NCBI GenBank assembly: GCA_963779755.1 | Contig: CAVZZO010000003.1 | Coordinates: forward strand, 1,248,001 to 1,312,000 | Length of the DNA stretch: 64,000 nt | Direction: 5' to 3' | From: an uncultured Gemmatimonadales bacterium | GTDB taxonomy: Bacteria > Gemmatimonadota > Gemmatimonadetes > Gemmatimonadales > GWC2-71-9 | Shown here: one piece after another, positions 1 to 64,000 of the stretch | Numbering within the stretch: the first letter of the stretch is position 1 | Layout: every line of letters starts with the position of its first letter | Notes under the pieces: generated by a model | The model's database searches: none | The model's input: the letters and a program-made list of their open reading frames with translations, nothing else | Told to the model about the DNA's origin: nothing | Translations under genes and position numbers: made by a program

Positions 1-835
1 CACTTCGGGCCCCCTCCGGGCGGCATTCGGGAGCGTGCGCGACCATGTGCTCGGCTGCTCGGTGATCACGGGCGAGGGGCGCCGGATCAGCGTGGGCGGG
101 CGGGTGGTGAAGAACGTGGCGGGCTACGATCTGACGCGGCTGCAGATCGGCGCCTTCGGTGCCTTCGGGCTCATCACCGAGGCCCACCTGCGGCTGCGCG
201 CGCTACCCCGCGCCGACCGGACCCTGCTCTGCCGGGGGTCCCGCGCCCGGCTGCTCGCCGCGGCGCGCGCATTGCGTGAAGCCCGGCGCATTCCCGCCGC
301 CCTCGAGCTGCTCTCGCCCGCGGCCGCCGCCGAGTCCGACTGGGTGCTGGCCGCCCGGGTGCTGGGCGCCGGCGAGGCGGTGAAAGCGGAGGTGCGGCAG
401 ATTCCCGCCGCCTCCGGGGCCAGCTGGAGCGAGCTGGAAGCCCTGCAGAGCGGCAACTTCTGGAGCATGGCCGGCCGGTCGGTGCTGTCGGCTGCGGTCA
501 CCCTCCGACTGGCGGCGCTGCCCGCGGGTCTGGACGACCTGCTGGACCTGGTGACCCACGACCTGGGCGAAGGACTGGTCAGCGCCGGGGCGGGCGACGG
601 GCTGGTCCGCTGGGCGGGCGAGGCGCGGGCGGAGCAGATCCTCCGCCTGCGACAGACATGCGCCCGGCGCGAGATCCCGCTGACCCTGGAGCGGGGGCCC
701 TGGCCGCTGCGCCGCGGCGTCGGCCATTTCGGTGCCTATCACGAAGGCGTGGGCGGACTGGTGGAGCGGCTGCGGGATACGTTCGACCCGAACCGCGTGT
801 TCAGCCTGGCGCTCGAGTCTCCCGTCGATGGCTGA
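1..835 (+). CDS. glcE: FAD-binding oxidoreductase, glycolate oxidase subunit GlcE-like (5' end outside window)
   Basis: GGRVVKNVAGYDL and FDP C-terminal motifs of FAD-linked oxidases; overlaps a glcF-like gene. Confidence 0.8.
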   Translation, partial: TSGPLRAAFGSVRDHVLGCSVITGEGRRISVGGRVVKNVAGYDLTRLQIGAFGAFGLITEAHLRLRALPRADRTLLCRGSRARLLAAARALREARRIPAALELLSPAAAAESDWVLAARVLGAGEAVKAEVRQIPAASGASWSELEALQSGNFWSMAGRSVLSAAVTLRLAALPAGLDDLLDLVTHDLGEGLVSAGAGDGLVRWAGEARAEQILRLRQTCARREIPLTLERGPWPLRRGVGHFGAYHEGVGGLVERLRDTFDPNRVFSLALESPVDG

Positions 836-2057
836 ACCCTTCGCGGCGCTGGACGCGTGCGTGCATTGCGGTTTCTGTCTGCCCGCCTGCCCCACCTATC
901 TCGCCACCGGCGACGAGGCCGACAGCCCGCGCGGCCGGATCCTCCTCATGCGGGCGCTGGAGCGAGGCGAGCTCCCCGCCGATGACCCGGCACTGCTGGA
1001 ACATCTCGACGCCTGCCTGGGCTGCCGCGGCTGCGAGCCGGTCTGCCCCTCCGGGGTGGAATACGGCCGCGGCCTGGAAGCCGCACGCGCGCTGCTGACA
1101 GAATCCCGCGGACTGCCTGCCCGCGCGCGCGCCCTGCTGGCGGTGTTCCGCCGCCGCTGGCTCTGGCGCCCGCTGTTCAGCCTGGGTCGGGCACTGCGGG
1201 CGACCCGTATCCCCCGGCTGGCGGCGGGCGGCAGCCAGCTGGGATTCGGCATGGGGATGCTGGCGGCAACGGACGGCGGTCGGGCCACCGGGCGGGCAGG
1301 GGCGCGGCGTGCCTCGTCCCTGCCCTCACCCGACCGCCCCACCGCCCTGCTCTTCCGCGGCTGTGTCATGGACACGCTCTTCGCACATGTCCACGCCGCC
1401 ACCCGCAGGGTGCTCGAGGCCAACGGGTTCACCGTGCTGGAAGCGCCCGGCCAGGTCTGTTGCGGCGCGCTGCACGCCCATGCAGGCGACCGGGCCGGCG
1501 CGGAGGCGCTGGCCCGGATCAATCTCCTCGCGCTGGCGCGGGGTGCCGATTACATCGTGGTGAACAGCGCGGGCTGCGGAGCGCACCTGCGCGATTACGG
1601 ACACCTGCTGGACGACGAGGCGGCCCGCCAGTTCGCCGGACGGGTCCGCGACGTGTCGCAGCTCCTGGCGCAGGCCGGCCCGCGGCGCGGCGGCCCCGTC
1701 CCCTTGCGGGTGGCGTACGACGCGCCCTGTCATCTGCAGCATGCGCAGGGCGTTCACCAGGAGGTCCTGGCTCTCTTCGATGCCATCCCCGGTCTGGAGC
1801 TGCAACTGCTCCCCGGATACGACCAGTGCTGCGGCAGCGCCGGGATCTACTCGCTCCTGCAGCCCGCGATGTCCCGTGCCGTGCTCGAAGCGAAGATCAG
1901 GGCCATTGCCGCAGCCTCCCCGCGGCCGGACCTCGTCGCCACGGGCAACCCCGGATGCCTGATGCAGATCGGGGCCGGGCTCCGGGCAGCCGGGCTCAAC
2001 ATCCCGGTGGTGCACCCGGTGGAGTTGCTGGATTGGAGCTACCGCGGAATTTCCTGA
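828..2057 (+). CDS. glcF: Glycolate oxidase iron-sulfur subunit GlcF-like
   Basis: CVHCGFCLPACP and CLGCRGCEPVCP 4Fe-4S motifs, two CCG domains, NPGC; ATG at 828 overlaps the glcE end. Confidence 0.88.
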   Translation: MAEPFAALDACVHCGFCLPACPTYLATGDEADSPRGRILLMRALERGELPADDPALLEHLDACLGCRGCEPVCPSGVEYGRGLEAARALLTESRGLPARARALLAVFRRRWLWRPLFSLGRALRATRIPRLAAGGSQLGFGMGMLAATDGGRATGRAGARRASSLPSPDRPTALLFRGCVMDTLFAHVHAATRRVLEANGFTVLEAPGQVCCGALHAHAGDRAGAEALARINLLALARGADYIVVNSAGCGAHLRDYGHLLDDEAARQFAGRVRDVSQLLAQAGPRRGGPVPLRVAYDAPCHLQHAQGVHQEVLALFDAIPGLELQLLPGYDQCCGSAGIYSLLQPAMSRAVLEAKIRAIAAASPRPDLVATGNPGCLMQIGAGLRAAGLNIPVVHPVELLDWSYRGIS

Positions 2058-2180
2058 GCCGCCCTGCGGAGACACGGAGGAAGAGCGGCTCGGCGCGGCG
2101 GTTTACTGTGGGGGAGAAGCGGATTACGCTTGGGCCATGAGCCGCACGCTGCGCCGGCAGCACCCGCCGGGTGAACGGGA

Positions 2181-3183
2181 ATGATCGTCGATCACGTAAT
2201 CGACGCCATGCAGTTGCGGCGCGTGCGCCAGGGTGCGGTGGCCGCGCGCGCGCCCTGCGCCATCTTCGAACTCGCCGGCGGCGGCGCGGCCGATTGTCTC
2301 CAGGGCCTGCTGACCAACGACGTGGTACAGCCCGGCCCCGGACGGCTCATCTATGGGGCTCTGCTGACTCCCAAGGGCATGATCGCGGTGGACCTCTGGG
2401 TGCTCCGCCTGGCCGACCGGTTCCTCCTGCTGACCGAACCGCAGGGCCGGGGGCCGGCCTCGGAGATCTTCCGCCGGACCCTCCCGCCGCGTCTGGCACG
2501 GACCACCGACCTGACCGACAGCTACGCCGCGGCCTGGCTGCTGGGAGAGCAGATCGCCGAGATCCTGCAGGAGAGCGGCGACCTGGCGGACGACCACGCC
2601 CCGGGCCAGGTGCAACTGCTTCCGGCCAAGGGAAAGACGGTGCTTGCTGGCCCGCCCGGAACCGACGGCCCCCTTTGCCTTCCTCCTGGTGGGAGAGCGG
2701 ACGGCGCTCGACGCCAGGATCGAATCCATCCGCGATCGCGGCGCCCTGCCGGGCGACGTGGTGGACCTCGCGGCGGCGCGGATTCTCGCCGGCTGGCCCG
2801 CCCTGGGCGCCGAGATCGACGAGCGGACGCTGCCGCAGGAGGTTCGCTTCGACGAACTGGGAGGCGTGTCCTACACCAAGGGCTGCTACATCGGACAGGA
2901 AACGGTTGCGCGGGTGCACTTCCGCGGGCATCCCAACCGGATGCTCCGGGGCCTGCTCTGGCGCACGCCCGAAGGACTGGAAGGGCGGGTCATCTCCACC
3001 GCCGAGCGCGAGGTCGGGATGGTGCGCTCCACCCTGGAGCTGCCGGACCGGCGCATCGGGCTGGCTCCGGTGCGGCGCGAGGTCGATCCGGGCACCGAGG
3101 TGCTGGCCGGGGGCCGGCCCGCGACGGTGGTCGCGCTCCCCTTCCAGGAGGCCGACCTGGGCGACCTGCAGGACGGCGCGTAA
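2181..3183 (+). pseudogene. ygfZ: YgfZ/GcvT-like folate-binding protein split by a +1 frameshift near 2644 (pseudogene or sequencing error)
   Basis: LQGLLTND and LLTPKG in the frame of 2181; KGCYIGQE signature in the frame of 2644..3183; removing one T from gtgcttgctg joins the two. Confidence 0.75.
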
Positions 3184-3189
3184 ACAGCA

Positions 3190-3216
3190 AGGCCCCGGCC
3201 GTGCCGGCCGGGGCCT
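3190..3216. terminator. GC hairpin between convergent genes, probable terminator
   Basis: Perfect 12-bp stem aggccccggccg/cggccggggcct with 3-nt loop. Confidence 0.65.
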
Positions 3217-3239
3217 CCTGGACCGCGAAACGGTCCTGC

Positions 3240-3440
3240 TTACATCTGGCTCGTCGTATCGCGGGGCATGGTGCTATCGTTCATCATCATGCCGGTATCG
3301 GGCGCCATGGTGTCCGGAGCCATCATGGTGGTGTCGTGCATCATCATGCCGGACGAATCGGCGGCCGGGGTATTCTCGGGCTTCTTCTCACAGGCGGCGA
3401 CGAGCAGAACCGCTGCGGCAACCAGCAGAGCCTTCTTCAT
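3240..3440 (-). CDS. Small Met-rich lipoprotein (66 aa)
   Basis: GGAG RBS; MKKALLVAAAVLLVAAC lipobox; repeated (M)MxxDT/S units. Confidence 0.75.
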   Translation of the reverse strand: MKKALLVAAAVLLVAACEKKPENTPAADSSGMMMHDTTMMAPDTMAPDTGMMMNDSTMPRDTTSQM

Positions 3441-3690
3441 AATGCACTCCTCAACGCGGGACGGGATGGGTTGAACAGGCTTCCGATGCCACTGCTGTTG
3501 CCGGGCATACGCGCGCGACAAGGTATTACTTGCCCGGGAAATGTCAAGCAGCCCCGGAATCGCCGAAAGCCCTGGAAAACGACGCCAGGCATTGCGCCGG
3601 TTCCCTCCCGCCCCGTCGCGGGCCGCTGCCCGGATCGTCCGGGCCATGCTAACAGCTTATTCAACAACAGCTTAGAAGAGTCGTCACATC

Positions 3691-5157
3691 ATGAATCTTC
3701 CCCGTACCCTTGGTGAACTGAAGCAGAGCCCCTGGGCCGAGGCCCCCCTGCGGGGGCGAACGGTCCGGGATGAGCTGCGACAGAACGTGCTGGCCACCCT
3801 CCAGCGCGGCGATCCCCTGTTTCCCGGCATCGTGGGCTATGAAGACACGATCATCCCCCAGCTGATCAACGCGTTGTTGTCGCGGCACCATTTCATCCTG
3901 CTGGGCCTGCGCGGCCAGGCGAAGAGCCGGATTCTGCGCTCGCTGGTCCGCTTTCTGGACGAGCGGATTCCCATCGTGGCCGGCAGCGAGGTGAATGACG
4001 ATCCCTTTGCCCCCATTTCCAAGTACGCGCACGAGCGCCTGGCGGAATGCGGCGATGCCACGGCCATCGGCTGGCTGGAGCGCGACCACCGCTACGTGGA
4101 GAAGCTGGCCACCCCGGACGTGACCATCGCGGACATTCTGGGCGACGTGGATCCCATCAAGGCCGCGCGGGGCGGGCATGTCCTTTCCGACGAGCTGACC
4201 ATGCACTTTGGCCTGCTGCCGCGGGCCAACCGCGGAATCTTCGTGATCAACGAGCTGCCCGACCTGAGCGGCAAGATCCAGGTGGGCCTGTTCAACATCA
4301 TGCAGGAAGGCGACGTCCAGATCAAAGGCTATCCGGTCCGTCTCGCGCTCGACGTGCTCATGGCCTTTACCGCGAACCCGGAGGACTATACCGCGCGCGG
4401 CAAGATCATCACCCCGCTCAAGGACCGGATCGGGTCCGAAGTCCTCACGCACTATCCCCGCGACGTGGAACTGGGCATGGCGATCACCCGGCAGGAAGCC
4501 TGGACCGACCGCGCCACCGGACAGGCGGTCACGGTGCCGGACTTCGTCGCCGAGCTGATCGAGCGGATCGCGTTCGAGGCGCGGGAAGACAAGCGCATCG
4601 ACCGGCGCTCGGGAGTGAGCCAGCGGCTGCCCATCAGCGTGATGGAAAATGTGATCTCCAACGCCGAGCGGCGATCCCTGGCACTGGGCGAAGAGACCGT
4701 CGTCCCCCGGGTGAGCGATGTCTACGCCGCCATTCCCTCCATTACCGGCAAGCTGGAGCTGGAATACGAGGGCGAGCTGCAGGGCGGCGACACCATCGCC
4801 CGCGAGCTCATCCGGCGTGCGGCCGGACGGGTCATGGAAGAGCGGTTGCCCGAAGCCGATGTGGACGACATCGTCGCCTGGTTCGATCAGGGCGGCGCGC
4901 TCAAGGTGGCTACCGACGAGCGTACCGAGACCTGCCTCACGGGCTTCGGCGTAGTACCGGGGCTGGTGGACCTGGCGTACGACTACGCCCTGGCCGACCG
5001 CGACCATCCCGGCCACGCCGTGGCCGCCTGCGAGCTGGTACTGGAAGGGCTGGCCGCCGAGAAACGGATTACCCGGAGCGAAGAACTGGGCTACATCCGC
5101 GCCCGCCCGGAGCGGCGCGAGCCGCCCTTCGGGAAGGGGGGGATGAACTTCGGGTGA
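3691..5157 (+). CDS. MoxR/Mg-chelatase subunit I-like AAA+ ATPase
   Basis: Walker A GLRGQAKS, FVINELPDL, TANPEDYT, LKDRIGS motifs. Confidence 0.85.
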   Translation: MNLPRTLGELKQSPWAEAPLRGRTVRDELRQNVLATLQRGDPLFPGIVGYEDTIIPQLINALLSRHHFILLGLRGQAKSRILRSLVRFLDERIPIVAGSEVNDDPFAPISKYAHERLAECGDATAIGWLERDHRYVEKLATPDVTIADILGDVDPIKAARGGHVLSDELTMHFGLLPRANRGIFVINELPDLSGKIQVGLFNIMQEGDVQIKGYPVRLALDVLMAFTANPEDYTARGKIITPLKDRIGSEVLTHYPRDVELGMAITRQEAWTDRATGQAVTVPDFVAELIERIAFEAREDKRIDRRSGVSQRLPISVMENVISNAERRSLALGEETVVPRVSDVYAAIPSITGKLELEYEGELQGGDTIARELIRRAAGRVMEERLPEADVDDIVAWFDQGGALKVATDERTETCLTGFGVVPGLVDLAYDYALADRDHPGHAVAACELVLEGLAAEKRITRSEELGYIRARPERREPPFGKGGMNFG

Positions 5158-5160
5158 GGA

Positions 5161-5268
5161 AGTCGCCAGTCGCCAGTCGCCAGTCGCGGCAGGATATCGC
5201 TCCGGCGCAGCTTCGCAATGGTCCGGGTGTGCAGACTGGTGACTAGCGACTAATGACTAGCGACTACC
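5161..5268. repeat. Inverted pair of 7-bp tandem arrays (AGTCGCC x4 / GACTRRN x5)
   Basis: agtcgcc repeats 5161-5187; degenerate complement gactggt-gactagc-gactaat-gactagc-gactacc 5234-5268; between convergent genes. Confidence 0.8.
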
Positions 5269-5881
5269 ACCCCATCGCCCGCGCCCGGGCCACGATCAGG
5301 TCGGCGGCGCCGTCGTAGCCCAGGGCGGCGGTGTTGAGCACCATGTGATAGCCGGCCGGATCGGCCCAGTCCCGCTGGTAGAATTCCTCATGATAGGCCC
5401 GCCGGTGCTCGTCCCGCTCATCGGTCAGCTCGCCGGCGCGCTCGGCGCTCAGGTGCTCGCGCTCCATCACCACCCGGACCCGGAAGTCGCGGGGCGCCAC
5501 CAGCAGCACGTGCAGCGCCTCCGGACGGCTGGCGAGCACCGCCACCGCGGCCCGGCCCACCAGGACCACCCGGCCCTTCGTGGCAAGCTCCTCCACCACC
5601 CGCTCGGTGATCCGCACCAGCGAGGCCTCGTCCAGATCCTCCAGCGGAATCCCGGGCGTCAGCACCTCCACCGGCGCCGCGACCAGCGCGCGGGCCAGGC
5701 GCTCGACGAACGAGGGCGGCCGCTCCTCCCGTTTGGCGACTTCATCGGGCGACATGCCGGCCTGGCGGGCCACGGCCTCGATCAGCTCGTTGTCCACCAC
5801 CGTCCAGCCGAGCTGGCCGGCAGCGAGCCGGGCTACGGCGGATCCGCCGGCGCCGAACTGGCGGGAGATGGTGATGAGCAT
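5264..5881 (-). CDS. Cytidylate kinase-like family protein
   Basis: ITISRQFGAGG P-loop variant, VLVGR, RDEHRRAY, YHMVLNT. Confidence 0.85.
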   Translation of the reverse strand: MLITISRQFGAGGSAVARLAAGQLGWTVVDNELIEAVARQAGMSPDEVAKREERPPSFVERLARALVAAPVEVLTPGIPLEDLDEASLVRITERVVEELATKGRVVLVGRAAVAVLASRPEALHVLLVAPRDFRVRVVMEREHLSAERAGELTDERDEHRRAYHEEFYQRDWADPAGYHMVLNTAALGYDGAADLIVARARAMGW

Positions 5882-5902
5882 GGGATGAATATGGCGGAAG
5901 AG

Positions 5903-6001
5903 CGGGAAAGGGGAAAAGGGAACAGGGGAATGGGGAATGGGAACGGGCTCAGGCCGGCACCGAGGTCCTCCCGGTTCCCTGTTCCCCCTTCCCCTTTCCC
6001 G
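5903..6001. repeat. Inverted 7-bp GGGAANN / NNTTCCC tandem arrays
   Basis: Purine arm 5903-5947 and pyrimidine arm 5968-6001; the latter encodes the C-terminal tail of the MFS protein. Confidence 0.8.
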
Positions 6002-7226
6002 GCTTTCGCGCGCTCCAGATCACGCCGGCGGCCACGATCATGCAGATGATCCCCCCCAGCCTGAACGACCACTGCACCCCAAAGTGCTCTGCCACCCAGC
6101 CTGCCTGGAAGGCGCCGAAGGGGGAGAGACCGAGTACCAGAAAGGAGTACACCCCCATGACCCGGCCGCGGAGCTGGTCGGGGGCTTCGGTCTGCAGCAG
6201 CGTGTTGGTGAGCACGCTGGCACCCACCATCGCCGTGCCGGCGACGGTCAGGAGCGCCAGGGCCAGCCAGAAGCTGTCGAAGAAGGAAGCGCTGATGAGT
6301 CCGGCCCCGAACATGAGCCCGGAGAACAGCAGCACCCGGCGGCGCGGCAGCCGGTGGCCGAACGCCGCCAGGAAGAGCGCGGCGGCCGAGGCGCCCACCC
6401 CGCTGGCGCTCACCAGGGTGCCATATCCGGAGGCGCCGACCTTGAGCACCTCGCGCGCCAGCACCGGCAGCATGGGGATAAAGGCGGCCCCGAAGACGCT
6501 GAAGGTCCCCGTGAGGATCACCAGGCGCCGGGGCCAGGGCTCGCCCAGCATGTAGGCCATCCCCTCGCGGAAGGCGCGCCTGGGCTGCTCCCCGAGCTCC
6601 CGGCGGTAGGGCGGCAGCCGCATGAGGAGAAGCCCGGTGATCACCGCGATGTAGCTGGCGGCATTGACAAAGAAGCAGGCCGCGAGCCCGACCGACGCGA
6701 TCAGCACGCCCGCAATGGCCGGCCCCAGGATCCGGCTCACGTTGAAGACCGACGAGTTGAGCGCGATGGCGTTCATCAGCGAATCGCGATCGGTCATCTC
6801 CACGATGAAAGCCTGGCGGGTCGGGACCTCGAACGCCGACAGCGTCCCGAAGAAGACTGCCAGCCCGGCCACCCAGGGCACGCTGATGTGGCCCGTCACC
6901 TGAAGAATGCCGAGGGAGGTGGCCTCCAGCAGCATCAGCGACTGGAGAATGAGAATGAGCCGGTGCCGGTTCACCCGGTCGGCGATCACCCCGCCGTAGA
7001 GCGAGAAGAGCAGGATCGGCAGCGAGCCCAGGGCGCTCACCAGGCCCACCGTAAAGGCGGAGTTGGACAGCTGCAGCACCAGCCACCCCACCGCCACCCG
7101 CTGAATCCAGGTGCCCGAGAGCGAAATGAACTGCCCGATGAGAAACAGGCGGAAATTGCGGTAGCGCAGGGCGCCGAAGGACGGCGGGGGCTGCGCGGGG
7201 AGCGGATCGCGGGCGGAAATGGTCAC
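5949..7226 (-). CDS. MFS transporter (MFS_3/DHA3-like)
   Basis: ALRYRNFRLF..GQFISLSGTW start, GGVIADRVNR motif A, LRGRVM, about 12 hydrophobic segments; GTG start inferred. Confidence 0.88.
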   Translation of the reverse strand: MTISARDPLPAQPPPSFGALRYRNFRLFLIGQFISLSGTWIQRVAVGWLVLQLSNSAFTVGLVSALGSLPILLFSLYGGVIADRVNRHRLILILQSLMLLEATSLGILQVTGHISVPWVAGLAVFFGTLSAFEVPTRQAFIVEMTDRDSLMNAIALNSSVFNVSRILGPAIAGVLIASVGLAACFFVNAASYIAVITGLLLMRLPPYRRELGEQPRRAFREGMAYMLGEPWPRRLVILTGTFSVFGAAFIPMLPVLAREVLKVGASGYGTLVSASGVGASAAALFLAAFGHRLPRRRVLLFSGLMFGAGLISASFFDSFWLALALLTVAGTAMVGASVLTNTLLQTEAPDQLRGRVMGVYSFLVLGLSPFGAFQAGWVAEHFGVQWSFRLGGIICMIVAAGVIWSARKPGKGKGEQGTGRTSVPA

Positions 7227-7238
7227 GCGCCGGATAGT

Positions 7239-7411
7239 AAAGGGGAAAAGGAAAACGGGAATGGGGAAACGGGAAGAGGTGAGGCATACGGGGCGCCACG
7301 CCCTGCCTCCTCGGCCCTCCCGCCCTGCAGCCTTACCAGAAAATGTGCCGGATGTTATGCATTCGAAGAGGGGGTCTGCCAGTTCCCATTTCCCTTTTCC
7401 CCATTCCCCCG
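7239..7411. repeat. Inverted 7-bp GGGAANN arrays around a divergent intergenic region
   Basis: Purine arm 7239-7279, pyrimidine arm 7383-7411, about 100-bp spacer. Confidence 0.75.
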
Positions 7412-7416
7412 TTCGT

Positions 7417-8703
7417 ATGCGCTTCACCACCTACTCCAAATTCGTCCCCGGCCTGGCCGACGCCGTCAATCTCCAGAGCCTCCTCGACCAGCTGGGCGAC
7501 TTCCTGCTCCAGTCGGGGTTTGCCGGCGGGGGGAACTACCCCTTCTGGGACGACGAAGAGCAGCAGCATTCGATGGACGCCCTGCGCCAGGCCATTCTCC
7601 AGGCGCTGATGGACTCGGGCCAGCTGACTCCCGAGATGCTCAAGGTCCTGCGGGGCGAGAGCACGGGAGACGCCGAGCGCGACCGGCAGATCCAGCAGGA
7701 GCTGGCGCAGCTGCTGGACCAGATCGTCCAGCGGCTGGTGGAGGAGGGCTATCTCAGCGCTACCGAAGCGCCCCAGATGCCGGCCGGCTACCAGAACATG
7801 ACGGGGCCGGGGGGCGAGGCCAAAGCGGCCGCGCAACAGGTGCAGTTCAATCTGACGGAAAAGGGCATCGACTTTCTGGGCTACAAGACGCTGCGCAACC
7901 TGCTGGGCGCCATCGGCAAGTCCAGCTTCGGCTCGCACGAGACGGCACACCTGGCCACCAGTGTCGAAGCCGAGGCGGCGAGCAAGCCCTATGAGTTCGG
8001 CGATACGCTGAACCTGGACGTGCCGGCGACCCTCACCCACGCCATCGCGCGCGAGGGGCTGGGGGTGCCGATCAACCTGGATTACGGCGACCTCATGGTG
8101 CATCAGAGCGAGTACCGCTCGTCGTCGGCCACGGTGCTCATGCTGGACTGCTCACACTCGATGATTCTTTACGGGGAAGACCGGTTCACGCCGGCCAAGA
8201 AGGTGGCGCTGGCGCTCACCCATCTGATCCGCACCCAGTACCCCGGCGACACGCTCAAGGTGGTCCTCTTCCACGATTCGGCGGAGGAGATTCCGTTGCC
8301 GGGGCTGGCCCGGGCGCAGGTGGGCCCGTACCACACCAATACCGCGGAGGGGCTCAAGCTGGCGCGGCGGATCCTGAGCGGCCAGAAGAAGGACATGAAG
8401 CAGATCATCATGATTACCGACGGCAAGCCGTCGGCGCTCACCATGCCGGACGGCCGGGTCTATGTGAACAGCATGGGGCTCGATCCGATGATCCTGAAGG
8501 CCACCTTCCGCGAGGTGGCCAACTGCCGCCGCAGCGGGATCATGATCAATACCTTCATGCTGGCGCGCGACCGGAGCCTGGTGGAGTTCGTGAAGCAGGT
8601 GGCGCAGATCTGCCGGGGCAAGGCCTACTTCACCAACACGATGACGCTGGGGCAGTTCATCCTGATGGATTTCATGAAAAGGAAGACGAGGAAGGTGTCG
8701 TAG
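7417..8703 (+). CDS. VWA domain protein (likely partner of the AAA+ ATPase)
   Basis: [24 protein letters not shown]. Confidence 0.85.
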
Positions 8704-8732
8704 GGCAGCGTTACGTCTTACCTTCCCGGGCG

Positions 8733-9416
8733 ATGCCCGCCCTCGCCGCCCTCGAACGCCGCATCCCCGCCTGTTCGCGCTGCCCCGAATTACGCCGTTA
8801 CTGCGCCCGCATCGCCCGGGAGAAGAAGCGCGCCTACCGCGACTGGGACTACTGGGGCCGGCCCGTCCCCGGCTTCGGCGACCCGCGGGCGCGGCTCCTC
8901 ATCGTCGGCCTGGCGCCGGCCGCGCACGGCGCCAACCGCACCGGCCGCATGTTCACCGGCGACTCCAGCGGCGACTGGCTCTACCACGCGCTCCACCGCT
9001 ACGGCTTCGCCAGCCGGGGCGAGTCGGTCTCGCGCGACGACGGCCTGCGGCTGGTGGACTGCTTCATCAGCGCCGCCCTCCGCTGCGCACCGCCCGGCAA
9101 CAAGCCCACCCGCGCCGAGATGGAGCGCTGCCGGCCATGGCTGGTGCAGGAGATGGCCCTGCTCACCCGCGTCCGGGTCGTGGTAGTGCTGGGGCGTATC
9201 GCCTGGCAGAACTGGCTCCAGGCGGCGGGCTGGTGGGAGCGGCTGGCCCCGCGGGAGCGTCCGCCCTTCGGGCACGGCGAAGCCCGGACCCTGCCGGACG
9301 GCACCACGCTGATTTCGTCCTACCATCCCAGCCGGCAGAATACCAATACAGGGCGGCTGGGACGGGCGGCGTTTCATGCGATCTTTCAGAGGGCGAGAGA
9401 AGCGGTGCGCGGCTAA
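8733..9416 (+). CDS. udgB: Uracil-DNA glycosylase family 5
   Basis: CxxC, GLAPAAHGANRTGRMFTGD, RCAPPGNKP, YHPSRQNTNTG. Confidence 0.88.
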   Translation: MPALAALERRIPACSRCPELRRYCARIAREKKRAYRDWDYWGRPVPGFGDPRARLLIVGLAPAAHGANRTGRMFTGDSSGDWLYHALHRYGFASRGESVSRDDGLRLVDCFISAALRCAPPGNKPTRAEMERCRPWLVQEMALLTRVRVVVVLGRIAWQNWLQAAGWWERLAPRERPPFGHGEARTLPDGTTLISSYHPSRQNTNTGRLGRAAFHAIFQRAREAVRG

Positions 9417-9418
9417 GG

Positions 9419-9590
9419 GATGGGAGAAGGACGGGAAGAAGACGGGAGAAGGACGGGAGAAGGACGGGAAAGAAGACGGGAGAAGGACGGGAAGAAGACG
9501 GGAGAAGGACGGGAAGAAGGACGGGAGAAGGACGGGAAGAAGACGGGAGAAGGACGGGAAGAGGACGGGAGGAAGACGGGAGGAGGGTAG
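9419..9590 (+). repeat. Purine-rich tandem array of about 15 x 11-bp GACGGGA-NNNN
   Basis: Mostly alternating GACGGGAGAAG / GACGGGAAGAA units (two are 12 bp), starting right after the udgB stop. Confidence 0.95.
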
Positions 9591-9605
9591 GAGCGGGGGC
9601 AGGGG

Positions 9606-9962
9606 TTAGCGCGGACCCAGCGAGGTGTACTGCCTCCAGACAAGGCGCGCGGCGTACTGCCGCATCTGCTCGGACCGGTCGTAATCGCCCCCGGAGAGAA
9701 ACCTCTGATCGCGGGCAAAGCGCAGAATGACCTGCAATTCGGCGAGGGATGATCGAGCGATGTCCAGAAACCGCCGCAACTCGCCCCTGCCCCAGCGCGA
9801 ATTGCCCTCCGCAATGTTCGCCGGTACGGAAAACGCTGCCCGACGGGCCTGTGAGGTCAAGCCGTACAACTCATCCCGAGGCCATTTTCTCGTGACCCGG
9901 TAAACCTCGCCGGCCAACTCGTAGGACACCTGCCAGCTGCGAAGCTTCTCATGCTCGGCCAT
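9606..9962 (-). CDS. Four helix bundle protein (23S rRNA intervening-sequence protein / Avd-like family)
   Basis: KLRSWQ..ELYGLTSQARRAAFSVPANIAEG..FLDIARSSLAEL signature. Confidence 0.9.
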   Translation of the reverse strand: MAEHEKLRSWQVSYELAGEVYRVTRKWPRDELYGLTSQARRAAFSVPANIAEGNSRWGRGELRRFLDIARSSLAELQVILRFARDQRFLSGGDYDRSEQMRQYAARLVWRQYTSLGPR

Positions 9963-10090
9963 ATCAAACGATGGCGAAATATGCCGCACCTTTCGTCATC
10001 GGAAAAATGCAGGACGCGGCAAGAACCCAACTGGACCTGCCCCGGTTTGGTGGACACCTGATGTCGTAGATTACGACAAGGAGGTGTCTC

Positions 10091-10372
10091 ATGGGCAAGG
10101 CCCGACGGCAGTACGACGAACAGTACAAGCGTGAGGCCGTCCGGTTTCTGGAAGAGACCGGGCGGCCGTTGCGTGCGGTGGCCGACGAGCTCCAGGTGAG
10201 CGAGGGGGCGTTGTGGCGCTGGCGGAAGCGGTACGGGACGGGGGCGCAGGCGGGGGTGAGCCCGAGTGAGGCGGCGGAGCTGCGGCGCTTGCGCCGGGAG
10301 AATGAGATCCTGCGCCAGGAGCGGGATTTCTTAAAAAAAGCGGCAGCGTACTTCGCGAATCCGTCCCCGTGA
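10091..10372 (+). CDS. IS3 transposase OrfA (HTH)
   Basis: RRQYDEQYKREAV..LRRENEILRQERDFLKKAAAYFA; AAAAAAAG -1 slippery site at 10333-10340; GGAGG RBS. Confidence 0.9.
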   Translation: MGKARRQYDEQYKREAVRFLEETGRPLRAVADELQVSEGALWRWRKRYGTGAQAGVSPSEAAELRRLRRENEILRQERDFLKKAAAYFANPSP

Positions 10373-10959
10373 AGTATGCCTGTATCCGGCGGCATGAGGG
10401 CGGCTTTCCGGTGGGGCTGATGTGTCGGGTGTTGGCGGTTTCGCGGGCGGGGTATTACGCCTGGCGGCGGCGCCGGCCCAGTGCCCGAGCCCAGCAGGAT
10501 ACGCAGTTGCGGGTGGTGATTCGGGCCATTCACGCGGCGAGCCAGCGGCGCTATGGCCGGCCCCGGATACATCGGGAACTCCGGGACACGCATCAGATTC
10601 GCTGCAGTCCCAAGCGGGTCGCGCGGCTCATGCAGCTGGACGGGTTGCGGGGAAAGCGTACCCGGCGGTACCGGGGCACGACCCAGAGCGATGGGACCCC
10701 CCCGGCCCCCAACCACCTGGGGCGGCGCTTTCACGTCAGCGAGCGCAATCGGGTGTGGGTCAGTGATGTCACCGCCTGCGCCACCGACCAAGGGTGGCTC
10801 TATTTGGCGGTGGTCCTGGATCTGGCCTCGCGACGGGTGGTGGGCTGGGCCGCCGGCGCGACGGTGGGCTAGGAGCTCACCCTGGCCGCCCTGCGCCAGG
10901 CCTTGACCCATCGCACCCCGCCGCCGGGGCTGCTGCACCATTCCGATCGCGGGATGCAT

Positions 10960-12431
10960 GGCGGATTCAAGTGGTCGTCGCAACACCCACTCTGTGGAGG
11001 TTGCGATGGGAGTACCGAAGCGTCGAAGGAGCGATCGGTCGGGGCGAGCCAAGGTGCGCTCGCCCGGGCGCCCGCCAGTGGGGCGGCGTGAGGACCGGCG
11101 GGTGTTCTGGGCGGCGATCGCACGGGGCGAGTATCCCGCGGTGGCGGTCGCCGACGCCCGCGTGTCGTGGGTGGTGGGAGTGCGCTGGTTCCGCCAAGCT
11201 GGAGGGATGCCTCCCTCGCATCTGGCCCCGGGGGCGCCACCGCTCTCGGGGCGCTACCTCTCGTTCGCGGAGCGCGAGCAGCTCGCCCTCCTCAGGGCCC
11301 AGCGACTCGGCGTGCGCGAGTGTGCCCGTTGGCTCCATCGCGCGCCGTCGACGATCTCGCGCGAGTTGCGCCGCAACGCGGCCACGCGCAGCGGCGCGCT
11401 CGATTACCGCGCCACCACGGCGCAGTGGCACGCCGATCGTGCGGCCTGTCGACCAAAGGCGGCAAAGCTGGCAATCGATCCGCGGCTGCAGCAGTATGTG
11501 CAGGAGCGGCTGGCGGGAGTAATTGCATTCCCCGACGGCGTGCCGATCCACGGGCCGGCGGTGCCGTGGAAGGGTCGGCGGCACGGGCGTCGCCAGCACC
11601 GGCGCTGGGGGCGCGCGTGGAGCCCCGAGCAGATCGCGCACCGACTCCCCCTCGACTATCCAGACGATCCGACGATGCGCATCAGCCACGAGGCGATTTA
11701 CCAGGCCCTCTACGTGCAGGGCCGTGGTGCGCTCCGTCGGGAACTCACCGCGTACCTGCGCACGGGGCGAGCCTTGCGGGTCCCGCGAGCCCGCACGCGC
11801 GGCCGGGGCAAGCGCTTTGTCACGCCGGAGCTGCGGATCGCCGAGCGCCCGGCGGAAGTTGAGGATCGTGCGGTTCCAGGGCATTGGGAAGGCGACCTGA
11901 TCCTCGGGCTCGGCAGCTCGGCCATCGGCACGCTCGTCGAGCGTACCACCCGCTTCACCGTGCTGCTGCACCTGCCGCGTATGGCGACACACGCCACGGG
12001 CGCCCGGACGACCGACACGCGGAACGGCCCGCCCCTAGCGGGGCACGGTGCCACCGCCGTGCGGGACGCGATCGTCCGCACGATGCGCACGGTGCCGCGC
12101 CAGCTTTGGCGCTCGCTCACGTGGGATCAAGGCGCTGAGATGGCCGAGCACGCCCAGCTCCGGATCGACACCGGCCTCGCGGTCTACTTCTGTGATCCGC
12201 ACAGCCCGTGGCAGCGCGGAACCAACGAGAACACGAACGGGCTGCTGCGGCAGTTCTTCCCGAAAGGGACCGACCTCAGCGTCCACCGCGCCGCGATCCT
12301 CGATGCGGTCGCGCTCGCCCTCAACGCGCGTCCGCGGAAGACCTTGGACTGGCGTACCCCTGCCGAAGCCTTCGCCACCCTGCTACGATCTGCAGTGACA
12401 ACGACCGTTGCGACGACCGATTGAACCTGGG
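10960..12431 (+). mobile_element. IS30-family element nested in IS3 orfB
   Basis: 25-bp imperfect IRs (19/25, core GGTCGTCGCAAC); CAT duplication at 10957-10959 and 12432-12434. Confidence 0.9.
11006..12424 (+). CDS. IS30-family transposase
   Basis: RAPSTISRELRRN HTH, WSPEQI, GHWEGDL, LTWDQGAEM, PWQRGTNENTNGLLRQFFPKG; GGAGG RBS. Confidence 0.93.
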   Translation: MGVPKRRRSDRSGRAKVRSPGRPPVGRREDRRVFWAAIARGEYPAVAVADARVSWVVGVRWFRQAGGMPPSHLAPGAPPLSGRYLSFAEREQLALLRAQRLGVRECARWLHRAPSTISRELRRNAATRSGALDYRATTAQWHADRAACRPKAAKLAIDPRLQQYVQERLAGVIAFPDGVPIHGPAVPWKGRRHGRRQHRRWGRAWSPEQIAHRLPLDYPDDPTMRISHEAIYQALYVQGRGALRRELTAYLRTGRALRVPRARTRGRGKRFVTPELRIAERPAEVEDRAVPGHWEGDLILGLGSSAIGTLVERTTRFTVLLHLPRMATHATGARTTDTRNGPPLAGHGATAVRDAIVRTMRTVPRQLWRSLTWDQGAEMAEHAQLRIDTGLAVYFCDPHSPWQRGTNENTNGLLRQFFPKGTDLSVHRAAILDAVALALNARPRKTLDWRTPAEAFATLLRSAVTTTVATTD

Positions 12432-12746
12432 CATTACACCGGGACCAGCTATCAGCGGCTGCTCGCGGCGCACGGCGGCATCGCCAGCATGAGCCGACGC
12501 GGGGATTGCTGGGATAATGCCGTGGCGGAGAGTTTCTTCGCCACCCTGAAAACCGAACTGGTGGCCGACGCGAATTGGCGGAGTCGCGCCGAGGGAACCG
12601 ACGCACTCCGCCAGTATCTCGCCTGGTACAACGGGCGACGGTTACATTCGAGCTTGGACTACCGGAGTCCCGCGGCGTACGAGCGTCAACTCGCCGCTGC
12701 TTAACCCCGTGTCCACGAAATCGGGGCAAGACCAAACCACCGGCCA

Positions 12747-12811
12747 TTTTCCCGTCTTTCTCCCGTCTTTCTCCCGTCCTGCTCCCGTCTTACTCCCATC
12801 TTACTCCCGCC
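12747..12811 (-). repeat. About 6 x 11-bp NNNN-TCCCGTC array, inverted relative to 9419-9590
   Basis: ttttcccgtc tttctcccgtc tttctcccgtc ctgctcccgtc ttactcccatc ttactcccgcc. Confidence 0.9.
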
Positions 12812-12813
12812 CC

Positions 12814-14259
12814 CTACCGCACCCGCTTCAGAACCGTCCCCGCCGGAAAGCTCGTCTGATCCGTCGCCTCGTTGATGATCGCCAGGTCCTCGCTGGGAAT
12901 GGTAGAGGGATAGGCCTGGGCGAACTGCGCGAAGGTCATGCTCCGCGGCAGCTTCACCAGCTCGACCCGTTTGGGCTTCACATTGAGCGCCGCCTGATTG
13001 GTCAGTGGGGCGAAGCTGCCGATGGCGCTGTAGAATGCGCTCTGATAGGTGCCGATCCGGTCGGCGGCGGTATAGCCCAGGATCTGGTACACCTTCCCGC
13101 CGTAGGCGATGAACGTCGCGATGCCGCGCAGCGGCGTTCCCTGACTGTCCTGGGCATCGAAAACCGCGGTGACCGCCGACTGGCCGTTGATGGAATTCTG
13201 GCTGGTCTGCCCCGGCTGCACACCCTGCTGGCTCAGGAACTGCTGGGCTGCCGCCGAGGGAGTGGCGGCCTGGGAGAGCGACAGCTCGATCGCGGCATCG
13301 TTGTTGGGACTTACCGCCACGACGGCCTGCGGCTGATTCTGGTACTGCCAGCCCTGCGGCATGGTGATCTGGAACCGCAGGTTGGGATGGTAGAACACGT
13401 TGTTCTGGAAGTATCCCTGCGCGGGATCCTCGCCATAGATCACGTTGTTGACCCGCTGCAGATACCCGTCGCGGTTCACCACCGCGCCGGCCAGGCTCTT
13501 GCTCAGGGTATCGAGCCGGGCCTGGGTCGCCTGGATCCGGTTGCCGGGATCGGGGTGGGTCGCCAGCCATTCGGGCAGCCCGCTGCCGCCCTGCGCCTGG
13601 CTCATCCGCTGCAGGATCTGGAACACGTCCACCATCTGGCGTACGTCCCAACCGTGCTCCTCCGTGTACTTGAACCCCAGCCGGTCGGCCTCGGCTTCGT
13701 CGTCCCGGCTGTACTTCAGGAACAGCAGGTTCAGCCCCAGACCGGCCACATTCCCCAGCTTGGCCACGGTGGGCGAGAGAATGGAGCCCAGGCCCAGGCC
13801 GAGCTGCGCCACCTGCTGCTGGCTGATCTGCTCCACCGCGTGCCGGTGCGTGACGTGCCCGATCTCGTGCCCGATGACCGACGCCAGCTCCGCCTCGTTG
13901 TTGATCGCCGTAATGAGCCCGCGGGTCACGAAAATCGGACCGCCCGGCAGGGCGAACGCGTTCACCGCGGGGTCGTCCACCACCTGGAAGCTCCAGGGAA
14001 GATTCGGGCGCTCGGACGTCTTGGCCATCTTCATGCCGATACTCGACACGTAGCTCTGCAGCTGCGGGTCGTTGTACAGGCCGATCGTCTGCCGCACCTC
14101 CTCCGCCCCCTGCTGGCCCATCTGGATTTCCTGGCTTTCCGATACCAGGGCCAGTTCGGACTTGCCGGTAACCGGATTGGTGGCGCAGCTCACCGCCAGC
14201 GCGCCTGCGAGTATGGCAGGGACGGTGCGACGGAGCGAAGTCAGCATGGGTAGCGGCAT
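12814..14259 (-). CDS. M48 family metalloprotease lipoprotein
   Basis: LAVSC lipobox, NAFALPGG, HEIGH zinc motif, YSRDDEAEAD, THP; start may instead be 14247. Confidence 0.9.
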   Translation of the reverse strand: MPLPMLTSLRRTVPAILAGALAVSCATNPVTGKSELALVSESQEIQMGQQGAEEVRQTIGLYNDPQLQSYVSSIGMKMAKTSERPNLPWSFQVVDDPAVNAFALPGGPIFVTRGLITAINNEAELASVIGHEIGHVTHRHAVEQISQQQVAQLGLGLGSILSPTVAKLGNVAGLGLNLLFLKYSRDDEAEADRLGFKYTEEHGWDVRQMVDVFQILQRMSQAQGGSGLPEWLATHPDPGNRIQATQARLDTLSKSLAGAVVNRDGYLQRVNNVIYGEDPAQGYFQNNVFYHPNLRFQITMPQGWQYQNQPQAVVAVSPNNDAAIELSLSQAATPSAAAQQFLSQQGVQPGQTSQNSINGQSAVTAVFDAQDSQGTPLRGIATFIAYGGKVYQILGYTAADRIGTYQSAFYSAIGSFAPLTNQAALNVKPKRVELVKLPRSMTFAQFAQAYPSTIPSEDLAIINEATDQTSFPAGTVLKRVR

Positions 14260-14368
14260 GGGCTTGAGACCTGTGCGAGTGGTGAACGGCCAGTCGGGCT
14301 CCCACCTCGAATACCCTGTCATACTGACCACCTGGACGGCGCCGGGCTGTGCCGGAGCGCACACTGCC

Positions 14369-15319
14369 TCAAGTGCGGCCCAGCAGCCGCCAGGGCAGCC
14401 GCGCATCCGGCCGGACGAAGTGGCGCTGCAGGGGCCGCCAGTCGGCCCATGCCCGGGCGCCCTGTTCCTCCAGATGCTCCCACAGTACCGGCAACCGGCG
14501 CCGGGCGGCGCCCTCGCATAGCTCGTTCAGCGTCCGCGCCAGCACCTGCGCGTCCTGCAGCCGCCCCAGCACCGACTGCAGCCGGCGAAGCTGCTCCAGC
14601 CGCCGGACGGTACCGGGCCCGGCCACGTCGACCAACGGCTCTACCTGGTAGCGCAGCCGTTTGCCGATGCGGCGCAACTGGTGCAGCGTCTCGCCCTGGG
14701 CGTCGAGGTCCGCCGGCGGGCCCGTCCCGGGATCTTCCCGCGCCACCTGCAACCTGCCCTGCCTGAGAACCGCCCCGATACCCCAGCCCGGATGCAGCCA
14801 GAAGCGGCGCAGCACGGGTGAGAGCAGGTCGGGTAACGTATCGCCGGCGCGAAGGGAGGCGGGCCAGCGCCAGGCCGGGCGGGCCAGCCAGGCGGACAGA
14901 CCGCGCCGCATCCCGGAGAATGCGCGGCTCCGGAAGGCGGCACGCGCCTCGGCCAGGGCAGCCTCGCGCCGCTCCCGTAGCACGCCGGCGATCCGGTGCA
15001 GTTCCACCCGTTCCGCCACCGCCGGCGGCGTGGCTGGCGGCGCATCCAGCCACTCGAGCAGCACGTCGTGATCGCGCAGGGCGCGAAACCGGCGCCCGAA
15101 ACGCGCGACCGTGCGCGCACTCCCGGCCTTCGGCAGGTCGAGCCCGGGCCCGAAGACCTCGAGCGCAGCGCGCAAGCGCCGCAGCGCCACACGAAAATCG
15201 TGCACCGCCCTGGTGTCCTTCCCGGACTCGACACCCGAACGCTCCTTCAGCATCCGGCCGAAGGAGCGCTCGATCGCCGGAAAGGCGAGGTCGGCGAGAA
15301 GGATCTGCGGCTGGGCCAT
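14369..15319 (-). CDS. CHAD domain protein
   Basis: VHDFRVALRRLRA, LRDHDV, LHQLRRIGKRLRYQVE, LQSVLGRLQD. Confidence 0.85.
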   Translation of the reverse strand: MAQPQILLADLAFPAIERSFGRMLKERSGVESGKDTRAVHDFRVALRRLRAALEVFGPGLDLPKAGSARTVARFGRRFRALRDHDVLLEWLDAPPATPPAVAERVELHRIAGVLRERREAALAEARAAFRSRAFSGMRRGLSAWLARPAWRWPASLRAGDTLPDLLSPVLRRFWLHPGWGIGAVLRQGRLQVAREDPGTGPPADLDAQGETLHQLRRIGKRLRYQVEPLVDVAGPGTVRRLEQLRRLQSVLGRLQDAQVLARTLNELCEGAARRRLPVLWEHLEEQGARAWADWRPLQRHFVRPDARLPWRLLGRT

Positions 15320-15387
15320 GCTCCCTGAGAGACTGAGAAGGCAGCGAGAATACTGCCGCAGAGGCGCTGAGTACGCGCTGAATACCC

Positions 15388-17502
15388 TCAGTGCCCGCCG
15401 GTCAGCTCATCGGCCAGCGCGGTGGCGCCATAGATCTTGCGCAGCGCCTCGACAATGCCGCGGGAGTCGACTGCGACGGCCCGCGCTACCCGCTCGGTGA
15501 ACAGGAACCGGTTCGGCAGCATTTCGATATTACCGTCGAAGATGAGCCCCACCAGGCGGCCTTCCCGGTCGATCACCGGACTGCCCGAGTTGCCGCCGAT
15601 GATATCGGCGGTGGCGACCAGGTCGAGCGGCGTCGTGAGATCCAGCGAGTCGCGCCGGTCGATCCAGCGCTGGGTCAGGTCCCAGGGCGCTTGGCTGCCG
15701 AAGCCGTAGTGCCGGTCGTACAGGCCGTAGAAGGTGGTGTAGGGGGGGGCGTAGGTCCCGTTCATGGGATACCGCTTCACCTCGCCGTCGGAGATCCGCA
15801 GGCTGAAAGTGGCGTCCGGCGCCACGCTGTTGCCGAACACCGCCAGCAGCGCCCGGGCGATGCGCTCGTCATACTTGGCCTCGTCGTTGGAGAGATCGCC
15901 GGCCTGGGCCTGGACCTTGCGCTCCAGCGGCTCGATCACCCTCGCCAGCTTGATGAACGGATCACTGGAGGACTGAATCGCCGAGGCCCCGCCTTCCATC
16001 AGTGCCTTGCGTCCCGCGGCGGTCGTGAGGGTCGTCGCCGCCACCATCTGTTTGGCCGCCTGCTCCGGTGTCCGGCCGGCGAGCGCCGCCTGCAGCACCG
16101 GGTCGGACGCGGGAAGCGCCGCCTTCATGGCCTCGAAATACTGGGCCAGCATGGCCGTTTCCATGGCGGCATCCACCGTGTCCTGCGCCCCCAGCAGCGC
16201 CTGCACCCGCGCGCGGTTACGCTCCTGGAACATGGGCTGCCGCAGGCTGTCGGGCTTGGCCATCTCCGCCGGCATCCGGACCAGCAGCCCCGCCATCGGC
16301 AGCAGGCGAGCGCCCCAGGTGCTGAAGGAGTAGAACCGCCGCTGCGCGTCGAGCGTGCGCATCTGGTCGCGGATGGCCGCGATCCCCTGCCAGGGGTCGC
16401 CGAACTGCTGCTTCAGCCTGGGGTCGGAGGAGACCTGCTGCCGGAAATTCTTCTCCCAGGCCTGCTTCCGCGCCATCAGCGCGGGATCGAGCAGGCCGGC
16501 CTGGTAGCCGCCGATGGCCTTCTGCGCGTTCTCCAGCCCGAAGAGGGTATTGCGCAGCGCCTTGGCCCGGTCGTCGCTCATCTCGGAGAGCCCCTTGTAC
16601 ACCCGGATCATGCGCGCCAGCTGATCCAGCTGGGCGGGATACTGCACGTCGCGCAGGAAGGTGAGCTGGGCCGTGGTGTTGAGCCGCCCCGTGGATCCCG
16701 GGTTGCCGATAACGAAGACAAGATCGCCTTCCTTGGTACCGGCGGGGCTCCAGCGGAAGTACTCGGTGTGGGCCGGCGCGTTGTTCTCGTAGGCCCGCAG
16801 AATGGACACGTCCAGGTCGTGCCGCGGGTAGGTGAAGTTATCGGGATCGCCGCCGAAGAAGGCCGTCTGCGATTCCACCGCGAACACCAGCCGGACATCG
16901 CTGAACCGGCGGAAGCGATACAGCTTGTACTGGCCCCCGCGGTACATCGTCACCACCTGGCAGACGGTATCCGCGCCCCCGCCGCAGGCCTTCTCGATCC
17001 GCTGAATGGCGGTCTGCCGACGTTCGGCCGCCTGGTTCGAAGGCGTGGAGGCGGTAATGCCATGGTTGACGCTGTCGGTAACGTCCGTGATCGACTGCAA
17101 CTGGTCCATCACCAGGCCGGGACAGGGACGCTCCTCGTCCCGCGCGGCCGAGGAGAAGCCGTTGGCCAGCAGATCTTCGCCCGGCTTGGTCACGGCCTCG
17201 ACGCAGGCGCGGGCGCAGTGATGGTTGGTGAGAATGAGCCCCTCGGCCGACACGAACGATGCCGAGCAGCCGCTGCTCAGCCGGCCCGCGGCGAGGCGGG
17301 CGTGGTCGAGCCAGGCCTGGTCGGGATGGAAGTCGTAACGCTTGGCCCAGTAGGCCATGGGCGGCGCATCGAAGGTCCACATCTTGCCTGTCTCCAGGCC
17401 CGGATATTCTCCCTGCATGGTGGCGGGGGCCTGCGCCCCGGCGCTCGCCGCGGCGAGCATGGTCACGAGTACCAGACTGCAAACGGTTCTCAAGCGGGAC
17501 AT
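15388..17502 (-). CDS. S46 family dipeptidyl peptidase
   Basis: Signal peptide, GKMWTF, TNHHC, FGGDPDNFTYPR, DIIGGNSGSP. Confidence 0.92.
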   Translation of the reverse strand: MSRLRTVCSLVLVTMLAAASAGAQAPATMQGEYPGLETGKMWTFDAPPMAYWAKRYDFHPDQAWLDHARLAAGRLSSGCSASFVSAEGLILTNHHCARACVEAVTKPGEDLLANGFSSAARDEERPCPGLVMDQLQSITDVTDSVNHGITASTPSNQAAERRQTAIQRIEKACGGGADTVCQVVTMYRGGQYKLYRFRRFSDVRLVFAVESQTAFFGGDPDNFTYPRHDLDVSILRAYENNAPAHTEYFRWSPAGTKEGDLVFVIGNPGSTGRLNTTAQLTFLRDVQYPAQLDQLARMIRVYKGLSEMSDDRAKALRNTLFGLENAQKAIGGYQAGLLDPALMARKQAWEKNFRQQVSSDPRLKQQFGDPWQGIAAIRDQMRTLDAQRRFYSFSTWGARLLPMAGLLVRMPAEMAKPDSLRQPMFQERNRARVQALLGAQDTVDAAMETAMLAQYFEAMKAALPASDPVLQAALAGRTPEQAAKQMVAATTLTTAAGRKALMEGGASAIQSSSDPFIKLARVIEPLERKVQAQAGDLSNDEAKYDERIARALLAVFGNSVAPDATFSLRISDGEVKRYPMNGTYAPPYTTFYGLYDRHYGFGSQAPWDLTQRWIDRRDSLDLTTPLDLVATADIIGGNSGSPVIDREGRLVGLIFDGNIEMLPNRFLFTERVARAVAVDSRGIVEALRKIYGATALADELTGGH

Positions 17503-17603
17503 GGCACGCTCCAGGTGACTGTTAAGGAAGGGCGCTGGAACAAGAGGCCGGGCGACCGGTTTTTGCAAGACCCGGCGGCGAATCCCGAACGGCAGACTCG
17601 GGT

Positions 17604-17738
17604 CTGGGAAAAAACGGGAGAAAGACGGGAATGAGACGGGATGGAGACGGGAGCGGACGCGCTCCTCCCGTCTTTCTCCCGTCCTGCTCCCGTCTTTCTC
17701 CCGTCCTGCTCCCGTCTTTCTCCCGTCCTGCTCCCGTC
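17604..17738. repeat. Inverted 11-bp GACGGGA arrays with no intervening gene
   Basis: About 4 purine units, short spacer, then 7 TCCCGTC cores alternating with tttc/ctgc; same units as 12747-12811. Confidence 0.92.
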
Positions 17739-17784
17739 GCTAGATTCCCGGCCAGACTTTCCTCCACCCCCAACTCCATCTCCC

Positions 17785-19554
17785 ATGACCTGGCAGGCCT
17801 GGTTTACACTCGCCGTCAGCATCGGGACCATCGCGCTGCTGGCCCGCGATATCGTCGCGCCCGCCTCCGCCATGATGGGCGCCACCATCCTGCTGCTGGT
17901 GGTGGGCGTCATCTCGCCGGGACAGGCGTTTGCGGGCTTCGGCAATCCCGCCCCGATTACCGTCGCCGCCCTGTACATCCTGGCACGGGCCGTGGAGAAG
18001 ACCGGGCTCATGCACCCGCTGGTGAGCGGCCTGCTGGGCCGGGGAGGCGGAGGGCGCCGCACCCTCACCCGGCTGCTGCTGCCGTCCGCGGCGGGCTCGG
18101 CGTTCCTCAACAACACGCCGATCGTGGCCATGCTCATGCCGGTGGTGAACCAGTGGTCGGAAGAGCACCGGGAATCGCCCTCGGGCTACCTCATGCCGCT
18201 CTCCTTCGCCGTCATTCTGGGCGGCGTGGTCACCGCCATCGGCACCTCCACCAATCTGGTGATTTCCGGCCTGCTGGAGCAGTCGGGCCAGCGGCCCATG
18301 GGGCTGTTCGAGCTGACGCCCATCGGGCTGCCGGTCATGGTGGTGGGACTGCTGCTGCTCATCGCGCTCACCCCGGTGCTCCTCCCCGAACGCAAGACGG
18401 CCCGCGCCGACCTGGGCGAGGATTTCCGTGAGTTCGTGGTGAGCATGGAGGTGATCGGGGACGGGCCGCTCGACGGCCGCACGGTGGAGGAAGCGGGCCT
18501 GCGCAACCTGATGGGGGTTTTCCTGGCCGAGATCGAGCGGGGGGGAGAAGTCATCGCGCCGGCCCGTCCCACCACCGTCCTGCACGGCGGCGACCGGCTC
18601 AGCTTCGTGGGCAAGGTCGATCAGGTGGTCGACCTGCAGGGCCGCCGCGGGCTCCGCTCCAGCGAGCAGCACCACCTCACCCCCTTCGATACCAGCCGCC
18701 ACACCTTCTTCGAAGCCGTGGTGGGCGCGGCCTCGCCCCTGGTGGGCAAGACGGTGAAGGAAATCGAATTCCGCAGCCGCTACCAGGCCGCCGTGGTCGC
18801 CATCCACCGCTCCGGCCAGCGCGTACGCGCCAAGCTGGGCGAGGTCCGGATCCGCCTGGGCGACACGCTCCTGCTGCTCACCGACCCCGGCTTCCGCGAC
18901 CGCTGGCGCGACCGCAATGACTTCCTGCTCGTCTCCCGGCTGGGCGGTGCAGCGCCGGGCGTTACCCGCAAGGCCTGGATCGTGGGACTCGTCACGCTGG
19001 CCATCGTGGTCGTCGCCGGCCTGGGGCTGGTGCCCATCCTGCAGGCGTCGCTGGTGGGCGTGATCATCCTGGTGGCATCCGGCGTGCTGACGGCGGCGGA
19101 GGCGCGCAACGCGGTGGACCTGGACGTGCTGATCCTGATCGCCGCGTCCTTCGGGCTGGGAGCCGCGATCTCGGAGAGCGGCCTCGCAACCCATATCGCC
19201 ACGTTCATCACCGGGACTTTTGCCTCGCTGGGCCACACCGGGGCGCTGCTCGGCGTCGTGCTCGGCACCATCGTGCTGACGGAGCTGGTCACCAATAACG
19301 CGGCGGCGGCGCTGATGTTCCCCATCGGGTGGGCGGCGGCGCTGCAGGTGGGAGCCGATCCGCGCGGCTTTGCCATGGCCGTGGCGGTGAGCGCCTCGGC
19401 ATCGTTCCTCACCCCCATCGGCTACCAGACCAATACCATGGTCTACGGCCCGGGGGGCTATCGCTTCTGGGATTACATCCGGCTGGGATTCCCGCTGACG
19501 ATCGTGGTGATCATTACGATCGTGCTGCTGGTGCCGGTGGTGTGGGCCATGTAA
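17785..19554 (+). CDS. SLC13/CitMHS family permease with TrkA-C domains
   Basis: SAFLNNTPIV, IGTSTNLV, two RCK_C-like domains, TELVTNNAAA, TPIGYQTNTMV. Confidence 0.9.
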   Translation: MTWQAWFTLAVSIGTIALLARDIVAPASAMMGATILLLVVGVISPGQAFAGFGNPAPITVAALYILARAVEKTGLMHPLVSGLLGRGGGGRRTLTRLLLPSAAGSAFLNNTPIVAMLMPVVNQWSEEHRESPSGYLMPLSFAVILGGVVTAIGTSTNLVISGLLEQSGQRPMGLFELTPIGLPVMVVGLLLLIALTPVLLPERKTARADLGEDFREFVVSMEVIGDGPLDGRTVEEAGLRNLMGVFLAEIERGGEVIAPARPTTVLHGGDRLSFVGKVDQVVDLQGRRGLRSSEQHHLTPFDTSRHTFFEAVVGAASPLVGKTVKEIEFRSRYQAAVVAIHRSGQRVRAKLGEVRIRLGDTLLLLTDPGFRDRWRDRNDFLLVSRLGGAAPGVTRKAWIVGLVTLAIVVVAGLGLVPILQASLVGVIILVASGVLTAAEARNAVDLDVLILIAASFGLGAAISESGLATHIATFITGTFASLGHTGALLGVVLGTIVLTELVTNNAAAALMFPIGWAAALQVGADPRGFAMAVAVSASASFLTPIGYQTNTMVYGPGGYRFWDYIRLGFPLTIVVIITIVLLVPVVWAM

Positions 19555-19586
19555 GCCGGCGGGCTGAAGCCGCCGGTGCCCGGCGC

Positions 19587-20078
19587 CTACTGATTGCGGT
19601 CCACCGCCACCGCCTCCACCCGGAACACCAGCGTGGAATTTGGCGGGATGGTCCCCATCCCCTGGGCGCCATACCCGAGCGAGGGCGGAATCACCAGGAG
19701 CCGCGCCCCGCCCGGCTTCATTCCCGCCACGCCTTCATCCCATCCCTGGATCACCTGGCCCCGTCCCAGGAGGAAGGAGAACGGCGCCCCTCCCTCACCT
19801 GTGCTGTCGAATTTTCTGCCGTCAGGCAACCATCCGGTGTAACGCACGCTGACCCGGTCGCCCGGCGCGGCGGCCGGCCCCTCGCCCTCCGTGAGATCCT
19901 GGATATAGAGCCCGTCGGCGGTCTGGCGCATCGCTTTGAGGTGTACGCCGAGCGCCGGCGCGTAGGAGACCTCGCCGGGATTGCCCCCGCTGGTTTCGGG
20001 GTGCTTGCGGAAACTGTCGAGACACCCGGTGGCGGTGACGGCAAGCAGCAGCAGAGCAAAGGCGGTTCGGCGGGTCAT
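19587..20078 (-). CDS. FKBP-type peptidyl-prolyl isomerase (lipoprotein)
   Basis: VRYTGWL.DG.KFDS, VIQGWDEG, IPPSLGYG, IPPNSTLVF. Confidence 0.92.
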   Translation of the reverse strand: MTRRTAFALLLLAVTATGCLDSFRKHPETSGGNPGEVSYAPALGVHLKAMRQTADGLYIQDLTEGEGPAAAPGDRVSVRYTGWLPDGRKFDSTGEGGAPFSFLLGRGQVIQGWDEGVAGMKPGGARLLVIPPSLGYGAQGMGTIPPNSTLVFRVEAVAVDRNQ

Positions 20079-20800
20079 GCACGCTCCAGGCGGGCGAGCC
20101 AGCTGCCGTACTCGCCCCGAAAGACGACATCACAATGCCACCCGGTCTCGCGCGCCTGCCGGCGCGCCAGCTCGGGATCGGCGTAGAGCTGGGGGAAGGC
20201 CGCGCCGCGCCGCCCGGCAAACTCGAGCCGGAACTCCAGCTCCCCGGGGTAGCGGCCGGGCGATACCCGGGGCGGCGGCAGAGCGCTCACGTCGGTCGAG
20301 TCGGCCAGCACCTGGCCCCCCGGCGCCACCAGCGTGTGCAGGTGCCGGAACAGCAGCGGCAACCCATCCACCGTGCCCGCCAGGCCCAGTCCGTTCATCA
20401 GCAGGAGCACGGTATCGAAGCGCTCTCCCTGAAGCGCGAAGAGATCGGCCTGCCGCGCATCGCGAACGCCCTGCCGCCGCATGATCTCCACCGCTTCGGG
20501 CACCACGTCGATGGCGACCACCTGGTGGCCGCGCGCCTGCAGCACCAGGCTGGTGCAGCCGGTGCCCGCCCCCGCATCCAGTACCCGCCCGCGACACAGC
20601 TCCAGCGCGCGGAGCTCGTAGGGCATGAAGGCCTCGGGGGACCGGAAGAACAGGGCCACCGGCAGCGATTCGCGCTGGAAGTTGTCCTCGACCACGAGGC
20701 AGGCCCCCGTATCGCCCTCCATGTAGGCCCGGAGCGCGGCGCCGTGCGGCGCCCACGCCGCCGGATCTACCCGGGCGGGGAGCGGAACGGCGCCGTTCAC
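20075..20800 (-). CDS. Class I SAM-dependent methyltransferase
   Basis: VLDAGAGTG motif I, FDTVLLLMNG. Confidence 0.85.
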   Translation of the reverse strand: MNGAVPLPARVDPAAWAPHGAALRAYMEGDTGACLVVEDNFQRESLPVALFFRSPEAFMPYELRALELCRGRVLDAGAGTGCTSLVLQARGHQVVAIDVVPEAVEIMRRQGVRDARQADLFALQGERFDTVLLLMNGLGLAGTVDGLPLLFRHLHTLVAPGGQVLADSTDVSALPPPRVSPGRYPGELEFRLEFAGRRGAAFPQLYADPELARRQARETGWHCDVVFRGEYGSWLARLERA

Positions 20801-22383
20801 CTCTGGGGCGGGACCGTCGCCAGAATATCGTGCTGGGTGCCGCCCTGCTCCAGCAGATGGAGCGCGGTGCGCAGCGGGCCGTCGTCCGGGACGGAGCGCC
20901 GCCGGGCGGCGGAATCGCCGAAGGCCATGATGGCCACCCGCGTCTCGATCAGCCGGTTGACGTAGTTCTGGCCGGCATTGAATGCGGCGCGCTCGACCGG
21001 CACGCCCCGCTTCTTGAGCCGCCGGTAGAAATCCTCACGCCAGGCCGGGGTGACATGAAAGTCCGATCGCACCGACGGCGTGACGGTTGCCGCCATGTCG
21101 TACAGCGCGAGATAGACATCCTGCATCCGGGGCGCGAGCGCGCGCGCCAGATCGCGATCGGCGCCCGCCAGCGTGTCGCTCCGGACCACAACGTCGGGGG
21201 TAATGGCGCCGCCGCCATAGACCGGGCGCCCGGCATCGCTGTGGTACACCGGCCGGGCGCTGTCGGCCTTCAGGCTGTCGGGGGCCGAGGCCGTATCCGC
21301 GCTGTCGCCTGCGGCCGGATGCAGCCCGACATCGTGCGACGGCCGCTGAATGGACCGGCCGCTCGGCGTGAACCACTTGCCCGTGGTGAGCTTGAGGGCC
21401 CAGCCGTTCTCCAGCGGGAAGACCGACTGCACCAGGCCCTTCCCGTAGGTGGTGGTGCCCACCAGCACCGCCCGATCGTGATCCTGCAGCGCGCCGGAGA
21501 CGATCTCCGTGGCGGAGGCGGAATAGCCGTCGGTCAGGATGGCCAGCGGCAGCGAGGGCAGCAGGGGATCGCGGGTAGCGAAGTAGCGCTCGGTTACGCC
21601 GTCCCGGTTGCGGACGCTGTAGATTTCGGCGCCGCGCGGCAGGAACAGATTGGCGATCATCTGGGCCTGATCGGTATAGCCGCCCCCGTTGCCCCGCAGA
21701 TCCAGCACCAGACCGCGCAGGGTACCGGTATGCAGCTGCGCCAGCGCCTCCTGCACTTCCCGGGCGGAAGTTTCACTGAACTGCTGCAGCGGGAGATAGC
21801 CGACCCCGCCGTCCAGCACCGCCACGTAGGGCACGGAGGGGATATGGATGATGGCCCGGGTCAGGCGGATCTCGATGGGCTCATCCACGCCCTGCCGCGC
21901 GAACCGCACCAGCACATCGGTCCCCGGCGTTCCCTTGAGATGGTCGGTAACGTCGGTGAAGGCCCAACCGCCGATGTCCGCGCTGTCGATGGCAATGATC
22001 TGGTCGCCCGGCTGGACGCCGGCTTCTTCCCCCGGAGTGTGGGGAAAGATGCGATTGACCGTAATGGCGCCCTCGTGATCCTCCAGCAGCAGGCCCAGCC
22101 CGCCGTAGCGTCCCGCCGTCCGCACCGTGAAGTCCGCCATCTGCCTGGGAGACACCAGGGCGGCGTAGGGATCGTGGAGACGGTCGACCAGGCCGCGCGC
22201 CGCTTCCTCGTAGAGCTGATCGGTGCTCAGCGAGTCCACGAAGCGGGTGGAGACCAGAGTAAAGACCTGGTCGAAGAGACGGGCGGCGTCGCGCTCGGCG
22301 CGGTGCTGCAGCACGAACCCCCCGGCGGCGAGGGGAACGGCCACCACCAGCAGGGCGAGCATGACCTTGCGAAAACGAGACAT
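20797..22383 (-). CDS. S41 C-terminal processing protease (CtpA-like)
   Basis: PDZ YGGLGL, LDLRGNGGG, SASATE, TYGKGLVQ. Confidence 0.92.
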   Translation of the reverse strand: MSRFRKVMLALLVVAVPLAAGGFVLQHRAERDAARLFDQVFTLVSTRFVDSLSTDQLYEEAARGLVDRLHDPYAALVSPRQMADFTVRTAGRYGGLGLLLEDHEGAITVNRIFPHTPGEEAGVQPGDQIIAIDSADIGGWAFTDVTDHLKGTPGTDVLVRFARQGVDEPIEIRLTRAIIHIPSVPYVAVLDGGVGYLPLQQFSETSAREVQEALAQLHTGTLRGLVLDLRGNGGGYTDQAQMIANLFLPRGAEIYSVRNRDGVTERYFATRDPLLPSLPLAILTDGYSASATEIVSGALQDHDRAVLVGTTTYGKGLVQSVFPLENGWALKLTTGKWFTPSGRSIQRPSHDVGLHPAAGDSADTASAPDSLKADSARPVYHSDAGRPVYGGGAITPDVVVRSDTLAGADRDLARALAPRMQDVYLALYDMAATVTPSVRSDFHVTPAWREDFYRRLKKRGVPVERAAFNAGQNYVNRLIETRVAIMAFGDSAARRRSVPDDGPLRTALHLLEQGGTQHDILATVPPQR

Positions 22384-22461
22384 GAGAATGCTACCGGGGC
22401 GGAGGTCAGAGACGATTCAACTGCCTTACGATACGCAGACCGGCGGGGTTACAGTAGGGGC

Positions 22462-23715
22462 ATGGGAGAAAGTCGCACGCCGCAACGTTTCCCGGCGTTT
22501 GCCGCCGCCCTGGCCCTGTTTGCCGCCGCCTGCGGGGAACACCAGTCCCCTCCGGAACGAGCAAGAGCCGCGCCGCCCGCGGCAACTTCCGGCGTCTATT
22601 ACGCCCTGGCATTGGCCCCGGTGCACGACTCCGCCGCCGCGGCCCGGCGGCGGGATTCCCTGGCCGCTGCCGGGTGGCCCGCCAGCCTCGCCGGGGAGCG
22701 GCGGGCCTGGCGGGTGCGCCTGACCGTCACCAGCGACAGGGCGGCGGCGGAATTGATCGCCCGGGCGGTGGGACAGCGCCCAGACGCCCCCGGGCTCGAA
22801 GTGTACCGCGACTCGGGGGCCGGCCCGGCCGTCCACCTCCGCCGGGTCCAGCCGGTGAGCCCCGCCACCAGCGGGATGACGTCCCGGCTGCGCTGGACGT
22901 TGTCGCCCGGCGGGCGGATGCTGCTCATCGTGGACGATGCCGCGGCCATCGAGAACGACCCGGCGCCCGCGGGCTTCGTGCTGGCGGACGAGCGCAGCGA
23001 CAGCCTGTGGCAGCGCGACAGCATATGGGACGCGGCTCCCTCCCCCGACTGGCATACGGTGGCCTACAGCCACGCCTACATCGCGCGCGGGGGCGGCGGC
23101 GATACCCTGCCGGACCGGGCATGGCAGGCACTGGCACAGGCAGCCGGCCTGCCGGTGGGGCAGACGCGGCGCGCGGCCTTCCGCGCCAGCGGCATGTCCA
23201 CCATGTTCGGACTGGCCCGGCCGGCGCTGCTGGCTATCCCCTCCGGCCGCGATACGCTGCTGCCGCTCACCGGAGGCTGGCGACTGGCCTGGACGCCAGC
23301 GGGCGATTCGCTGGCCATCGGCCACGCGCCCGAGCACCCGCGCGACAACAGTCCGGCCGGGTCCTGGAGCATCTACCCGCGAGGCGGTGGCACCGCCGCA
23401 AGCCGGCCCGACACCGCCGGGCTGGCGTCCGTGCCGTGGACGGAGGGGCCGGTGCTGGACGTCTCGGTGCCGCCCGATACGGCCCGGCGGGTGTACCTGC
23501 CACAGGCGGCGGGGCGCCTCACCAGCGCGGGCGGCTGGATCCGGATGGACGATACCATCGTCGCACCGGGTCTGGCGCTCGTCGCCACCGCCTCGGGCTG
23601 TTTCGTCGCAGCCCTGGCCCCCGCGCCGGAGGGGAAGGACCGCCAGTCGCCCCTCATGGCCGTGGTCTATGCGCTGCGCTGCTCCCCGGCCCGCCCGGGG
23701 CCCGAGCTTCCCTGA
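22462..23715 (+). CDS. Hypothetical lipoprotein (possible SPOR-like plus TolB-like repeats)
   Basis: FAAAC lipobox; SPGG/SPDW/TPAG repeats; codirectional with the next gene. Confidence 0.6.
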   Translation: MGESRTPQRFPAFAAALALFAAACGEHQSPPERARAAPPAATSGVYYALALAPVHDSAAAARRRDSLAAAGWPASLAGERRAWRVRLTVTSDRAAAELIARAVGQRPDAPGLEVYRDSGAGPAVHLRRVQPVSPATSGMTSRLRWTLSPGGRMLLIVDDAAAIENDPAPAGFVLADERSDSLWQRDSIWDAAPSPDWHTVAYSHAYIARGGGGDTLPDRAWQALAQAAGLPVGQTRRAAFRASGMSTMFGLARPALLAIPSGRDTLLPLTGGWRLAWTPAGDSLAIGHAPEHPRDNSPAGSWSIYPRGGGTAASRPDTAGLASVPWTEGPVLDVSVPPDTARRVYLPQAAGRLTSAGGWIRMDDTIVAPGLALVATASGCFVAALAPAPEGKDRQSPLMAVVYALRCSPARPGPELP

Positions 23716-23742
23716 GCGCGGTTTTTCGGCGCATATTGCGAC

Positions 23743-25401
23743 ATGCCTCTGCCTCGCACTCTGCTCCTCACTCCCCTGCTGCTCTGCTGGGTCCTGGGCC
23801 GGCCGGGCCCGGTCTCCGGCCAGACGCCGCTGGATCGCGCCATGGCGGAGTTCTGGAATGCGGGAGATTCGGGCGCGGTGCAGGCATCCATCCGGAAGAT
23901 CGAGCAAACGGGGCCCGCCTTCGACACGGTACTCTCGCGGCTGGGGTCGGGCCGGACCTACTCGGCCTCCGTGCCCCGGGGGCGGCTCAGCCTCGAGCAC
24001 CGCACCAGCGACGGCCAGCGGCATCACTACACCCTGATCGTCCCGTCCACCTACGATCCGGCGCATCGCGCTCCCCTCTGGATCTTCCTCCACGGAGGCG
24101 TGAACACGGAAGACCGCTCCCTGGACCGCGAGTGGGACTTCGAGCGCTTCCACGCTCCGGAAGGCATCTCGCTCTATCCCGCCGCTTGGCGCGGAGCCAT
24201 GTGGTGGCACGAGAACCAGCTGGAGAATCTGCTGGGCATCCTGGACGAGCTGAAGCGCACCTATAACATCGACGAGAACCGGGTCTACGTCGTGGGCGTC
24301 TCCGACGGCGGCACCGGCGCCTATTTTCTGGCCTTCCGCCATCCCACTCCCTTCGCCGCCATCGTGGCCCTGCTGGGCCATCCCGCGGTGCTGACCGAGG
24401 CGCGACTCGGCGCCGGTGGGCAGTTCTACGTGTCCAACCTGCGGAACACGCCGCTCTACGTGGTTAACGGGCTGCTGGATCCGGTCTATCCCGCGCTGGA
24501 TGTGCTGCCCTATCTGAACCTGTTCCGGCGCGCCGGCGTGCAGATGACGCTCCGGCTGCGCCAGGATTCCGGCCACGAGCTGACCTGGTGGCCGCAGGAG
24601 GAGGGCGCCGTCGCCGCCTTCGCCCATGCGCACCCCCGCGCCCCGCTGCCCGATACCATCTCCTGGGCCACCAGCCGGCCGGCGGTATCGGGCCGGGCCT
24701 ACTGGGTGATGATCGACTCGCTGGGAAGCGCGCAGGATGAAAGCACCCTCCCCGTCTATGACAGCATTACCCCGCTGCCGCCGGTGCCGAACCTCGGCAT
24801 TCAGGTCGATCCGGCCAGCACCGAGGGGGTGCGGGTGCTCTCGGTCGAGTTGGGATCGGTTGCGGGGAACGCGGGGCTGCGCGCGGAAGATCGTATCGTC
24901 GAGGTCAATGGAGCACCGACGCCGACCGTCAAGGCGTTCATCGAGGCGACGCGCGGCATCGGCTGGTCGGACTCGCTGGACCTCACCGTCCTGCGGGGCC
25001 TGCAACAGCTGGAGATTCCCGCCTTCATCGGCCCCCGGCCCGCGGGGGAACAGCGGCGATCCCGACTGGCTTTTCCTCACCCCCTGCCGGGCGGCCGGCT
25101 GGAGCTGGTACGCGAGGGGAACACGGTGACCGTCCGGACGGAGCACGTGAGGCAGTTCACGCTCTTCCTCTCTCCCCAGCAGTTCGATTTCCACCGCCCC
25201 GTCCGGGTCGTCACCAATGGGCGGGTGGCGTTCGACGATCTGATCTCACCCGACCTGACCACCCTCCTCGAGCTGGCCGCCGCGGACAACGACCGGAGTA
25301 TGCTATTCGGCGCCACGCTGACCATCCGTGAGCCACCGGCGGACGGCTCCACGCGGGAGCGCTCCAGCGCCCGCTCGGGCGGGCCTCCCTCCTCTCCCTG
25401 A
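23743..25401 (+). CDS. Secreted alpha/beta hydrolase with PDZ domain
   Basis: Signal peptide, FLHGG, IDENRVY, GVSDGG nucleophile elbow, D and GH triad residues; LGI..GSVAGNAGLRAEDRIVEVNG PDZ. Confidence 0.78.
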   Translation: MPLPRTLLLTPLLLCWVLGRPGPVSGQTPLDRAMAEFWNAGDSGAVQASIRKIEQTGPAFDTVLSRLGSGRTYSASVPRGRLSLEHRTSDGQRHHYTLIVPSTYDPAHRAPLWIFLHGGVNTEDRSLDREWDFERFHAPEGISLYPAAWRGAMWWHENQLENLLGILDELKRTYNIDENRVYVVGVSDGGTGAYFLAFRHPTPFAAIVALLGHPAVLTEARLGAGGQFYVSNLRNTPLYVVNGLLDPVYPALDVLPYLNLFRRAGVQMTLRLRQDSGHELTWWPQEEGAVAAFAHAHPRAPLPDTISWATSRPAVSGRAYWVMIDSLGSAQDESTLPVYDSITPLPPVPNLGIQVDPASTEGVRVLSVELGSVAGNAGLRAEDRIVEVNGAPTPTVKAFIEATRGIGWSDSLDLTVLRGLQQLEIPAFIGPRPAGEQRRSRLAFPHPLPGGRLELVREGNTVTVRTEHVRQFTLFLSPQQFDFHRPVRVVTNGRVAFDDLISPDLTTLLELAAADNDRSMLFGATLTIREPPADGSTRERSSARSGGPPSSP

Positions 25402-25414
25402 GGGCCCCCGCGGC

Positions 25415-26032
25415 TCATGCCCCGGCCTGCCGGGCCGGACGGCGCACCGCCTCCACCGAGAGCTCGATCTCCACATCATCGCCCAGCAGCATTCCACCTC
25501 CTTCCACCAGGCGGTTGTAGGAGACGCCGAAGTCGTTCCGGTTGATCACGCCGCGCGCTTCGAACCCGATCCGGTCGCCGCCGGTGTCATCCGGGGTGCG
25601 GCCGGTGAAGTCGGTCTCCAGCGCCACCGGCCGGCTCACGCCCCGCATAATGCCCTCCACCATCAGGTGACCGCCGGCCGAATCCACTCCGGTGCTGCGA
25701 AAGGTGATCGTGGGATATTCAACCACGTCGAAGAAGTCGTGGGAGCGCAGGTGAGTGTCCCGCCGGTCGTTGCGGGTATCGATGCTTGCCGCCTCGATGG
25801 TCACCTGGACACTGCCGGCGCCCCAGCGTCCCGGCGGGGCCGTGATGGTCCCTTCGAAGCGGGTGAAGTTCCCTCGCACCTGCCCGATCAGGTGCCGAAC
25901 CCGGAAGGCCACCTCGGAGTGCGCCGGGTCGATCATCCAGACGACCGCGGAATCGGCCGGTGCCGGCCTCAGATCGGAGGCCGGAAGGACGGAAGCGGCA
26001 ACAGCGGCGAGCAGGCCGAGCAGCAGGGTCAT
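25415..26032 (-). CDS. YceI family protein
   Basis: IDPAHSEVAFRVRH, SIDTRNDRRDTHLRS.DFFD..YPTITF. Confidence 0.92.
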   Translation of the reverse strand: MTLLLGLLAAVAASVLPASDLRPAPADSAVVWMIDPAHSEVAFRVRHLIGQVRGNFTRFEGTITAPPGRWGAGSVQVTIEAASIDTRNDRRDTHLRSHDFFDVVEYPTITFRSTGVDSAGGHLMVEGIMRGVSRPVALETDFTGRTPDDTGGDRIGFEARGVINRNDFGVSYNRLVEGGGMLLGDDVEIELSVEAVRRPARQAGA

Positions 26033-26194
26033 GGCGAGGCTCCGGGCGCCGGGAGCGGCGCGGCAGCAACGGGAACAGAGGCGAACGCCCCAAGCTGCGG
26101 GCCCAGGCCCGGCGAGGCTACGACTCCCGTCACAGGCGCACGACGGCCGGGAGGAGTGCTCCCGGCCGTCGCGCGTCCCGAAGCGGCGCTGCCG

Positions 26195-27094
26195 TCAGCC
26201 GTGGGTGCGAGTCACCACGTACTGGCCGCAGGCGGTATGCTCCACTGCCACCGTGGTGGTCACACCGCCGCGCATGATGACCAGGGTCACGGTCCCCGCG
26301 TCGAAGCGTGGCGCCACGGCGCAGGTGGGATCGAAATGCAGCCCGCTGGTGGTGATGCCGACCGACCAGCTCCGGTCGCCCTCGCTCCAGCTCGAGCTGC
26401 CGGCGATGTTGAGCGTGCCGGCGGGCGGCGGCTGGTCGGGCTGGATCGACCCGGGAACATCGGCCGTGAAGGTGGCATTCCAGTTCTTCACGTGGGAGGT
26501 CTGCCGCCCGTTCCAGAAGGTGTAGTCGGTGGTGAAATTGGTGATCAGGTGATGCAGCTGATCGCCGTCACCGGTGACCTGGCGGGCGCCGTTGAAGAGG
26601 GTCGTAAAGGTGCGGTCGCTCCGGCCGGCCTGCCGCTCGATCCGGTAGTCGGTGAACACCGACCGGATCCCGAAGTCGGTGGTCGTGGGCGTGGGGTCAA
26701 GCACATCAATGAAGCCGGAGATCGTAACGGTGATGCCGCCTCGGCCGAAGTGGCAGCCGGTGAAGTCGAACCGTACCGAGTCGGCCACCGGGTCGCCGTC
26801 GGAGTCCACGGGTGGATCGGGACTGCGGTTGACGGTGCACGGTGGCGGTCCCCACGGCGGGGTTCTCGGCGGCGCCGCGGCCGAGACCGCCACGCCGCTG
26901 GCCGGTGCCAGGGTACTGGCGTCCATCACCGCATCGGCGTCGGTGGTGACCACCGCCGCCATATCCTGCGCTTCCGCATCGGTGAGACCGGCGCCCGCCG
27001 GCCCCGTCGCGCGGTCGCTGCTGCATCCCGCCAGGGCCAGCGCAGCCAACAGCGCACCGGCGGCCAGGGGCCGCACGTTCCTGGTGGTTCGCAT
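26195..27094 (-). CDS. Hypothetical lipoprotein, beta-rich
   Basis: LAGC lipobox, Thr/Gly-rich, coding-like codon usage. Confidence 0.7.
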   Translation of the reverse strand: MRTTRNVRPLAAGALLAALALAGCSSDRATGPAGAGLTDAEAQDMAAVVTTDADAVMDASTLAPASGVAVSAAAPPRTPPWGPPPCTVNRSPDPPVDSDGDPVADSVRFDFTGCHFGRGGITVTISGFIDVLDPTPTTTDFGIRSVFTDYRIERQAGRSDRTFTTLFNGARQVTGDGDQLHHLITNFTTDYTFWNGRQTSHVKNWNATFTADVPGSIQPDQPPPAGTLNIAGSSSWSEGDRSWSVGITTSGLHFDPTCAVAPRFDAGTVTLVIMRGGVTTTVAVEHTACGQYVVTRTHG

Positions 27095-27179
27095 GACCTG
27101 CTCCCGGGGAAATGAGGGCCAGAGCCTGAAACAGCCACGGTGGAGGACGGCGCCTCCGGCCCGGCGTTAAGTTTCCCCC

Positions 27180-28955
27180 ATGCCTCCGGCTGCCATCCCC
27201 TCGGAGCTCGCCGCCGCCTATCTCCAGGCGGCGGTCATGCTCGGCGTCGCTATTCTCTGCGCGGCCTTCTACCAGCGGTACCACAAGCGTTACCTGCTCT
27301 GGTGGGCGGTTGCGTGGTGTCTTTATGTGCTGCGGATCGGCGCCATCAGCCGGTTCCTGGTCACCGGCGAGTCCGCCTGGCTCTACTGGCACCAGGTCAT
27401 CACCGGCTGGACCGCCCTCGCCCTGCTCTGGGCCGCTGTGGTGTTCTCCCGGCAGCTGCGCTGGCGCGGCTGGTTCATCCTGCTGATCCTGTTCCCGCCG
27501 ATCTGGTCCTACATCGCCATCTACCGGCTGGAGCAGTTCCTCCTCGCGGCCGGCCCCGCCGTGCTCTTCCTCAGCCTGGCAACGCTGTGGACCGGGTGGG
27601 TATTCGTCACGCACTGGCGCCGGACCGGCTCACGCGGGGCGCTCTGGCTGGCGGCCACCTTCCTGCTCTGGGGGCTGCACCACCTCGACTACCCCCTGCT
27701 CCGCGCCCGTGGCGCCTGGAATCCGTGGGGCTACTACCTGGACATCCTCTTCGTCCTGGCCATCGGCGGCGGCATCTTCCTCCTGGTGCTGGAGGATGTC
27801 CACCGTGGCCTGGCGGCGCTGGCCACTCTCTCCGGCGATCTCCAGGCCGGCGGGCGCAGCAGCGACCACCTGCGAGCCCTGCTGGCGCGGCCCCTGGAGC
27901 TGCCGGGCGTGCGGGGCAGCGCCATGTACCAGGTGGATGAGGCGGGCCGCGGACGCTTCGTGCGCGGGCTGGGCGCCTGCGAGCCCTGGACCGGCCAACC
28001 GCCCGAAGGGGCGGCGGCCGGCGTCATCGCCCAGGCGGTCCGCGACGGCCGGCCGGCCGTCAGCAGCGACTGGCCCGAACCGCTGGCCCACGGAGGCGCC
28101 AGCTACGCCTACGCCGCCGTGCTGCCGGTTTTCCAGAGTGAAGGCGTCCGCGGCGCGCTGGTGATCGTCGGCGACGCGCGCGATCCGTTCACCGCCCTGG
28201 ATGAGAGCTTTCTCCGGGCGCTGGGCCAGCAGGTAGGCGCGGCCCTGGAAAATGCCGATCTGTCGCGGCGGCTGCAGGCCCGCGCCGAGGAGCTGGAGCG
28301 GCTGTCCTCCCGAATGGTGCAGCAGCACGAAGAAGAGCGGCGCCGGTTGTCGCTGGAACTGCACGACGAAACGGCCCAGGTCTTCTCCGCCGTGAAGCTG
28401 CAGCTCGGCGTGCTGCGGGAGGCGGCGGCCCCGGAGCTGGGGCCCCGGTTCGACCATGTGATTATGCTCATCGATCAGGGTATTCGCAGCCTGCGCAACC
28501 TGACCAACGACCTCCGGCCCTCGCTGCTGGACGACCTGGGCCTCCTGCCGGCCCTGCGGACGCTGGTGTCGGACTTCGTGCACCGGACCGGACTCGAGGT
28601 GCGGTTCGAGGCGCCCGCCACCGTGCCCGCCCCCGGTAAGGAGGGTGAGCTGGCCCTGTTCCGGGCGGTGCAGGAAGGGCTGTCCAACGTGGCCCGGCAC
28701 GCCGGGGCGCAATCGGTCCGCGTAGGCCTGAAGGTCCGCGGCGGCGCGCTCGACCTGCACATCGAAGACGACGGCCGGGGACTGCCTCCGGACGTGTCGC
28801 TGGAAGGCTTGGAGCGCAACGGGCACATGGGGCTGGCGGGCATGCGGGAACGGATTACCGCGCTGGGAGGGACCATCACCGTCGAGGGCCGCCCGAGCTC
28901 CGGGGTCCATCTGCTGATTCACCTGCCGCTGCATCGAGGAATGCTGAGCTCATGA
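27180..28955 (+). CDS. Membrane sensor histidine kinase (multi-TM, GAF, HisKA_3)
   Basis: EEERRRLSLELHD H-box, QEGLSNVARHA N-box, DDGRG, GLAGMRER. Confidence 0.92.
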   Translation: MPPAAIPSELAAAYLQAAVMLGVAILCAAFYQRYHKRYLLWWAVAWCLYVLRIGAISRFLVTGESAWLYWHQVITGWTALALLWAAVVFSRQLRWRGWFILLILFPPIWSYIAIYRLEQFLLAAGPAVLFLSLATLWTGWVFVTHWRRTGSRGALWLAATFLLWGLHHLDYPLLRARGAWNPWGYYLDILFVLAIGGGIFLLVLEDVHRGLAALATLSGDLQAGGRSSDHLRALLARPLELPGVRGSAMYQVDEAGRGRFVRGLGACEPWTGQPPEGAAAGVIAQAVRDGRPAVSSDWPEPLAHGGASYAYAAVLPVFQSEGVRGALVIVGDARDPFTALDESFLRALGQQVGAALENADLSRRLQARAEELERLSSRMVQQHEEERRRLSLELHDETAQVFSAVKLQLGVLREAAAPELGPRFDHVIMLIDQGIRSLRNLTNDLRPSLLDDLGLLPALRTLVSDFVHRTGLEVRFEAPATVPAPGKEGELALFRAVQEGLSNVARHAGAQSVRVGLKVRGGALDLHIEDDGRGLPPDVSLEGLERNGHMGLAGMRERITALGGTITVEGRPSSGVHLLIHLPLHRGMLSS

Positions 28956-29605
28956 ACGACGCGATTCGCATCCTGGTGGCCGACGACCACGCCCTGGTCC
29001 GCGAAGGCATTCGCGGCGTGCTGACCGCCGCCCCCGGCTTCGAGGTGGTGGCCGAGGCGAGCGACGGCCGGGAAGTCGTTGCCCTGGCGGAGCAGTACAG
29101 GCCCGACGTCATCCTGCTCGACATCTCCATGCCCGGGGCCAGCGGCCTCGAAGCGGCCGCCGAATTGCGCCAGCGGGTGCCCGGCGCCAAGGTGCTTATC
29201 CTGAGCGTGCACGATCAGACCGAATATGTGCTGGAGAGCGTGCGCGCCGGGGCACACGGATACCTGCGCAAGGATACCGCCCCCGCCGAGTTGCGCCGCG
29301 CCATCCGGGCGGTCCACAGCGGCGAGGGCTTTTTTACCCCGGTGGCGCAGCAGCTTTCGGCCGCCTTGCGCGAGGAGGCCGAGCGGGAAGAACGCTCCAC
29401 CCGGCTGGATCAGCTCACCGGCCGCGAGCGCGAAGTCCTGCTGGGCATCGCCTCCGGTGATACCAACAAGGAAATCGCGGCCAAGCTGGGCATCAGTCCC
29501 CGCACGGTCGAAACGCACCGCGAAAGCCTGATGCGTAAACTGGAGATCCGGACGGTCGCGGGGCTCACCCGCTTCGCCCTGGACATGGGGCTGGTCGCGG
29601 AGTAG
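28952..29605 (+). CDS. NarL/LuxR family response regulator
   Basis: ADDH, LLDISMP, LTGREREVL..TNKEIA HTH; ATGA overlap with the kinase. Confidence 0.95.
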   Translation: MNDAIRILVADDHALVREGIRGVLTAAPGFEVVAEASDGREVVALAEQYRPDVILLDISMPGASGLEAAAELRQRVPGAKVLILSVHDQTEYVLESVRAGAHGYLRKDTAPAELRRAIRAVHSGEGFFTPVAQQLSAALREEAEREERSTRLDQLTGREREVLLGIASGDTNKEIAAKLGISPRTVETHRESLMRKLEIRTVAGLTRFALDMGLVAE

Positions 29606-29715
29606 TCGGCGGCAGGAACACGGGCGGGCCCGGGGAAGGTGACGCGGGACACAGCACGGGCGGCCGGGACCGGCGACTACTCCCCGGTGACCATCCTCCA
29701 GTTAGTTTCCACACC

Positions 29716-30774
29716 ATGAGGGCGCACCTCGACGAGACCAAAATCCAGCGCCTGCTGCACGGACAGGCGAAGCCCGCAGAGGTCGAACAGATCCGCGGGC
29801 ATCTGGCGGTGTGCGCACGCTGCGCTCAGCGGGTGCGGGAATGGACGCCGCTCTTTCCCGAGGCCGCCGATGTGCTGCCTCCGGGCGAGCGCCTGCCGCC
29901 GCCGCTCCCGGGATCCGCGCCCCGGGTGGTGGTGCCCGAAGGCAACTATGCCTACGCCACCGGCCCGCGCCGGATCACCTTCCCCCGGGTGGCCGGAGCG
30001 CTGCTCCTGGTCGGATTGATGGTGGCCGCCTTCCTGCTGCGCGACCGCCTTCCCCGCTCCACCCCGCCCGGCATGGCCGAACTGCCGGAAACGGTGAGCA
30101 GCCCCAGCGTGACGCCCGCTGCGCTCACCTCAGACTCCGCCGACATTACGGCGCTCGGCGACACGGCATCGCCCCCCGCGGCAGCTTCGGCTGCTCCCGC
30201 CACGCCCCCGGCTCCGCCACCAAGGCGGGACACCACCGCCGCCCGGCCGCGGCAGCCGGCCCCAACCAGCGAGCCCACCGCCACCTTCCCGGTGCGCCGG
30301 CCGGAACCGCAGCAGCCGGCGCCCCGTCAGGCGCCGGCACAGGCGGTCCCATCACCTACGCCGGTCCCATCACCCACGCCGGCGGAAACCGCGCCGGCGG
30401 TCGCGGTGGCAGACCCCACCAGCGTACGCCGGGTGACGCTGGGCGATGCCATCCAGGCGCTCGGAGGGGAGGTGCGCCTGCTGCAGGGCATCACGCCCGA
30501 CCGGGTCGAGCTGGTCCCCTCGGGACAGGCCCGTGGGGCCACGCCGGGCATTCCCGTGGTACGGATTGCGTACAGCGAATCTTCCGGCCAGACCATCATT
30601 CTGGAAGAACAGCGGCTGCCTTCCCGCCAGGGGCCGGCCGAACCGCAGGTGTCGGTGGACAGCATCCCCGGCGGCCATGCCGCCACCTGGGTGGATCGTG
30701 CCGGCTTCCGGCTCAGCATCTCGGTCCCCGGCGATCAGAGCATGGTGCTGCGGATGGTGAATCGGGTGCAGTAG
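29716..30774 (+). CDS. Zinc-finger (zf-HC2) anti-sigma-like membrane protein
   Basis: HLAVCARC HxxxCxxC motif, single TM, Pro-rich linker. Confidence 0.7.
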   Translation: MRAHLDETKIQRLLHGQAKPAEVEQIRGHLAVCARCAQRVREWTPLFPEAADVLPPGERLPPPLPGSAPRVVVPEGNYAYATGPRRITFPRVAGALLLVGLMVAAFLLRDRLPRSTPPGMAELPETVSSPSVTPAALTSDSADITALGDTASPPAAASAAPATPPAPPPRRDTTAARPRQPAPTSEPTATFPVRRPEPQQPAPRQAPAQAVPSPTPVPSPTPAETAPAVAVADPTSVRRVTLGDAIQALGGEVRLLQGITPDRVELVPSGQARGATPGIPVVRIAYSESSGQTIILEEQRLPSRQGPAEPQVSVDSIPGGHAATWVDRAGFRLSISVPGDQSMVLRMVNRVQ

Positions 30775-30802
30775 GAGTGGGCAGAATAGCAGCGCGCCAG
30801 AG

Positions 30803-30862
30803 CGGGACCGGGGATCAGGAGTCAGGAGCGGAGATTTTGCCGTCCCGATTTCCCCATCCCTG
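30803..30862. repeat. Degenerate inverted 7-bp arrays
   Basis: cgggacc ggggatc aggagtc aggagcg ... tcccgatttccccatccctg. Confidence 0.45.
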
Positions 30863-30875
30863 TTGCTACGCCCCA

Positions 30876-30982
30876 GGTTTGAAACCAAACGCACCATGAG
30901 GGAGTCGGAGCGTAGCGGGGACCGCCGGATTTCGGCGGCAGCGTCGTAGAGCAGAACCGCAACGTGACTGTCGTATGAAGCC
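30876..30982. other. 107-bp imperfect palindrome, candidate structured RNA or REP-like element
   Basis: Central hairpin ccgccg-gattt-cggcgg; terminal arms match 12/19 and are symmetric about the same centre. Confidence 0.4.
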
Positions 30983-31012
30983 GGGAGGCCGGTTCGCGCT
31001 CAGCGCAACCGC

Positions 31013-32425
31013 CTACAGCGTTGCCCGCACCCGGAGCGCCGCATCGATTCGCTCCGCCAGCCACTCGGCCTCGTGCTTGTCCCGGATGCCCCGCCCCGCG
31101 GAAACTGTGCGTCCGCTCCTCAGCCGGATCCGCAGATCATAGAATACGCGGGACCCGGCCTGCATCCCGATCCGTGGGGTGATGCTGTCGATCTCCTCGG
31201 CGGTATAGGTCCGGCGGCGACCGCCGCCGAGCCAGCCACTAGTCACCGCCAGCTGCCCGTGATCGATTTCCAGCGTGGTAGTGCCCAGCCAGAGTCCCAG
31301 CGAGATCGCCAGCAGGAGCAGCCCGAACCCGCCGAAAACCAGCGGGAACAGGAGCGGCGCGCCCAGCTTGACGATGCCCCAGACGATGCCGAGCCATAGC
31401 AGGATGAAGCCTGATACCGAGGCCGCGGCCCCGGCGTTCCGCCCCGCCGGAAAGACGATGCTCGTCCCCCGCCGGTTTTCCGTCACCCGTATGGACGAGC
31501 CCGGGGGCTGATGATACTCCAGCGCCGTCTCCGTCGGATCCGCGGGGGCTGGCACCGGCGTTGCGCTCTCTGCCGTACGAAAGACCGGGACTTCGAAGAC
31601 CGCGTCGTAGTCCACCCCCGGCATCGAGGCATGCGCCCGCAGCCGCCACAGCACCCGGTCGCCGGCGGTTCCGCCGCTGGGCTGAACCAGGGCGGCAATA
31701 GGAATATCGAACGCCAGCGCGACTCCGTGCGGGGCGGGGCTGGCGTTTGCCTCCTGCTCCTCCTGCCAGAGGATATGCTCCGAGGTCGAACGGTTGCGGC
31801 CCGACCCGGTGGTGACCCGGTGCACACAGGTGAGCTCGACTCGGCAGGGCTGCCCGGCCGGAAGGCCGGTCGTGGTCTGCACCGTGCCGGCGATGTGGCG
31901 GCCGATGACTCCCGGCAGGGTGGACAGCTCCAGCGTGGAAGCGCCGAAGCGGAAATAGCGCAGGGTGGTGTGCACCGCCCAGGCGAGCAGCCCCACCCCA
32001 ACCAGAGGGAAGAGCAGAACCACCAGCGCCGCCCGCTTGCCCTGCTGCATGCCCTGGGGCACCGCCAGCACGGCCGCGGGGATCGAGATGAGGTTCCAGA
32101 AGAGCGCGAAGATCCAGGCCATCGCCATCCCGCCGCGGCTGGCATCCTGGATCCGGCCTGCGGCCCAGTCTTCCCGCCACATCCAGGGCTCTTCCGGCTG
32201 CCGGGCCTCTACGGCAGCCTGGCGGGCCTGAGCCCGCCGGCCCCGCACCGCGGCCGCCAGCAACCCGAACCCCGCTCCACCGAAGGTCAGCGCGAAGATG
32301 GAGAAAAACCCCGCTTCGCTCCACTGCCCGTGCAGCGCGAACCAGATGGCGCCGGCAGCCGTTCCCACCCCTACGGCGCAGAATGGCAGGAGAAACAGTA
32401 CTGTGCAGCCGAAGCCGGCGTTCAG
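31013..32425 (-). CDS. Hypothetical multi-pass membrane protein
   Basis: Three TM pairs, PWMWREDW and WNLIS motifs; probable CTG start overlapping the upstream TGA. Confidence 0.7.
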
Positions 32426-33285
32426 TGATCCTCCCGCGCTGGTCCGGTCTCCACCGGAGTGTCGGGCCGGGCTCCCCATTCCGCCCAGGAGCCGTCGTAC
32501 AGCTGCGCCGGGGGGAGGCCGAGGGTCTCCAGGGCGAGCAGGAGCGCACAGGCCGAGGTGCCCGACCCGCACAGGGCAATCATCGGCCGGCGCGCGTCCA
32601 GCCCCCTGTCCGCCAGTAGTGCCCGCAGCTCGTCGGCTGACCGCAAGGTGCCGTGGGGAGAAACCAGGTCCGGGTAGGGCAGATTCCGGCTGCCGGGAAC
32701 GTGGCCTCCTCGCACACCTTCCCGTGGCTCCGGTTCGGTGCCCGCAAAGCGTCCGGCACTCCGCAGGTCGACGATCTGCGTATCTCGGGTCTGCGCCGCC
32801 CGCAGGACAGCGGCCAGGTCGGCAACGCGGCCCGGCTCCGGTCGGGCCGTGAAATCACCCCGGGGAGGAGCGATTTGCTCCGCCTGGACCGGGCGCCCTT
32901 CCCGTCGCCACCGGCCAAACCCGCCGTCGAGCACCGCCACGGCCGGATGGCCAAAGACCCGGAACATCCACCAGACCCGCGCGGCGCTCAGATTGGTCCC
33001 CGAGCCATCGTAAACCACGATGCGGCTTGCGGCCCCTATGCCGAGGCTGCGGGCGGCGTCAGTAAACCGGTCGGGCCGGGGCAGCATGTGCGGCCGCGGA
33101 TCGGGAGCACTGACGGCGTCGAGATCGACGAAGACGGCTCCAGGAATATGGGCGGCCGCATACTCGGCCCGGGGATCGCGGCCGCTCGCGGGCAGGTACC
33201 AGGAAGCGTCCAGGACGACCAGGTCGGGCTCGCCCAGCCGGGCCTCCAGCCAGGCGGGCGAGACCAGCGGCGGCAACGTCGGCAC
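32422..33285 (-). CDS. sseA: 3-mercaptopyruvate sulfurtransferase / rhodanese
   Basis: [24 protein letters not shown] active site, LYDGSWAEW. Confidence 0.92.
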
Positions 33286-33481
33286 AGCGTCCAGAATCCC
33301 TCCAGGAAGAGGCGATTACCGGCGGGAAAAGGTGACCAGCCAATGTAAACGTCCTCTGGGAGTGCGGAAGAAGCGCAGATAGCTGCGCGATGAGTTATGT
33401 CAAGACGGTTTCCAGAATGAAATTGATGTGTAGTTTTAGAGTCCCCCCAACGCACCACCTTTGGAGATGCCGGCCATGCCG

Positions 33482-34801
33482 ATGTACCGGATCCGGCGGG
33501 CAGACGGCGGCGAGCTGGTCTGCCGGTCCTTCGACGAATTCCACCGGGCCGTCCATACCGGTCGGATCGACGAGGACGCAGAGGTGCTGCACGATCGTTC
33601 CGGCCGCTGGATGTCGGTACGCCTGCACCCCCATTTCAGCCGGGCACGTCACACCCCGCTGCCCAGCCGGCCGGCTCCACGCAAGGCTGCCGCTCCGGCT
33701 CCCGGCGCGCCGAGGCCCCGCACGCCGAAACCGGCGAGGCCGGCTCCGCCCCCGCCGCTGCCCGACCTCGAGTTCGAACTACTCGAGATCGAGCCGGAGC
33801 CGCCGCCATGCCCGCCAGCACCCAGGGAGCAACCGGTCGCTGCTCCATCTCCCCGCTCCGTGGTGGTTCCGCCGCCCCCGACGGAGAGCCCGGCCATGGT
33901 CAGGCCGGCGGGCGCGGCCCCACCGGCGCCGCCGGTCGAGGCCCGGGAACCGCCGGGGAGAGCGGCGGACACGCCGCGCGTCCGGGCTGCCCGCGCCATG
34001 AATTCCGCCCGGCGCCGCGGGCGGAAGCAGCCGCCGCCGGTCAATTTCCGCTGGGTGCTCCCGCTCCTCGGGGCCGGCCTGCTCGCCGCCTGGCTGCTGC
34101 AGTCGCCCGAACCCCTGCTCTTCCACGGCAGCGAGGCGGCGCGCGGGTCGGCGCCCGGGGTGTTTCACCACCATCGCCCGTCCGCACCCGGCCGCCGGCC
34201 GGCGCCGGAGGCCTCGGTAGCGTTCGGCGAGCGGTCTTCCCTTGCCAGCCTGACGCAGCGATATCAGGATGCCTATGGCGGGGCGCAGCGCGAGGTTTCC
34301 GATGCGCTCGGGCTGGTGGATTTCCCCGGACTGTTCTCCCCCGGCCGCCTCGCCCCCGCGCGGTTGCGGGCGACCCGGCGCGCACTCACGGAGGCGGCCA
34401 ACATCCTCAGGGACTACCGTAACCGGCAGATCCGGATCGAGCAGACCTATGCCGCCACCGCCCTGGGGCTCACCCGCGCCGGGGCGTGGCCGGCCGGGCA
34501 GGATCGGGAGTGGCGCCACCATCCGGTCCTGCGCGAATCCTTCGAAACGGGGCAGCGGATGGACGATCTGCTGAACGGCGCGGACAGCCTGCTGGCCTTT
34601 CTGGCCGGGCAGGCGGGCGGCTATCGTGTCGAGGCGGCGCGGCTGGTCTTTGCCGACCCGGCCGCCGCGCGCCGCTACCGCACCCAGCGCGCGAGCCTGA
34701 TCCAGGAGGCCGGGGCCGGGGGCGGCGATCGCGCGCCCTTCAGCCTGCGGGTCCTGGCCGCGGGGCTGCGCGACCCGCTGCCGCCAGAGGGCATGCCCTG
34801 A
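33482..34801 (+). CDS. Hypothetical bitopic membrane protein (paralog of 42646-44580)
   Basis: N-terminal MYRI..W..HPHF domain, Pro-rich linker, TM, helical C-domain; start could be 33467 or 33476. Confidence 0.72.
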   Translation: MYRIRRADGGELVCRSFDEFHRAVHTGRIDEDAEVLHDRSGRWMSVRLHPHFSRARHTPLPSRPAPRKAAAPAPGAPRPRTPKPARPAPPPPLPDLEFELLEIEPEPPPCPPAPREQPVAAPSPRSVVVPPPPTESPAMVRPAGAAPPAPPVEAREPPGRAADTPRVRAARAMNSARRRGRKQPPPVNFRWVLPLLGAGLLAAWLLQSPEPLLFHGSEAARGSAPGVFHHHRPSAPGRRPAPEASVAFGERSSLASLTQRYQDAYGGAQREVSDALGLVDFPGLFSPGRLAPARLRATRRALTEAANILRDYRNRQIRIEQTYAATALGLTRAGAWPAGQDREWRHHPVLRESFETGQRMDDLLNGADSLLAFLAGQAGGYRVEAARLVFADPAAARRYRTQRASLIQEAGAGGGDRAPFSLRVLAAGLRDPLPPEGMP

Positions 34802-35790
34802 TGCAGGCGATGGTGCTCGAAGCTCCGGGCACCCCGCTGCGACAGCTCGAACGGCCGAAGCCCGCGGCCGCCCCGGGCCAGGTGGTGCTGCGCGTGCTGG
34901 CCTGTGGCGTCTGCCGCACCGACCTGCACGTGGTGGACGGCGAACTTCCCCATCCCGCCCTGCCGCTCATTCCCGGCCATGAGATCGTCGGTCGGGTCGA
35001 AGCCTGCGGGCCCGGCGTCGACCAGCTCGAGCCCGGCCAGCTGGTCGGCGTGCCCTGGCTGGGGTGGACCTGCGGCGTCTGCGAGTACTGCCGCTCGGGT
35101 CGGGAGAATCTCTGCCGCCGGGCCCGCTTTACCGGATATCAGATCGACGGCGGCTATGCCGAATACACCGCGGCAGACGCGCGCTACTGCTTCCCGATAC
35201 CGCAAGGGTACGATCCCGTCACGGCGGCTCCGCTGCTCTGCGCCGGAATGATCGGCCATCGTTCGCTGCGAGCGGCGGGTGACGCGAACCGGCTCGGCCT
35301 CTATGGTTTCGGAGCGGCGGCACACATCGTCGCCCAGGTGGCCCGCCACCAAGGGCGGCGGGTCTTTGCCTTTACCCGCGCGGGCGATCACGAGGCCCAG
35401 GCATTCGCGCGCTCGCTGGGCGCCGAGTGGGCGGGCCCGTCCGACGGGCTCCCGCCGGAGCCGCTGGATGCCGCGATCATCTTCGCGCCGGTGGGCGCGC
35501 TGGTACCCGCCGCCCTGCGCGCCATCCGCCCTGGCGGCACGCTCGTCTGCGCCGGAATCCACATGTCCGACATTCCGTCCTTTCCCTACCGCATTCTCTG
35601 GGAAGAGCGGGTCATTCGCTCCGTCGCCAACCTGACGCGGGCGGACGGCCGCGAGTTCCTCCGGCTGGCTCCGCAGGTACCGGTGCGGACGGAAACCGTC
35701 ACCTTCCCGCTGGCGCAGGCCAACCAGGCGCTGGCGCGGTTGCGCGAGGGGCGGCTGCGCGGCGCCGCGGTGCTGATCCCGCCGGGATGA
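34801..35790 (+). CDS. Zinc-dependent alcohol dehydrogenase family protein
   Basis: CRTDLH, GHEIVG, CGVCEYC..ENLC, GFGAAAH. Confidence 0.93.
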   Translation: MQAMVLEAPGTPLRQLERPKPAAAPGQVVLRVLACGVCRTDLHVVDGELPHPALPLIPGHEIVGRVEACGPGVDQLEPGQLVGVPWLGWTCGVCEYCRSGRENLCRRARFTGYQIDGGYAEYTAADARYCFPIPQGYDPVTAAPLLCAGMIGHRSLRAAGDANRLGLYGFGAAAHIVAQVARHQGRRVFAFTRAGDHEAQAFARSLGAEWAGPSDGLPPEPLDAAIIFAPVGALVPAALRAIRPGGTLVCAGIHMSDIPSFPYRILWEERVIRSVANLTRADGREFLRLAPQVPVRTETVTFPLAQANQALARLREGRLRGAAVLIPPG

Positions 35791-36818
35791 TTGTGAGCCA
35801 GGTCATGGCCATCCGCGGCCCCTGGCAGCCACCCATGGGCATGCGGGCGAAGACGTTCTGGGAACTGATCAAGACAACGCTGGCAGGATACGACAGCGAT
35901 GACATTCCGCGGCACGGGGCGGCGTTGTCGTTCTACACGCTGTTTTCCATCGCACCGCTGCTGATGATCGTGATCGCCATTGCCGGCGCCCTCTTCGGCG
36001 AGCAGGCGGCCCAGGGGCGTATCGTCACGGAGATCCACAACCTGGTGGGTGACGGCGGCGCACGGGCGGTCCAGTCCATTCTGGCCAACGCCTCGGTTTC
36101 GACGCGGAGCATCCCCGCCGCCATCATCGGGATCGTCACCTTCTTCATGGGCGCAACCGCGGCGTTCACCGCGTTGCAGGGAGCGCTCAACGCGGTGTGG
36201 AACGTTCGGCCCCATCCCAAGAGCCCGGTGCGGAGCTTTCTCAAGAACCGGCTGCTGTCCTTCGGGATGGTGCTGGGGATCGGCTTCCTGCTGCTGGTGA
36301 GCCTGCTGATCAGCGCCGCCATCAACGCCTTGTCCGGCTATCTGGGCGACGCCTTCCCGGGGGCGCCGCTCCTGTGGCAGGGAGTGAACTCCCTCCTCTC
36401 GTTCGTGGTCACAACCACGCTGTTCGCGATGATCTTCATCGTGCTGCCGGACGTGGTGCTCAAGTGGCGGGATGTCTGGCGGGGCGCCGCGATTACGGCC
36501 CTCTTCTTTACCATCGGAAAATTTCTGATCGGGCTCTATCTGGGCCGCAGTTCGATCGCCTCCAGCTACGGCGCCGCCGGCTCGCTGGTGGTCATCCTGT
36601 TCTGGGTCTATTACTCCTCGCAGATCATGCTGCTGGGCGCGGAGTTCACCCAGGCCTATGTGAACCGCTTCGGGGCCCGTATCCGTCCGGCCCCCTACGC
36701 CGTCCTGCTGGAGACCGGCCCCAGCGATCCGATGCCGGACCCGCCCGAGCCGGGACACGATGGGGCCGGGGCGGGCGCCGACCAGCCGGAAGCACACCCC
36801 CGGACCCGCCCAGTCTGA
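35787..36818 (+). CDS. YihY/virulence factor BrkB family protein
   Basis: AALSFYTLFSIAPLL, LQGALNAVW, YGAAGSLVVILFWVYYSSQIMLLGAE. Confidence 0.92.
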   Translation: MIVSQVMAIRGPWQPPMGMRAKTFWELIKTTLAGYDSDDIPRHGAALSFYTLFSIAPLLMIVIAIAGALFGEQAAQGRIVTEIHNLVGDGGARAVQSILANASVSTRSIPAAIIGIVTFFMGATAAFTALQGALNAVWNVRPHPKSPVRSFLKNRLLSFGMVLGIGFLLLVSLLISAAINALSGYLGDAFPGAPLLWQGVNSLLSFVVTTTLFAMIFIVLPDVVLKWRDVWRGAAITALFFTIGKFLIGLYLGRSSIASSYGAAGSLVVILFWVYYSSQIMLLGAEFTQAYVNRFGARIRPAPYAVLLETGPSDPMPDPPEPGHDGAGAGADQPEAHPRTRPV

Positions 36819-36909
36819 ACCCCGGGTGAATGCGGTCCGACCGGGGGCCGCTATGTTCCCCTGCATGTCCGCGCCACCCGGCCATCCCGGCCCATCCCGG
36901 CCGCAACCC

Positions 36910-37281
36910 ATGCGGCTCTTCCCCCGTGCCGGGCGGCTCTTCTGGCGCGCCGCCCGGCTGCGCTGTCCCGTCTGTGGCAGCGGCGGCCTCTTCGCCTCGT
37001 GGTTCCGCATGCGCCAGCACTGCCCCCGCTGCGGCCTGCCCCTGCATCGGTCGGAGCCCGGCTACCAGGTGGGCTCCTACATGTTCAACATCATTGCGGC
37101 CGAGCTGATCTTCGTGGCGCTGTTCGTGGGGGCGCTGCTGGCGACCTGGCCCTCCCCGCCCTGGCGGTGGCTGCAGTACGGCGGTGCGGCGCTGATGGTC
37201 GCGGCCCCGGCCGTGTTCTATCCCTACCGCAAGACGCTGTTTCTCGCCTTCGACCTGCTCTTCCGCCCCGAGCACCAGTAG
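36910..37281 (+). CDS. DUF983-like zinc-ribbon membrane protein
   Basis: RCPVCGSGGLF..CPRCG followed by two TM segments. Confidence 0.75.
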   Translation: MRLFPRAGRLFWRAARLRCPVCGSGGLFASWFRMRQHCPRCGLPLHRSEPGYQVGSYMFNIIAAELIFVALFVGALLATWPSPPWRWLQYGGAALMVAAPAVFYPYRKTLFLAFDLLFRPEHQ

Positions 37282-37347
37282 CAGGCACCTCAGGTCGCAT
37301 TCATGCCCCGGGGCTGCTCGAGAGCCTCCTGAACGGATTGGCACAGG

Positions 37348-37381
37348 CCGGAGCCCCGGGGGACCGTCCCCGGGGCTCCGG
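37348..37381. terminator. GC hairpin between convergent genes
   Basis: ccggagccccgggg / ccccggggctccgg stem. Confidence 0.6.
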
Positions 37382-37404
37382 TGTGCGCTTCCGCGCGATC
37401 CCGT

Positions 37405-37863
37405 CTACTTGATCAGGATCTTGCTGGAGGGTTCGGGTTTGTCCTTGGGCAGATGCACCACCAGGATGCCGTCCTGATAGGAAGCTTCGATCTTGCCCGG
37501 GATCACCGGGGTCGGAAGCCGCACGCTGCGGACGAACCGGCCGAGCTCGCGTTCCCGCCAGAGATAGGTTTCGCCTTCCTTCTCTTTCAGCATGTCCCGC
37601 TTACCGGTGATGGTCAGGATATCACCGGTGTAGTTGAGATCGAGGTTCTCCTTGTGGATGCCCGGCGCCTCGAGGCGCACGACATACTCCTTGTCGTTCT
37701 CGCTCAGATCGAATGCCGGGACCCATTCCGTCATGGGCGTAGCGGCTTCGAACGGTGAGAACATCGGTTCATTGAAGAATGGGGTGCTGAAGAACCGATC
37801 GAAAGCCCGATCGATATCCTCTTTCACCCGGCCCAGTGCGGGGGCGGCCTTGACGAGTTTCAT
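37405..37863 (-). CDS. Hsp20/alpha-crystallin small heat-shock protein
   Basis: PAFDLSE, EAPGI, RERELGRFVRSVRLP, ASYQDGILVVHLPK; GGAGG RBS. Confidence 0.93.
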   Translation of the reverse strand: MKLVKAAPALGRVKEDIDRAFDRFFSTPFFNEPMFSPFEAATPMTEWVPAFDLSENDKEYVVRLEAPGIHKENLDLNYTGDILTITGKRDMLKEKEGETYLWRERELGRFVRSVRLPTPVIPGKIEASYQDGILVVHLPKDKPEPSSKILIK

Positions 37864-38035
37864 ACCCACCTCCTGTGAGAGCGTACTCCGCCAGCACCAC
37901 TACTGTAACAGCGAGGGCGTGAACCGGGGTTGAAGGCGCCGTGAAACCCGGCGCCATCCGCCCGCATGTCTGACCCGCCGCCCAGATACCGTTATGTTGT
38001 GTAGGGATATTGACGACGCATAGCGAGGAGGCTCC

Positions 38036-38332
38036 ATGGCAACCAAGAGACAGAAAGTCGCAAAGAAGGCAAAGAAGGTCGCCCGGAAGACGGCGACGAA
38101 GGCAGCCCGGAAGACGGGCAAGACGGCGCGCACGATAGCCCGGAAGGCGGGCAAGGCCATCGGCACCGCCCGGAAGAAGCTGGAACAGGCGGCGGCGCGG
38201 CGGCGGCGGAAGCAGAAACTGCAGAAAGCCGGCAAGGCGCTGAAGAAGGCGGGCAAGGCCGCCGCAGTGGCCGGCGCGGCGGCCGCCGCGGTGGTGGCCG
38301 CGCGCCAGGTTGCCAGGAAGCGGCGCGGCTAG
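38036..38332 (+). CDS. Small Lys/Ala/Arg-rich basic protein (histone H1-like composition)
   Basis: GAGGAGG RBS; ARKT/ARKA repeats; hydrophobic AAAVAGAAAAAVVAA tail. Confidence 0.72.
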   Translation: MATKRQKVAKKAKKVARKTATKAARKTGKTARTIARKAGKAIGTARKKLEQAAARRRRKQKLQKAGKALKKAGKAAAVAGAAAAAVVAARQVARKRRG

Positions 38333-38338
38333 CGGGAC

Positions 38339-39415
38339 ATGCAGTTCCTGGACTATCCATTTTACGGCAACACGCTGCGGGCCTGGGCCATCGCGCTGGC
38401 GGTGGGCCTGGGCACGCTGCTGGTCCTCCGGCTCATTCTGCAGATCCTGCGCAACCGGATCGGCGCCTGGTCCAAACGCACCGCGACCCGGTACGACGAC
38501 CTGGTCGCCTATGTGCTGAGCCGGACCCGGATCTTCTTCCTGCTGATGCTGGGGCTCGACGCCGGCTCCTTCTTTCTCCACCTGGCGGCGCGCGACCGCA
38601 AACTCATCGGCACCGTCAGCGCCCTGGCGTTCATTCTCCAGGGTGGGCTGTGGGCCTCCGCGGCCCTCGCCTTTCTGGTTTCGGACTACCGCCGCCGCAA
38701 GCTGGAGGAAGACCGCGCAACCGTCACCATGGTGGGCGCGATCAACTTTCTGCTGCAGCTGGTGCTCTGGTCGGCCGTGCTGCTCATCGCGCTGCAGAAC
38801 ATGGGGATCGAAGTCACCACCCTCATTACCGGCCTGGGCGTGGGCGGCGTGGCGGTGGCCCTGGCGGTGCAGAACATCCTGGGCGATCTCTTCGCCTCGC
38901 TCGCCATTGTGCTGGACAAGCCCTTCGTCATCGGCGATTTCATCATCGTCGACGATTGCCTGGGATCGGTGGAACGGGTCGGCCTCAAGACCACCCGGGT
39001 GCGCAGCCTGGGCGGCGAGCAGATCATCTTCTCCAACGCCGACCTGCTGAAGAGCCGCATCCGGAATTACGGCCGGATGATGGAGCGGCGCGTGGTGTTC
39101 GCCCTCGGCGTCACCTACCAGACGCCCCGGGAGAAGCTCAAGATCATCCCGGGCATCATCCGCGAGGCCATCGAGGCACAGGACAAGACCCGGTTCGACC
39201 GCTCACATTTCCTCAAGTACGGCGACTTCTCGCTGGATTTCGAGTCGGTGTACTACGTGCTGAGCCCGGACTACAACGTGTACATGGACCGGCAGCAGGC
39301 CATCAACCTGCACATTCACGAGCGGTTCGAGGCCGAAGGCATCGAGTTCGCCTATCCGACCCAGACGCTCTATCTCATGCAGGAAGACCGGGAGGCGGCG
39401 CCCGCCGCGCCCTGA
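38339..39415 (+). CDS. MscS family mechanosensitive channel
   Basis: GLGVGGVAVALAVQNILGD, DKPFVIGDFI, VERVGLKTTRVR, FAYPTQT. Confidence 0.93.
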   Translation: MQFLDYPFYGNTLRAWAIALAVGLGTLLVLRLILQILRNRIGAWSKRTATRYDDLVAYVLSRTRIFFLLMLGLDAGSFFLHLAARDRKLIGTVSALAFILQGGLWASAALAFLVSDYRRRKLEEDRATVTMVGAINFLLQLVLWSAVLLIALQNMGIEVTTLITGLGVGGVAVALAVQNILGDLFASLAIVLDKPFVIGDFIIVDDCLGSVERVGLKTTRVRSLGGEQIIFSNADLLKSRIRNYGRMMERRVVFALGVTYQTPREKLKIIPGIIREAIEAQDKTRFDRSHFLKYGDFSLDFESVYYVLSPDYNVYMDRQQAINLHIHERFEAEGIEFAYPTQTLYLMQEDREAAPAAP

Positions 39416-39430
39416 TCGCTCCAGCCGACC

Positions 39431-40156
39431 ATGACACCGGAGGGGGCCGGCGGGGCTGCCGCCCGCTGGTTCGAGGCGGCCGCGCGCCGGCTCCACAGCA
39501 CCGCCACGGCCGCCGGCCTGCTGCTGCTGACGGCGTTTCTGCTCACGCTGGCCGGGCTGCTGCTGTTCGGCTGGATCGCTGTGGAGGTCCACAGCCACCG
39601 CGCGGACCCGCTGGACGTTCGCATCCTGGTGGCGGCCCAGGCCGCCCGCCGCCCCGCGCTCACGCTGGCGATGCGGGGTGCCTCCCTGGTCGGCTCCGGG
39701 ACTATCGCCATCCCCGCCGCCCTGGCCCTCATGGGGTGGCTGTTCTACCGCCGGCGCCGCCGGGCCGCCCTGCTCTACCTCGGCGCGTGCCTCACCGGCT
39801 GGGCGCTGAACGGCATCACCAAGGAACTCTTCCGGCGCGCCCGGCCTGCCATGGTGACTCATATCGGTCCCGCCGGCTGGTACTCCTTCCCTTCCGGACA
39901 CGCCATGCTGGCGCCGCTGGTGTTCGGCCTGGGAGCGCTGCTGCTGCTGCGGCGCTCGTCCCCCGCCCGGCGAGTCGCCGCTCTGGTGGTAGTCTCCGCG
40001 CTCATCCTGCTCATCGCCTGCTCCCGGGTGTATCTGGGCGCCCACTATCCCAGCGACGTGCTGGCGGCGCTGGCCGCGGGGACCGGGTGGGGAGCGCTCT
40101 GGGTGCTGGTGGCCGAGGGAGTGGGCAGGGCGGGCAGAACGGGCGAAGTGGACTGA
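39431..40156 (+). CDS. PAP2 family phosphatase
   Basis: KELFRRARP, SFPSGH, SRVYLGAHYPSDV. Confidence 0.92.
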   Translation: MTPEGAGGAAARWFEAAARRLHSTATAAGLLLLTAFLLTLAGLLLFGWIAVEVHSHRADPLDVRILVAAQAARRPALTLAMRGASLVGSGTIAIPAALALMGWLFYRRRRRAALLYLGACLTGWALNGITKELFRRARPAMVTHIGPAGWYSFPSGHAMLAPLVFGLGALLLLRRSSPARRVAALVVVSALILLIACSRVYLGAHYPSDVLAALAAGTGWGALWVLVAEGVGRAGRTGEVD

Positions 40157-40307
40157 ACGCCGAGAACCAGGACACTGACCGTGCGTCCCGTGCGATCCTG
40201 CCCTGTGACACGCGCCACCTCGAACCCCGCGCTCATGCCCTATCCTGTCCGACGCGGTCGCGCCGGTCGCGTCGTTCATTCAGGATGACGGAAGGAGTGT
40301 ACCACAT

Positions 40308-40865
40308 ATGGCTGACCTGAAAGATTTCCGCGTCGCTATTCTGGCGACGGATGGCTTCGAGGAATCCGAGCTGACCGAGCCGATGCAGGCGTTGCGGAAT
40401 GCCGGCGCCCGGGTGGATGTCGTCGCGCCGAAGCAGGGCCGGATCCAGGCCTTCCGGCACCACGACAAGAGCATCACGGTGCCGGTGGACCGCACCCTGG
40501 AGGAGGCACACGCCGACGAATACGACGCCATCATGCTGCCCGGCGGCGCGCTCAATGCCGATGCCCTGCGGGTAAACCAGAGGGCGCTGGCATTCATCCG
40601 GGAGACCGACAGCGTCGGCAAGCCGGTGGCGGCGATCTGCCATGCGCCCTGGGAACTGGTATCAGCCGGGCTCGCCGGCAACCGGACCCTGACCAGCTAC
40701 TTCACCATCCAGGACGACCTGCGCAATGCCGGGGCCAACTGGAAGGACCAGGAAGTGGTCAACGACCGGAACTGGGTCACCAGCCGCCAGCCGGACGACC
40801 TGCCCGCCTTCAACCGGGAGATGATCCGGGTGTTCGGCGAGAGCCGCAAGGAAGCCCATAAGTAA
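40308..40865 (+). CDS. PfpI/DJ-1 family type 1 glutamine amidotransferase-like protein
   Basis: DGFEESEL, LPGG, AICHAPW, TSRQPDDLPAF. Confidence 0.93.
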   Translation: MADLKDFRVAILATDGFEESELTEPMQALRNAGARVDVVAPKQGRIQAFRHHDKSITVPVDRTLEEAHADEYDAIMLPGGALNADALRVNQRALAFIRETDSVGKPVAAICHAPWELVSAGLAGNRTLTSYFTIQDDLRNAGANWKDQEVVNDRNWVTSRQPDDLPAFNREMIRVFGESRKEAHK

Positions 40866-40885
40866 CAGGAAGGGGCCAGGCATAA

Positions 40886-40924
40886 GGGACAGGGGACGGG
40901 AAGTACGTCCCCGTCCCCTGTCCC
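40886..40924. terminator. 15-bp perfect hairpin built from GGGACNG units
   Basis: gggacaggggacggg / cccgtcccctgtccc between convergent genes. Confidence 0.7.
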
Positions 40925-40942
40925 CCTCGGATGTGGCTTCCG

Positions 40943-41239
40943 CTATTCCTTTTGGCGGATAGCCTGCACCAGCTCGTCCTTGTTCATCTTGCTGCGGCCG
41001 TGGATGTTCAGCTCCGCGGCCCGATTCTGCAGTTCATCCACGCTGCGGTCCTCCAGCGAATGGCTGGGGTTGCCGGTTCCTTCGGAGCTCTTGTTGGGCG
41101 TGCGGCCTTCCTCCCGGCGGTGCTTGTTTACCGTCCGCGCCGCGATTTCCTCGGCACGACCCTCCTTCACGCCCCGGTCCTCCGAGCTGTCCTTGATGTG
41201 CTCGTACATCCGCTCATCCTTCTTGCTCCATGATGGCAT
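40943..41239 (-). CDS. Small stress-type protein with Rho-N-like C-terminal motif
   Basis: KDERMYEHIK..AARTVNK..ELNIHGRSKMNKDEL; GGAGG RBS. Confidence 0.8.
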   Translation of the reverse strand: MPSWSKKDERMYEHIKDSSEDRGVKEGRAEEIAARTVNKHRREEGRTPNKSSEGTGNPSHSLEDRSVDELQNRAAELNIHGRSKMNKDELVQAIRQKE

Positions 41240-41254
41240 AGGTACCTCCGCAAA

Positions 41255-41460
41255 TCACGTGGTTTCGGTATCGTGGTCTTCCCCCTGCGCCTCATCCCGG
41301 TCCCGGCCCATTTTCGCCGCAAGGTCCTCGCGGCCTGGCGGCGCCGCGGCCTCCGACTGCGCCAATCGGCGTTTCTGCCGCCGGGTCAGGGTTTCGTCGC
41401 CCGGCTGCGCGAGCCGCACACCTTGTAGAAATCCTGGTTGTAGTTGCGTCGTTGACTCAT
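41255..41460 (-). pseudogene. Small hydrophilic ORF with an apparent 1-bp deletion
   Basis: AAGGAG RBS and MSQRRNYNQDFYKV; continues in another frame as AQPGDETLTRRQKRRL..HDTETT*; span 206 bp. Confidence 0.45.
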
Positions 41461-41597
41461 GGCATCTCCTTCAACCTCTGAGTGCCTAACCTAGCTACCG
41501 CTCAGGGCTTAGCGGTGTGATGCCCGGCACACGGCGGCGTTGACAGCGCCAGCGCCCGGCGACAGCTTAGCCCAACTCCTCACTCAGGCGGCACGCC

Positions 41598-42470
41598 ATG
41601 CGCGAGACCGGCACGGTGGTCATCACCGGAGCCTCGAAGGGCATCGGCCGCTCGGCGGCGCTGCGGCTCGATGAACAGGGCTGGCGGGTGTTCGCGGGCG
41701 TCCGGCGGGATGACGACGGCGATGCGCTCCGCGCCGAGGCCTCGGCCCGCCTGACGCCGCTGCTGCTGGATGTGGCCAGCCGGTCGTCGCTGCAGGCGGC
41801 GGTAGCACTCGTGGAACAGGCGGTGGGTCAGGAGGGACTGCAGGGCCTGGTCAACAATGCCGGGATCGTCGTTCCGGGCCCGCTCGAGTTCCTGCCGGTG
41901 GACGATCTCCGGCTGCAGCTGGAGGTGAACGTGATCGGGCTCGCCGCCACGACCCAGGCCTTCCTGCCGGCGCTGCGGCGCGGCAAGGGCCGCATCGTGA
42001 ATGTGGGCTCGATCAACGGCCGGTTGGCGGTACCGTTCACCGGCGCCTATTGCGCCTCCAAGCATGCGCTCGAAGCCTACAGCGACAGCCTCCGCATGGA
42101 GCTGCGGCCCTGGGCCATCGACGTCTCCCTGATTCAGCCCGGCGCCGTGGCCACGCCTATCTGGGACACCTCGCGGGCGCGCGTACGCGAGATCGCCCGG
42201 CAGATGCCGGAAGCCGCCACGCGACTCTACGGACGCATCATCGAGCGAGCACTCCGGGATCAGGGCCCCCCGGCCCACGCCGTGCCTCCTGAAGCCGTGG
42301 CCCGGGTCATCGAACGGGCGCTGCTGAGCCCCCGCCCCCGGGCGCGCTATCCGCTGGGACGGGACACCCGGCTGGGGCTCCTGCTGGCGCGGTTGCCCGA
42401 CCGGCTCCGCGACTTCATCCTGGTCCGCCGTCGCCGCGGCTGGCGCCACCCGGAGCCCCCCGGGGCGTGA
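41598..42470 (+). CDS. SDR family oxidoreductase
   Basis: TGASKGIG, NNAG, YCASK. Confidence 0.93.
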   Translation: MRETGTVVITGASKGIGRSAALRLDEQGWRVFAGVRRDDDGDALRAEASARLTPLLLDVASRSSLQAAVALVEQAVGQEGLQGLVNNAGIVVPGPLEFLPVDDLRLQLEVNVIGLAATTQAFLPALRRGKGRIVNVGSINGRLAVPFTGAYCASKHALEAYSDSLRMELRPWAIDVSLIQPGAVATPIWDTSRARVREIARQMPEAATRLYGRIIERALRDQGPPAHAVPPEAVARVIERALLSPRPRARYPLGRDTRLGLLLARLPDRLRDFILVRRRRGWRHPEPPGA

Positions 42471-42495
42471 CCATCGCCAGACCTGCTGCAACTTG

Positions 42496-42527
42496 CGGGG
42501 TGGCCGGGCGGTCGCCCCGTTTTTCTT
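42496..42527 (+). terminator. Rho-independent terminator
   Basis: cggggtggcc-gggc-ggtcgccccg stem followed by tttttctt. Confidence 0.75.
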
Positions 42528-42645
42528 GTCCGTAAGCTGCGCTCCTGCAATGCGTTATCCATGGCCCGCCAGTTGCTCAGAAACGGGGTAGAACAACCGC
42601 CGCCAAGCGGTGGCCTTCTGCCTCACGGCCGTGGATGGAGCCGCC

Positions 42646-44580
<1,935 letters not shown>

Positions 44581-44603
44581 CCCGTCAGTCGAACGGACGC
44601 ACC

Positions 44604-44635
44604 CGAGGGCGGCCTTGCGGCCGCCCTCGTCTTTT
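44604..44635 (+). terminator. Rho-independent terminator
   Basis: 11-bp stem cgagggcggcc/ggccgccctcg followed by tctttt. Confidence 0.75.
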
Positions 44636-44735
44636 GTGGCGTCGGCGAAGCGCGTGACAGGCCTCACGGCACCGGCGCGATCGGAACGGTTATCGAGAAG
44701 GGAGCTTCGAGTACACTTTAGAGGAGGTTACGCCC

Positions 44736-44933
44736 ATGAACTGGGATAAGATCGAAGGCAACTGGAAGCAGGTCAAAGGTAAAGCTCGCGAGCGCTGGGG
44801 CAAGCTCACCGACGACGACCTCGACGTCGTGGGCGGCAAGAAGGATCAGCTGGTGGGACGCCTCCAGGAGCGGTACGGCATCGCCAAGGACGAGGCTGAG
44901 CGGCAGGTCGACGAGTTCCAGCGCGAGGTGTAG
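44736..44933 (+). CDS. csbD: CsbD family stress protein
   Basis: MNWDKIEGNWKQVKGKARERWGKLTDDDL..LQERYG. Confidence 0.92.
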   Translation: MNWDKIEGNWKQVKGKARERWGKLTDDDLDVVGGKKDQLVGRLQERYGIAKDEAERQVDEFQREV

Positions 44934-45014
44934 TTCCCGGCAGTCTGCTCCCCCTGGATTCCAGACCTGGGTCCGCCGGCCGACCGGCAGGACCCGCAAC
45001 ACTCGGAGGTGCGT

Positions 45015-45188
45015 ATGCTGGGCTGGGCTTTCTTCTTTCTGATCATTGCGCTGGTCGCGGCGCTGTTCGGCTTCGGCGGGATCGCCGTGGCCGCCGCGGG
45101 AATCGCAAAGGTGCTGTTCTGGATATTCCTGGTGATCTTCGTGCTGATGCTGATCTTCGGCTTGAGCTCGAGGCGAAAGATCACCTAG
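45015..45188 (+). CDS. DUF1328 (UPF0391) small membrane protein, not in the ORF track
   Basis: [65 protein letters not shown]. Confidence 0.9.
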
Positions 45189-45196
45189 ACGGGCCC

Positions 45197-45288
45197 GGAA
45201 CACCCCCCTCGGCCCCCTCGACCGTCTCAACCCTCCCGACTGCGCAGCTATGTCGAGGGAGTCGGGACGGCTGAGGGGGCCGAGTTCC
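45197..45288. repeat. Long imperfect palindrome between convergent genes
   Basis: ctcggccccctc (45208-45219) / gagggggccgag (45273-45284), with further inner pairing. Confidence 0.6.
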
Positions 45289-45295
45289 AGCGCGC

Positions 45296-46750
45296 CTACA
45301 GATACGGCGCCGCCAACCGCGCCAGGCCGTCTCGGAGACGGATCAGCAGGCTTCGCGCATCCAGCTCCGCCAGGCTGACGCGACGGCCCTTGCGGATGCG
45401 CTGCTCCACCAGCTGCTCCAGGCCGGCCGCGAAGGCCGGGTCGTGGCATTCGATGTCGAACTCGAAGTTGAGCCGCAGGCTCCGCGCATCCCAGTTACTG
45501 GACCCGATCATGCACCAGGCGCCGTCAACCACCATCAGCTTGGTATGGTCGAACGGCGGCTGACTGTAGAAGATCCGGCAGCCGTGTTCCAGCACCTGCC
45601 ACAGCTGGGCGGTGGAGGCCCACTGCACCAGGGCCAGATTGTTCTTCTCGGGCAGAACGATATCGATCCGGACGCCGCGCATGGCGGCAATACCCAGGGC
45701 CGAGACCAGCGCCGCATCCGGCAGAAAATAGGGCGTGACGATGCGCACCGAGTCGCGCGCGCAGGCGAGGGCGCCGAGCAGGGTGTGCCGCGCCTTGTCG
45801 AAATCTTCGTCCGGGCCGTCGGTAATCCCCCGCGCCAGCACCGGACCGCGAGGCTCCAGCGCGGGATACCACTCCGGTCCCGCCAGCACTTCTCGCCGGG
45901 CGAACAACCAGTCCTCGGCAAATGCCTGCATCAGGTGCGCCACGACCGGCCCGTCGATCCGGAAGTGCAGGTCCTGGATGGGATGGGGCGGCCGGCTCTC
46001 CAGCAGGCAGCCCTCCCGGATGTTCATCCCCCCGGCAAAGCCGATCCTGCCATCCACCACCAGCAGTTTCCGATGGTTGCGCAGGTTCATGTACGGCATG
46101 CGCCAGGGCAGCAGTGTCGGGCCGAAGCGCGCCACCGGAATCCCCCGCCGGTGCAGCGTGCGCACCATCGAGGGAAAGGAGTATCGCGCCCCGACCGCAT
46201 CCACCAGCACCCGGACCGTCACACCCCGCTCGACCGCGGCGGAAAGCGCCTGTTCGAAGAGCCGGCCGGCCCGGTCATGGCCAATGATGTAGGTGCTGAG
46301 CGCCACGGTGCGTTGCGCAGCCGCGATGGCCTCCACCATGGCCGGATACGCGGCATCGCCGTTCACCAGGGGCTGGATCCGGTTTCCGCGCAGCAAGGGG
46401 CGCCCGGAGGCACGCTCCACCAGCCGGGCCAGCGCACGCAGGTGCTCCGGCTGGTCCGGCAGCACGGCCGCACCCTCCGGCGGCGCGGGCAGACGGAACT
46501 CCCCGGTTGCCCCCATCCGGAGCCGCCGCCCACCGGCCGCCCGCCGGCGTACCCGGTTGATTCCGAAGATCAGGTACAGAAACGCGCCCAGCACCGGTGC
46601 CAGGATGATCAGGCCGGCCCAGGCCACCGCGGCCCGGCTGTCGCGCTTGTAGAGCACCACATGGCCGACGGCGAGCCCCGCCAGCACCAGGCTGAGCGAG
46701 GCGGCAACATAGGGCCAGATATCGGCCAGCAGGATCAGGAGGGTGTCCAC
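45296..46750 (-). CDS. cls: Cardiolipin synthase
   Basis: Two HKD motifs (HRKLLVVDG, HTKLMVVDG); N-terminal TMs. Confidence 0.92.
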   Translation of the reverse strand: MDTLLILLADIWPYVAASLSLVLAGLAVGHVVLYKRDSRAAVAWAGLIILAPVLGAFLYLIFGINRVRRRAAGGRRLRMGATGEFRLPAPPEGAAVLPDQPEHLRALARLVERASGRPLLRGNRIQPLVNGDAAYPAMVEAIAAAQRTVALSTYIIGHDRAGRLFEQALSAAVERGVTVRVLVDAVGARYSFPSMVRTLHRRGIPVARFGPTLLPWRMPYMNLRNHRKLLVVDGRIGFAGGMNIREGCLLESRPPHPIQDLHFRIDGPVVAHLMQAFAEDWLFARREVLAGPEWYPALEPRGPVLARGITDGPDEDFDKARHTLLGALACARDSVRIVTPYFLPDAALVSALGIAAMRGVRIDIVLPEKNNLALVQWASTAQLWQVLEHGCRIFYSQPPFDHTKLMVVDGAWCMIGSSNWDARSLRLNFEFDIECHDPAFAAGLEQLVEQRIRKGRRVSLAELDARSLLIRLRDGLARLAAPYL

Positions 46751-46789
46751 TGAGCGTCAAAGATAGCGCCGACACCGGGGGAGGGACGC

Positions 46790-47775
46790 TCAGAGCCGGA
46801 GGGTTTCACCATGACGCAGCACCCGCAACCGGCCTGGGTCATGGCCCAGCGCCTGCCATGCCTGCCGCACCCGGCGGGGGGGCTCGTCCATCGGCTCGTC
46901 GGTCAGGCGGAAGGTGCCCCAGTGGATCGGCAGCATCACTGGTATCTCTCCACTCCCGGCGGCCAGCGCGGTACAGGCCTGCACCGCCTCGTCCGGGTCC
47001 ATGTGCACCGGCCGCATGAACCAGCGGGGCTCATAGGCTCCGATCGGCAGCAGCGCCAGGTCGAAGGGGCCCGCGCGCGCCGCGACCCGCGGAAATTCCG
47101 GATACCAGCCGCTGTCGCCCGCAAAGAAGACCCGGTAGCCCGCGACGGCGAGCGCCCAGCCCGACCACAACGAGCGGTTGCGGTCGAACGGCGTCCGGGC
47201 GCTGAAGTGGGCCGCCGGCGTGCAGGTCAGCTGCGCTCCCGCCACTGAGCGGCTCTCCCACCAGTCGCATTCTTCCACCAGCGTCACCCCCAGCTTCCGC
47301 AGCAGGGCGCCCAGCCCCAGCGGTACCATCCAGGTGGCCGCGGGCCAGCGCCGCACCAGCCCGCGCACGCTGGGCGCGTCGAGATGGTCGTAATGGTTGT
47401 GCGACAGAAGCACCAGATCGAGCGGGGGGACTTCGCCCATCCGGATGCCCGGCGGTACCCAGCGCCGGGGCCCCAGGAACGATACCGGTGAGGCCCGGTC
47501 GCTGAAGATCGGATCGGTCAGGATGTTGAGGCCACCGACCTGGAGTAGCACGGTCGAATGCCCCACCCAGGTGGCCAGCAACTCGCCTGCCGGCGCCCGG
47601 GGCGAGGCCACCGCCGGCGCCACCCGCTCGAATACGGAAGGGTCGGGCTGCGTGGGCTGCGGCCGGGTGAGCCGTTGCCAGGTCCAGCGCACCATGCCGC
47701 CGCCCCGCTGCTCGCTCCGGAACCAGGGATTGCGGAAGGTCCCGTCCGCCGTTCGATGATTGCCTCCCGCTTCGC

Positions 47776-47779
<4 letters not shown>
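46790..47779 (-). CDS. MBL-fold metallohydrolase (NAPE-PLD/RomA-like)
   Basis: [42 protein letters not shown] overlap start. Confidence 0.9.
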
Positions 47780-48768
<989 letters not shown>

Positions 48769-48831
48769 ATGTGGAACTCCTTTCCATTCTCGACCCCTCT
48801 TCGACCGGCCGAGTGGCGGAGGGGTCAAGGA

Positions 48832-50082
48832 TCAAGTCATGACAATTTCCAGTCTCCCGTGCGCGGCACGAAGCGCGTCCTCCACCTCATCCGCGGTGTC
48901 GCCCCGCGCAAAGATGAAGCCGAGGTACTTCGATTCCTCGGGCAGAGTGGCGAAGCGCTGGCCCGGGTGCGCGGTCATGGTCACGCCCCTGATGCGCGGT
49001 ACCTCCAGCGCGGCCGCCACCCCGCGCGCCTCCCGGAACACCCCGGGGCGGGGGATGGGGATCATCATCACGCCGGAGGCCACGGCTTCGCGCTCCGGAA
49101 CCCGGGGCAAGCGGCCCAGCGCGGCGGCGAGCACCACCTCTTCCAGCGACTGCTCGCCCCCCGGCCCGAAGCGGAGGCTCTCGCCGCAGCGTCCGCCGAT
49201 CGGCCGGGCCGCGAGCTCGATCAGCCAGGGCCCGGCACGGTGCCAGCGCAGCTCGGCATGGACCGGCCCGTCCCGCAGGCCCAGTACCGCCGCGGCCCGC
49301 GCCGCGCAGGCGAGGATCGCCTCCTGGACGGCCGGTGGATGCCGCGACGGGGTGACGTAAATGGTCTCTTCGAAGAACGGGCCCGACATGTCGTCCGGCT
49401 TGTCGAAGAGGGCGAGCAGGTGCAGGCGCTCCTCCAGCAGCAGCCCCTCGAGCGCCACTTCGAAGCCGGGCACGTAGCGTTCGATCAGGAGGTCGTGCCG
49501 GAGCCCGTGCCGCCGGCGCAAGTCGGGACTGTCCAGAATGCGCCGGGCGCGCTGCACCGCGGCCGACAGTTCGGCCGGCGTGTCCGCCCGGATAACCCCG
49601 CGGCTGGCCGAGAGTTCCACCGGCTTCACCACACAGGGATATTCGGCAGCGGCGGCGATCGCTTCAACGTCCTCCGTCACACCCAGCAGGGTGAAATCCG
49701 GCACCGGCACGGCCGCTTCGCGCAGGAGACGGCGCTGCAGCAGCTTGTCCCCCGCCGCGCGCATCGCCTCCACCGGGTTGTGCGGCAGGCCCAGCGCCGC
49801 CGCGATCCGCGCCGCCAGCAGCGCCGTTTCGTCGTCCACGCCCACGACCGCCGCGATGGGATATTGCGCGGCGAAGCGGCGAGCCTGGGCTTCCGCCCGG
49901 CCGGGATTCCCGAAGTCGAGGGTCAGCAGATTGGCGGGCTGGGCCTGGAGCAGCGCGCTATCGTGCTCGGAGGCGACGGTGAGCTCGGCGCCCAGGCGGC
50001 GCGCGCCGTCAACAAACGCGGCCGCCCGGTAGGTGGTGGTGGGGAGGACGAGGAGAAGACGCGGAACCGGCACGGACCGCAT
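48832..50082 (-). CDS. ATP-grasp domain protein
   Basis: DK, PCVVKPVELSASRGV, IERYVPG.E, HAELR, IELAARPIGG. Confidence 0.85.
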   Translation of the reverse strand: MRSVPVPRLLLVLPTTTYRAAAFVDGARRLGAELTVASEHDSALLQAQPANLLTLDFGNPGRAEAQARRFAAQYPIAAVVGVDDETALLAARIAAALGLPHNPVEAMRAAGDKLLQRRLLREAAVPVPDFTLLGVTEDVEAIAAAAEYPCVVKPVELSASRGVIRADTPAELSAAVQRARRILDSPDLRRRHGLRHDLLIERYVPGFEVALEGLLLEERLHLLALFDKPDDMSGPFFEETIYVTPSRHPPAVQEAILACAARAAAVLGLRDGPVHAELRWHRAGPWLIELAARPIGGRCGESLRFGPGGEQSLEEVVLAAALGRLPRVPEREAVASGVMMIPIPRPGVFREARGVAAALEVPRIRGVTMTAHPGQRFATLPEESKYLGFIFARGDTADEVEDALRAAHGRLEIVMT

Positions 50083-50093
50083 CCGGGAGGGCG

Positions 50094-50687
50094 CTACTTG
50101 GTGGCGGCGCTGAAGAAGGGGCGCGTCCCCGAGGCGTGGTCGGTGAGATCGGTGAGCCCCCGCAGCGATGGAATCACCCGGCGGAGGGAGGCCTCGATGC
50201 CCTGCCGCAGCGTCACCGAGGCCATGCCGCAGCCCTGGCAACCGCCGCTCAGCCGTACCAGCACGTTACCCTCCTGCACGTCCACCAGCTCGACGGCCCC
50301 GCCGTGGCGCGCGACCGCCGGGTTGATTTCCCGCTCCAGCAGGAGAGAGACCTGTTCGTACATGGCGTCGTCGTCCAGCGTGGCCGGTGCCGGCGGGGGC
50401 GGCGGCGCCTCCTGCCGGGCCAGCGCCATGCCCAGGGCATAGCGCACCCGCGGCTCCAGCACCACCCACGAAGGAGCCCCCTCGCTCTTCCGGATCATCA
50501 AGGCGCCGTCCTCGAGGCTGATCTCGCAGACGCCGGGCACGCTGAACACCGCCTCGGCGAGCGGGAAACCGGCGGCCTCATCAGGATGACTGAAGCGGCG
50601 GGGCGGCCCGGCGAGCGGAGGAGTCACGAAGAAGCGGCAGCGATGCTCGTCCAGCGGCTCGGCGACAATGGTGAGATCCTGCGTCAT
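50094..50687 (-). CDS. NifU/Nfu family Fe-S carrier
   Basis: INPAVARHGG, GGCQGCG, Nfu-N-like N-terminus. Confidence 0.88.
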   Translation of the reverse strand: MTQDLTIVAEPLDEHRCRFFVTPPLAGPPRRFSHPDEAAGFPLAEAVFSVPGVCEISLEDGALMIRKSEGAPSWVVLEPRVRYALGMALARQEAPPPPPAPATLDDDAMYEQVSLLLEREINPAVARHGGAVELVDVQEGNVLVRLSGGCQGCGMASVTLRQGIEASLRRVIPSLRGLTDLTDHASGTRPFFSAATK

Positions 50688-50717
50688 GGCAGGAGTCTAA
50701 CGGCGGGTGACGGCAGA

Positions 50718-51395
50718 TCAAGCATGGATCACCCGTTCCAGCCAGTCGCTCACGGTGTCCAGCACCTCGGTGCGCACCTCCGCGCCGGTGCGGCCGGACC
50801 GCTTGCGCACGCCGAAGCCGTGGTCGGCCTCGTCCACCTGGTGCAGGGTACAGGACGGGCCCAGGTGCCAGCAGACCCGCTGGATCAGCGCCAGGTCGGC
50901 CAGTGCATCGCGGGTGCCCTGTATGAAGAGCATCGGCAGGCCCACCCGGGGCAGGTGCTCCGCCCGGCTGTCGCCCGGTTTGCCGGCCTGGTGCAGCGGA
51001 AAGCCGAGAAACACGAGCCCCCGCACTTCAGGCAGCGGGTCGGTGGCCGCCGCCAGCGAGGTCATCCGTCCGCCCATGGACTTGCCGCCGGCGATCAGCG
51101 GCAGCCCGGGCCAGCCCGTCCGGGCGATTTGTGCGACCGCCCGCACGGTGGCCTGCAGCACCGGGGCGGGGTCGGGCCGGCGGCGCCCCTGCTCGACGTA
51201 GGGGAACTGGTAGCGCAGGGTGGCGATCCGCCGCTCCGCCAGTCCTTCGGCCATGGCGGTCATGAACGGGTGCTCCATACCGGCGCCCGCCCCCGGAGCC
51301 AGGAGGTACAGCGCCCGGCTTCTCTCCGGCAGGAACAGCAGGCCGGAGACCTCATGGGTTTCGCGCACGACAAAGCGGAGACGCTCCTGGTGCAT
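50718..51395 (-). CDS. Alpha/beta hydrolase family protein
   Basis: PGAGAGM, GGKSMGGR, QGTRD, ADHGF. Confidence 0.85.
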   Translation of the reverse strand: MHQERLRFVVRETHEVSGLLFLPERSRALYLLAPGAGAGMEHPFMTAMAEGLAERRIATLRYQFPYVEQGRRRPDPAPVLQATVRAVAQIARTGWPGLPLIAGGKSMGGRMTSLAAATDPLPEVRGLVFLGFPLHQAGKPGDSRAEHLPRVGLPMLFIQGTRDALADLALIQRVCWHLGPSCTLHQVDEADHGFGVRKRSGRTGAEVRTEVLDTVSDWLERVIHA

Positions 51396-51584
51396 CGCTC
51401 CCGGGCAGGATAGCAGGGTGGCGCAACCTGGCGGCCTGCAAGGGCCGGCCTGCGGCATCGGCTGCTGGAAAGTATACCCCTGTGAGATGTGCGAGGAGGT
51501 CGGCCGGCAGGGCGCTGCGCAGAGGCAGGCCGCGCCGAGGTTGTCGTCGAGGTGGAAGCGTTGGGGGGTGCGCCTGAGAGAAGC

Positions 51585-52148
51585 TCAGACCCACCAGCTT
51601 ACATCCGCCACCGGCTTGCGGCGCCGCGGCTCGTTCGCGCCCTCGGGATACCCCAGCGAGACGACGGCCACGATCCGGGTTGCCTCCGGCATCCGCACCA
51701 GCTCCTGCAGGTCCGGTTCCCGCAGGATGCCGCCGGTCCGCAGATAGGTCGCCAGGCCTTCGGACTCGGCGGCCAGCAGCAGGTTCTCCAGCGCCATCAT
51801 GGTGGCGGCGTAATCTTCCTCACGCTGGATTTCGTCTTCGCTCAGCTGGCACATGGCCGTGATGAACACCGGCGTATCTCGCGCCTCCTGGCGGACACGC
51901 TCGATGACCTTGCTCGCCTCCGGCGACGCCGGATCGTCGAAGCGCTTCGCCCGGTGGGCCGCCCGGATATCGGCAAAGCGGTCACGCGACTTGCCGGTCA
52001 GCACGGCAAAGCGCCAGGGCTCGGTCAGCTTGTGGTTGGGAGCGCGCACGGCGCAGCCCAGCAGGCGCTCGACCAGCTCGCGGGGAACAGGCTCGGGCCG
52101 GAAACGGCGAACGGAGGTCCGGTGCTCGATGGCGGAGATGGTATCCAT
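51585..52148 (-). CDS. Nitroreductase family protein
   Basis: RTSVRRF, RAPNHKLTEPWRF, NLLLAA, SLGYP. Confidence 0.9.
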   Translation of the reverse strand: MDTISAIEHRTSVRRFRPEPVPRELVERLLGCAVRAPNHKLTEPWRFAVLTGKSRDRFADIRAAHRAKRFDDPASPEASKVIERVRQEARDTPVFITAMCQLSEDEIQREEDYAATMMALENLLLAAESEGLATYLRTGGILREPDLQELVRMPEATRIVAVVSLGYPEGANEPRRRKPVADVSWWV

Positions 52149-52160
52149 GGGTGGAATGTA

Positions 52161-52219
52161 AGGGACCAGGAACCAGGAATAAGGAATCAGGGTCCCTGGT
52201 CCCTGGTCCCTGGTGCCTG
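52161..52219. repeat. Inverted 7-bp arrays AGGRAYC / CTGGTCC
   Basis: agggacc aggaacc aggaata aggaatc agggtcc ctggtcc ctggtcc ctggtgc in a divergent intergenic gap. Confidence 0.8.
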
Positions 52220-52236
52220 CTTCTATATTTCCCAAG

Positions 52237-55200
52237 ATGGCCCCTGAGCTCTTCCACCCCGCCGTCTCCCGCTGGTTCTCCCGCCGGTTCGGCGCGCCCA
52301 CTCCCGCGCAGCAGCGCGGCTGGGAGGCGATCCGCTCAGGAAGGCACACACTGATCGCCGCCCCGACCGGCTCGGGCAAGACCCTCGCCGCCTTCCTGAG
52401 CGCGCTGGACGATCTCCTGCGCGAGGGGCAGGACGGTCCGCTAGCGGATGAGACCCGGGTGCTCTATGTCTCTCCGCTCAAGGCCCTGACGGCGGATATC
52501 CACTACAACCTGACGGAACCGCGCCGCGAGATCCGCCAGGTGGCCGAGGAGATGGGCGCCGAGCCCGTCCGGATTACCGCCGCCATGCGCACCGGCGACA
52601 CGCCTTCCGCCGCGCGCGCGGCGATGCTGCGCACGCCCCCCCATATCCTGGTCACCACGCCCGAGTCGCTCTACCTGCTGCTCACCGCCGAGCGCAGCCG
52701 CGAAATGCTGCGGACGGTGCGGACCGTCATCGTCGATGAGATCCATGCGGTGATCGAGTCGCGCCGGGGCGCGCATCTGGCCCTTTCGCTCGAACGCCTG
52801 GGCCACATCACGGGACGGGAGCCGCAGCGCATCGGCCTTTCGGCCACGCAGAAGCCCATCGAAGCCGTCGCCGCGTGGCTCACCGGCACCGACGATCCCG
52901 CCGCCTGCGCCATCGTCGACGAAGGGCACCGCCGCGCCCTGGACCTGGGCCTGGAGGTTCCCGGCGCGCCGCTCGAGGCCGTGATGTCCGCCGAGGTGTG
53001 GGAGGAGGTGTATGCCCGGCTGGCCGAGCTGATCGACCAGCACCGGACCACCCTCGTCTTCGTCAACACGCGGCGGCTGGCCGAGCGGGCGGCGCGCCAT
53101 CTGGCCGAACGGCTGGGCGAAGAGGCGGTGACGGCCCACCACGGCAGCCTGTCGAAGGACGTCCGGCTCGACGCGGAGGAGCGGCTCAAGAGCGGCAAGC
53201 TGCGGGCCCTGGTGGCCACCGCTTCGCTGGAACTGGGCATCGACATCGGGCATGTGGACCTGGTCTGCCAGCTGGGCTCGCCCCGGAGGATCTCGACCTT
53301 TCTTCAGCGCGTCGGCCGGGCGGGGCACACCGTGCATGGCACCCCGAAAGGCCGGCTCTTCCCCCTCTCGCGCGACGAGCTGGTGGAATGCACCGCCCTG
53401 CTCCGGGCAACAGGGCGGGGAGACCTGGACCGGCTGGTGATCCCGCCCAAACCCTTCGACGTGCTGGCCCAGCAAGTGGTGGCGGAGACCGCCTGCGAGG
53501 ACTGGCAGGAAGAAGACCTGTTCCAGCTGGCCCGGCGGGCCTGGCCGTATCGCACGCTCACTCGCGAGGAGTTCGCCGAAACGGTGGAGATGACGGCCCA
53601 GGGCTTCTCCACCCGGCGCGGCCGCCGGGGAGCGCTGGTGCATCACGACGCCGTGCATCACCGGCTGCGTGGGCGGCGGGGCGCCAGGCTGCTGGCCCTG
53701 ACCTCGGGCGGAGCCATCCCCGACAACGCCGACTACCGCGTGGTGCTGGAGCCGGAAGGCACCTTCCTCGGCACGCTGAACGAAGACTTCGCCGTGGAAA
53801 GCATGGCCGGCGACGTGTTCCAGCTTGGTAATACCTCGTGGCGCATCCTCCGGATCGAAAGCGGTGTGGTGCGGGTGGAGGATGCCAGGGGCGAGCCGCC
53901 CAGCATTCCCTTCTGGCTGGGCGAGGCACCGGGCCGGAGCGATGAGCTGAGCCTGGAGGTCTCGAGGCTTCGAGCCGACCTGGAGCCCCTGCTGGCCGAT
54001 GAGGAGGCCGCCATCGCATGGCTGCTGGCCGAAACCGGCATCGGGCGGCCGGCGGCGGCGCAGCTGGTGCGCTACCTGGCCGAGGCGCGCCGGCTGCTGG
54101 GAGCCCTGCCGACGCAGGATTGCCTGGTGGCGGAACGGTTCTTCGATGAGGCGGGCGGCATGCAGCTCATCGTACATTCGCCCTTCGGCAGCCGGATGAA
54201 CCGCGCGTGGGGCCTGGCATTACGGAAGCGGTTCTGCCGGCAATTCAATTTCGAGTTGCAGGCGGCCGCCACCGAAGACGGCATCCTGCTGTCACTGGGC
54301 CCGCAGCACTCGTTCCCGCTGGAGGATGTGTTCCGCTTCCTGCAGCCCGAATCGGCCGAGAACATTCTGGTGCAGGCCCTGCTCGACGCCCCCATGTTCG
54401 GGACCCACTGGCGCTGGAATGCGACCATCGCGCTGGCGATCGCCCGCAACCGGGGCGGCCGCAAGGTGGCACCCCAGCTGCAGCGGATGCAGGCGGAAGA
54501 TCTGCTCGCGGCCGTCTTTCCCGACGCCGCCGCCTGCCTGGAGAACATCGCCGGCGACCGCGAGGTGCCCGACCATCTGCTGGCCCGGCAGACCATTGCC
54601 GACTGCCTGCATGAGGTGATGGACATCGACGGCCTTCGCACGGTGCTCGAACGGATCCGCTCGGGCAATGTCCGGCTGGTGGCGCGCGACCTGCCCGAGC
54701 CCTCCACGCTTGCGAGTGAAGTGGTCAATGCCCGGGTGTATGCCTTCCTCGATGACGCGCCGCTGGAAGAGCGCCGGACCCAGGCGGTCTATACCCGGCG
54801 GGCACTGGAGCCCTCGAGCGCGGGCGACCTGGGCGCGCTGGACGTCGCGGCCATCGAGCGCGTGCGGGGTGAAGCGTGGCCCGATCCGCGGGATGCGGAC
54901 GAGATGCACGATGCGTTGCTCACGAGCGGGATCCTCACGACGGCAGGACGGCAGGACGGCAGGGCGGCAGGCGAAGACTGGGCTGCCCTGCTCCAGGAGC
55001 TGCTCGCGACCGGGCGTGCAGGCAGGATGGGCGATCGCTGGTTCGCCACCGAGCGGGTGGAAGAGATCCGTGCGGTGTTTCCGGACGCGGTGATCGAGCC
55101 GCCGGGCCTCACGGCGCCGGGGGACGTGCCCCGGCCCGACCGGCAGTCCGCCGTCAAGGAGTTGGTACGGGGGCAGCTGGAGATCCTGGGCCCGGTAACG

Positions 55201-56586
55201 GCGGCGAGCCTGGCAGACACGCTGGGCATCGCCGCCGGCGATGCCGCTATCGCGCTGGCGGAGCTGGAGGCCGAAGGCACCGTGCTGCGCGGCTATTTCA
55301 CCCCCGATGCCGGTGTGCTCGAGTGGTGCCACCGACGGCTGCTGGCCCGCATCCATCGCTACACCCTCACCCGGCTCCGCACCGAGATCGAGCCGGTGAA
55401 TGCCGCCGATTTCATGCGGTTCCTCTTCACCTGGCAGCGGGTCGAGCCGGAAACCCGGGCCAGCGGTCTGGAGGGCCTCTCGGCGGTGCTGGATCAACTG
55501 GACGGGTACGAGCTGCCCTCGGGCGCCTGGGAGAGCGATGTGCTGGCTCTGCGGATCAACGAATACGACCCTGCGCTGCTCGACACGCTCTGCCTCACCG
55601 GGCGGGTGGCCTGGGGACGGCTCTCCGAGGCCCGGCAGCCGGAGGGCCAGGGCGCGCCGGGCCGCCCCATCCGCTCGACCCCGGTGGCGCTGTTCCGCCG
55701 CGACCACGCCAATCTCTGGCGCGCCCTGGCACCGGCTCCCCAACCGCCGGCGCTCTCGACCTATGCCGCCCTGGTCAGCGAAGCGCTGGAACGGCGGGGA
55801 GCTTCGTTCTTCCAGGAGATCGTCGCCGCCTCGGGGCTCCTGGCAACCCAGGTCGAGGAGGCCCTGGGCGAGCTCGCCTCGCTGGGCCGGGTCACCTCGG
55901 ACGGCTTCACCGGCCTGCGGGCGCTGGTTACGCCGGCCGACCGCCGGCCTCCGGTGGGCGCCCGGCGCCGGGCCCGGGCGGCGGTTCCGGCCGGGGTGGA
56001 AACGGCGGGGCGATGGGCGCTGATCGAGGGCGGCAGGACGGCAGGACGGCAGGACGGCAGGCAGGATGACCCGCCGGGAAAGCCGGACGACCGCGGGCAG
56101 CCGATCGAGGCCTTTGCCTGGACGCTGTTGCGGCGGTATGGCGTGGTCTTTCGCAGGCTGCTCGCGCCCGAAGCGCTGGCGCCCGCCTGGCGCGAGCTGG
56201 TGATGGTCTATCGCCGGCTGGAGGCTCGGGGAGAGATCCGGGGCGGCCGTTTCGTGGCCGGCGTCTCGGGCGAGCAGTTCGCCCTGCCGGAGGCGGTGGG
56301 GTCGCTGCGTTCGGCCCGGCGCCGGGAGCCGACCGGCCGCCTGCTCAGCATCAGCGCAGCCGATCCCCTGAACCTCACCGGCATCGTCACGCCGGGGCCG
56401 CGGGTGCCCGCCCTCGCGTCATACCGGATTATCTACCAGGACGGCGTCCCCCTCGCCTCGCGGGAGGGAGGCCAGATCCGGCCGCTGGCGCTGATCCCGC
56501 CGGAACGGACGCACGAGATCGAGCGGGCGCTGGTGCGGAAACGGCCGATAGAAGCGCGGAGCGGGGCGGTCGGAAAGGTGGGATAA
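52237..56586 (+). CDS. lhr: Lhr-family ATP-dependent DEAD/H helicase
   Basis: APTGSGKT, TTPESL, DEIH, SAT, HHGSLS, SLELGIDIG, QRVGRAGH; winged-helix C-terminus with GEQFALP. Confidence 0.93.
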   Translation: MAPELFHPAVSRWFSRRFGAPTPAQQRGWEAIRSGRHTLIAAPTGSGKTLAAFLSALDDLLREGQDGPLADETRVLYVSPLKALTADIHYNLTEPRREIRQVAEEMGAEPVRITAAMRTGDTPSAARAAMLRTPPHILVTTPESLYLLLTAERSREMLRTVRTVIVDEIHAVIESRRGAHLALSLERLGHITGREPQRIGLSATQKPIEAVAAWLTGTDDPAACAIVDEGHRRALDLGLEVPGAPLEAVMSAEVWEEVYARLAELIDQHRTTLVFVNTRRLAERAARHLAERLGEEAVTAHHGSLSKDVRLDAEERLKSGKLRALVATASLELGIDIGHVDLVCQLGSPRRISTFLQRVGRAGHTVHGTPKGRLFPLSRDELVECTALLRATGRGDLDRLVIPPKPFDVLAQQVVAETACEDWQEEDLFQLARRAWPYRTLTREEFAETVEMTAQGFSTRRGRRGALVHHDAVHHRLRGRRGARLLALTSGGAIPDNADYRVVLEPEGTFLGTLNEDFAVESMAGDVFQLGNTSWRILRIESGVVRVEDARGEPPSIPFWLGEAPGRSDELSLEVSRLRADLEPLLADEEAAIAWLLAETGIGRPAAAQLVRYLAEARRLLGALPTQDCLVAERFFDEAGGMQLIVHSPFGSRMNRAWGLALRKRFCRQFNFELQAAATEDGILLSLGPQHSFPLEDVFRFLQPESAENILVQALLDAPMFGTHWRWNATIALAIARNRGGRKVAPQLQRMQAEDLLAAVFPDAAACLENIAGDREVPDHLLARQTIADCLHEVMDIDGLRTVLERIRSGNVRLVARDLPEPSTLASEVVNARVYAFLDDAPLEERRTQAVYTRRALEPSSAGDLGALDVAAIERVRGEAWPDPRDADEMHDALLTSGILTTAGRQDGRAAGEDWAALLQELLATGRAGRMGDRWFATERVEEIRAVFPDAVIEPPGLTAPGDVPRPDRQSAVKELVRGQLEILGPVTAASLADTLGIAAGDAAIALAELEAEGTVLRGYFTPDAGVLEWCHRRLLARIHRYTLTRLRTEIEPVNAADFMRFLFTWQRVEPETRASGLEGLSAVLDQLDGYELPSGAWESDVLALRINEYDPALLDTLCLTGRVAWGRLSEARQPEGQGAPGRPIRSTPVALFRRDHANLWRALAPAPQPPALSTYAALVSEALERRGASFFQEIVAASGLLATQVEEALGELASLGRVTSDGFTGLRALVTPADRRPPVGARRRARAAVPAGVETAGRWALIEGGRTAGRQDGRQDDPPGKPDDRGQPIEAFAWTLLRRYGVVFRRLLAPEALAPAWRELVMVYRRLEARGEIRGGRFVAGVSGEQFALPEAVGSLRSARRREPTGRLLSISAADPLNLTGIVTPGPRVPALASYRIIYQDGVPLASREGGQIRPLALIPPERTHEIERALVRKRPIEARSGAVGKVG

Positions 56587-56589
56587 CGA

Positions 56590-56650
56590 CGGGAAACGGG
56601 AAGAGGGAAAGGATATTGTATCTCTCCCCTTTCCCTTTTCCCCATTCCCG
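56590..56650. repeat. Inverted 7-bp GGGAANN arrays (hairpin) between convergent genes
   Basis: cgggaaacgggaagagggaaag ... tctcccctttcccttttccccattcccg. Confidence 0.8.
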
Positions 56651-56659
56651 CAGTTGAGT

Positions 56660-57244
56660 TCAGCTCTGGTTCCCCGCAAACAGCACGTTGTACAACACCA
56701 GCCCGTGGTGCACGGCCGTCGCGATCAGCTCGGCTTCGTAGTACGGCATGGAACCGAGCTGGTCCTTGAGCCCGTCCAGGGCCCCCGCCACCTGCTCCCC
56801 CGAGCGCATCCCCTTGAAGCGCTGCAGCAGACCGGTGCGCAGCGCCTCTTCGACCCACGGCTTGGTCTCCACGGTGGCCACCGTCGCCACCACGTCGGCG
56901 ATGGAGCCGTCGGGGTTCATGGTCAGGCCCACTTCCAGCGGCCCATGGACCGTGTTCACCTGGGGGAAGAAGACCACCCCCTGCAGCTCGCCCCCGGCAT
57001 TCTTCCCGAGATAGAACTTCATGTCGGGATCCTGCGGGTTCCAGTCCACTTTCGCCTGAATGGCGTCGAGGTCGTTCTTTCCGATGGTCACGTCACGGAC
57101 GAAGAACCGCGTGGCGCCGGGCAGCGTCTGGCGGATGACGTCCACCTGTTTCGCCAGCACCACCTTGGGGGTGGGGTGCGCCCGCGGAACGAGCAACAGC
57201 GGCAGGGCCAGCGCGGCGCCGGCCAGTCGGGACAACCCTCGCAT
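56660..57244 (-). CDS. Secreted FMN-binding-domain-like protein
   Basis: Signal peptide; HGPLEVGLTMNPDGSIADV..LLQRFKG resembles the FMN_bind/RnfG fold. Confidence 0.6.
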   Translation of the reverse strand: MRGLSRLAGAALALPLLLVPRAHPTPKVVLAKQVDVIRQTLPGATRFFVRDVTIGKNDLDAIQAKVDWNPQDPDMKFYLGKNAGGELQGVVFFPQVNTVHGPLEVGLTMNPDGSIADVVATVATVETKPWVEEALRTGLLQRFKGMRSGEQVAGALDGLKDQLGSMPYYEAELIATAVHHGLVLYNVLFAGNQS

Positions 57245-57246
57245 GT

Positions 57247-57801
57247 TCAGACCTCCTGTCCGGTCCGGCGCGCCGTCACGGCGCGCAGGGTTCCGATGAG
57301 TACGATAAGATAGACCAGCGACATCCCCCAGCCGGATACGATCGTCAGCCAGGCGAAGCCGGGAATGCCGAAGTTCATCAGCCACTGTCCGGCAAAGTCC
57401 AGTGCTCCGAACCCGAAGGCGCCGAGGATCATCAGCTCGCGAAATCCGCGGGACCACCCCAGGCCAAGAATGATGAGCGTCTCCAGGGCCGCCACGATGG
57501 AGTAGATCATGATGTGAATATGGCTGTCCTGGACCAGCAGCTGGGTATCCACGGTATGCTGCATTTCCGGCACCTTGCCCAGATCGAGCGGCTGGGTCAT
57601 GGACATCGACGTATCGGGCATGCCCGATTCCTTGACGGCCGGCGGGGGCACGTAGGTCGCCTGCACCTTGGCCGGCGTCAGCCCGGACCAGGTCTTCACC
57701 ATGAAGAAGGCGAAGATGTAGGCGTAGCCCAGCACCAGCAGAAACAGCACGGCGGCCAGTTTGACCGAGCGGTCGGCGTCCCGGAGACGATAGAGACCCA
57801 T
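57247..57801 (-). CDS. Hypothetical four-TM membrane protein with HxH motif
   Basis: Four hydrophobic segments, DSHIHIM; tightly linked within the operon. Confidence 0.7.
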   Translation of the reverse strand: MGLYRLRDADRSVKLAAVLFLLVLGYAYIFAFFMVKTWSGLTPAKVQATYVPPPAVKESGMPDTSMSMTQPLDLGKVPEMQHTVDTQLLVQDSHIHIMIYSIVAALETLIILGLGWSRGFRELMILGAFGFGALDFAGQWLMNFGIPGFAWLTIVSGWGMSLVYLIVLIGTLRAVTARRTGQEV

Positions 57802-57809
57802 GGATGCTC

Positions 57810-58976
57810 CTAGAAGAACGTCACCACCGTCTGCAGCCGGTATTCGATGTTCCAGTTGTCCAGGCCGCTACTGGTTTCGAAGACCGGCTCGGTGGAGTGG
57901 TTGACCCGCACTTCCGCCCGAAACTGCAGCTGGGGAATGCGATAGGTGGTGTGCTGCACGTTGGCGAAGATGCCCTCGCGCCCCACGCCCAGCGAATACA
58001 CCGGCGCAAAGGTGTAGGACGTCAGGGTCTGCGCCGTGCCGGTGCGCATCCCGTCGCCGTCGTGGAATACCTCGGCCCGGCCGGCCAGCCCGAAATGGCG
58101 GCTCAACTGGTGGAAGACGGTCAGCATGGCGCCCGCCCAGGTGGCATCGCCACCGCCCGCCAGCACCTTCCGGTCGCCGCCGTAGTTGGCCTCGCCGGCG
58201 ATGATCCAGTTCCAGGTGGGCTGCAGCGCGTAGTCGAAGGTGAGGAGGTAGCGGTTATTGGTCATGCCCTGGTCGCCCTCGACGCCGTAGAGGCCGCTCA
58301 GGCCCAGACTGACCCCGTCGGCCGGCAGCAGCCCCAGCCGGGCGCCGCCGCTCTTCCCCTTGTTGGGATCGATATCGCTATCCCAGCCGTTGAACACAAA
58401 GGCGGAGACGTCCACCCGCGGAGTGGCAGCCCAGAAGCTCATGACGCCCACCATCTTGACCGGCCGCGCCAGCTCGAAGTTGTAGCTGGGCGAGGCCAGC
58501 AGGTTCAGAGGCTCGTCGTCGCGCTCGAACCCGATCGGCAGGTCCACCTTCCCGAAGTTGAACAGGAGATTGCTCGCGCCCGGCACGGTCACGCTCACCA
58601 GCAGATTATCGATCTCGGTCTCGGTGACCGGCTCGCCGCCGGGTGTCTCCGGCGCGCCCAGGGCCGTGGTGAGCTGGCCGAAGAAATAGCTGTAGTCGGT
58701 GATCGGCTTGAAGACGCCGACTGCGACCTTGCTGGCTTCGAAAGTGTTGGTTCCGGTGCGGCCGTCATAGTTGTAGTTCCCGACCCCGAACCCGGTCACC
58801 TGCAGCGCGTTCTGGTCGCCGCTGGAGAGGTTCAGTGACTGGTCGCCTCCCTCGAGACTGATGGGGTGGTCGCCCGAATCCGGGACCTGAGCCCGCGCCG
58901 TGCCGGTCAAGCCGGCCAGGGCGGCCAGGGCCAGCAGCATGGCTCCCACCCGGGGGGTGATCGGTGAGATATGCAT
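57810..58976 (-). CDS. Outer-membrane beta-barrel protein / porin
   Basis: Signal peptide, FGKVDLPIGFE, NGWD, LAGRAEVFHD, C-terminal Phe; GGAGG RBS. Confidence 0.8.
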   Translation of the reverse strand: MHISPITPRVGAMLLALAALAGLTGTARAQVPDSGDHPISLEGGDQSLNLSSGDQNALQVTGFGVGNYNYDGRTGTNTFEASKVAVGVFKPITDYSYFFGQLTTALGAPETPGGEPVTETEIDNLLVSVTVPGASNLLFNFGKVDLPIGFERDDEPLNLLASPSYNFELARPVKMVGVMSFWAATPRVDVSAFVFNGWDSDIDPNKGKSGGARLGLLPADGVSLGLSGLYGVEGDQGMTNNRYLLTFDYALQPTWNWIIAGEANYGGDRKVLAGGGDATWAGAMLTVFHQLSRHFGLAGRAEVFHDGDGMRTGTAQTLTSYTFAPVYSLGVGREGIFANVQHTTYRIPQLQFRAEVRVNHSTEPVFETSSGLDNWNIEYRLQTVVTFF

Positions 58977-59076
58977 GGTCCTCCGCAGAGTTCGCAGCCA
59001 ATAGTCCGCGCCGCCGGACCATGGCGGCCGCGGGCGTGCAGGGTGCACGTCGCCTTGAGCAGTCAGGGGAAGCGCG

Positions 59077-59430
59077 TCAGGCGAGGCGCGGAGGCGGCGG
59101 ATCGGCGGAGAGGGTGTGCCGGGTCTGGAGCTGCGGCAGAAATACCGGCTCCTCCGACAGGAGGCGGCCAGCCGGCAAGGCTGCGACCGGCTCGGCCTGC
59201 AACATGGGCGAGAGCCCCTGCTGCATCAGGGGCGTGTGCGCTGCTACACCTTCGGTGTGGCAGGCCGCGCCGTGCATGGCCATCGGCATTTCGCCGGCGC
59301 CGGTATGAGGCGTTTCGGCCCGTGGAGCGCCGCCGGCGCTCAGGCAGATTACCGCGCAGACCACCCACGCCTGGGCCGCCACAAAGGCGGCCAGGACGGC
59401 GAGTGCGGAGAGGCGGCGGCGCAGCGGCAT
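59077..59430 (-). CDS. Small exported Cys/His/Met protein with C-terminal PPPPR (DUF2946-like leader)
   Basis: MPLRRRLSALAVLAAF signal, CAVIC, MPMAMHGAACH, ends DPPPPRLA; directly upstream of the porin. Confidence 0.65.
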   Translation of the reverse strand: MPLRRRLSALAVLAAFVAAQAWVVCAVICLSAGGAPRAETPHTGAGEMPMAMHGAACHTEGVAAHTPLMQQGLSPMLQAEPVAALPAGRLLSEEPVFLPQLQTRHTLSADPPPPRLA

Positions 59431-59553
59431 CAGGTCGAAAATCCCCGAAAGTGTGGGAGGTTTAAGGTAACACTGGTCCGGAGGACAGGGTACCCGCTTG
59501 GCCCCGGGCCCGCAGTGGTCTATGCTCAGCGCATCGTTCTGCCAGGAGGAGAC

Positions 59554-60273
59554 ATGCGGCTCCGGGTCGGCACCAGCGGCTACGCGTACAAGGAATGGAA
59601 GGGCTCGTTCTACCCGGCCGACCTGAAGCCGGAGCGGATGCTCGCCCATTACGCGTCGCGGCTCGACACGGTCGAGATCAACAACACCTTCTACCGCATG
59701 CCGTCGGAGACGGTGCTGCTGGGGTGGGCCGGCCAGGTGCCGGCGGAGTTCCGCTTCGTGCTGAAGGCGCCGCGCCGGCTGACCCATATCCAGCGGCTGA
59801 CCATCGAAGACGACAGCCTGGAGTACTTCCTGCGCACGGCCGGGGTGCTGGGGGAGCGGCTGGGCGCCGCCCTCTTTCAGCTTCCTCCCACCCTCAAGAA
59901 GGACACCGGCCGCCTGGCCGGATTCCTCGCCCGGCTTCCCCGTACGTGGCGCAGCGCCTTCGAGTTCCGCCATGCCTCCTGGCTGGACGATGACGTTCTG
60001 GCGCTGCTGCGTGAGCACAACGCCGCCCTCTGCCTGGCCGATACCGACGAAGCTCCGGCCTCGCCCCTGGTGACGGCGGACTGGGGCTATCTCCGGCTGC
60101 GCCGCTCCGGCTATTCCCGCGAAGATCTGGCGGCCTGGGCCCGGCGCATCCGGGAGCAGCCCTGGACGGCGGCGTACGTTTTCCTCAAGCACGAGGACAC
60201 CGGCGCCGGACCGGAACTGGCCGAAGCGCTGCTCGAGCTGGCGGGCGGGACGGGCGAGGCTACTTCATCTTGA
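59554..60273 (+). CDS. DUF72 (UPF0759) protein
   Basis: VGTSGYAYKEWKGSFYP, VEINNTFY, FQLPP, EFRHASW, YLRLR. Confidence 0.92.
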   Translation: MRLRVGTSGYAYKEWKGSFYPADLKPERMLAHYASRLDTVEINNTFYRMPSETVLLGWAGQVPAEFRFVLKAPRRLTHIQRLTIEDDSLEYFLRTAGVLGERLGAALFQLPPTLKKDTGRLAGFLARLPRTWRSAFEFRHASWLDDDVLALLREHNAALCLADTDEAPASPLVTADWGYLRLRRSGYSREDLAAWARRIREQPWTAAYVFLKHEDTGAGPELAEALLELAGGTGEATSS

Positions 60274-60823
60274 GCACACCCCGCCACCCGGTGGCGTGCG
60301 GGAGCGGGGTTGCGCTGGTCTCCGAGAAACGCTCCACCGCAAAGGTCAGGGACGGGTCCACCGCGCGGGCCCGCCGGATCAGGTCCGCCAGATCGCGCCG
60401 CAGCGAGGTGGTGTAGATCAGAGTGCGGGGACCCGATGCCCCCTGGCCGGCAAATGTCGTGACATCATGCCCCGCCGAGCGGAGCGCGGCGGCAATCGCC
60501 TCCGGCTGGGTGGCGGTGATGATCCGGACCACGCAGGATCCCAGGCGCAGCCGCCGCTCCAGCAGGATGCCGACTGCGTTGCCGGCCGCGAACCCCGCCG
60601 GATAGGCCAGCACCAGCAGCGGGCTCTGGTTGATCCTGGTGATCACCTGGGAGACAGCGGTGATCCAGACCAGCACCTCGAAGAAGCCCAGGACGACCGA
60701 CAGCCGGACGCGTCCGTGCACCACGGAGATCGTACGCAGGGTTCCGAAGGACACGTCGACGATGCGAAGACAGAAGATGAGCCCCGCGACCGTAGCGACG
60801 GGGAGCGCGTCCAGCCATGCCAT
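60260..60823 (-). CDS. UPF0316 / DUF2179-DUF5698 membrane protein
   Basis: RIVDVSFGTLR, GFFEVLVW, GFAAGNAVG. Confidence 0.85.
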   Translation of the reverse strand: MAWLDALPVATVAGLIFCLRIVDVSFGTLRTISVVHGRVRLSVVLGFFEVLVWITAVSQVITRINQSPLLVLAYPAGFAAGNAVGILLERRLRLGSCVVRIITATQPEAIAAALRSAGHDVTTFAGQGASGPRTLIYTTSLRRDLADLIRRARAVDPSLTFAVERFSETSATPLPHATGWRGVLKMK

Positions 60824-60889
60824 GGCAGATACCTCTCCTTGGGGAAATCCTGCAGAAGGTAGGCTCAACCGGCGCCCGGCGCCAAAGAG

Positions 60890-60905
60890 TGTGACCTGGA
60901 TCACA
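60890..60905. promoter_or_regulatory. CRP-type binding site
   Basis: TGTGA-CCTGGA-TCACA, exact match to TGTGA-N6-TCACA. Confidence 0.7.
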
Positions 60906-60923
60906 CCCCGGCGGGGGTGATTG

Positions 60924-60939
60924 TGTGATATGGGTCACA
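60924..60939. promoter_or_regulatory. CRP-type binding site
   Basis: TGTGA-TATGGG-TCACA, exact consensus. Confidence 0.7.
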
Positions 60940-61060
60940 CCGGCCGTTTGGCCTCTTGGCGCACACTACCGGGGCCATATATTGGGGCCGCGCGCGGACG
61001 CCACAGGTGGCCGTCCGGCGCTTCCCGGATGCAGGGTTGCCGACCTACTAAGGAGAAGGC

Positions 61061-61972
61061 ATGCGCACGTTCGCGAGAGGGAGCGCGTTGCTGGTCATCG
61101 CGCTCGCGGGACTGGCCGGTTGCGACAGCAAGGTCAAGCAGGAGAACGCGGAGCTGAAACAGCAGGTCCAGCAGATGGCTGCGGTTTCCGCCGAGAAGGA
61201 CAGCCTGATGGGACTGGTGGTGGAAAACACCCAGATGGTGAACGACATCAACGCCCAGCTCAGCAAGGTGAAGAACCTGAAGAGCGGCGTCCTGCCGGTC
61301 ACCGCTCCCGAGACGGGCCAGCCGGACACGGTGAACGCCCGGACCTACCTGCTCGCGCGGGTGAAGGAAGTCACCGAACGGGTGAACAAGGCGGAGGACC
61401 GGCTGCGAGGCACTCAGCAGCGGCTGGCCCGGCTCTCGCGCGCGAACGATACGCTGAAGACCGCGCTGACCAACTTTGAGGAGACGGTTCAGAAATTCCA
61501 GGCGATCATCGATACCCAGAAGGTGACGATCGCCAGCATGACCGATCAGATCAACCAGCTGCAGGAACAGAACGTCCAGCTCGTGGCCGAGAAGCAGGCA
61601 CTGACCGATACGGTCAGCAACCTGACCGCCCAGAAAAACACGGTCTACTACGCCATCGGCACCAAGGACTCCCTGCGCAATGAAGGCATCGTGCGGCAGG
61701 AGGGCAGCAAGTTCCTCATTTTCGGCGGCCACACGCTGCAGCCCGCCCGCGATCTGCCGGTGGACGAGTTCACCGCGGTGGACATGCGGGAGGCGACCAC
61801 CATTCCGCTGCCCGATTCGACCCACTGGTACAAAATCGTCTCGCGGCAGAACCTGACCGGCCTCGCCACGCCGCCCGACGACAAGGGCCGGGTGAAAGGC
61901 AGCACCATCGAGATCGCCCAGCCGGCGGTATTCTGGGGGCCCAGCCGGTATCTGATTGTGGTGCGGGACTGA
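61061..61972 (+). CDS. Coiled-coil lipoprotein
   Basis: AAGGAG RBS; LAGC lipobox; long heptad region; C-terminal YYAIGTKDSL..FWGPSRYLIV domain. Confidence 0.8.
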   Translation: MRTFARGSALLVIALAGLAGCDSKVKQENAELKQQVQQMAAVSAEKDSLMGLVVENTQMVNDINAQLSKVKNLKSGVLPVTAPETGQPDTVNARTYLLARVKEVTERVNKAEDRLRGTQQRLARLSRANDTLKTALTNFEETVQKFQAIIDTQKVTIASMTDQINQLQEQNVQLVAEKQALTDTVSNLTAQKNTVYYAIGTKDSLRNEGIVRQEGSKFLIFGGHTLQPARDLPVDEFTAVDMREATTIPLPDSTHWYKIVSRQNLTGLATPPDDKGRVKGSTIEIAQPAVFWGPSRYLIVVRD

Positions 61973-61980
61973 AATAACGG

Positions 61981-62050
61981 TGGGAAACGGCGAAGAGGGA
62001 AAGGGGAAACGGACAGCCACCGTTTCCCCTTTCCCTTTTCCCGCTTCCCA
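61981..62050. repeat. Inverted 7-bp GGGAANN arrays (hairpin) between convergent genes
   Basis: tgggaaacggcgaagagggaaaggggaaacgg ... ccgtttcccctttcccttttcccgcttccca. Confidence 0.8.
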
Positions 62051-62065
62051 TGGACGCCAGGCCGC

Positions 62066-63997
62066 TCAGCCGGTGTTCAGGGCCTCGTCTGCCGCTCTCC
62101 GCAGCGCCTCGATAAATCCCCGGACATGATCGGGCGCCGGCGGAGGATCCAGCAGGAACGGGTCCATGACCGTCGAGCGCAACACCACCAGGCCCTCCGC
62201 GCCGCTGGATTTCCACTCCGCCGGACTCGCCACGCCCAGGTCCGCCAGGATGGGGTCCACCGCCCCGTCGTACATGGGGCTCTGGAACCGGGTGCGGGTG
62301 ATGATGTACTCCGGCGCCGCGGAGGCCGACGGCTTGCTCATGAGGCCGTAGATGCGCTCGTTGAAGGCGTTCACCGCCTCGAGGGTGGTCTGCGAGGGGT
62401 GCTGCAGCAGATAGCAGACGATGTTGATATCGGGTTCGGGAAGCAGGATCACCCGATAGGGCCCCAGGTCCGCCGAGCGCAATGAGGCGTGCAGCCGCCG
62501 GGCTCCCAGCACGGTCCGCTCCACCAGGTATCCGTACCCGCGCTCGTTCAACGGCAGCACCTTGTGGCTGAGCCAGACCGATGCCGCCGCGGCCCCCGGC
62601 TTGGAACCCTCGAAGATGTACCGCCCGATATAGTCCTCTTCCCGCCCGGCGGCCTCCTCGGCCGGCAACAGATAAGCCGGGTCTACCGCGACCAGCTCGC
62701 GGGCACGACGGTCCCGTACCAGGATGGCGCCGGCGGGATAGGGGATGTAGCCCAGCTTGTGGGGATCGATACTCACCGAGTCGGCCGCCGCCAGCGCTTC
62801 CATGGCGCCAACCCACTCCTCCGCCGGCCAGTCGCTGCCGGTGGAGGCCCGGATGTCGGCGGCCCGGCGCCGTTGCCCATCCAGCCGCCAGGTGACGCTG
62901 GCCGCATACCCGCCGTAACACGCATCCGAGTGCAGGTGAAAGGCGATGCCCAGCTCGCGGCCGGCGCGCTCCCGTACCTGCTGCACCAGATCGAGCCGGT
63001 CCACCGCGCTCTCTTCGGTGGTGCCGCAGACGCTGACGCAGGCGATGGCCGGCCGGTGGTCCGCCGCCTGGCGGCGCAGCCGCTCCCACAGAGCATCCGG
63101 ATCCAGCCGGAAGTGCCGGTCGACCGGGACGAACACCAGCTGGTTGGAACCGATCCCCAGCGCCCGGACGATCTTCTCCCAGGAGTAGTGGGCCGTCGCC
63201 GCCACCATGACCACCGCATCGGGCAACGGGTCGCCGAAGGCCTCGGACAGGCGCCGGTGATAGGTCTGGTATCCCGCGTTGGCCAGGGAGTGCCGGCTCA
63301 GCGCCCGGGCCATGTCGGGACGCGGGGCCGCTTCCCACAAATGCTGCCAGAGATCCAGCGCCGCCCGGGGCGTGATGTTGAGCAGCTCCCAGAGTCCCAG
63401 CCGCCGGAGCGACGTCCGGTCGCCACCCGGAACTTCGATATCCAGATCGATGCCCAGCTCGCTGCACGCCCCCGCGGCCGCCAGCGGCAGGTAGTGCACG
63501 TTCCGCGCAATCCACAGGGCCTCGAAGTTGGCCACCGTCCCGCCCGAGGTCAGATGACCCCAGGCCCGGTCCGGGTCGTACCCCAGCATGCCGGCCAGCT
63601 GGGCGGAGGCCTCCAGTTCGAGCCGGGTGGTCGTGGGCGACGCCTCGGTCGAGACGTTGTTGGGGTTGTAGAGCATCGCCGCGAAGTAACCGACCTGCGC
63701 GGCGATGGTCTGCTCGAAGTTCATGTGCCCCTTGTAGCGTCCGCTGAAGAACGGGACCTCGCTCTTGAGGCGCGCCAGCAGCCCCATCAGCTCCTGCGTC
63801 AGGGTGGCCACCGCCTCCTCGTAGCCTTCCGTGCGGCGGTCGGTCTCGCGGATACTGAAGCCGTCTTCGGGATGATAGTTCCGGCGCCAGAAGACGTGGT
63901 CCCGCAGCGCCTCGGTTATCAGGCGTTCCAGCAGGTCGGCGTTCTCGGCGCGGGGGCCCAGAAACCAGGCGCGGAGTGCGTCGCGGGGAGTCGGCAT
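62066..63997 (-). CDS. Group II PLP-dependent decarboxylase (tyrosine decarboxylase-like, long form)
   Basis: LYNPNN, TSGGTVANFEA, HYSW, HSDACYGGY, SIDPHKLG PLP lysine, EGSKPG. Confidence 0.88.
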   Translation of the reverse strand: MPTPRDALRAWFLGPRAENADLLERLITEALRDHVFWRRNYHPEDGFSIRETDRRTEGYEEAVATLTQELMGLLARLKSEVPFFSGRYKGHMNFEQTIAAQVGYFAAMLYNPNNVSTEASPTTTRLELEASAQLAGMLGYDPDRAWGHLTSGGTVANFEALWIARNVHYLPLAAAGACSELGIDLDIEVPGGDRTSLRRLGLWELLNITPRAALDLWQHLWEAAPRPDMARALSRHSLANAGYQTYHRRLSEAFGDPLPDAVVMVAATAHYSWEKIVRALGIGSNQLVFVPVDRHFRLDPDALWERLRRQAADHRPAIACVSVCGTTEESAVDRLDLVQQVRERAGRELGIAFHLHSDACYGGYAASVTWRLDGQRRRAADIRASTGSDWPAEEWVGAMEALAAADSVSIDPHKLGYIPYPAGAILVRDRRARELVAVDPAYLLPAEEAAGREEDYIGRYIFEGSKPGAAAASVWLSHKVLPLNERGYGYLVERTVLGARRLHASLRSADLGPYRVILLPEPDINIVCYLLQHPSQTTLEAVNAFNERIYGLMSKPSASAAPEYIITRTRFQSPMYDGAVDPILADLGVASPAEWKSSGAEGLVVLRSTVMDPFLLDPPPAPDHVRGFIEALRRAADEALNTG

Positions 63998-64000
63998 CGG

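What the first reader, a model, noticed from the sequence alone, without database searches (positions are those of the whole stretch)
9417..12813. Four-helix-bundle gene packaged between two inverted 11-bp tandem arrays: candidate mobile or RNA-processed cassette
Seen: the interval between the udgB and M48 stop codons holds ~15 x GACGGGA-NNNN (9419-9590), an IVP/Avd-like four-helix-bundle ORF (9606-9962, minus) and, once the IS3 is removed, ~6 inverted copies of the same 11-mer (12747-12811). The reconstructed unit is about 690 bp and encodes no transposase. Established: this protein family is encoded in RNase III-excised 23S rRNA intervening sequences and is related to the DGR accessory protein Avd. 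Inference: on the gene's transcript the two arrays could pair into a long, register-flexible stem that loops out the ORF. That would be an IVS-like unit outside rRNA, or a repeat-bounded selfish cassette whose protein binds the repeats.
Basis: partly seen in the sequence, partly recalled or inferred. Interest (0 to 1): 0.82.

Follow-up and report, generated by a model that had tools for sequence, protein, structure and literature searches.

The report
Four-helix gene bracketed by matching repeats
A small gene of the unexplained "23S rRNA intervening-sequence protein" family sits between two mirror-image runs of an 11-base repeat that also forms gene-free hairpins elsewhere in this soil bacterium's genome, and repeat length tracks the protein's lineage, so the protein is probably the keeper or spreader of its own repeat family.

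Summary
Confirmed: 15 + 6 inverted 11-mer units bracket a PF05635 gene. The interruption is an IS3 (10032-12734, AAC duplication) that carries a nested IS30. The IS-free 691-bp form is borne out by a metagenome contig (L190: M48-side arm plus the orthologous gene, under purifying selection); one relative has an empty junction. The scan found this gene-in-inverted-arrays layout before (36 notes, and notes on this same genome).

Added here: (1) The unit recurs at 15 other sites of this genome and in none of 400 family genomes, beside only this IVP gene. (2) Repeat period tracks protein clade: this clade has periods 8-11 and no heptamer (36 called of 46), other IVPs have heptamers (58 of 60 called), and this genome holds both kinds. 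(3) A conserved -10 box lies inside the arms, so the gene's own mRNA probably lacks the 5' arm.

Best reading (0.5): a REPIN/RAYT-like "master gene plus hairpin population" run by an Avd-fold nucleic-acid-binding pentamer; the catalytic step is unknown. Against: 8 of 11 genomes rich in a test unit showed no gene bracketed by it, and no binding, RNA or movement data exist. I found no paper describing the link.

The parts
8733..9416 (+). uracil-DNA glycosylase gene (left neighbour); its TAA stop abuts the array
   Evidence: PF03167 105 bits
9417..9603 (+). downstream arm: 15 units GA(C/T)GGGA-N4/5 (9419-9586) plus a decayed inner tail
9606..9962 (-). 23S_rRNA_IVP / four-helix-bundle gene, 118 aa, member of the Gemmatimonadales 'clade B' (periods 8-11)
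   Evidence: purifying selection vs L190
9963..10031 (-). spacer holding the inferred own promoter (-10-like CATCGT 11 nt before the ATG; TATGCT at the same place in L190)
   Evidence: family-level signal; strict sigma-70 scan finds nothing here; inference
10032..12734 (+). IS3-family element, later insertion, AAC target duplication (10029-10031 / 12735-12737), orfB broken
10956..12430 (+). IS30-family element nested in the IS3 integrase gene (3 copies in the genome, over 99% alike)
12745..12813 (-). upstream arm: 6 units of the same 11-mer in inverted orientation, starting at the M48 stop
   Evidence: same arm with 4-5 units in L190
12814..14406 (-). M48 peptidase gene (right neighbour), co-directional with the IVP gene
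   Evidence: PF01435 142 bits
17606..17738 (.). gene-free hairpin of the same 11-mer family (one of 15 other sites in the genome)

Best explanation
This is the gene-bearing 'master' copy of a genome-specific population of tandem-repeat hairpins, organised like REPIN/RAYT but built on a different protein. Shown: arm - spacer - IVP gene - inverted arm, sitting between two stop codons; the same unit forms gene-free hairpins at other gene boundaries; each full-length IVP paralogue of the genome has its own repeat unit; period follows protein clade. Inferred: the gene is transcribed from a promoter inside the arms as a leaderless mRNA. The protein forms an Xcc0516/Avd-type basic pentamer that recognises its cognate periodic repeat when the repeat is single-stranded or folded into an imperfect hairpin (ssDNA, cruciform or RNA). 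It reads a G-D-C-G-G-like core, with the spacer length set by the protein. By doing so it protects, lengthens or seeds such hairpins at gene ends. Not known: the strand-cutting or copying enzyme (IVP itself through its invariant polar residues, or a host or trans-acting enzyme). The IS3/IS30 is a later passenger that separated the arms but left gene and promoter intact.
For: 11-mer family: 25 arrays at 17 loci, two of them this cassette's arms, with one IVP beside them; 80 pattern matches in G000 and 0 in 400 family genomes. Of 15 repeat families I defined by eye, 7 account for all 8 full-length IVP genes and 2 lie beside GxxExxY genes. Tree of 146 IVPs: the clade with this protein (n=46, support 0.87) has p8 21, p9 6, p10 7, p11 2, uncalled 10, p7 0; the other 100 have p7 58, p8 2, uncalled 40. 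That is 3 label changes vs 30 shuffled, minimum 21. G000 holds four genes of each kind with the matching periods. A 15-row subclade (0.92) keeps period 10 (one has 11) with different letters. Five units x five genomes: 23, 32, 8, 17 and 22 matches on the diagonal, most away from the cassette, and 2 off it, in the genome with a sister protein. No genome with zero copies of a test 10-mer had an IVP bracketed by it (0 of 9). Purifying selection: pN 0.076, pS 0.83 over 58 codons. Same M48 junction: empty in G017, filled by three different hairpins in G024, G015 and G007. IVP is sense to the host operon in 20 loci and antisense in 20. Fold equals pentameric Xcc0516 (TM 0.96, Z 21) and Avd (Z 14-15); Avd binds an RNA stem-loop through flipped-out bases (bioRxiv 2023.10.23.563531, passages). 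Xcc0516 itself has a 4-unit GGGAATC array at its start codon (PMC4692102 supplement S2 row).
Against: The reverse prediction mostly failed. Of 11 genomes with 5 or more matches to the test 10-mer, only 3 (including the source) showed an IVP bracketed by it, and one had a near-cognate unit; G119, G328 and G376 (59, 41 and 21 matches) showed none. Most of these are fragmented assemblies, but G313 has only 20 contigs. Five repeat families of G000 have no gene found. Loops of the gene-free hairpins share no sequence and the two arms carry different unit variants, unlike copied REPINs. Within the clade, unit similarity does not follow protein distance overall (Mantel p 0.21; nearest-protein similarity 0.22 vs 0.08). 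Kin share labels, so co-inheritance alone can produce the period-clade link. The 5x5 test used patterns taken from those genomes and five different genera, and its reversed control gave 9 matches in G019. No catalytic motif, no reverse transcriptase, and the three Y1 transposases are not beside arrays. The cassette has stayed at this site while M48 diverged to 84% DNA identity. No movement, binding or expression was observed.
Confidence: 0.5

Rival explanations
1. mRNA-level intervening sequence: host read-through RNA folds the two arms into a long stem that RNase III cuts, releasing or silencing the IVP ORF, as in 23S rRNA IVSs. This may be how insertions are tolerated rather than what the element is for, so it is compatible with the best explanation.
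For: 65-bp arm-arm stem on either strand, ten near-equal registers. Same protein family in an IVS with a 28-bp terminal stem cut by RNase III (PMC4990558, passages). 40 of 57 loci with both neighbours called lie inside co-directional gene pairs. M48 reads into the cassette here.
Against: Conserved promoter-like box inside the arms. Arms here are separated by 3.2 kb of IS and the gene is intact. The locus lies between convergent stop codons, where excision rejoins nothing. It does not explain one unit per paralogue or the dispersed gene-free hairpins.
Confidence: 0.2
2. Domesticated regulator: IVP paralogues are TRAP/Hfq-like ring proteins that bind repeat hairpins at gene ends to control termination or mRNA stability. 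The arrays are their binding sites, and the arrays around the gene give autoregulation.
For: Arrays hug gene boundaries: 186 ORF-array pairs within -12..+40 nt of a stop, most within about 10 nt. Basic protein (net +7) with the Avd fold. Long residence and purifying selection. Heptamer repeats in Xanthomonas are transcribed and lie at stable sites (PMC4692102, abstract and passages).
Against: The same junction carries different units or none in relatives. A unit is patchy within one genus (8 of 17 genomes of g48). Rehm et al. report no functional bias among repeat-linked genes and found no regulatory role.
Confidence: 0.2
3. Passive: slippage-prone lineage-specific repeats colonise gene boundaries on their own, and IVP genes only hitch-hike between two such arrays; the protein never touches them.
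For: The genome has 979 merged short arrays and 188 inverted pairs. Ordinary genes are sometimes enclosed too. Repeat families without a found gene exist.
Against: 101 of 131 IVP loci vs 2 of 33 controls and 167 of 2635 ORFs of this genome. Period is fixed at 7 across several phyla with unrelated letters and switches with the protein clade, also within one genome.
Confidence: 0.1

Closest known systems
REPIN / RAYT systems (Bertels and Rainey 2011, PMC3116915; abstract and passages seen)
   Same: Single-copy gene flanked by its own repeat type; several such pairs per genome; many gene-free inverted doublets in intergenic space; mostly vertical persistence.
   Different: Arms are tandem arrays of 7-11-mers, not palindromic REPs; loops are not shared between copies; the gene is a four-helix bundle, not a HUH/Y1 transposase; no transposition intermediate shown.
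ORF-bearing 23S rRNA intervening sequences (S23p/IVP; Coxiella, PMC4990558, passages seen)
   Same: Same protein family inside a long terminal stem; sporadic distribution.
   Different: Not in rRNA; stem built from tandem repeats; own promoter-like box and purifying selection, whereas the Coxiella ORF is reported as probably unexpressed and decaying.
DGR accessory protein Avd (4DWL, 8UB7; bioRxiv 2023.10.23.563531, passages seen)
   Same: Same fold (Z 14-15); basic; a pentamer by homology.
   Different: Below the Avd model cut-off (22 vs 80 bits); no reverse transcriptase found in the genome.
G-rich heptamer repeats of Xanthomonas and Nostoc (Rehm et al. 2015, PMC4692102; abstract, passages and supplement rows seen)
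   Same: Dispersed short tandem arrays, often as inverted pairs, next to stop codons, avoiding divergent promoters; XCC0516 is listed beside one.
   Different: In the passages seen they are read as quadruplex-forming repeats with no protein partner. Here the units are 8-11 nt, many have only GG runs, and they are tied to IVP clades.

Membership tests
23S_rRNA_IVP protein family (PF05635 / TIGR02436) | HMM score above the curated cut-off | tested here: met
   101 vs 33.8 bits; 92 vs 24 bits
23S_rRNA_IVP protein family (PF05635 / TIGR02436) | four-helix bundle like Xcc0516 / BT_0352 | tested here: met
   AF2 pLDDT 97; TM 0.96 to 2GSC, Z 21.2; 2RLD Z 16.3
23S_rRNA_IVP protein family (PF05635 / TIGR02436) | homopentamer | not tested
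   inferred from 2GSC (5 chains; described as a homopentamer in PMC4990558); no complex prediction was run
rRNA intervening sequence | located inside a 23S/16S rRNA gene | tested here: not met
   between udg and M48; no rRNA or other real Rfam match in 8500-14500
rRNA intervening sequence | complementary ends forming a long stem around the ORF | tested here: met
   65 bp predicted for the IS-free unit
rRNA intervening sequence | excision by RNase III without religation | not testable with these tools
   needs RNA end data
REPIN/RAYT | HUH Y1 transposase flanked by the repeats | tested here: not met
   the enclosed gene is PF05635; the genome's three PF01797 genes have other flanks
REPIN/RAYT | many extragenic inverted doublets of the gene's own repeat | tested here: met
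   15 other sites, 8 strict closed pairs, control 0
REPIN/RAYT | doublets copied as units (conserved arms and spacer) | tested here: not met
   loops unrelated by inspection, arm variants differ per site
REPIN/RAYT | protein-dependent cleavage or excision of the repeat | not testable with these tools
   needs biochemistry
Diversity-generating retroelement (Avd) | Avd model above cut-off | tested here: not met
   NF033474 22.4 vs 80 bits
Diversity-generating retroelement (Avd) | reverse transcriptase in the locus or genome | tested here: not met
   no PF00078 match in a 97% complete genome
Classical IS / MITE | target-site duplication and fixed terminal inverted repeats at the cassette ends | tested here: inconclusive
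   no close empty allele; ends abut stop codons; TAG/TAA enriched there but TGA also occurs

The most novel reading that the evidence does not exclude
IVP/S23p proteins are the missing trans-acting factors of the long-unit tandem-repeat hairpins of bacteria (the heptamers of Xanthomonas and cyanobacteria, the 8-11-mers here). They would form a new class of selfish element in which an Avd-like ring recognises a periodic hairpin and drives its insertion or elongation at gene ends with no transposase, integrase or reverse transcriptase of its own. The ring sets the period (7 ancestrally, 8-11 in this clade), GxxExxY proteins may play the same part for other repeat families, and rRNA intervening sequences are copies that landed in rRNA.
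Probability: 0.35. Interest if true: 0.92.

Novelty: new variant of a known kind. Interest (0 to 1): 0.75.

Why it matters
Two old puzzles would meet: the function of the S23p/IVP family (structures solved in 2006-2007, no function known) and the origin of abundant 7-11-nt intergenic repeat arrays in many bacteria. This genome offers eight paralogues with distinct units (periods 7, 8, 9 and 11), a ready cognate versus non-cognate binding matrix. If protein sets period, it is a natural series of repeat-reading rings, and possibly a new way for small DNA elements to spread.

Tried and rejected
Expression: no RNA holder listed. Three DNA runs of one study held small shares and served only to mark the IS ends.

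Metagenome scan for the 11-mer: 11 loci. Only L190 had an IVP match; the other 10 had none and mostly one arm.

RAYT as mobiliser: a RAYT-like gene at C1:953128 has its own palindromes, not arrays. Retro-mechanism: no PF00078 match. Rfam: two chance hits only. Strict promoter/terminator scan: nothing. Single-sequence AF2 model: unusable (pLDDT 47).

G-quadruplex as the general explanation was rejected on sequence: many clade units have only GG, and TAGTCGC has no G run. A strict TA target was rejected because TGA stops also abut arms. Residues separating period-10 from period-8 proteins were listed, but they are confounded with descent and I did not interpret them. The search for cognate genes of five orphan repeat families found none.

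Literature: eight searches listed no paper tying IVP genes to flanking tandem arrays. The library lacks most subscription journals, and bioRxiv supplements were closed. PMC4679880 (passages) does not mention the protein. No complex prediction and no large protein-database search were run.
Full report
Observation. The window is G000:C3:1248001-1312000; the nearest named relatives of the protein are Gemmatimonadales. There are 15 units of GA(C/T)GGGA-N4/5 from 9419, a 118-aa ORF at 9606-9962 (-), and six inverted units at 12745-12811. The ORF scores above the cut-offs of PF05635 and TIGR02436 and far below that of Avd. An alignment-based model (pLDDT 97) matches Xcc0516 (TM 0.96, Z 21), BT_0352 (Z 16) and Avd (Z 14-15). 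The interruption is an IS3 at 10032-12734 with an AAC duplication. It holds a nested IS30 at 10956-12430; DNA contigs of runs X2 and X3 join across the IS30 and end at the IS3 ends. Without the IS3 the unit is 691 bp. Its arms pair over 65 bp (-116 vs -82 +/- 4 kcal/mol in shuffles), with ten registers within 14 kcal/mol.

The IS-free form is real. One of 11 metagenome loci with the 11-mer, L190, is the orthologous site: M48 stop, four to five units, a 65-nt spacer and the IVP gene, with no IS. The contig ends inside the gene, so the second arm is not seen. Over 58 codons pN is 0.076 and pS 0.83; for M48 the values are 0.077 and 0.40. The spacer has diverged while the unit has not. Among 14 udg and 24 M48 loci from other genera none had an IVP hit. 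In G017 the udg and M48 stops abut (empty site), and in G024, G015 and G007 the M48 end carries gene-free hairpins of three other units.

Family-wide pattern. PF05635 is in 128 of 151 family genomes. With one detector, inverted shared repeats flank 23 of 29, 56 of 76 and 22 of 26 IVP loci from three searches (8 short loci dropped). The controls give 2 of 33 udg/M48 loci (5 dropped), and direct repeats flank only 5 of the 131 IVP loci. In G000, 6 of 8 full-length IVP genes score 8 or more, against 19 of 2635 coding-like ORFs; the other two have arms visible by eye. The scan has reported this layout before (36 notes; same genome); these are leads, and the counts above are my own.

One gene per repeat family. 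G000 holds 979 merged arrays of period 7-12 and 188 inverted pairs. The 11-mer forms 25 arrays at 17 loci, two being this cassette's arms; only this IVP lies beside it, and the pattern is absent from 400 other family genomes. Of 15 families that I defined by eye, seven account for all eight IVP genes, two lie beside GxxExxY genes, five have no gene found and one had no hit. In five other genomes the unit around a related IVP is likewise dispersed in its own genome (23, 32, 8, 17 and 22 overlapping matches, of which 5, 5, 2, 2 and 6 are at the cassette). It is missing from the other four genomes except for 2 matches in a genome with a sister protein. Different genera and self-derived patterns weaken this test. 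A blind follow-up was mixed. One 10-mer occurs in 25 of 401 genomes and is patchy within its genus. An IVP bracketed by it was found in 3 of 11 genomes with five or more matches (source included) and in 0 of 9 with none. So gene implies dispersed unit, but unit does not imply a found gene; assembly gaps or gene loss may explain this, and so may independence.

Period follows protein. In a tree of 146 proteins the window's protein falls in a clade of 46 with periods 8 (21), 9 (6), 10 (7), 11 (2), 10 uncalled and no heptamer. The other 100 have 58 heptamers, 2 octamers and 40 uncalled (the eight G000 labels were set by eye). That is 3 changes vs 30 for shuffled labels. Kin share labels, so this does not prove co-evolution. 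But G000 carries four genes of each kind with the expected periods, heptamers recur across several phyla with unrelated letters, and a subclade keeps period 10 while its letters change. Clade units share a G-D-C-G-G-like core with a variable spacer. A core plus a free spacer of 3-6 nt fits reading of a single strand or a bulged hairpin better than reading of B-DNA (inference). Avd is reported to grip an RNA stem-loop with flipped bases between protomers. Xcc0516 has four GGGAATC-type units at its start codon in a published table that lists no inverted partner.

Expression geometry. TANNNT starts 11-14 nt before the ATG in 18 of 40 clade genes (shuffle mean 1.9, maximum 9), which points to a leaderless mRNA from a promoter inside the arms. 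In the window the hexamer is CATCGT and in L190 TATGCT, and the IS3 landed upstream of it. The gene faces with the host operon in 20 loci and against it in 20; the neighbours converge in 14 and diverge in 3 (57 called of 82, crude ORF calls). The stem can therefore form on host RNA or on DNA in either orientation, but probably not on the gene's own mRNA. Arrays start close to stop codons, with TAG/TAA enriched (74 of 124 vs 903 of 2496, p 8e-8).

Mechanism and rivals. I favour (0.5) a master gene plus hairpin population, as in REPIN/RAYT (PMC3116915), with an Avd-fold ring recognising its cognate periodic hairpin and promoting its upkeep or spread. Recognition and spread are inferred, not shown, and the enzyme is unidentified: no reverse transcriptase was found, and the Y1 transposases have other flanks. 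Invariant P28, Q38, R41, E52, G53, S72 and E75 are the residues to test. The gene-free hairpins do not share loops, so they are not simple copies. Rivals are an mRNA-level IVS cut by RNase III (0.2; compare PMC4990558), a domesticated repeat-binding regulator (0.2) and passive hitch-hiking (0.1).

Membership and novelty. The protein is a member of the IVP family. The element is not an rRNA IVS, a DGR or a RAYT system by their defining features, though it works most like the last in organisation. Eight literature searches listed no description of the gene-array link. I file it as a new variant of a known kind, with a 0.35 chance that it is a new class of element.

Noticed in passing
window 10956-12430; G000:C3:1549969 and C3:1818919: All three copies of this IS30 (over 99% alike) sit at the same motif of IS3-type integrase genes (just after the H-S-D-R-G codons): an IS that seems to target other ISs.
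   Followed up: partly
window 5161-5266, 5904-6002, 7239-7401, 52161-52219, 56589-56649, 54939-54971, 56027-56061: Further 7- and 8-mer arrays and inverted pairs of other families in gene spacers.
   Followed up: partly
G000:C1:2086413-2086928 and C3:1465509-1465835: GxxExxY (PF13366) genes bracketed by their own inverted 8-9-mer arrays (CGCGAAG, CGCAGATTA), the same layout with a different protein.
   Followed up: partly
G000:C3:1489117-1506475: Cluster of nine whole or partial GxxExxY copies within 18 kb.
   Followed up: no
G000:C1:953128-953475: RAYT-like Y1 transposase between two direct copies of a palindromic repeat.
   Followed up: no
G000, 9-mer GGTCGAGRG family (34 arrays): This family pairs with the opposite polarity (C-rich arm first) and has no cognate gene found.
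   Followed up: partly
window 9606-9962 vs L190: Synonymous divergence of the IVP gene (0.83) is twice that of neighbouring M48 (0.40), with no clear substitution bias; lower GC3 may explain part of it.
   Followed up: partly
L019 (G024), after the M48 stop: A palindromic REP-like element nested inside a tandem-repeat hairpin.
   Followed up: no
G000:C1:1473999-1474148: Truncated IVP remnant with only the upstream arm visible.
   Followed up: no
window 43032-43265: Long 6-bp-period arrays, probably coding repeats.
   Followed up: no
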